Assembly (NCBI RefSeq): GCF_028641065.1 | Contig: NW_026576641.1 | Location: forward strand, 248,001-285,603 | Length of the DNA stretch: 37,603 nucleotides | Direction of reading: 5' to 3' | Source: Leucoraja erinacea | Lineage: Eukaryota | Translations under genes and position numbers: made by a program | Shown here: positions 1-37,603 of the stretch, piece after piece | Layout: each line of letters begins with the position of its first letter | Position numbering within the stretch: the stretch's first letter is position 1 | The notes under the pieces: model-generated | What the model was told of the DNA's origin: nothing | Database searches by the model: none | Seen by the model: only the letters and a program-made list of their open reading frames with translations

Positions 1-139
1 CAAAATTGTTCCCAATTGGGCCCCGCACATCCTAAGGCCGGCCCTGTATATGTAGCCCTATATTTTAAAATCTCACGTACCCCCTGGAGTGCCTTCACGT
101 ACCCCCAGGGGTACGCGTACCCCCATTTGAGAACCACTG
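1..139. mobile_element. Two hAT-type MITE ends
   Basis: ...GGCCGGCCCTG ends at 46 and ...TTTGAGAACCACTG ends at 139; both are reverse complements of typical hAT CAG-starting TIRs. Confidence 0.6.
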
Positions 140-305
140 TTATAAATACATACATACAGCGCTCCCTCAGAGGACTTAGAGATAGGCTTGTGAGTAGAAA
201 TAGGTTTTGAGTCTCGACTTAAAGGAGTAGATTGAGGGGGCAGTTCTGATGAGTAGAGGGAATCTGTTCCACAGTATAGGAGCTGCAACTACAAAGGCGC
301 GACCC
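140..305 (-). mobile_element. L2-clade LINE 3' fragment
   Basis: Homologous to 6415-6595 and 13790-13960 (RAFAVAAPxLWN...FKSRLKT). Confidence 0.8.
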
Positions 306-974
306 GTCGTCTGAAGTAACGTCACCTGTTCCTTCGCTCTATAGATGCTGCCTCACCCGCTGAGTTTATCCAGCATTTTTGTCTACCTTCATGTTTTCAA
401 AGATCTTTCAACTAATTGGCCCGGGAAGAAAGATTAAAGGCGGAACTATTCCCAGGAATCCGTCGCCACAATGTCGCAGTGGTAGAGCCGCGAACTCACA
501 AAGCATTCGACCCGGGTTCGATCCTGAACTTTAGATAGGAGATGGGGAGAAATGTCTTTAGTAATTTGGGTGGCGAGTCTGTGGAATTCATTGAAAGAGG
601 CGGGCGCCGCAATGAATCCAGTTCTTTCACCGCAACAGACAGACGGTGATGGAGGCCAAGTCGTTGGGTGTTTTTCAGCTGGAGGTTAACATATTTTCGG
701 TTAGTGGGGGTGTCAAGAGTGTAGGATGGAAACTGCAGATGCTGCTTTACAAGGAAGATATACATAAAATGCTGGAGTAACTCCGCGGGACAGGCACCAT
801 CTCTGGAGAAAAAGGATAGGTGACGAAATAATTTAAGAATAAGGGGCAAGCCATTTAGAACGGAGACGAGGAAACACTTTTTCTCACAGAGAGTTGTGAG
901 TCTGTGGAATTCTCTGCCTCAGAGGGCGGTGGAGGCCGGTTCTCTGGATACATTCAAGAGAGAGTTAGATAGGA

Positions 975-1390
975 AGAGCAGAACCCTTCTTCTGACTGAT
1001 GTGGTGGGGAGGTGGGGGGGGGGGGGGGGAAGAAGGAAGGCAGAGGTGGAGCCAGTGGGTTGAGGGAGAGTTGAGAAGGGGAGAAGACAGTAAGGACTAC
1101 CTGAAATTAGAGAAGTCAATGTTCATACCCTGGGGTGTAAACTATCCAGCGCTCCCACCCAGTCTGACCTTCAGAAATATTCTGAAAAGTGAAAATTCCC
1201 CAAAGTGAAAAACAAATAACTGGGTGAAAAGTAATGTTCGCTACAGGGAAAAATAGGTCCATACAGGAATAATGTGTGGGAAGGAACTGCAGATGCTGTT
1301 CTGTCAAAGTGCTGGAGTAACTGGGCGGGTTTAGCAGCATATCTGCAGAAAAGGAATAGCCGCGTTTCGGGTCGAAGCCGAAGAAGGGTA
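975..1390 (-). mobile_element. Penelope GIY-YIG 3' end (975-1145) and pLTR remnant (1275-1390); further remnants at 309-392 and 731-826
   Basis: AGAGAAGTCAATGTTCATACC matches the 3' end of the GIY-YIG ORF at 18460-18483; pLTR consensus present. Confidence 0.75.
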
Positions 1391-1580
1391 AGGGGCTGTC
1401 CCACTCTAGCGTAATTTGTGCGTAATTTACGCGGCATCATTCACGCGTCACGACGCATGGTGCATGGTGACGTAGGCAGTGACCCGCGGTCGCGCGCGGC
1501 GCCCCAGGATTTTGGGATGTACAAAATCTTCGCGTGCCATCTGCGTGACGCGTAAATGACGCCCAAGTGGGACAGGCCCT
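1391..1580. mobile_element. MITE, PIF/Harbinger-like
   Basis: TIRs AGGGGCTGTCCCACT / AGTGGGACAGGCCCT, palindromic CpG-rich interior, TAA at the left flank. Confidence 0.8.
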
Positions 1581-1957
1581 TGATTGCGAAAATTCGTAAA
1601 TCGGGCGTTCGTAAGTCAAGTTCGTCAATGTTGAGTTGGTGATCGATGGAACTCTCTTATATTTCAGCTGAATGTCGCCCGGTCAGAGATTCATGTTGCC
1701 CGGAATTCGCGCCGACCTGCACCTGTGCAACCGGAGTAACATTAGTGTGTGCAATTGGAAGTACCAAGGTGGCATTTCGCCACTCCTGATCTACAAACAA
1801 TAAACATATTTTCTCCTGTCCGATCAAACTCAGTATTCTGTTAATTAAAGAGAGAGATGTTTGCTTCATGGAGCGTGGGTGGCTGACTAAAGTACATTTA
1901 ACCCTCGAGATGTGACCAGCTTCAACTAAATCACTGATTTTAAATATCTTTTGATTA

Positions 1958-3225
1958 TCTACAGTTGTACAGGGCCCTCGTGAGACCACACCTGGAGTAT
2001 TGTGTGCAGTTTTGGCCTGTTGGCCTTCATAACAAGAGGAGTTGAGTAGAGGAGGTCCTTCTGCAGTTGTACAGGACCCTAGTGAGACCACACCTGGAGT
2101 ATTATGTTTTTGGCCCGTTGGCCTTCATAACAAGAGGAGTTGAGTAGAGGAGGTCCTTCTGTAGTTGTACAGGACCCTAGTGAGACCACACCTGGAGTAT
2201 TGTGTGCAGTTTTGGTCCCCTAATTTGAGGAAGGACATTCTTGCTATTGAGGGAGTGCAGCGTAGGTTTACAAGGTTAATTCCCGGGATGGCGGGACTGT
2301 CATATGCTGAGAGAATGGAGCGGCTGGGCTTGTACACTCTGGAGTTTAGAAGGATGTCATTGAAACATATAAGATTATTAAGGGTTTGGACACGCTAGAG
2401 AGCAGGAAACATGTTTTGGTCCCTGGAGGAAACGAGTTGGGGAATTGCGATGGAACATNNNNNNNNNNNNNNNNNNNNNNNNNNNNNNNNNNNNNNNNNN
2501 NNNNNNNNNNNNNNNNNNNNNNNNNNNNNNNNNNNNNNNNNNNNNNNNNNNNNNNNNNNNNNNNNNNNNNNNNNNNNNNNNNNNNNNNNNNNNNNNNNNN
2601 NNNNNNNNNNNNNNNNNNNNNNNNNNNNNNNNNNNNNNNNNNNNNNNNNNNNNNNNNNNNAATGTCATGGGGGAGTCCAGAACCAAGAGTGGGCACCACT
2701 CTGGAGGTTTAGAAGGATGTATTGAAGAATAAGAATAAAGGTTGGGTCACGGTAGAGGAAGGAAACATGTTCCCGATGTTGGGGATTGTGGGGGGGGGGG
2801 GGGGGGAGCCAGAAACCAAGGGCCACAGTTTAAGAATAAGGCGTAAGCGATTTAGAACGGAGATGAGGGAATTTCGCGAGAGAACATAGGTTGGGGATGA
2901 TCAGCCATGATCATATTGAATGGCGGTGCTGGCTCGAAGGGCCGAATGGCCTCCTCCTGCACCTATTTTCCATGTTTCTATGAGGAAACACTTTTTCTCA
3001 CAGAGAGTCTGTGGAATTCTCTGCCTCAGAGGGCGGTGAAGGCCGGTTCCCTGGATACTTTCAAGAGAGAGCTAGATAGGGCTCTTAAAGAAAGCGGAGT
3101 CAGTGGATGAGGCAGGAACGGGATACTGATTGGGGATGATCAGCCATGATCACATTGAATTTCAGTGCTGGCTCGACGAGCCGAATGACCTACTCCTGCA
3201 CCTATTTTCTATGTTTCTATGTTTA
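1958..3225 (+). mobile_element. CR1 LINE 3' fragments, rearranged, spanning an N-gap (also 531-725 and 829-972)
   Basis: [32 protein letters not shown]; 3' UTR GGCTCGAAGGGCCGAATGGCC; (GTTTCTAT)n tail. Confidence 0.9.
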
Positions 3226-3692
3226 TACCAACAGCAGATCAGAAACTAACCAGGTGCAGACACAGTCGCAAATCAGTGCATGTTGTGCTATATAATAAGC
3301 CTTTAGAAAGAATTCGCCCGAGGGATTGTTTCTGCTGTTAGACCATCCGATTGCGAAGCGCAGCTATTAAGTTATGAATAAATGAATGTATGACTGATTT
3401 AATGTATAATTCTTCCCCATTGTCACGCCTCTATGTTAAATATCAGAATGCCAAATGCATTTACTGATAACGAGAAATCCCACGACGGTTTTCAATGAAA
3501 CTTATCTGGAATATATATAAGCAGACAAACTGTGGTCCACAGAACCTCCAGTTTTCCAACCTTCAGGCACATGGAGGTGACTGCCAGCTTCCTGTATTTG
3601 GCAGATAATCTAATTATTCCTCACCTCATCTCCACACTGAAAGTGAGACTGAATCAGAAATATTTATTGAAATACAAATGCCGCCTTAAAGG

Positions 3693-4347
3693 GAAGATAA
3701 ACACAAAAAGCTGGAGTAACTCAGCGGGTCAGGCAGCATCTCTGGAGAGAAGGAATCGGTGACGTTTCGGGTCGAGACCCTTCTTCACACTTCAGAAGCG
3801 TCTCGACCCGAAACGTGACATAGAAACATAGAAACTAGGTGCAGGAGTAGGCCATTCGGCCCTTCGAGCCTGCACCGCCATTCAACGTGATCATGGCTGG
3901 TCATCCAACTCAGTATCCTGTACCTGCCTTCACTCCATACCCCCTGATCCCTTTAGCCACAAGGGCCACATCTAACTCCCTCTTAAATATAGTCAATGAT
4001 CTGTGGCCTCAACTACCTTCTGTGGCAGAGAGTTGCAGAGAATCACCACTCTCTGTGTGAAAAATGTTTTTCTCATCTCGGTCCTAAAGGATTTCCCCCT
4101 TATCCTTAAGCTGTGACCCCTTGTTCTGGACTTCCCCAACATCGGGAACAATCTCCCTGCATCTAGCCTGTCCAACCCCTTAAGAATTTTGTAAGTTTCT
4201 ATAAGATCCCCCCTCAATCTTCTAAATTCTAGCGAGTACAAGCCGAGTCTATCCAGTCTTTCTTCATATGAAAGTCCTGACCTATTCTTTTCTCCAGAGA
4301 TGCTGCCTGACCCGCTGAGATACTCCAGCGTTTTGGGTCTATCTTCT
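3693..4347. mobile_element. Inverted Penelope pLTR pair (3693-3818 and 4281-4347) split by a minus-strand CR1 3' fragment (3819-4280)
   Basis: ...GACCCGAAACGTGAC | CR1 tail ATAGAAAC...CR1 RT C-terminus | CCTATTC...GATGCTGCCTGACCCGCTGAG resumes the pLTR consensus. Confidence 0.85.
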
Positions 4348-4509
4348 TCAGAATTATTTTTACTTTATCAAGCATTTTTAAGCATTTTCAGCTCACGAAA
4401 GTGGCTCATCGATGCAAGGCCGTCTCTTTGTGCCCCGGGGGCATTAATTCGAAATCCAGTTGATGCCTGTATGTCGTGCTGCACTGAGGTAAGGAAACTA
4501 AATAGTTAA

Positions 4510-4695
4510 AGGGCCTGTCCCACTTTCACGACCTAATTCACGACCTTTTTAACTCGTGGACATTTTTCATCAAAAACGCCCCGACCTACTTGACGCCACA
4601 AGTACATACGGATAACATCACGGACTGCTACAAACTACCTACGACCTCGTACGACCTCGTGACGGCCATGCTGCGAGTATGAGTCAAGGGCAATA
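4510..4695. mobile_element. Truncated MITE sharing the AGGGCCTGTCCCACTT TIR
   Basis: Same terminal 15-mer as 1391-1580 with a different interior containing ACGACCT subrepeats; right TIR missing. Confidence 0.65.
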
Positions 4696-4774
4696 TCCAA
4701 CACTTCTCGACTTTGAACAGAGGGCAGAGCCGCAGTTTTTCCACTGGCCGCTGGGTGGTGGTGGTGAGCTATGT

Positions 4775-5098
4775 AAGGACACAGAGTGCTGGAGAAACTC
4801 CAGTGGGTCAGGCAGCATCTGTGGAGAACATGGATAGTCGACGTTTCTTGTCTAAACCCTTCTTCAGACTGATTCGGGTGGGTGTGTGAGAGGGGGTGGG
4901 AGGGATGGGATGGTGGAGAAGAGAACTGGAAGAGGGGAGAATGTGTAGGAAAGAACTGCAGATACTGGTTTAAATCGAAGGTAGACACAAAATGCTGGAG
5001 TAACTCAGCGGGACAGGCAGTATCTCTAGAGAGAAGGAATGGGCGACGTTTCGGGTCAAAAGAAGGGTCTCGACCCAAAACGTCACCTATTCTTTCTA
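4775..5098 (-). mobile_element. Two adjacent Penelope pLTR remnants, the second with an inverted arm
   Basis: TGCTGGAG(T/A)AACTC..GGCAGCATCT..GACGTTTC..CCCTTCTTCAGACT consensus; degenerate hammerhead cores. Confidence 0.8.
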
Positions 5099-5124
5099 TC
5101 TGTGTGTGTGTGTGTGTGTGTGTT

Positions 5125-5940
5125 TAATGTAGATAAATGTTAGGCTATCCACTTTGGTAGCAAAAACAGGAAAGCAGATTACTATCTAAATGGCGTCAAG
5201 TTGGGAAAAAGGGAAGTACAACGGGATCTGGGGGTCCTTGTTCATCAGTCAATGAAAGTAAGCATGTAGGTACAGCAGGCAGTGAAGAAAGCGAATGGCA
5301 TGTTGTCCTTTATAACAAGAGGAGTTGAGTATAGGAGCAAATAGGTCCTTCCGCAGTTATACAGGGCCCTAGTGAGACCACACCAGGAGTATTGAGTGCA
5401 GTTTTGGTCACCTAATTTGAGGAAGGACATCCTTGCTATTAGAGGGAGTGCAGCATAGGTTTACCAGGTTAATTCCCGGGATGGCGGGACTGTCATATGC
5501 TGAGAGAATGGAGCGGCTGGGCTTGTACATTCTGGAGTTTAGAAGGATGAGACGGGATCTCATTGAAACATATAAGATTATTAACGGTTTGGACATGCTA
5601 GAGGCAGGAAACATGTTCCCGATGTTGGGGGAGTCCAGAACCAGGGGCTACAGTTTAAGAATAAGGGGTTGGCCATTTAGTATGGAGATGGGGAAACACT
5701 ATTTCTCACAGAGAGTTGTGAGTCTGTGGAATTCTCTGCCTCAGAGGGCGGTGGAGGCCGGTTCTCTGGATACTTTCAAGAGAGAGCTAGATAGGGCTGT
5801 TAAAGATAGTGGAGTCAGGGGATATGGGGAGAAGGCAGGAACGGGGTACTGATTGTGGATGATCAGCCATGGTCACATTGAATGGCGGTGCTGGCTCAAA
5901 GGGCAGAATGGCCTCTACTCCTTCACCTGTTGTCTATTGT
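5125..5940 (+). mobile_element. 5'-truncated CR1 LINE
   Basis: RT C-terminus with stops and frameshifts, conserved 3' UTR and TATTGTC tail. Confidence 0.93.
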
Positions 5941-6295
5941 GGATTGGAACGGAGGTGTGCAAAACACTGAGGGGCCTCAATAGTGAAAACACGGCTTCAT
6001 TTGGACAAATGTGCGGAGAGGAAGGAGGCACAAGGAAGTCCACATGCTGGAATGTCAAGCAAAAGGGCAAAATCGCATTGAATGGCGGTGCTGTCTCGAA
6101 GGGCCGAATGGCCTTCTCCTGCACCTATTGTCTATTGTTTTGTGTTTTACTCAAGATTTAAGCATCTGCAGTTCCTTCTGTCCCCTCAATTCTCCCCGCC
6201 CTACAATATGGAGCAGTGGTGTGGACCATTTAATAGCAGCCACCACAGACCCCTTGAATCCTAGCCCCAGAGGTGCCTTTAGACTTAAGAGTTAC

Positions 6296-6925
6296 AGTCA
6301 AGTCAAGTCAAGTCACTGTTATTTCTATAGCACATTTAAAAAACAACTCTCGTTGGCCAAAGTGCTTTACATTGGTGGAGATACTAACGTTATACAACAT
6401 TGGTTCATAGATTAAGTACATACATAAATACATACATATAGCCTTCACTCAGAGGACGTCAAGAAAGGCTTGGTAGTAGAGATGAGTTTTAAGTCTCGAC
6501 TTAAAGGAGTCGATGGAGGGGGCAGTTCTGATGGGAAGGGGGATGCTGTTCCACAGTCTAGGAGCTGCAACCGCAAAGACGCGGTCGATCGCCCCTGAGC
6601 TTATGCCTAGACCGCGGGATGTTCAGCAACCCTAAGTCGGCCGATCTGAGGGGCCTGGAGGTGGAGTGGTGGGTGAGAAGACTTTTTATGTAGGTGGGGG
6701 CAAGCCCATTGAGGGCTTTGTAGACATGGAGGAGGATCTTGAAGTTTGTACTGAACCGCACAGGGAGCCATTGGAGAGAGTTTCGCCAGGATCGGGGTGA
6801 TGTGGTCCCTGTATCGGGTGCCCGTCAGGAGTGTCGCTGCGGTGTTTTGGACCAGTTGCAGGCGGGACAGGGAAGATTGGCTGATGCCAGTGTAGAGGGA
6901 GTTGCAGTAATCTAGGCGGGAGGAA
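6296..6925 (-). mobile_element. L2-clade LINE 3' fragment with (TTGAC)n tail
   Basis: SRLDYCNSL..., LHWLPV..FKILLHVYKALNGLAPTYIKSLL; AGTCA repeats at 6296-6316. Confidence 0.9.
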
Positions 6926-7031
6926 ACAGGGTGGAAACAGGCCCTTCGACCTTGATTCGAACTTGCAGCTTCTGGTTCAAAGGACGGTTTGCAGCCGACG
7001 AACGTGGCACTCAGTGGGCAACTACTCTACG

Positions 7032-7733
7032 CTGGGTGTCCTTGTACACCGGTCACTGAAAGTTGGCGTGCAGGTACAGCAGGCAGTGAAGAAAGCTAAT
7101 GGAATGTTGGCCTTCATAACAAGAGGATTTCAGTATAGGAGTAAAGAGGTTCTTCTGCAGTTGTATAGGGCCCTGGTGAGACCACATCTGGAGTATTGTG
7201 TACAGTTTTGGTCTCCTAATTTGATGAAGGACATCTTTGTGATCGAGGGAATGCAGTGTAGGTTCACAAGATTGATCCCTGGGATGGCGGGACTGTCATA
7301 TGAGGAAAGATTGAAAAGGCTAGGCTTGTATTCACTGGAGTTTAGAAGGGTGAGGGGGAGTCTTATAGAAACATATAAAATTATAAAAGGACTGGATAAG
7401 CTAGATGCAGGGAAAATGTTCCCAATGTTGGGCGAGTCCAGAACCAGAGGCCACAGGGGAGGTCACTTAAGACTGAGGTGAGCAAAAAAATATTCTCCCA
7501 GAGAGTTGTGAATTTGTGGAATTCCCTGCCACAGAGGGCAGTGGAGGTCAAGTCACTGGATGGATTTAAGAGAGAGTTAGATAGAGCTCTAGGGGCTGGT
7601 GGAATCAAGGGATATGGGGAGAAGGCAGGCACGGGTTATTGATTGGGGATGATCAGCCATGATCACAATGAATGACAGTGCTGGCTCGAAGGGCCAAATG
7701 GCCTCCTCTTGCACCTGTTTTCTATGTTTATGT
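7032..7733 (+). mobile_element. 5'-truncated CR1 LINE
   Basis: [34 protein letters not shown]; 3' UTR. Confidence 0.93.
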
Positions 7734-8267
7734 CTACACTAGCCCACACGTGTCTTCAGGCCTGGCTCCGGATGTGGTCTCAACTCCAGTGAAGGGCTGC
7801 CGAGTGAGTAATGTGTCTTGCAATGCTTGTCTCTCATCCCTTCCTGTGTGTGTGAGTCTGACTACAGCATGTGGCAATTTTCCGTTAAATCAATTCCCCT
7901 TCGATTTAACCTGTACATGTGCCGACTTGCCTGCACACATTTGCAATGTTATCCTCCTCATCCAATTTTCCTGCCTTCTCCCCATAACCATTGACACCCG
8001 TTCTAATCAAGAATGTGTCTATACTGTACTTACCTTAAAAATATCCACTGACATGGCATCCACAGCCACGAGTTCCACGTATTAACTTCCCTCTGCCAAC
8101 ACAATAACCTGACTCAACACCAGCAAAATCAAGGAACTAATTGTGGACTTTCGAAGGGGTAGATAGGAACCCACAATCCTGTCTATATCAATGGGACACA
8201 GAAACATAGAAAATAGGTGCTGGAGGAGGCTGATGCAAGATGAGGGGAACTAATTTCCTGGAGCTCC

Positions 8268-8703
8268 CAATTACAATCCAGACCGTGTTGAGCCATTGAA
8301 GGATTGGCACATCCTATTGACTCACTTCAGTGAGTGTGGAGCTTACTAGTTTACCACTTTCATGTCACTCAGAGGCTGATGCAAGGTGAGGGGAACTAAT
8401 TTCCTGCAGCTCCCACGAATATTAGCTCCTTCATTTCCTCTACTCACCCATCATCAATTTCCACTGCCCCATCATTATTTACAGTAGCTGGAATAACGAA
8501 AGGCTGAGCGGGCGAAACTTCACAATTCCTTTTTGTTTTAAATCAAAAATATTTATGAAAATATTGAAATAATATTCACAATACAATAAAAACAAAACCT
8601 AGGCAGTGTTGCGGACATCACTCGTCCTTCTAAACTCCAGCGAGTTCAGGCCCAGTGCCATCAAACGCTCAATGTTTCATGTTGAAGCCCCATTGTCAGA
8701 ACC
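8268..8703. repeat. Copy 1 of a ~435-bp local duplication (copy 2 at 11112-11548)
   Basis: Near-identical from AATTACAATCC to GCCCCATTGTCAGA. Confidence 0.9.
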
Positions 8704-8704
8704 A

Positions 8705-9335
8705 TTTAATTCTGAGGCTGTGACCTAGACTCTCCTAGACTCTCCCACCAGTGGAAACATCCTCTCCACATCCACTCTATCCAAACTAGAAGGGTCGAGA
8801 TGGTCATTATTCTGTAAGCTTCAATGAGGTCCCCCCTCATTCTTCTGAACTCCAGCGAGTACAGGCCCAGTGCCAACAAACGCTCATCATATGCTAACCC
8901 ACTCATTCCTGGAATCATTCTTGTAAATCTCCTCTGGACCCTCTCCACAGCCAGCACATCCTTCCTCAGACATGGGGCCCAAATTTGTTCACAATTTTCC
9001 AAATGCGGGCGGACCAGCGCCTTATAGAGCCTCAGCATTACATCCCTGTTTTTGTATACAAGCCCTCTCGATGCCATAAAAGGAATTAGCTTTCCTAATT
9101 GGCAAATGACTTGCTAGTCGACCCATTCGACTTGCAAATTAACTTTTTGGGACTTCTGCACCATCTCTCCCAAGTCCGTCTCTACCTCCGATTTCTGGAC
9201 TCCTATTACCAAAATGCATGACTCTGCACTTTGCTGCATTGAATTTCAACTGCCTCGCTTCTGCCCAGTCTCCCAACCTGTCCAAGTCCTTCTGCAGAGT
9301 CCTTGCTTCCTCTACAACACTGCCTGCTCACCCAC
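8705..9335 (-). mobile_element. CR1 LINE fragment (older subfamily)
   Basis: [30 protein letters not shown]. Confidence 0.88.
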
Positions 9336-9459
9336 CTATCTCATCTCTGGTCACGGACTAGATGCTGTTGTCCCATTCCCTAATTGGAAAGTAACCAGAC
9401 CTAATTTTATTTATAGAACCCGACTCTCACTCTGAAAAACAGCCAAAACGTAGTATTCA

Positions 9460-10199
9460 ACAAGAGTGTATGTATTGTATCAAATAATCATTGACAAAAA
9501 AAATGAATCAAGTACACAAAAAAAATAACAAAGAAATAAAAAAAAAAATAGTAAATAAATAGAAAACATGTAAAATAAAATTGAAATTGATCAAAATTTA
9601 CCACAAACAGAAGCAAAGCCTCAGGAATGGTCAAAAGCCAGGGAGTACAAATGTGTTTTAACACTGGATTTGAAGATGGACAGTCGCCCCCGGGGGCCTG
9701 TCTGATGCCTCAACGGCAGGGTGGTCCAACGCCGACGCCGGAGCAGCAACAGGTGAGAAGGCTCCTCCTCAGCGGCCCAGATCCTCTCTGAGCCTCCGCA
9801 CTAGACCTGAGTCGGCCGACCGGGCCAGTCGCAGGAGCGTTGACCAGCGCCGACCGCGTTGGGAGACCGCAAAGGCAGCTCCAGGATGTCGGTGCAGCAG
9901 CTCAGAGAGGGCTAACGGCGGGGGCGCCAGCCCCGCGATTCCAGAGCTATCCCGCCGCTGCTGGAGCAGATCGATCCCGGCAAAAGGCCGCGCCAATCCA
10001 GGTAGCATCATCTGTGGGGGAGGGGGGGGGGGCGAGGACAAGACTCGAATAATGTCCCGTCCTCACCAGGAAGCGGGGGACGGTATCCCCGAACCAGAGC
10101 CCTCTTCCCCCACACATAAAAACCCCCCCCAAAAAAAAAACATCTTTACTAACTAAAGAAAAAAAAAAACAGCCAGAAACGTGGCACCGTACCGGAAGT
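9460..10199 (-). mobile_element. Degraded L2-like 3' end adjoining a GC-rich 5'-UTR-like segment
   Basis: 9630-9790 reads FSPVAAP...FKSSVKTHLYSLAF on minus. 9790-10199 is CpG-rich and starts ACTTCCGGT on minus. Confidence 0.55.
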
Positions 10200-10535
10200 A
10201 CTATACCTGAGATGCTGCCTGACCCGCTGAGTTACTCCAGCATCTTGGATTTGTAGGCTTCTGTAAATTATCCTCGGTGTGTCGGATAGAACTCGTGCAG
10301 GAGTGATTGTTGGCTGGCACCGACCCAGTGGGTCGTAGGCCCTGTTTCCATGCCATATCTCTAAATTAAACTATTGAGATTTTAACTGAGAATTAACTTA
10401 TCAAATATTTGAACCATTTTTATAAAATCAAAAATATTTACTCGAATATTAAAATAATATATACAGTACAGTGAAAATAAAACAGAAACCACCACCTTAA
10501 TACACAACAAACGATAAACTGTTATACAACTATTT

Positions 10536-10683
10536 TAAGAAGGAACTGCTGATGCTGGAAAAATTGAAGGTAGATAAACTCAGCGGGTGGGGCAGCATCT
10601 ATGGAGCGATGGAATAGGTGATGTACGATTCCTTCACTCCATAGATGCTGCCTCACCCGCTGAGTTTCGCCAGCATTTTTATC
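10536..10683. mobile_element. Degenerate inverted Penelope pLTR pair
   Basis: AACTCAGCGGGTGGGGCAGCATCTATGGAG / CTCCATAGATGCTGCCTCACCCGCTGAGTT inverted arms; ribozyme core deleted. Confidence 0.78.
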
Positions 10684-11569
10684 CAGGTAGAACTATCTTA
10701 CACTCAATGTCAAGCATGCATTCAACCCCCGCGTGGTTCCCTGGACAGTGCGTAGTCCCTCTCTACCACCACCCGAGCGTGGGCATAATCCCGGAAAAGG
10801 GACGGGCAGCCGGCTCGGGCAGAGCCCTCTTCTGCCTGGCACCGTGACTCACAGAAATGGCCAGCTTGGCCAGGCCCAGGGGCAACCCAACCAAGACATC
10901 CTCGGTCCTGCTACCCTCTCCCCTACACCCAGAGATGTCCAGAGATGAGGATGGCAGGTGAGAAATGCAAGGAGCAAGCCCCTTTAGAGTATGGAACAGG
11001 GGCCAAATTTGAACTCTTGGCACAGAAATTTACATGAACTAACTGAGCATACGTATATGTCATCAATAACTTCCTTCCCTTTCTCAAACAAATTTTCACC
11101 TCCTTGTGTTTTAATTACAATCCTGACTGTGTTGAGCCATTGAAGGATTGGCACATCCTATTGACTCACTTGTGACACTTCAGTGAGTGTGGAGCTCACT
11201 AGCTAACACTTTGATGTCATTCAGAGGCTGATGCAAGGTGAGGGGAACTAATTTCCTGCAGCTGCCACGACTATTAGCTCCTTCATTTCCTCTACTCACC
11301 CATCATCAATTTCCACTGCCCCACCATTATTTACAGTCTCTGGAATAAGGAGAGGCTGAGCGGGCGAAACTTCACAATTCCTTTTTGTTTAGAATCAAAA
11401 ATATTGATTAAAATATTGAAATAATATTCACAATACAATAAAAACAAAACTTCATTGTGGACATCACTCATCCTTCTAAACTCCAGCGAGTTCAGGCCCA
11501 GTGCCATCATACGCTCAATGTTTCATGTTGAAGCCCCATTGTCAGAACTAGGAAGAAGACAAAATAAGC

Positions 11570-13090
11570 ATATAGAAACATAGACAATTGGTGCAGGAGT
11601 AGGCCATTTCACCCTTTGAGCCAGCACCACTATTTAATATGATCATAGAAACATAGAAACATAGAAAATAGGTGCAGGAGTAGGCCATTCGGCCCTTCGA
11701 GCCTGCACCGTCATTCAATATGATCATGGCTGATCATCCTGTACCTGCCTTCTCTCCATACACCCTGATCCCTTTAGCCCCAAGGGCCACATCTAACTCC
11801 CTCTTAAATATAGCCAATGAACTGTGGCCTCAACTACCTTCTGTGGCAGAGAATTCCAGAGATTCACCACGCTCTGTGTGAAAAATAGTTTCCTCATCTC
11901 GGTCCTAAAAGATTTCCCCCTTATCCTTAAACTGTGACCCCTTGTTCCGGACTTCCCCAACATCGGGAACAATCTTCCTGCATCTAGCCTGTCCAACCCC
12001 TTAAGAATTTTGTAAGTTTCTATCAGATCCCCCCTCAATCTTCTAAATTCTAGCGAGAACAAGCCGAATCATGGCTGATCATCTAAAATCAGTACCCCGT
12101 TCCTGCTTTTTCCCCATATCCCTTGATTCTTTTCGTCATAAATCTAACTCTTTTTAAAAACATCCAGTGAATTGGCCTCCGCCACCTTCTGTGGCAGAGA
12201 ATTCCACAGATTCACAACTCTCTGTGTGAAATAGTGTTTTCTCTTCTTAGTCCTAAATGGCTTACCCCTTATTCTTAAACTGTGTGACCCCTGGTTCGAG
12301 ACTCCCCCAACATAAAAAACATTTTTCCTGCATCTAGTCTGTCAAATCCTTTAAGAATTGTATATGTTTCTATGCTATATCCTCTCATCCTTCTAAATTT
12401 CAGCGAATGTGCAACATCGGGGAACTGGTGAACAGGAAGGGCTTGTGTTGCGGTTTGCCTCGTCCTTTCACACCTGTCACACAAAGCTCGTCACACAGCT
12501 ACGGGCGACAGTTCTGATGGATGAATCATCGGTGAAAAGACGATACACTTATCCTGTATCAGATCCCCAAAATCGACAAGAAAGCAAAACATTTTTTCTC
12601 CTGCAACACGCAAAAACTTCAGGGCATAGAATTAAGATGAGATTGGCAACGTTCAATGGAGATGTGCAGGTCAATAGACAATAGACAATAGATAATAGGT
12701 GCAGGAGGAGGCCATTCGGCCCTTCGAGCCAGCACCACCATCAATGTGATCATGGCTGATCATCCCCAATCAGTACCCCGTTCCTGCCTTCTCCCCATAT
12801 CCACTCACTCCACTATCTTTAAGAGCCCCATCTAGCTCTCTCTTGAAAGCATCCATAGAAACAGCCTCCACTGCCATCTGAGGGCGAGAACTCCACAGAC
12901 TCACAACTGGCATAATTGGCATAAATCCAGCATTAGGCCATTCTGTCCATCAGGTCTGCTCCGCCATTCAATCATGTCTGATCTAACTTTCCCTCCAACC
13001 CATTCTCCTGCCATCTCCACATAACCCCTGACACTCCTACTAATCAAGAATATGTCAACAGTGTCCATTGACTTGGCCTCCACAGCCTTC
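11570..13090 (-). mobile_element. Cluster of nested CR1 3' ends (11570-12065, 12070-12405, 12672-12910, 12930-13090)
   Basis: Repeated ATAGAAAC / GACAATA tails, 3' UTR stem, SLEFRRLRGDLIETYKIL. Confidence 0.88.
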
Positions 13091-13359
13091 CCTGTGGTGA
13101 TCAGCCCCATAACATCTGCCCGCAGTGGCCTTCAGATGGTTATGGTCTTGTGGTGGAGAGGAATCTCAAGACGTGCCTGAGTGAACGGAAGAATGGATGA
13201 TCTGTCATCCTGATTTTTTTTTCCTGGAAGATTCTGAGAATTAGATCAGGGAGGAGGTGTGGGAAGCGGGGAGCGGGCCAAGATATTGCAGGTGTGAACT
13301 CCTCGTGCGTAAGGGAGAGGATCAGGAACCTGTGGTCTGTATTTTGTGGACCTATGCTC

Positions 13360-14072
13360 TAAACGTGATATTTGACTCAGCATTGAAATTTGACAAACAA
13401 GTCAATGCCGTGGTAAAAGCTAGCGTCTTTCAATTTCGGACGATAGCTAAAATAAAACTATTCCTCCAGTTTGATGACCTCGAAAAGATCATCCACACAT
13501 TTTTCTCCTCCCGCCTAGATTACTGCAACTCCCTTTACACTGGCATCAGCCAATCTTCCCTGTCCCGCCTGCAACTGGTCACCCCAATCCTGGCCTCTCT
13601 CCACTGGCTCCCTGTGCGGTTCCGAATAAATTTCAAGCTCCATCTTTATGTCTACAAGGCCCTCAATGGGCTTGCCCCCACCTACATAAAAAGTCTTCTC
13701 ACCCACCCACTCCACCTCCAGGCCCCTCAGATCGGCCGACTTGGGGTTGCTGAATATCCATCTAGGCATAAGCTCAGGGTCCACCGCGCCTTTGCGGTTG
13801 CAGCTCCTAGACTGTGGAACAGCATCCCCTCTTCCCATCAGAACTGCCCCCTCCATCAACTCCGAGACTTTAAGTCGAGACTTAAAACTCATCTTTACTC
13901 TCAAGCCTTTCTTGACGTCCTCTGAGTGAGGGCTATATGTATGTATTTATGTATGTACTTAATCTATGAACCAGTGTTGTATAACATCAGTATCTCCACC
14001 AATGTAAAGCCCTTTGGCCAACGAGAGTTGCTTTTTAAATGTGCTATAGAAATAAAACTGACTTGACTTGAC
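13360..14072 (+). mobile_element. L2-clade LINE 3' fragment with (TTGAC)n tail
   Basis: VIFDSALKFDKQVNAVVK..SRLDYCNSLYTGI..LHWLPVRFRINFK..APRLWNS..FKSRLKTHLY. Confidence 0.92.
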
Positions 14073-14145
14073 TAAACACAAGTCTCTACTGGGGATTGCC
14101 AAGGTCGTCCAAGGTTTTCAGATGGATGAGATCCCACTGCTGTCA

Positions 14146-14550
14146 GGTCAAGTCAAGAGTCAAGAAAATTTATTGTCATGTGTCCCAGATAGGACAATGA
14201 CATTCTTGCTTGCTGCAGCACAACAGAATATTGTAGGCATAAATACAGAACAGATCAGTGTGTCCATATATCATAGAATATATATATATATATATACACA
14301 CATCAATAAACAGATAACGTGCAATAGGCTGTTATAGTTCAGAGTTTGTATGAAGTTGTGTTCAATAGCCTGATGGCTGTGGGGAAGCAGCTATTCCTGA
14401 ACCTGGATGTTGTAGATTTCAGGCTCCTGTACCTTCTACCTGGTGGTAGCGGGGAGATGAGTGAGTGGCCAGGATAGTGTGGGTCCTTGATGATACTGCC
14501 AGCCTTTTTTGAGGCAGCGACTGTGATAGATCCCCTCGATGGTGGGGAGG
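14146..14550 (-). mobile_element. Rex1/Babar 3' fragment (smaller pieces at 8097-8195 + and probably 35760-35955 +)
   Basis: Minus KAGSIIKDPHYPGH..LPPGRRYRSL..RFRNS..PTAIRLLN; 8097-8160 reads LNTSKIKELIVDFRRG. Confidence 0.8.
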
Positions 14551-14674
14551 TACAGGTTTAGACGTCTTTCAATAATAATCTAAGTCCATAGAATGGTAAA
14601 GGAGGCACATGGAATACTCACCTTCATTAACTCTAAGAGTCAGGACATCATTTCGCGATTATTTATTTTTGTTT

Positions 14675-14950
14675 TGTTTAGAGATACAGCAAGGAAACAG
14701 TCCCTTCGGCCCACCGGGTCTGTGCCGACCTGCGATCCCCGCTATCTTACACACACTAGGGACAATTTACAATTATACCAAAGCCACGCATGTACGTCTT
14801 TGGAGTGTGGGAGGAAACCAGAGGAACCGGAGAAAACCCAGGCAGGTCACGGGGAGAACGTACAAACTCCGCAGAGACAGCACCCATAGTCAGGATGGAA
14901 CCCAGATCTTCGTCGCTGTAAGGGAGCAACTCTACCGCTGTACCACTGTT
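14675..14950 (-). mobile_element. tRNA-derived V-SINE (HE1-like)
   Basis: Minus strand: A box TGGTACAGCGG, B box GGTTCCATCC, V-domain GGAGTTTGTACGTTCTCCCC..TTTCCTCCCACACTCCAAAGAC, CR1-like 3' stem GGGCCGAAGGG. Confidence 0.85.
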
Positions 14951-14953
14951 GTT

Positions 14954-15648
14954 AGTGAGTGAGTGAGTGAGTGAGTGAGTGAGTGAGTGAGTGAGTGAGT
15001 GAGAGTGAGAGGGAGTGAGTGAGTGAGTGAGTGAGGTGGGTGAGTGAGTGAGAGGGAGGGAGGGAGTCAGTGAGTCAGTGAGTGAGTGAGTGAGTGAGGG
15101 AGGGAGTGAGTGGTGAGTGAGTGAGTGAGTGGGAGAGTGAGTGAGTGAGTGAGGTGAGAGTGAGTGAGTGTGAGAGGGAGGGAGGGAGTGAGTGAGTGAG
15201 TGAGTGAGTGAGTGAGTGAGTGAGTGTGTGAGTGGGTGAGTGAGTGAGTGAGTGAGTGAGTGAGTAGTGAGTGAGTGAGTGAGCTAGTGAGAGTGAGTGA
15301 GTGAGTGGTGAGTGAGTGAGTGAGTGGGGTGAGGAATATGGGAGTGAGTGAGTGAGTGAGTGGTGAGTGAGGGAGGGGGTGAGTGAGGGGGGGGTGAGTG
15401 AGTGAGTGAGTGAGTGAGTGATGTGAGTAGGTGAGTGAGCGAGGAGCGAGTGAGTGGTAGATTTGTTAGTTGGGTCAGTTAGTAATTCATTGGTTGATTG
15501 GTTAGTTAATTAGCTAGTTGGTTAGTTAATTGGTTATTTGGTTAGTTGGATAGTTGGTTAGTTAGTCGAGTCAGCTAGTCAGTTAATCAGTTAGTCAGTT
15601 GGTTAGTTAGTTAGTTAGTTAATAGGTTAGTTGGTCAGTTAGTTATTG
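14954..15648. repeat. (GAGT)n microsatellite grading into degenerate (GTTA)n
   Basis: Directly visible; unit switch at about 15460. Confidence 0.97.
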
Positions 15649-15649
15649 G

Positions 15650-16000
15650 TGTGAGGAATAGATCGGGAACATGTGCGGAGTCCCTTGCCCAGAGTAGGGG
15701 AATCAAGAACCAGAGGACATAGGTTTAAGGTGAGGGGGGAAAGATTTACTAGGAACCTGAGGGGTAATATTTTTACACGAAGGGTGGTGGGTGTATGGAA
15801 CAAGCAGCCCGAGGAGGCAGTTGAAGCTGGTAGAACCGCAACATTTGATGACCATTTAGACAGCTACGTGGATAGGGTAGGATCAGAGGAATATGGGCCA
15901 TACACAGGCAGGTGGGACCAGTGTAGGTGGGACATGTTGGTCGGTGTGGGCAGGTTGGGCCTATGAACTTGGTTATAGCTGTATGACTCTCTAACTCTAT
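15650..16000 (+). mobile_element. CR1 3' fragment (SINE-partner-type 3' UTR)
   Basis: ESRTRGHRFKVRGERF..FTRRVVGVWN. Confidence 0.85.
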
Positions 16001-16279
16001 ATCCAATGGGGATTTTTTTTACAGGATAATGGGGAAAGAGCAGGGATTAACCTGATTGCCACTTCGGGTTTTATTATGAGGCTGCGTCTTCTGGTCCGAG
16101 ACTCTCCCACCAGTGGAGATATTCTCCCCACATCCACAGTCTATCCTCTGTCCAACGTAGCAATTTTAAAAAGGAAATGGTTTCAGCTGTTGTAACAGCG
16201 CATTTCAGTGGAACCAGCTGTCTGATGCATTCCTTCCTCTCTGATGAATGTTGTCTTGCCTCGGGGGAACCTCGACGAC

Positions 16280-16431
16280 TTTTGTTTTTCGCAACATCCC
16301 TCTTGCACAAGTTGTGGCAGGTGGAAGGAAAAGTGACTTTCGTCACTCCAGCCCGACTCCCCGCCTTCTCTCCACAGTTATAAACGGGGAATGAGACGGA
16401 CGCTGAGCCAGAGCAGCTCCTTGCAGCAAAG
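16280..16431 (+). promoter_or_regulatory. Putative PTGES proximal promoter / 5' UTR
   Basis: Non-repetitive island with TATAAA 16379-16384, GC box CCCCGCC 16359-16365, C/EBP-like TTTCGCAA 16287-16294 and TTGCACAA 16303-16310, and half-CRE CGTCA 16341-16345. Alternative reading: TTCTCTCCACAG (ends 16377) is a splice acceptor. Confidence 0.5.
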
Positions 16432-16548
16432 ATGACCCTGAACTTCCAGAACGACGCTTTTTGTTCGTACGTTTTCTACTCGGCGCTCTTACTGGTTAAG
16501 ATGTTCGCTGTCGCGATCCTGACTGGCCAAGTTAGGCTTCGCAAGAAG
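16432..16548 (+). CDS. PTGES: Prostaglandin E synthase (mPGES-1, MAPEG family), first coding exon
   Basis: ATG 16432 (A at -3) reads MTLNFQNDAFCSYVFYSALLLVKMFAVAILTGQVRLRKK, followed by a GTAATA donor at 16549 (phase 0). The C-terminal half matches the PTGES exon-1 signature KMYVVAIITGQVRLRKK and ends at the same intron position; MGST1 lacks TGQVRLRKK. Confidence 0.92.
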
Positions 16549-17320
16549 GTAATAATCCTTGGCATTACTGACGAGCGCCTCAGACGTGTTATTGTTGATG
16601 GGATCTAATCTCTCGTGGGGATTATAGCAGGGGGATTATAGGGAAGGGTGGTTTAGTCAGCGATGCCCATTGTCTGTGGAATTCTCTGCCTCAGTGGAGG
16701 CCGGTTTTCTGGGTACTTTCAAGAGAGAGCTACATAGGGCTCTTAAAGATAGGGGATATGGGGAGAAGGAAGGTACGGGGGAGATGAGATGTGTGGCCAG
16801 TAGGAACGGGGGTACTGATTAACAAACAGTTGAGACGAAAACGCCAAGAGCTGCAATCTTGTACAACACCAATGCAGTGACTCAGCGGGTCAGGCAGCGA
16901 CCTGTGGACGAATGCCGGCAGTCATACGAAACAAGTCGCGCAAGTGGGACATTTCAGAACCCTTCCACAGGCTGGAGATCAGGCAGGTTTAGTATTAAGT
17001 ATTCAAGAAGGATTAACACAGGCCACGGGAATTTTCAGTGAAAGCATTCGACTAGCTCGGAAAGAAAGGCGGGTCAGATTTCACTTACGCCCCTGACTCA
17101 TGCAGAAAGGAAAATCAGACTTGGATCCCCTGCAGGCAGAATCAGATTAAAATGACACCTCTGCTGTTCAACCAGAGCAAAGTTCGCTGTAATTACCACC
17201 GACAGAGTACAATTGTGTTTTGCTTGGAGCTTTAAGGTCAGAGGGGCAAAGCATAAAGGCAATTGTGTAGGGCAATGTTTTTACAGAAGGCAGTAGGTAC
17301 CTGGGACATGGTGCTAAGGG

Positions 17321-17750
17321 GTTCAAGAAGGAACTGCAGATGCTGGAAAATCGAAGGTAGACAAAAATGCTGGAGAAACTCTGCGGGTGAGGCAGCAACT
17401 ATGGAGTGAAGGAAATAGGCAACGTTTCAGGCCGAAACCCTTCTTCAGACCAAAGATCCCATAACGGAATCCTATATGATCCTTGCTTCAGATTGATGCA
17501 GGGAGGTGGGGGAGGGGAAGAAAGGAACAGCAAGGACTGCCTGAAATTGGAGAAGTCAATGTTCATACCGCTGGGGTGTAAACTGCCCAAGCAGAATATG
17601 AGGTGTTGCTCCTCCAATTTGCGGTGGGCCTCACTCTGGCCATGGAGGAGACCCAGGACAGAAAGGTCGGATTCGGAATGGGAGGGGGAGTTGAAGTGCT
17701 GAGCCACAGGGAGATCAGATTGGTTATTGCGGACTGAGCGGAGGTGTTTG
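17321..17750 (-). mobile_element. 5'-truncated Penelope-like element with 11-bp TSD, inserted in an older CR1 3' fragment
   Basis: Minus-strand HLRSVRNNQSDLPVAQHFN...HPSGMNIDFSNFR plus pLTR. GGTGCTAAGGG is duplicated at 17310-17320 and 17751-17761. Confidence 0.9.
17418..17450 (-). ncRNA. Minimal hammerhead motif (UUCG-loop variant)
   Basis: Minus strand GT-CTGAAGA-A-GGGT(TTCG)GCCT-GAAA-C-GTT-GCC; the basal stem II pair has changed to G-U. Confidence 0.6.
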
Positions 17751-18149
17751 GGTGCTAAGGGTGCAGGTGGGGCCAGATACAATAGTGGTATTTGATGTAC
17801 ATATATATGGATATGCAGGGAAATGAGGGATATGGAGGTGGATCATGTATACACAGCTGGGTTAGCTCAGCACAGCCATTGTGGTCTGAAGAGCCCATTC
17901 CTGCATTGTACTGTTCAATTTTCTATGTTCTATGTTTAAGATGTTAGGTTTAAAATATTGTATTTAAAATGTTATTTACCTCACTGTTTCACAAATGGAT
18001 GATTTGAGATGTATTTATTGATGCTGATATTTTTGTTGTGATATATTTATTGCATTTTGAAAATTGTGTAAGTTAATTTTATTCATAATAAAAGTTTCTG
18101 AACCAGAGGAGACAATGCAAAGCCTTTATATTTGGGGGGATAGTTCAGG

Positions 18150-18725
18150 CCACATGGCCCGGCAGAGGTTCACCTGCACCTCCTCTAACCTCATCTATTG
18201 CATCCGCTGCTCCAAGTGTCAGCTGCTCTACATCGGTGAGACCAAGCGCAGGCTTGGCGATCGCTTCGCCCAACACCTCCGCTCAGTTCGCAATAACCAA
18301 CCTGATCTCCCAGTGGCTCAGCACTTCAACTCCCCCTCCCATTCCCAATCCCACCTTTCTGTCCTGGGCCTCCTCCATGGCCAGAGTGAGGATCGCCTTA
18401 AATTGGAGGAGCAGCACCTCATATTTCGCTTGGGCAGTTTACACCCCAGCGGTATGGACATTGACTTCTCCAATTTTAGGTAGTCCCTGCTTTCTCCTTC
18501 CTTCACCTCCCCTTCCCAGCTCTCCCACTGCCTACTGTCTCTGCCTCTTCCTTTCTTCTTCCCATCCCCCCCCCCCCCCCCACCCACCTCACATCAGTCT
18601 GAGGAAGGGTCTCGACCCGAAACGTTGCATATTTCCCTCGCTCCATAGATGCTGCCTCACCCGCCGAGTTTCTCCAGCATTTTTGTCCACCTACAATTTT
18701 TCCAGCATCAGCAGTTCTTTCTTAA
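18150..18725 (+). mobile_element. 5'-truncated Penelope-like element: GIY-YIG endonuclease C-terminus plus pseudo-LTR
   Basis: ORF segment RFTCTSSNLIYCIRCSKCQLLYIGETKRRLGDRFAQHLRSV...VAQHFN...EEQHLIFRLGSLHPSGMDID, stop 18483, then a pyrimidine tract and pLTR. Confidence 0.92.
18597..18628 (+). ncRNA. Minimal type I hammerhead ribozyme motif in Penelope pLTR
   Basis: GT-CTGAGGA-A-GGGT(CTCG)ACCC-GAAA-C-GTT-GC: intact CUGANGA and GAAA core, 4-bp stem II, NUH triplet, palindromic AACGTT stem III. Confidence 0.72.
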
Positions 18726-18749
18726 ACATTTTGGCTCCGTAACAAAAAG

Positions 18750-19900
18750 GGGAACCTTAAAGAAACATATAAAATCATAAAAGGACTGGACAAGCTAGAT
18801 GCAGGAAAAATGTTCCCAATGTTGGGCGAGTCCAGAACCAGGGGCCACACAGTCTTAGAATAAAGGGGAGGCCATTTAAGACCGAGGTGAGAAAAAAGCT
18901 TTTTCACCCAGAGAGTTGTGAGTTTGTGGAATTCCCGGCCACAGTTTGTCTTGTTTTCCACATTGAGAACTTTAGATCAACCGTCCCACCCCTCCCTTCC
19001 CCAAAAACACATCCTCACCCTCCCATTTCACAGGTTCACCCGAATCACCACACAGGTTGGGACCTGAAGTGAATTAAGTCATAGCCTTAAAATGAGTTTA
19101 CACCCAATATTCTGCACTTCTATGGAATGGAACCACCAAGTCCGTGCATGAGTTAATCACCACTCATTGTATTCACCGTGTCTATTGATTGATGGCATAA
19201 AAATAGGAATTCAGAGAAACTCGAACAATAGCAGGCAATCTTAATCCAAGGTACACCTCAACGGTGTCAGAGTCAAGGGAGAAGGACAGAAGCTGTGGAG
19301 ATGGCTAAGGTCTGACAATAGTGCAGGAGGAGGCCATTCGGCCCTTCGAGCCAGCACCGCCATACAATGTGATCATGGCTGATCATCCCCAATCAGTACC
19401 CCGTTCCTGACTTCTCCCCATATCCCCTGGCTCCGCTATCTTTAAGAGCCCTATCTAGCTCTCTCTTGAAAGCATCCAGAGAACCAGCCTCCACTGCCCT
19501 CTGACACAGAGAATTCCACAGATTCCCTGCTCTCTGTGAGAAAAAGTGTTTTGTGATCTCCGTTCTAAGTGGCTTATCCCTTATTCATAAACTGTGTGGG
19601 CCCCTGGCTCTGGACTCCCCCCAACATTGGGAACATGAAGAAGGGTCTCAACCTGTAACGTCACCCATTCCTTCTCTCCAGAGACGCTGCCTGTCCCACT
19701 GAGTTACTCCAGATTTCTGTGTCTATCTCCAAGTCAAGGGATATTTGTAAGGTCGAGATTGACAGATTCTTGATTGGCAAGGTGATGGGGAGAAGGCAGG
19801 AGAATGGGGTTGAGAGGGGAAGATAGATCAGCCAGGATTGAATGGCAGAGTAGACTTGATGGGCCAAATGGTCTAATTTTCCTCTTAGAACTTCTGAACA
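18750..19900. mobile_element. CR1 3' fragments (18750-18942 +, 19314-19636 -, 19735-19900 +)
   Basis: CR1 RT C-terminal and 3' UTR motifs. Confidence 0.85.
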
Positions 19901-19919
19901 TGAATCTTGTTTCTTGGTC

Positions 19920-20355
19920 CTCCAAAATAATCCAAATGGAATTTAAACTGGTGGTGAAGGGAGGACTTAAGCCAGAAAGTGTTATTGGGAAGAAAGAGCT
20001 ACTTTAAATTGAGTTGCATCTGGTTGGGTAACTATAGTTGGGTGGAGATTATTCCATGCTTTAATTGTGCGGGGGAAGAACAAATTGCTGTACACATCTG
20101 TCTTTGTAGCTGGGATCACAAATTGGATCGAATGCCCTCGTCTGCTCCTAATTGGTTTGGGTTTGGTGTAGGTCTTGTAGTCTATATCGAGCTGACCATT
20201 TAACATTTTGTACAAACAGGACAAACGGTGAGCTTCACGTCTGTCTTGGAGAGGGTTCTACCCCGACCAGAGAATTCAGAAGTTTGGTGACACTCGCTTC
20301 TCCCTCATAGGTGTTAGTAACAAATCGAGCTGCCTGTCTTTGGACACGTTGGATG
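19920..20355 (-). mobile_element. Divergent CR1-group LINE fragment, distinct from the dominant CR1 family
   Basis: VQRQAARFVTNTYEREASVTKLL..LSCLYKMLNGQLDID..RSRRGHS..YSNLFFPRTIKAWNNL. Confidence 0.8.
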
Positions 20356-20547
20356 GATGAATGAATGAATAAGTTTATGTTCATCTAAATCCCAGCGAGT
20401 ACAGGCAATAGTGTTATAATGTTTATATCGTTTCGAGGAGTCTTTCTTTAGTCGGAAGTAAGTGGATCAGAAGATAATCGATTTGCACTCACGAGCTCTC
20501 CATGAGACATCCAATGCCGTTGAAAAGATAAATCTTCTGAACACGGT

Positions 20548-22050
20548 CATAGAAACATAGAAAATAGGTGCAGGAGGAGGTCATTCGGCCCTTCGAGCCA
20601 GCACCGTCATTCATTGTGATCATGGCTGATCGTACCCAATCAATAACCCATGCCTGCCCTCTCCCCATATCCTTTGATTCCACTAGTCCCTAGAGCTCTA
20701 ACTAACTCTCTCTTAAATCCATCCAGTGACTTGGCCTCCACTGCCCTCTGTGGCAGGGAATTCCACAAATTCACAACTCTCTGGGTGAAAAAGTGTTTTC
20801 TCACCTCAGTCTTAAATGGCCTCCCCTGTGGCCTCTGGTTCTGGACTCGCCCAACATTGGGAACATTTTCCCTGCATCTAGCTTGTCCAGGCCTTTTATA
20901 ATTTTATATGTTTCTATAAGACCCATCCCCCTCATCCTTCTAAACTCTAGTGTATACAAGCCTAGCCTTTTCAATCTTTCCTCATATGGCAGTCCCGCCA
21001 TCCCAGGGATCAATCTTGTGAACCTACGCTGCACTGCCTCAATCATAAGGATGTCCTTCCTCTAATTAGGAGACCAAAACTGTACACAATACTCCAGATG
21101 TGGTCTCACCAGAGCCCTATACAACTGCAGAAGAACCCTTTTACTCCTATACTGAAATCCTCGTGAATAAGGCCAACAGCCCCATTAGCTTTCTTCACTG
21201 CCTGCTGTACCTGACACACCAACTTTCCCAGTGACCGGTGGACAAGGTCTCGCTGCACCTCCCCCTTACCAAACCTAATGTTGATAATTAGTGAACGTGA
21301 ACTGAAGCAGAGAATGGATGTAAATGGCAACATGTAATAGAAACATAGAAACATAGAAATTAGGTGCAGGAGTAGGCCATTCGGCCCTTCGAGCCTGCAC
21401 CGCCATTCAATATGATCATGGCTGATCATCCAACTCAGTATCCCGTACCTGCCTTCTCTCCATACCCCCTGATCCCCTTAGCCACTAGGGCCACATCAAT
21501 GAACTGGCCTCAACTACCCTCTGTGGCAGAGAGTTCCAGAGATTCACCACTCTCTGCGTGAAAAAAGTTCTTCACATCTCGGTTTTAAAGGATTTCCCCT
21601 TTATCCTTAAGCTGTGACCCCTTGTCCTGGACTTCCCCAACATCGGGAACAATCTTCCTGCATCTATCCTGTCCAACCCCTTAAGAATTTTGTAAGTTTC
21701 TATAAGATCCCCTCTCAATCTCCTAAATTCTAGAGAGTATAAACCAAGTCTATCCAGTCTTTCTTCATAAGACAGTCCTGACATCCCAGGAATCAGTCTG
21801 GTGAACCGTCTCTGCACTCCCTCTATGGAAATAATGTCCTTGCTCAGATTTGGAGACCAAAACTGTACGCAATACTCCAGGTGTGGTCTCACCAAGACCC
21901 TGTACAACTGCAGTAGAACCTCCCTGCTCCTATACTCAAATCCTTTTGCAATGAAAGCTAACATACCATTCGCTTTCTTCACTGCCTGCTGTACCTGCAC
22001 ACCAACTTTCAGTGACCGGTGTACAAGGTCTCGCTGCACCTCCCCCTTAC
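20548..22050 (-). mobile_element. Two tandem CR1 copies of different subfamilies (20548-21270 and 21339-22050)
   Basis: Each starts on + with an ATAGAAAC tail and carries RT C-terminal ORF remnants. Confidence 0.92.
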
Positions 22051-22399
22051 CGAACCTAATGTTGATAATTAGTGAATGTGAACTGAAGCAGAGAATGGAT
22101 GTAAATGGCAACATGTAAAGGGGTTGAACAGTGCTTTCCAGCAACGTTATTCCCTTCATCCTCTATCCGTACACAGTGGGCAGTGTGTATAGTCATATAT
22201 AGTATTTTTGCTGACTGGACATATACTCGGTCTACGTAACAATAAGCTAAAGTAAACAAAACCACGATCAGTACAGGGACTAATCACGACTTCTCAGAGG
22301 AGATGAACTACAGAGTCACACAGCGCGGAAACAGGCCCTTTGGCCCAACTCACCCATTCCGACCAACATGCCCCATCTATCAATTTGATTTGCCCCAAT

Positions 22400-22865
22400 T
22401 AGTTCGATCCTAACCACGGGTGCTGTCTGTGTGGAGTTTGCACGTTCACTCGCGTTCTCTGGGTCCTCCCATTCTTAGATCTAGAAATAGTGCACTGAAA
22501 AGCTCTCGGTAGAGCATCACTCAACACTGGAACATTTTTAGCCTAACATTTTTTGGAGTGTGGGGGGAAACCAAAGATCTCGGAGAAAACCCCATCAGAT
22601 CACGGGGAGAAGGTACAAACTCCATACAGTAGTCGGGATCGAACCCGGGTCTCTAGCGCTGCATTCGCTGTGAGGCAGCAAGTCTACCGCTGCACTAACC
22701 GTGACTGCCCTTGCTCTTGCCCTTGCCCGTGATTTTCTCCCAAAGACATGTAGGTTTGCGGGTTAATTGGCTTCTGTTAAAAAAAATGCCCCGAGTTTGT
22801 AGGACAGAACTACTGTACGGGTGATTGCTGGTCGGCACGGACTCGGTGGACCGAAGGGCCTGTGA
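22400..22865. mobile_element. Nested V-SINE fragments in both orientations (others at 465-530, 10250-10372, 24845-25008, 33040-33225)
   Basis: B boxes GTTCGATCC (+ 22402; - 22616-22626) and V-domain motifs. Confidence 0.75.
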
Positions 22866-22965
22866 GTGAGATTGGGATTGGGAGTGGGTTCCTGCAGACC
22901 CACCACCCCAGATGAATGTTAGAGGTAGCGTGAGGCCTGGCTCCACTCTGCTTCGCCAAGTAAAG

Positions 22966-23442
22966 TAGGTTTACCAGGTTAATTCCCGGGATATGCTGAG
23001 AGAATGGAGCGGCTGGGCTTGTACACTCTGGAGTTTAGGAGGATGAGAGGGGATCTTATTGAGCCATATATGATTATTAAGGGTTTGGACACACTAGAGG
23101 CAGGAAACGTGTTCCCGATGTTGGGGGAGAACCAGGGACCACACATAGTTTAAGAATAAGGGGTAAGCCATTTGGAACGGAGATGAGGAAACACTTTTTC
23201 TCACAGAAAGTTGTGAGTCTGTGGAATTCTCTGCCTCAGAGGGCGGTGGAGGCCGGTTCTCTGGATACTTTCAAGAGAGAGTTAGATAGGGCTCTTAAAG
23301 ATAGTGGAGTCAGGGGATATTGGGAGAAGGCAGGAACGGGGTACTGATTGGGGATGATCAGCCATGATCACATTGAATGGCGGTGCTGGCTCGAAGGGCC
23401 GAATGGCCTACTCCTGCACCTATTGTCTGTTGTCTATTGTCT
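22966..23442 (+). mobile_element. 5'-truncated CR1 LINE
   Basis: RT C-terminus, 3' UTR, (TATTGTC)n tail. Confidence 0.92.
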
Positions 23443-23777
23443 AAAGTAAACTAGAGGTTTTGAGATGGATTCGGGGTGAGCCATATTCGGGTCTCATTCT
23501 ACCTCTAAGTTTCATTCTGGCGGGTGGGTTCCTACAGGAATCCCTCCCCCCAATCTTACTCACACCCTAGTATATGCAAAGCGAGGTATGTGCGGAGGGA
23601 GGGGTGAGGTGGGGCAACGGCCAGAGAATACTGTACTCCCACGCTAGCCACAGGCAAGCGCTTAGTGTACATGTTACTGCTTGGAGTCACCATGGAAACC
23701 CGTGTCTCCGCCCAGCTCCCCTTAACCCATTAGTTTCCACATAGAAATACAGTGCAATAGGTACTTCAGTTGCAGAA

Positions 23778-24022
23778 ACAAAGAACTGAAAATGCTGCTG
23801 GTTTAAACCGAACATAGACACAAAGTTAGACGCAAAAAGCTGGAGTGACTCAGCGGGGCAGGCAGAGAGAAGGAATGGGTGGCGTTTCGGGTTGAGACCC
23901 TTTTTCGGACCCGAAACGTCACCAATTCCTCTCCAGGCATGCTGCCTGTCCTGCTCAGAGTTACTCCAGCACTTTGTGCCTGTCTGTGATGCAAACCGGC
24001 ATCTGCAGTTCCTTCCCACACA
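23778..24022. mobile_element. Degenerate inverted Penelope pLTR pair (other single remnants at 19637-19730, 24145-24242, 33595-33688, 35505-35545)
   Basis: CGTTTCGGGTTGAGACCC-TTTTTC-GGACCCGAAACGTCACC centre with flanking inverted arms. Confidence 0.75.
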
Positions 24023-24290
24023 TAAACCCAATGAACCACTGGTTGAATCCTTACCTCTGGTGCTGTCATCGTGGTGTTTGCACGTTCTCCCTGTCATCAT
24101 GTTGGCCCCCCCCCCCCCCCCCCCCCCCCCTTATTAGAAATAAAGGGACTGCAAATGCTGGTTAACGTAAAAAGATACAAAGTGCTGGAGTAACAGCAGG
24201 CCAGGCAGCAACTCTGGTGAACATGGTTAAGTGACGTTTTGGGCAAGTGGCAGGTGGATACAGGAGAGAGGGGGGGGTTCATTAACAGGT

Positions 24291-24502
24291 ACACAAAATG
24301 TTGGAGAAACTCAGCGGGTGCAGCAGCATCTATGGAGCAAAGGAAATAGGCAACGTTTCGGGCCGGGACCCTTCTTCAGACTTTCGGCCCGAAAAGTTGC
24401 CTATATCCTTCGCTCCATAGATGCTGCTGCACCCGGTTAGTTTCTCCAGCACTTTTGTCTATCTTCGATTTTCCAGCATCTGCAGTTCCTTCTTAAAAAA
24501 AA
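24291..24502. mobile_element. ORF-less inverted Penelope pLTR pair with 12-bp TSD
   Basis: Arms ~24291-24365 and ~24385-24460 are reverse complements. TCATTAACAGGT occurs at 24279-24290 and 24503-24514; short A tract at the 3' end. Confidence 0.85.
24349..24381 (-). ncRNA. Minimal hammerhead motif, intact core
   Basis: Minus strand GT-CTGAAGA-A-GGGT(CCCG)GCCC-GAAA-C-GTT-GCC. Confidence 0.7.
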
Positions 24503-24534
24503 TCATTAACAGGTGTATGGGCAAAAGTAGATAG

Positions 24535-26755
24535 GGATTCCACAGACTCACAACTCTCTGTGTGAAAAAGTGTTCCCTCATCTCCGTTCTAAATGGCTTA
24601 CCCCTTATTCTTAAACTGTGGCCCCCGGTTCTGGACTCCCCCAACATCGGGAACATGTTTCCTGCCTCTAGCCTGTCCAAACCATTAATAATCCTACATG
24701 TTTTAAGAAGAACCCCTCTCATCCTTCTAAACTCCAGAGTGTACAAGCCCAGCCGCTCCATTCTCTCAGCATTTGGCATTCCCGCCATCCTTGTGAACCT
24801 ACGCTGCACTCCCTCAATAGCAAGAACGTCGTTTCTCAATCCTGTCTGTGGCTGCTGTCTGTGTGGAGTGTGCACGTCGTTTTTGTGACCATGTGGGTTT
24901 TCCCCGGGCGCTCCAGATTCCTGCCACATTCCAAAAGACGTATAGGTTTGCAGGTTAAGTGCCTTGTGCAAATTGTCCCTAGTGTTTAGGGTAGCGTTAG
25001 TGTACGGGGATTGTCACCTTGTCTGTGGATTGTCACCTTGTTCGTGGTGGAGAACCTTGTGTGGTCCTGAGATCCTGAGAGCGATGCCGTCTGGAGCTAT
25101 CGATGCTCCTGGTAGGGCCACCCATGGCAGTAAGGTCGAGTGGGAGGTCTCTGACAAAGAGCAATCCAACCAAGACCTCAACGGTGGAACAGGCGGAGGA
25201 CGATGGCTGACCTTAGTGGAGCGTCACAGTCACAGCAGGCAGTTTCTGCTATCAGGTCTCATCTCATGCCGACCTCACTCCCGCCATCTCCTGTCGAGGC
25301 CGTTGCGGTTCCCCAGTTCGACACAGGCGACCTCAAGAGGGGGACACTTATCAGCCATGACCCGTCAAACTCGGGTGATGCTAAGTGGACTCGTGGGCCG
25401 GGGTCCGGCCTGGGGTTGGTGAGATTTCAGCACACTGCTGGGTTGAGTCATTGTCTTTTTTAAATTTCTTTATTTGACTGTACATCAGAGCAGGCAGTTT
25501 CTGCTATCAGGTCTCATCTCATGCCGACCTCACTCCCGCCATCTCCGGCCTTGCGGTTCCCAGTTCGACACAGGCCTCAAGAAGGGGGACTACATGCGCC
25601 CCGTCAAACTCGGGGTGCTAAGTGCATGTGGTGGTGGGGTTGGGTGGTTGAGGGGTGGGTGTGAATCTTCAACTCTGGACAGAGTGATACAATGAGCAGC
25701 CATTTCACAACTGAGGAATGGTCAAGTATTAGAGGGGCGGTTGCATTGGGGGGTTCTCTAGGGAAGGGAGAGGTACCTGTGGATACATTCGTTTTAAAAG
25801 GAGGAGAGGCTGTGAAGTGCACAAAATGGCACAAAGGTTCTGGACTCCCCAAACATCGGGAACACGTTTCCTGCCTCTATCATGCCCAGACCCTTAATAA
25901 TCTTAAGACACAAAGCCCATTTCTTGTCTATCTTTCATTTATTTATCCTTTATCTCTCTACATCACTGACTCTATCTCGAAAATAGGTGCAGGAGTCGAC
26001 CATTCGGCCCTTCGAGCCAGTACCGCCATTCAATGTGATCATGGCTGATCATCCACAATCAGTACCCTGTTCCTGCCTTCTCCCCACATCCCCTGACTCC
26101 GCTATCTTTAAGAGCCCTATCTAGCTCTCTCTTGAAAGCACCCAGAGAACCGGCCTCCACCGCCCTCTGAGGCAGAGAATTCCACAGACTCACAACTCTC
26201 TGTGAGAAAAAGTGTTTCCTCGTCTCCGTTCTAAATGGCTTACCCCTTATTCTTAAACTGTGGCCCCAAATGTTTGTGATTGTGAGAATGCCAGGGTTCT
26301 GTGCATTGGGGAGAAGGGGCAGAGGACAGAGAGGGGGTTCTCCCCCTCCCAAACTACTCATTCACCCCCTCCGGCAACTCTTCCCCAACATCGGGAACAT
26401 GTTTCCTGCCTCTAGCGTGTCCAATCCCTTAATAATCTTATATGTTTCAACAAGATTTCCACTCATCCTTCTAAACTCAGAGTGTACAAGCCCAGTCATT
26501 CCATTCTTTCAACATATGACAGTCCCGCCATCCCGGGAATTAACCTGGTGAACCTACGCTGCACTCCCTCAATAGCAAGAATGTCCTTCCTCAAATTAGG
26601 GGACCAAAACTGCACACAATACTCCAGGTGTGGTCTCACTAGGACCCTGTACAACTGCAGAAGGATCTCTTTGCTCCTATACTCAACTCCTCTTGTTATA
26701 AAGGCCAACATGCTATTCGCTTTCTTTACTGCCTGCTGTACCTGCATGCTTACTT
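24535..26755 (-). mobile_element. CR1 fragments (24535-24840, 25835-25905, 25980-26270, 26380-26755), interspersed with other sequence
   Basis: CR1 RT and 3' UTR motifs on minus. Confidence 0.85.
25008..25234 (+). mobile_element. Second, 3'-truncated copy of the RTE-type element
   Basis: Near-identical to 32232-32437; the first ~15 nt (GGATTGTCACCTTGT) are tandemly duplicated. Confidence 0.75.
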
Positions 26756-27020
26756 GGTTGTGTGGGACGAGGAGGTGTTCAGGTGGAATGTGTGTATCGT
26801 GGGGAGTTCAATGGGTTACTGTGGGGGGAATGAGGGTGTTAGTGTGTAGAATAAGGGATTGGGGAGGTGTTATTCTGGCATTAGCTGCACGGGCATCACA
26901 GGAACCCACAACATAAACCTGGTCTGAATCCCGTATCAGTGCTGGGATCAGTCTCCACCTTGTCGAGGATGCAAATTTCCATTCATCAAACCACCTCCCA
27001 CGGTACCCAGACGTGGGATC

Positions 27021-27571
27021 GACGGGCGACAAGCCGAAGCAAAGAAGTCAAAGCTAAATAGCCGAATGGAAGCTAAGCCGAAACGCCAAATAACCGAAAG
27101 CATACAAATCCAAAAAGCCAACTAACACAAAGGGCGGGACGCCTAACAGCCATCTAACCGAAAGGCTGTGTCACCTAAAAGCAAACTCACCGAATGGCCG
27201 AAAAGTCAAATAACGGACATGATGTCTTCGGCCAGGGGGCCGGACTTGTCAGCGATTTATCCAGACCCCCGTGTCCATCATATCACTGGCTGGTGGAGAC
27301 TGGAGGGTGGAGGTCATTTTCCCACACAAGCCGTTATTTGACTTTTCGACAGAACGGCCATTTCGACAGAACGGTGAGTTGGCTTTTAGGTGATGCAGCC
27401 TTTCTGTTAGTTGGCTTTTCGGCGTCCCGTCCTTTCTGTTAGTTGGCTTTTCGGCGTCCCGTCCTTTCTGTTAGTTGGCTTTTTGGTGTCCCGTCCTTTC
27501 TGTTAGTTGGCTTTTCGGCTTTGTTTCCATTCGGTTATTTGGCTTTGACTTCTTTGCTTCAGCTTCCCGTC
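27021..27571. mobile_element. Fold-back / long-TIR non-autonomous DNA element
   Basis: Arm 27021-27216 is the diverged reverse complement of 27331-27571; the right arm holds a 32-bp tandem unit starting at 27399, 27431, 27463 and 27495. Confidence 0.75.
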
Positions 27572-28274
27572 CTTCGAAGCCACGTCCGCACATGCCTCCC
27601 ACCCCCCCTCTGCTCGCCTGCCCGCCCCACACCAGTCTCCCGGAACAGAGCCTTGTCCAGAAGCCATCTCTCTCTCTCTCTCCGAGGAAGAGGCCAGATG
27701 ACGGACTTTTAAGTCCAGGTATTGTCCAGAGATTCCTGGAAGGACATCGGAGGCAATGTCCCGTCGAATACCAGGAATCACGGCCCATTCCGGAGTTGGG
27801 GCACTCCTGCGTGGCCACAGAGTCGCACAGCAGGGTACACGGGCCATTCTGCCCATCGTGTCCATGCCGGCCGTCGATCAGTGGTTGTGAGAATGCCGGG
27901 GTTCTGTGCATCGGGGAGAAGTCGCGGAGAACAGAGAGGTAGGTCTGCTCCCTCCCAAACTATGCACACTCGCCCCCTCCGGCAACCCTTCGGCCAAGTT
28001 CCAAGTCCCACGTTGGCCTTGTCAGTTGCCCACCCCACCCCCTTCCAGAATTCCGGAGAGGAGGTAATCCGTCTGCCCATCCAAACCAATATCTCCCTCG
28101 CCCCAGTCCACAATAAATAAACTGGCCCTTCGGCCCATCGCCTTGGTCCACTCCTTGGATAGTTGGTGGAGAGGAGAATATCCACAAGGGAGGAGATGCA
28201 GAGAAGACCTCCCCCCCCTCCCTGCCCCTTGTCCTGGGTCCGTTTCTCCCTTCAGGTCAGCAAGTGCAAAATTA

Positions 28275-28985
28275 GGAAGGGGGGGGGAGAGAGGGGGGGG
28301 GGGGGGGAAGAGGGGTGGGCGAGAGGGGGGGGGGTGAGAGAGGGGGGGTGAGGGGGGNNNNNNNNNNNNNNNNNNNNNNNNNNNNNNNNNNNNNNNNNNN
28401 NNNNNNNNNNNNNNNNNNNNNNNNNNNNNNNNNNNNNNNNNNNNNNNNNNNNNNNNNNNNNNNNNNNNNNNNNNNNNNNNNNNNNNNNNNNNNNNNNNNN
28501 NNNNNNNNNNNNNNNNNNNNNNNNNNNNNNNACGAGAGAGAGAGGGGGGGGAGAGAGGGGGGGGGAGAGGAGAGAGGGGGGGAGAGAGGGGGGGGNNNNN
28601 NNNNNNNNNNNNNNNNNNNNNNNNNNNNNNNNNNNNNNNNNNNNNNNNNNNNNNNNNNNNNNNNNNNNNNNNNNNNNNNNNNNNNNNNNNNNNNNNNNNN
28701 NNNNNNNNNNNNNNNNNNNNNNNNNNNNNNNNNNNNNNNNNNNNNNNNNNNNNNNNNNNNNNNNNNNNNNNNNNNNNNNNNNNNNNNNNNNNNNNNNNNN
28801 NNNNNNNNNNNNNNNNNNNNNNNNNNNNNNNNNNNNNNNNNNNNNNNNNNNNNNNNNNNNNNNNNNNNNNNNNNNGGGAGAGGGGGGAGGAGAGAGGGGG
28901 GGATAGAGAGGGGGAGAGAGGGGGGGGAGAGAGGGGCGGTTGGGGGGAGAGAGAGGGGGGGAGGGGTGGGAGGAGAGGGGGGTAA
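28275..28985 (+). repeat. Poly-purine G-rich low-complexity tract with two N-gaps
   Basis: G5-G14 runs alternating with AG. Confidence 0.9.
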
Positions 28986-29109
28986 ATAGTCCACGAACTG
29001 GGATGTGGAGGGTTTGCCATGCAGAAGGATGGAGGGGTCGGTGGGCGATGGTGTCCGGGGTGAGGGGGGGGAGGACAAGTCCACGAGTCCACCCCCCCCC
29101 CACCCCCGA

Positions 29110-29295
29110 CTACGCCAGGCCGTTGAGCTGCTTGGTGCCGGCCAACTTGCGGTAGAATTCGGAGCGCAGGAAGCGGGGGTAGGAATCCGTCTCCATCAGG
29201 CTGAAGATCCGCTTCTGCGCCAGGTCGAAGGTGGAGCGGGTGGGGGCCAGAACGCCGCTCGATGTCGCTTCCCGCGTGCGTGAGTCGAGGTTGAC
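29110..29295 (-). CDS. R4-family RGS gene, last coding exon
   Basis: Acceptor CCCCTCACCAG. Reads [61 protein letters not shown] then TAG; canonical VNLD and DSYPRFL motifs. Confidence 0.97.
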
Positions 29296-29382
29296 CTGGT
29301 GAGGGGACGGGGGGGGAGAGGGGGGCGAGAGGTGGAGAGGGTCAGCCTCACAGGAACAAAAAAAGTCCATAGACATAGACAA

Positions 29383-29557
29383 TAGTGCTGGAGAAACTCA
29401 GCAGGTGCAGCAGCATCTAGGGAGCGAAGGAAATAGGCGACGTTTCGGCCCAAAACGTTGCCTATTTCCTTCACTCCATAGATGCTGCCGCACCCGCTGA
29501 GTTTCTCCAGCACTTTTGTCTACCTTCGATTTTCCAGCATCTGCAGTTCTTTCTTCA
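29383..29557. mobile_element. ORF-less inverted Penelope pLTR pair with 10-bp TSD in RGS last intron
   Basis: Palindrome centred on GACGTTTCGGCCCAAAACGTTG; ACATAGACAA at 29373-29382 and 29558-29567. Confidence 0.8.
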
Positions 29558-30178
29558 ACATAGACAAAAGACAATAGGTTCGAGCCAGCACCGCCATTCA
29601 ATGTGATCATGCCTGATCATCCCCAATCGGTACCCCATTCCTGCCTTCTCCCCATATCCCCTGACTGCGCTAACTTTAAGAGCCCTATGTAGCTCTCTCT
29701 TGAAAGCGTCCAGAGAAAGTAACCTACACTGCACTCCCTCAATAGCAACAATGTCATTTCTCAAATTAGGGGACCAAAACTGCACGCAATACTCCAGGTA
29801 TGGTCTCTCAAGGGCCCTGTACAACTGCAGAAGGACCTCTTTGCTCCTATACTCAACTCCTCGTTATAAAAGCCAACATGCCATTCACTTTCTTCACTGC
29901 CTGCTGTACCTGCATGCTTACTTTCATTGACTGATGAACAAGGACCCTCAGATCCCGTTGTACCTCCCCAACTTGACATCATTTAGATAATAATCTGCCT
30001 TCCTGTTTTTGCCACCAAAGTGGATAACCTCACATTTATCCGCATTAAACTGCATCTGCCATGCATCTGCCCACTCCCCCAACCTGTCCAAGTCACGCTG
30101 CATTCTCATAGCATCCTCCTCACAGTTCACACTGCCGCCCAGCTTTGTGTCATCTGCAAATTTGCTAATGTTACTTTA
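29558..30178 (-). mobile_element. Internally deleted CR1 in RGS intron
   Basis: KFADDTKL..WADAWQMQFNADKCEVIHFG; central deletion near 29718. Confidence 0.9.
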
Positions 30179-30309
30179 GCCCAATATACGGGATGTCCCA
30201 GCTATTCCGGGACTGTTCGCAACCCTAACTGAGCCCAACATGAAAGCCGGCTTCAGGGTACAGATTCCACACAGAACTCCCTCCTGCACCACCTTGCCCA
30301 CGAACCTAC

Positions 30310-30476
30310 CTCTCGTGGGGCGTGGATGGTGACAAACTCGGCAAAGATGTTCCTAGCCTTGGCTGCAAGTTTGCCCGCGGACTTGGTATTCCGGTAATCC
30401 TCACAAGCCTGCCAGAAGTCAATGTTCTCCTCGCTGAACTCGGTGTGCAGGAAGCCCTTGAATGCAATCAGCCCGT
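30310..30476 (-). CDS. R4-family RGS gene, central RGS-domain exon (167 nt)
   Basis: Acceptor CCCTTTCTCTGCAG, donor GTAGGT. Reads (Y)GLIAFKGFLHTEFSEENIDFWQACEDYRNTKSAGKLAAKARNIFAEFVTIHAPRE with the EFSEENIxFW motif; phase 1/0. Confidence 0.97.
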
Positions 30477-30499
30477 CTGCAGAGAAAGGGGTAAATCGT

Positions 30500-31075
30500 A
30501 GAATGAATGAATAAGTTTATTGGCCAAGTATTCACATACAAGGAATTTGCCTTGGTGCTCCGCCCGCAAGTGACAACATGACATACAGTAGACACGAATG
30601 ACGCATAAAACATTAAACATTAATAATAAAACATTATCGATTAAACATGTGAATTAAATAAAATACCAGGTCAAAAGGATTTATTGAGTAGAGCAACTAC
30701 TCGTGGATAAAAACTGTTTTTATGTCTGGCTGTGGCAGCTTTGACAGTCCGGAGTCGCCTTCCAGAGGGAAGTGATTCAAAGAGTTTGTGGGCAGGGTGA
30801 GAGGGGTCAGAGATGATCTTGCCCGCTCGCTTCCTGGCCCTTGTAGTGTACAGTTCATCAATGGAGGGAAGGTTGCAGCCAATAATCTTCTCTGCTGATC
30901 GGACAATTCGCTGCAGCCTCCAGGTGTCGTGCTTGGTGGCTGAGCCAAACCAGACCATGATGGCGAAGGCGAGGACAGACTCTACGATGGCCGTGTATTT
31001 GACCATCATTGCCTGTGGCAGATTGTGCTTCCTCAGCTGCTGCAGAAAGTACATCCTCTGTTGGGCCTTTTTGAA
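30500..31075 (-). mobile_element. Rex1/Babar LINE 3' fragment with (ATTC)n tail
   Basis: KKAQQRMYFLQQLRK..YTAIVESVL..VWFG..LQRIVRSAEKIIG..DPSHPAHKLFESLPSGRR..NSFYP. Confidence 0.92.
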
Positions 31076-31080
31076 GTGTG

Positions 31081-31350
31081 ACACGGTGGTGCTGCCTTAC
31101 AGCCCTGGTTCGATCCTGACTGCGGGTGCTGTCGGCACAGAGTTTGTGCGTTCTCCCCGTCACCTGCGTGGGTTTTCTCTGAGATCTACGGTTTACTCCC
31201 ACACTCCAAAGACGTACAGGTTTGTAAGTCAATTGGCTTTGGTATAAATGTACATTTCCCCTACTTGTGTTGATGTGCCATGATCGCTGGTCGGTGCGGA
31301 CTCACTCGGTGGGCCGAAGGGCCTATTTCTGCGCTGTAACTCTGGACTAA
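31081..31350 (+). mobile_element. tRNA-derived V-SINE (HE1-like)
   Basis: GGTTCGATCC B box, V-domain, GGGCCGAAGGGCCT tail. Confidence 0.82.

Positions 31351-37603: not shown

Follow-up and report, generated by a model that had tools for sequence, protein, structure and literature searches.

Hammerhead-type motifs in the pseudo-LTRs of an abundant, putatively Neptune-type Penelope-like element of Leucoraja erinacea

In a 37,603-nucleotide stretch of the Leucoraja erinacea genome (the window), a short motif downstream of a retrotransposon endonuclease remnant raises the question of whether it is a hammerhead ribozyme and, if so, what such a ribozyme does for the Penelope-like element (PLE) that carries it. 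The role of hammerheads in the PLE life cycle is called unclear in PMC8557442 and is left open in PMC4209133 and PMC11167929. A family that is young and apparently active, and that has left about 0.8 million countable end repeats, bears on this role. Results of our analysis give us reasonable confidence in the reading of this motif as a minimal type I hammerhead sequence within the pseudo-LTR (pLTR) of an abundant Neptune-type PLE, likely under selection in the source elements and neutral in the scattered copies, with weak cutting predicted that would be assisted by dimerisation or by the protein of the element.

The focal motif, its host element and its copies

The motif occupies positions 18597-18628 of the plus strand and reads GT-CTGAGGA-A-GGGT(CTCG)ACCC-GAAA-C-GTT-GC, exactly as originally predicted, and lies 113 nt 3' of the GIY-YIG stop, where a distance of about 115 nt had been given (Table 1). 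All 11 core bases, the extra base 9.1, the diagnostic pair G10.1-C11.1 (G18607-C18618) and the palindromic 15.2/16.2 are present. With the published diagnostic features all in place, the assignment to the minimal type I hammerheads of PLE pLTRs holds, and the family is a further instance of this published class, unusual in its number.

Table 1. Features of the focal copy and of related copies in the window
Feature	Position	Strand	Basis or remark
GIY-YIG endonuclease remnant, 3' end of PLE ORF, 5'-truncated copy	18157..18483	+	Pfam PF01541, E 4.7e-5
Stop TAG of endonuclease frame	18481-18483	+	sequence
Subfamily 3' UTR, pyrimidine-rich, terminating in CACATCAG	18484..18593	+	sequence, subfamily groups
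TCAGTCT, initiator-like; homologous to usual start of short family copies	18594..18600	+	putative function
Minimal type I hammerhead motif, whole	18597..18628	+	numbering and features as in PMC4209133
Stem I 5' strand GU	18597-18598	+	sequence
Core CUGAGGA (C3-A9)	18599-18605	+	sequence
Unpaired extra base A9.1	18606	+	sequence
Stem II GGGU/ACCC, loop CUCG	18607-18610 and 18615-18618	+	sequence
GAAA (G12-A15.1)	18619-18622	+	sequence
Palindromic CG (C15.2-G16.2)	18623-18624	+	sequence
U16.1; U17; predicted cut	18625; 18626; 18626/18627	+	sequence
Stem I 3' strand GC	18627-18628	+	2-bp stem I: U-G, G-C
pLTR tail, focal copy	18627..18728	+	longer of two family 3' ends
Second strictly intact motif, arm of head-to-head pair 24290-24491	24350..24381	-	
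Second endonuclease-bearing truncated copy; motif 17419-17450 with G10.1-U11.1	17328..17751	-	
Decayed copy, both core boxes kept, stem II broken	4778..4872	-	
Decayed copy, C3 to G, short inverted piece at 5' end	3694..3822	-	
Head-to-head inverted pair, junction within motif; spurious Rfam microRNA-precursor matches	29374..29552	.	
Head-to-head tail pair, motif lost	10540..10687	.	
Head-to-head pair, junction within motif	23821..23985	.	

Copies of the focal endonuclease remnant elsewhere in the genome are about 90% identical to it and match from query residue 3 onward; no target-site duplication (TSD) was found around the focal copy. About 2 kb upstream, on the same strand, lies a PTGES-like first coding exon (16432-16548, +) that is followed by GT and is matched by human PTGES chains at E 6e-6, and the focal copy is likely intronic; the contig of the window was not among the matches listed in a MAPEG search of the genome. 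Nothing suggests that the focal motif cuts the PTGES-like host RNA. Elsewhere in the window, a short frame (36003-36230, -) weakly resembles an exon of an RGS domain, its matches being RGS4 and RGS8 at E 0.17-0.6, and there are many 3'-end fragments of LINE reverse transcriptases, which we take to be CR1-like (e.g., 5421-5852, 6885-7481, 21572-22162 and 34930-35523).

The complete host element encodes a single ORF with a reverse transcriptase (RT) and, at its C terminus, a GIY-YIG endonuclease (RVT_1 at E 1e-6 and GIY-YIG at E 0.006, both slightly under the Pfam cut-offs), joined by a CX4CxxC linker (CGRSRCNTC in locus L057, CNRRKCYTC in older copies). The order of RT, CX2-5CxxC linker and GIY-YIG domain is the Neptune layout (PMC8557442). 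The host is therefore probably a Neptune-type PLE, a clade assignment made by the linker motif alone, and the CX2-5CxxC linker type occurs in Nematis too. The closest named homologues of the endonuclease come from rays and sharks (55-70% identity). In a first look, the genome yielded 105,968 candidates for the endonuclease piece and 7,396 for the N-terminal piece of the RT. Between the predicted cut and the first ATG there is a distance of 136 nt.

The arrangement of the element was read from 18 long-frame loci. Four of them (L054, L055, L057 and L065) are direct tandems in which the RT-endonuclease ORF stands between two motifs about 3.7-3.96 kb apart, and young tandem units measure about 3.9 kb; several other long-frame loci carry an inverted copy at the 5' end. 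The family thus includes the tandem and inverted pLTR arrangement with an optional tail. The frames of young elements reach 1,085 aa in L053, and in L057 (5580-6986) the RT is preceded by some 470 N-terminal residues that are rich in proline and internally repetitive and have no Pfam match. In L044 (500-5120), units of about 28 nt, repeated in tandem over 4.6 kb and with long open frames, stand directly upstream of a truncated PLE copy, and two opposite-strand frames in L050 resemble a different retroelement, presumably RT/RNase H-like and DIRS-like.

The original prediction counted at least 12 intact or degenerate copies of the motif in the window. With a profile built solely from the sequence after the cut, 23 end-repeat tails were found there, and this abundance stands, but both core boxes are kept in only four of the 23 and the motif is strictly intact in two (18597, +, and 24381, -). 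Accordingly, among the four copies named as the best ones besides the focal one, that at 24381 (-) is strictly intact, whereas the one at 17450 (-) has G10.1-U11.1, the one at 4869 (-) has a broken stem II and that at 3758-3790 has lost C3 to G. Matches to Rfam microRNAs in the window are head-to-head pairs and low-complexity tracts and were rejected as microRNA precursors.

The density predicted for the family is borne out across the genome. In 120 evenly spaced 10-kb stretches of large contigs, picked by position only (1.2 Mb), there are 446 tails (none in a reversed control), that is, one per 2.7 kb, which agrees with the remnant per roughly 3 kb estimated from the window. A general minimal-hammerhead descriptor gave 70 matches in this sample against two in the control, and 23 motifs are strictly intact against none. 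Scaled to the genome of 2.19 Gb, these counts correspond to about 0.8 million end repeats, about 130,000 descriptor matches and about 42,000 strict motifs, the last with a Poisson range of 26,000-60,000 and a wider true spread. Counts of exact matches are on the same scale as the extrapolation: one 32-mer of GUC type occurs 9,203 times in the genome and its reversed control never, the young core occurs 26,372 times, and this core followed by 40 nt of tail 8,437 times. Published counts of such motifs are about 4,000 in the coelacanth and about 9,000 in X. tropicalis (PMC4209133). The number found here may exceed any yet reported for a single genome, although the type of motif itself is known.

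Copy ends and the putative start of the element RNA

What kind of RNA the copies were made from can be read from their 5' ends. Among the 446 sampled tails, 273 have a profile match that starts no more than four positions from the cut, and sufficient flank. None of these copies begins at the cut, 14 begin within 4 nt of it and 177 reach -28. Among the 160 that reach -29, the sequence continues into a known UTR in 49 and does not in 111, the latter figure being possibly inflated by old subfamilies that the UTR panel misses (in about 7 of 67 the flank seems to be a UTR that the panel lacks). The young copies give a sharper picture. The first 30 of 33,808 exact tail matches, picked by the tail alone, comprise 12 long copies (past -110) and 18 short ones, and again none starts at the cut. 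Among the short copies, the start lies between -26 and -33 in fourteen; in two others, which have lost 4 nt internally, it is close to -30 and -35, and in the last two it is inside stem II. Exact TSDs of 10-16 bp flank eight of the 18. No stop between -36 and -110 was found in the 12 long copies. The by-eye count of 15/27 against 0/12 gives p 0.0009 in Fisher's test; loci L210 and L213 were counted as one event because they share flanks. Genome-wide, 7,606 of the 26,372 young cores (29%) keep the 11 letters of UTR upstream.

Had a cut RNA served as the template, copies would be expected to start at the cut, and none do; the short copies span the cut site, which implies that their template was uncut. 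The place where they start coincides with YYAGTCT, which is present at the 5' edge of the motif in all subfamilies despite their unrelated UTRs and is similar to an initiator, whose consensus is YYANWYY. Transcription may start at this heptamer, in which case the RNA of the element would begin with the hammerhead as its first ~31 nt. The element RT would then prime at an internal site, 65 or 101 nt beyond the cut, consistent with the two 3' ends of the family at about +65 and +101; when primed in the 5' repeat it would run off the 5' end of the RNA, and the run-off cDNA would be inserted as a copy of 95-135 bp with a TSD. From the positions of the copy ends we consider it likely that the short copies are run-off copies of an uncut RNA beginning at the 5' edge of the motif. 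An RNA copied uncut, and likely beginning there, narrows the roles that the ribozyme could play. A clear excess of an untemplated, cap-derived G was not seen at the 5' junctions. In one short copy (L209), a duplicated piece of its own 5' end lies between the TSD and the element, as would result from template jumping at an RNA end.

A different origin of the short-copy starts, which we regard as possible but rather unlikely, is stalling or template switching of the RT at the hairpin, at the TCAGTCTGA near-palindrome or at the C-rich tract, or else splicing to a YAG acceptor. In its favour, an inverted copy abuts 44 of the 111 short sampled copies, with microhomology at the junction, and head-to-head pairs, a known trait of PLEs (PMC3846280), contain 132 of the 446 tails. 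Splicing agrees with the pyrimidine tract and YAG that precede the core in every subfamily, and with an intron of D. virilis that ends at helix I (PMC4209133). However, short copies that have clean TSDs and no inverted neighbour start at the same place, and none of the 12 young copies that pass -35 stops in the C-rich tract. The standing of the splice acceptor is further lowered by the lack of a conserved donor, by a branch-like CTGAC that lies too close to the AG and by the lack of an upstream exon common to the short copies.

Three RNA runs of 2026 (1-5% of each) and one contig set, mapped to a young unit, speak against splicing as well. The commonest loose end of RNA at the proposed start is contiguous in the genome at locus L193 and not spliced, and among the joints listed none, of GT-AG type or otherwise, ends at the YAG before the core. 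Among the positions listed for the mapped reads, molecule starts or ends accumulate neither at the cut nor at the proposed start, a weak result, since these poorly suited libraries are blind to caps and cyclic phosphates and are swamped by host read-through. As expected from such read-through, depth is highest on the bin of motif and tail, on both strands. Several hundred reads of the bulk RNA run X24 come from one short young copy (L193, 1490-1620), which places this copy within an abundant host transcript; a junction related to that of L193 was found 39 kb away in L194.

Conservation, decay and predicted folding

Between six groups of copies defined by unrelated UTRs, 1 of 22 positions of core and stems varies as compared to 19 of 59 positions of the tail (Fisher p 0.009). 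The core taken by itself (1/11 vs. 19/59, p 0.16) does not differ significantly, so that the excess of core conservation expected across subfamilies is seen for core and stems together but not for the core only. The single varying core position is G12, changed by CpG decay in two groups of 4 and 5 copies; the remaining changes between groups concern the loop, position 11.4 (A or G, both of which pair with U) and H17 (C or U). We conclude that the motif is likely maintained by selection in the source elements. In the dispersed copies, in contrast, G12, which is part of a CpG, is A in 28 of 124 filtered copies, and other CpG sites are changed in 19-24%; loss at the rate of other CpG sites indicates that these copies decay neutrally.

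The features of the class were scored in the 70 descriptor matches of the sample. The unpaired base 9.1 bulges in 65 of them, and positions 15.2/16.2 are CG in 43 and TG or CA, the products of CpG decay, in 24. In stem I, U2.1 pairs in 61 and G2.2 in 54 and nothing pairs beyond; a longer stem I was rejected, as position 2.3/1.3 is A/C in 48 of the 70. A stem I of 2-3 bp had been regarded as a weakness of the prediction. It is in fact 2 bp, where published examples range from 2 to 5 bp, and short forms of this stem seem to be common among such hammerheads. The claim that variation preserves pairing is true of this family and yet carries little weight, because only one-sided changes of the U-A to U-G type occur, and no two-sided (compensatory) change was found within this genome's family.

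Covariation was found among relatives in metagenomes. A scan that held the core and G10.1-C11.1 constant and let the inner stem vary found 57 loci. Their inner sequences are of 46 different kinds, and 29 of the 46 form a stem II of at least 4 bp (at least three further pairs). Shuffled sequences reached a mean of 3.1 and a maximum of 10, and swapped partners a mean of 8.9 and a maximum of 18 in 5000. Every position of the stem has A-U, G-C, C-G, U-A and G-U pairs. Of the 29 sequences that form stem II, 28 have A or G at 1.1, and stem I is mostly of 1-3 bp. These results indicate that the fold is real as a class and that a short stem I is usual in it; an endonuclease match was present in the available flank of three of the 57 loci, and the PLE identity of the remainder is mostly assumed. 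In some of these relatives (within L225-L281, e.g., L231, L228, L248 and L266), an AG-GTA-like splice donor follows the predicted cut by 5-15 nt, a sequence pattern that suggests that other lineages have a start-proximal hammerhead with an intron behind it. Two loci of the skate genome, L064 (+, 6930) and L067 (-, 1616), hold divergent motifs with stems II of GGUU/AACC and GGGCU/GGCCU and possibly represent older or separate PLE families.

Predicted folds of single copies do not favour the active form. In 60-nt folds of six real copies, the probability of stem II is at most 0.08 and that of stem I at most 0.005. In all six, a competing hairpin is predicted in which the GAAG-A-AGGG of the core pairs with the CCUUC pyrimidine run that directly follows the cut. 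The first 60 nt are not unusually stable, with fold z-scores of +0.3 to +0.9. The loop-less, palindromic stem III had been taken to point to a dimer, and rightly so; the architecture and the argument are already published (PMC4209133). A modelled active double hammerhead reaches -6 to -7.5 kcal/mol vs. -23 to -27 for two free monomers, which makes it 16-20 kcal/mol less stable by prediction. In the youngest subfamily, moreover, the model allows the AACGUU palindrome to pair A14 with U17. This subfamily has GUU at the cut, a triplet that is slower than GUC. It is a permitted one (PMC3138052). Published relatives are inactive as monomers, and schistosome dimer or trimer constructs are weakly active (PMC4209133), while the Anolis PLE hammerhead cuts only with protein and is dispensable for insertion (PMC11167929). 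We hold hammerhead activity in the source elements to be plausible, with somewhat more for it than against it. It is unlikely to be of relevance in the dispersed copies.

The 2-bp stem I and the stronger competing hairpin would also be expected of a hammerhead by descent that is catalytically dead, the block being kept as a core promoter (initiator and downstream element), as a protein-binding signal or as an RT-template signal. Consistent with a promoter, YYAGTCT persists in all subfamilies although their UTRs are unrelated, and Drosophila Penelope has an internal promoter with an Inr and the downstream element RGACGTGY (PMC2377424), to which AAACGTC of the present family bears a loose likeness; the tail is well conserved too. 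Such a dead motif seems improbable to us, since all changes of stems I and II between subfamilies keep the pairing, the same core occurs with a wholly different paired stem II in unrelated contigs, and the Anolis motif cuts once protein is added (PMC11167929).

More improbable still is a very large family of working ribozymes, the dimeric cleavage of which would process the retrotransposition RNA or cut host transcripts that bear copies. The number of motifs is indeed very large, with about 40,000 strictly intact ones by extrapolation, true tandems place two motifs on one RNA, and the low activity of the schistosome dimer and trimer constructs (PMC4209133) could be counted in its favour. However, none of the 23 strict motifs of the sample has an intact same-strand partner within its own 10-kb stretch, and the 33 close same-strand pairs among the 446 tails include no intact pair. 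The decay of G12 at the pace of other CpGs, the absence of copies that start at the cut and of read ends piling up there, and the catalytic mutants of the Anolis element, which left insertion unaffected (PMC11167929), point in the same direction. The predicted very large ribozyme family is, judging from the decay of most of its copies, a very large family of motifs in which working ribozymes are unlikely among the dispersed members; scattered copies likely cut little or nothing.

Chance resemblance within a repeat is scarcely credible, as the location in a PLE pLTR, the full set of published diagnostic features, the excess of descriptor matches over the control and the covariation across lineages outweigh the chance-level number of the bare pattern CTGANGA-N(1-25)-GAAA in the window (4 found vs. 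3.2 expected) and the lack of a hammerhead in an Rfam scan of the window with E up to 5.

Returning to the reading of the motif as a hammerhead that is selected in source elements, we tentatively propose that the RNA of the element begins with it as its first 31 nt, that the hundreds of thousands of insertions of 95-135 bp are strong-stop-like cDNAs made on an uncut 5' repeat, and that the ribozyme acts as a gated switch of the RNA 5' end rather than in the preparation of the template. The competing hairpin would hold the RNA in an inactive fold (off), and dimerisation or the ORF protein would release it (on); the ribozyme, once switched on, would remove the cap and so move the RNA from translation to another step. 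If this is true, the genome holds a very deep record, at single-base resolution, of where the RNA of a vertebrate PLE starts, of the two sites at which it is primed and of the step of inversion. The pattern of copy ends is the part of the results that could be of use to specialists.

Comparison with known systems

The motif corresponds most directly to the minimal hammerheads described by Cervera and de la Pena (2014, PMC4209133) in the pLTRs of metazoan PLEs, including Xena, Poseidon and Neptune of fish. The core boxes, base 9.1 and G10.1-C11.1 are the same, and likewise there is no loop III, 15.2/16.2 are palindromic, the need for a dimer was inferred, and most copies are solo, with few inside full PLEs. 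Stem I is 2 bp here, as in D. virilis, and 4-5 bp in schistosomes; stem II, of 4 bp here, differs from the motifs of that study. Motifs are about 5-30 times more numerous than in the coelacanth or X. tropicalis, by descriptors that are not identical. The accessible part of that paper names no cartilaginous fish, and our literature search found no report of shark or skate PLE hammerheads or of strong-stop-like PLE copies, although Repbase, Dfam or Lunse 2017 may include the family. The small PLE hammerhead variants of Lunse, Weinberg and Breaker (2017), which cleave as dimers, share with it the diminished stem III and the link to PLEs (PMC6765202).

With the Neptune-clade, endonuclease-bearing PLEs analysed by Craig et al. 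(2021, PMC8557442), the family shares partial tandems, inverted 5'-truncated copies and the optional tail, and it differs from the elements described there in its long proline-rich N-terminal region. Its ~0.8 million end repeats lie far above the tens of thousands that were called exceptional for Naiads. The non-LTR retrozymes (Li et al. 2026, preprint 10.64898/2026.07.22.740005) are also non-coding, hammerhead-bearing PLE derivatives, and they occur in one chondrichthyan, too. They are built as tandem arrays, every unit of which has an intact motif, whereas the copies here are mostly solo or head-to-head and give no indication of a cycle of cutting and circularisation. Identity with them was rejected because 0/23 strict motifs have an intact same-strand neighbour in 10 kb, as was a cut-to-cut retrozyme unit because 0/273 and 0/30 copies start at the cut (DNA evidence only).

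In Anolis carolinensis, the Poseidon element PAc (PMC11167929; Frangieh et al. 2024) illustrates how such an RNA can be used. The first ATG of PAc lies inside stem II and that of the present, Neptune-type family downstream of the cut, and the clustering of short-copy 5' ends at the 5' edge of the motif has no counterpart in the accessible account of PAc. As here, RNA-seq ends were not observed at the cut site of PAc. Its two internal RT start sites bound a tail of 30-40 nt, comparable to the +65 and +101 ends of the skate copies, and PAc, too, combines a hammerhead in its pLTR with the use of uncut RNA for insertion.

Follow-up and report, generated by a model that had tools for sequence, protein, structure and literature searches.

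A stub-sized insertion of a Penelope-like element in Leucoraja erinacea, with head-to-head pLTRs that were likely laid down by double priming

The 212-bp insert at positions 24291-24502 of a 37,603-nucleotide stretch of Leucoraja erinacea DNA (contig NW_026576641.1, positions 248,001 to 285,603; the whole stretch is called the window below) is a stub of a Penelope-like element (PLE) that carries an endonuclease, and was likely built on site by double priming. Its architecture is that of the published inverted-pLTR-plus-tail insertions of EN+ PLEs, without the body. In itself, the insert is nothing unusual: it repeats a known insertion pattern in miniature and is not a new RNA replicon. Its anatomy, the duplications, the parent element, the end positions, the variety of the junctions and the concordance of the arms can all be read directly from the DNA. 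The family provides thousands of young, short, readable products together with near-intact parents, and is useful for testing models of how PLEs integrate; the origin of the inverted ends of PLEs is stated as open in the available text of PMC8557442 and PMC11167929.

Positions in the element are numbered from C3 of the hammerhead CUGA as +1, with the predicted cut between +28 and +29. The insert consists of an inverted, tail-less pLTR set head to head with a direct pLTR that carries a tail. The inverted arm (24287-24382, minus strand; sense positions -3 to +94) has the inner 3' terminus of the family at its outer end and the main 5' endpoint of the family at its inner end. The direct arm (24382-24496, plus strand; +12 to +126) is missing the CUGA half of the hammerhead and includes a tail of about 34 nt at 24463-24496 that is absent from the inverted arm. 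The tail is closed by an A8 tract (24495-24502, plus strand), whereas other copies of the family close with three or four A followed by C. At the junction (24380-24384), -2/-3 is joined to +12, with one shared base at 24382. The same 12-mer is found on the left at 24279-24290 and on the right at 24503-24514 (plus strand), with no third occurrence in the window on either strand. The last four bases of the left copy match +91 to +94, the element's own left end, and the target duplication is therefore 8-12 bp with 4 bp of microhomology. An earlier note on this DNA, made from the sequence alone, had described an inverted and a direct pLTR, an A tract and a perfect 12-bp duplication; all of these are borne out, with the duplication now read as 8-12 bp. 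No joint that skips the insert occurs among the 15 of 457 joints listed from four DNA contig sets, in which no piece spans the stretch; this speaks neither for nor against an empty orthologous site.

The inverted arm includes a minimal type I hammerhead core (+1 to +29; 24351-24379, minus strand), a motif class described in PMC4209133. All core letters are present on the minus strand from 24379 to 24351, including the conserved core, stem II and the palindromic helix III; the GUU triplet lies at 24354-24352 and the predicted cut falls between 24352 and 24351. The extra base before stem II, the palindromic ACGU for helix III and the short helix I are likewise found in the metazoan PLE pLTR hammerheads covered by the available text of that paper, which also notes hammerhead pairs on opposite strands, 100-700 bp apart. 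The motif had been called intact, which holds for the letters of the core but not for the structure: by inspection, helix I has only two contiguous pairs, as it does in the parent, against the 4-5 bp of type I, and the motif is buried. The insert folds at -124.9 kcal/mol (z = -17.9, with none of 200 shuffles equally stable) into a hairpin of about 85 bp that is predicted to enclose the motif in a transcript of either strand. Minus-strand transcription would produce the complementary arm ahead of the motif, which is thus predicted to be trapped in the hairpin; unlike that of the published hammerheads, its activity is putative. Predicted folds of the parent context, the local strand and the whole insert do not yield a hammerhead, and in an Rfam search hammerhead families were absent at E ≤ 1, the sole matches being chance ones of the hairpin type.

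The insert is one of many. A DNA search of the 2.19-Gb genome returned 4,793 candidates, and an exact two-motif pattern matched 3,264 times on one strand and 3,259 times on the other but never in the reversed control, which corresponds to at least 3,260 palindromes genome-wide with cores of 30-60 nt. A census with stricter anchors gave only seven palindromes; its anchors were too strict and it was set aside. The young copies in 892 kb of unselected DNA comprise 28 solo pLTRs (a few of them mis-binned older arms), 11 mini-palindromes and 11 copies with upstream element sequence; L083b, a duplicate of a selected locus, was dropped, leaving 10 independent palindromes. By extrapolation from 10 per 0.89 Mb, there would be about 25,000 young hairpin-forming copies in the genome, which could be a source of dsRNA in host transcripts.

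The parent takes the form of a tandem unit of 3,948 nt, with the pLTR placed after the GIY-YIG domain and before an ORF that starts at about +165. The long ORF matches RVT_1 (PF00078, E = 7.4e-06) and GIY-YIG, both below the Pfam curated cut-offs; GIY-YIG in a fragment in the window (PF01541, E = 4.1e-05) is above its cut-off. That fragment, the 3' end of a parent-type element at 18061-18726 (plus strand), comprises the GIY-YIG end, a pyrimidine-rich 3' region and a tailed pLTR. YIDD, CCHH and a CX4CxxC linker are present in the parent (the linker in L241), and a CX2-5CxxC linker between RT and EN marks the Neptune and Nematis clades, according to the available text of PMC8557442. Judged by these motifs, the parent is an EN+ PLE with an RT, a C-terminal GIY-YIG and a linker of the Neptune/Nematis type. 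Two nearly unit-length copies, L249 and L239, stop at +133 and +135, just beyond the tail of the upstream pLTR, where a second protein was perhaps bound. A 4.7-kb tandem repeat (L163:2383-7106), open in three frames on its minus strand, adjoins a truncated ORF of the parent type.

The duplication and the outer ends are consistent features of the family. They were scored in 49 loci, the first 50 palindromes on contig 1 minus the tandem duplicate L084, all with cores of 30-60 nt. In 48 of the 49, the two arms lie together inside one target duplication of at least 7 bp (8% with shuffled flanks), and in 43 the duplication reaches at least 9 bp (0.5% with shuffled flanks); lengths of 14-16 bp are the most frequent. 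Exactly one end is tailed at every locus: the outer end of the tailed arm falls at +123 to +126 in 49/49 and that of the other arm at +84 to +100 in 47/49. Single-arm copies have their 3' ends at the same two places.

Eight multi-kb head-to-head copies likewise have one tailed and one tail-less end within duplications of 13-18 bp, with junctions all along the ORF. This set leaves out L237, for which a matching duplication was not found, and L255, L209, L211 and L228. Because the long copies obey the same end rule and their joints are scattered along the ORF, the mini-palindromes are the short end of a continuous series with multi-kb inverted insertions. In six of the eight long copies, the tail-less arm extends beyond the tailed one on the 5' side. 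L251 pairs an arm that ends at -3 with one that runs for 2.4 kb; in L222, one arm carries upstream sequence and an internal deletion. A rule that the tail-less arm is always longer, true of those six, fails overall in the minis, where loci with one complete arm divide 18:4 in its favor, an asymmetry that is not robust. The central base of the symmetric joint in minis comes from the tailed arm in 8/9.

The two arms of an insert are usually closely matched. Arms diverge by 2.9% within an insert and 5.5% between inserts; arms of the same insert share 48 of 89 non-CpG variants (shuffled mean, 10.5), and a three-site haplotype is common to both arms in 40 of the 45 loci that could be scored out of 49 (28% by chance). 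Pairs of arms genome-wide fall into 2635 AA, 828 BB and 74 mixed subfamily pairs (about 2%), where random pairing expects 1307 mixed, a number that would drop if subfamilies A and B differ in age. A few of the mixed inserts, such as L166, L172 and L176, are discordant at several linked sites. In the 24291-24502 insert, too, the arms disagree at three sites (+82, +89 and +92) and correspond to two known haplotypes. The insert is a possible chimera of two sources: compared with one source for both arms, that reading saves only about one change. Part of the arm concordance could come from later conversion.

The junctions vary greatly: there are 37 types among the 49 loci. Most frequent are a symmetric joint across the natural near-palindrome at -5 to +4 (9/49) and a joint of -2 to +18 (4/49); a joint at +18 is found in 2 of the 10 independent palindromes of unselected DNA. 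The exact center of the present insert occurs at three loci genome-wide, with arms of different haplotypes. The 30 best matches of the genome search were kept out of these counts, having been selected for likeness to this insert. The comparison of junctions across loci that the earlier note proposed thus indicates that they are made at each insertion. Of the origins offered there, a Penelope-type insertion with an inverted pLTR, extremely truncated anew each time, fits this variation. A role for ribozyme structure in setting the inversion point survives in weak form, in that short self-complementary stretches within the motif and next to it supply microhomology for the recurrent joints.

The main 5' endpoint of the family lies 1-5 nt upstream of the hammerhead core, and solo pLTRs start there too. 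Among exact copies of -1 to +50 (the first 97 of 9,835, minus 7), 44/90 start at -1 to -5 and 46/90 extend further upstream; by extrapolation (44/90 × 9,835), the -1 to -5 class has about 4,800 copies. Solos in the 892 kb of unselected DNA start at -7 to +3 in 19 of 28 cases. Of the 98 arm ends at the 49 loci, a set biased to long cores (30-60 nt), 42 fall at -9 to +1 and none at +29, and 96 of the 98 arms span the cut site. The 10 independent palindromes of unselected DNA include six with shorter cores and three with an arm that reaches -2 or beyond. The available text of PMC3846280 and PMC8557442 yielded no mention of such a prevailing 5' endpoint directly before the hammerhead core.

These features suggest the following course of events. 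[quoted passage not shown] Their 3' ends would then be joined via microhomology with variable trimming, and the staggered target cut would be filled in to give a duplication of 13-16 bp. Both arms can indeed be read as cDNA from their outer ends, which are start sites of the family that abut a single duplication. As a pLTR also precedes the ORF, run-off cDNAs of 95-130 nt could arise from priming within the 5' pLTR of the transcript of the element itself, and a separate non-autonomous RNA would not be needed. Its place at the front of the pLTR, rather than any cleavage at the axis, would be what puts the hammerhead there. In L1 twin priming, both target strands prime, and the product is an inversion that is enclosed by a single duplication and has microhomology where the pieces meet; the two L1 pieces copy different parts of the RNA, whereas here the same part would be copied from two fixed start sites.

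Double priming, the start of the RNA and the joining step are what we infer. Of the 10 unselected palindromes, six have shorter cores and only three have an arm that reaches -2 or beyond, so that much trimming must be assumed. The endpoint at -1 to -5 is either an RNA start or a hard RT stop, which look alike in these data. The word at -5 to +2 resembles the initiator consensus. The base before G(-2), which is G in 8, T in 8 and C in 1 case, gives no clear extra-G cap signal. A splice acceptor (a pyrimidine tract and AG just before -1) is a further possibility; among the 15 of 125 joints listed there is no skipping joint, and the donor-like word that closes the ORF in one subfamily is missing from the other.

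In vitro work on a lizard PLE, the Poseidon element of the green anole, supports several of these steps. According to the available text of PMC11167929, its protein nicks and extends both strands, with RT starting at two internal sites that flank the tail as they do here, and the hammerhead is not needed for insertion; inverted products were not reconstituted. The Poseidon ORF starts inside the hammerhead, whereas here it starts at about +165. Double priming of PLE insertions in cells would be an extension by analogy, from a Poseidon-type protein to a parent with a Neptune/Nematis linker. We lean slightly toward a general version in which PLEs integrate by double priming on one RNA, the tens of thousands of stubs in this genome are run-off products of its first 95-130 nt whose joints map the transcription start, and the rare mixed-subfamily stubs stem from two RNAs. 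If true, double priming from two fixed sites would explain the long-standing inverted-pLTR-plus-tail signature. No description of double priming as the source of PLE inversions was found in the literature as far as it is openly available; subscription papers, supplements and repeat databases may describe such copies.

The main rival to double priming is fold-back, above all in its antisense-template version. One nucleic acid, whether cDNA or antisense transcript, would fold at short palindromes near the pLTR start and be extended into the mirror arm, as proposed, in the available text of PMC3846280, for an antisense transcript of the Adineta Penelope. Fold-back accounts for arms that usually derive from one source haplotype and for recurrent joints on self-complementary words, such as those at -5 to +4 and, in the unselected palindromes, at +18. 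It is nevertheless unlikely. Both outer ends lie at the two 3' termini of the family; a tail-less cDNA cannot provide the tail of a shorter partner, and the greater reach of the tail-less arm in 6/8 long copies means that neither cDNA can have templated the other there; and the 74 mixed-subfamily inserts, some discordant at linked sites, are not what a single folded strand would give. This counter-evidence does not reach the antisense-template version. The arms might instead record two separate insertions, the second into the first pLTR in opposite orientation. The lizard PLE does nick its own ORF-pLTR junction in vitro (PMC11167929, available text), the arms of the present insert differ at three linked positions, and about 2% of inserts mix subfamilies, yet a second event is hard to reconcile with one duplication around both arms in 48/49 loci, exactly one tailed end in 49/49 and an arm concordance far above chance, and this history is highly improbable.

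Only marginally more credible than two insertions, and very unlikely, is that self-cleavage by the hammerhead makes the 5' end of the RNA and thereby sets the inversion point. Genome-wide starts at +29/+30 are about twofold more numerous than at the control position +37 (247 versus 131), and a perfect palindrome at +29/+30 recurs at three of the first 29 loci (L381/382, L402 and L406), as two cDNAs of a cut RNA would give. The +29 pattern also picks up +30 starts, internal deletions (5/30) and some loci twice, however; its first 30 matches comprise 13 palindromic rows, the five internal deletions, four solos with a duplication and eight others. No arm end of the 98 lies at +29, the inverted arm of the present insert spans the site, the -1 to -5 class is far larger, and ribozyme mutants left insertion in vitro unchanged (PMC11167929, available text). 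Cleavage, which the earlier note had considered as setting the inversion point, fails as the main cause; it is at most a minor source of ends, and even a minor share is possible rather than likely. The least probable reading, and one that is largely refuted, is the note's other suggestion of a propagating, non-autonomous retrozyme-like palindromic RNA copied as a unit by the Penelope RT. Its high copy number, the recurrence of some junctions (9/49 and 4/49) and RNA-seq reads that cross palindromic joints would suit such a unit. A self-propagating element should have a junction fixed by descent, whereas the 37 types and a shared center with three different arm haplotypes were found; arms are closer to their own partner than to the same arm elsewhere (2.9% versus 5.5%), no ribozyme flanks the unit, its sole core is buried in the hairpin, and the reads are about equal on both strands and mostly enter unrelated sequence.

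The anatomy of the insert agrees with that of related insertions. In the available text of PMC3846280 and PMC8557442, EN+ PLE insertions (Pen2a_Av and others) likewise have head-to-head pLTRs with the inverted arm about 32 nt shorter, a one-sided tail of 30-40 bp, one duplication around the whole and a palindrome at the joint, and likewise a parent with RT, C-terminal GIY-YIG, CCHH and CX4CxxC linker. The present copies differ in having no ORF between the arms and in numbering thousands. Non-LTR retrozymes (PMC7229834; bioRxiv 10.64898/2026.07.22.740005; available text) are also ORF-less and PLE-derived with a type I hammerhead, but they repeat head to tail, every unit carries a hammerhead, and monomer or circular RNA is released, whereas the insert is head to head with one complete core. 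Head-to-tail mini-arrays of the pLTR and ORF start, rather than the palindromes, look like retrozyme-type or rolling products. Such arrays occur at L259-L271 (G000:C1:24092544-24094824), L257, L281, L284 and G000:C9:41121157-41124205; their units of 177-209 nt end near +210 and restart at +1 or +33, with 13 matches on C1. L257 combines a 209-nt unit with an inverted tailed arm in a single 15-bp duplication, and the C9 array switches strand.

RNA reads came from four libraries, fragmented poly(A) and single-cell, whose organism may not be that of the window. Reads of the pLTR occur in both orientations, about equally in two paired libraries, in which 93-94% continue into unrelated sequence; a small number span palindromic joints, and coverage of the ORF start is sparse. 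There is no place where many molecules begin or end, a feature that fragmented libraries could not show. The reads fit read-through in host transcripts and show no trace of a discrete RNA, which libraries of this type would miss. At L253:2186-2234, in the hammerhead region, read joints that go back 32-34 nt recur in several libraries and may reflect a genomic duplication or a small circle.

Five other sites in the window, where the same architecture had been said to recur, are indeed head-to-head pLTR pairs of the same family, but their five junctions all differ (about +1 to +27). The sister mini-palindrome at 29375-29558 has its axis in stem II at about +18 and the only exact 10-bp flanking word of the five, at 29383 in a low-complexity repeat; the remaining four have 5-6 bp. 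The sister at 10533-10683 has its axis near +27 and lacks the hammerhead core. The three others belong to an older subfamily: 23778-24022 is degenerate, 4945-5098 has one arm cut by a GT microsatellite and 3693-4347 is split by another repeat. An older-subfamily pLTR at 24141-24243 (minus strand) ends about 35 bp to the left of the insert's duplication.

Elsewhere in the window, a young solo pLTR of the family (17322-17450, minus strand, starting at about -2) sits in an older parent-type 3' end that extends to 17750. The parent-type 3' end at 18061-18726 lies 400 bp from this 17322-17750 copy in opposite orientation; 17322-18726 was considered as a single long palindrome and rejected, as it reads as separate insertions. 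LINE 3' fragments, which we take to be CR1-like, are numerous throughout the window (e.g., 6885-7481, 21572-22162 and 34930-35523), and long GTGA and purine-rich simple repeats are also present.
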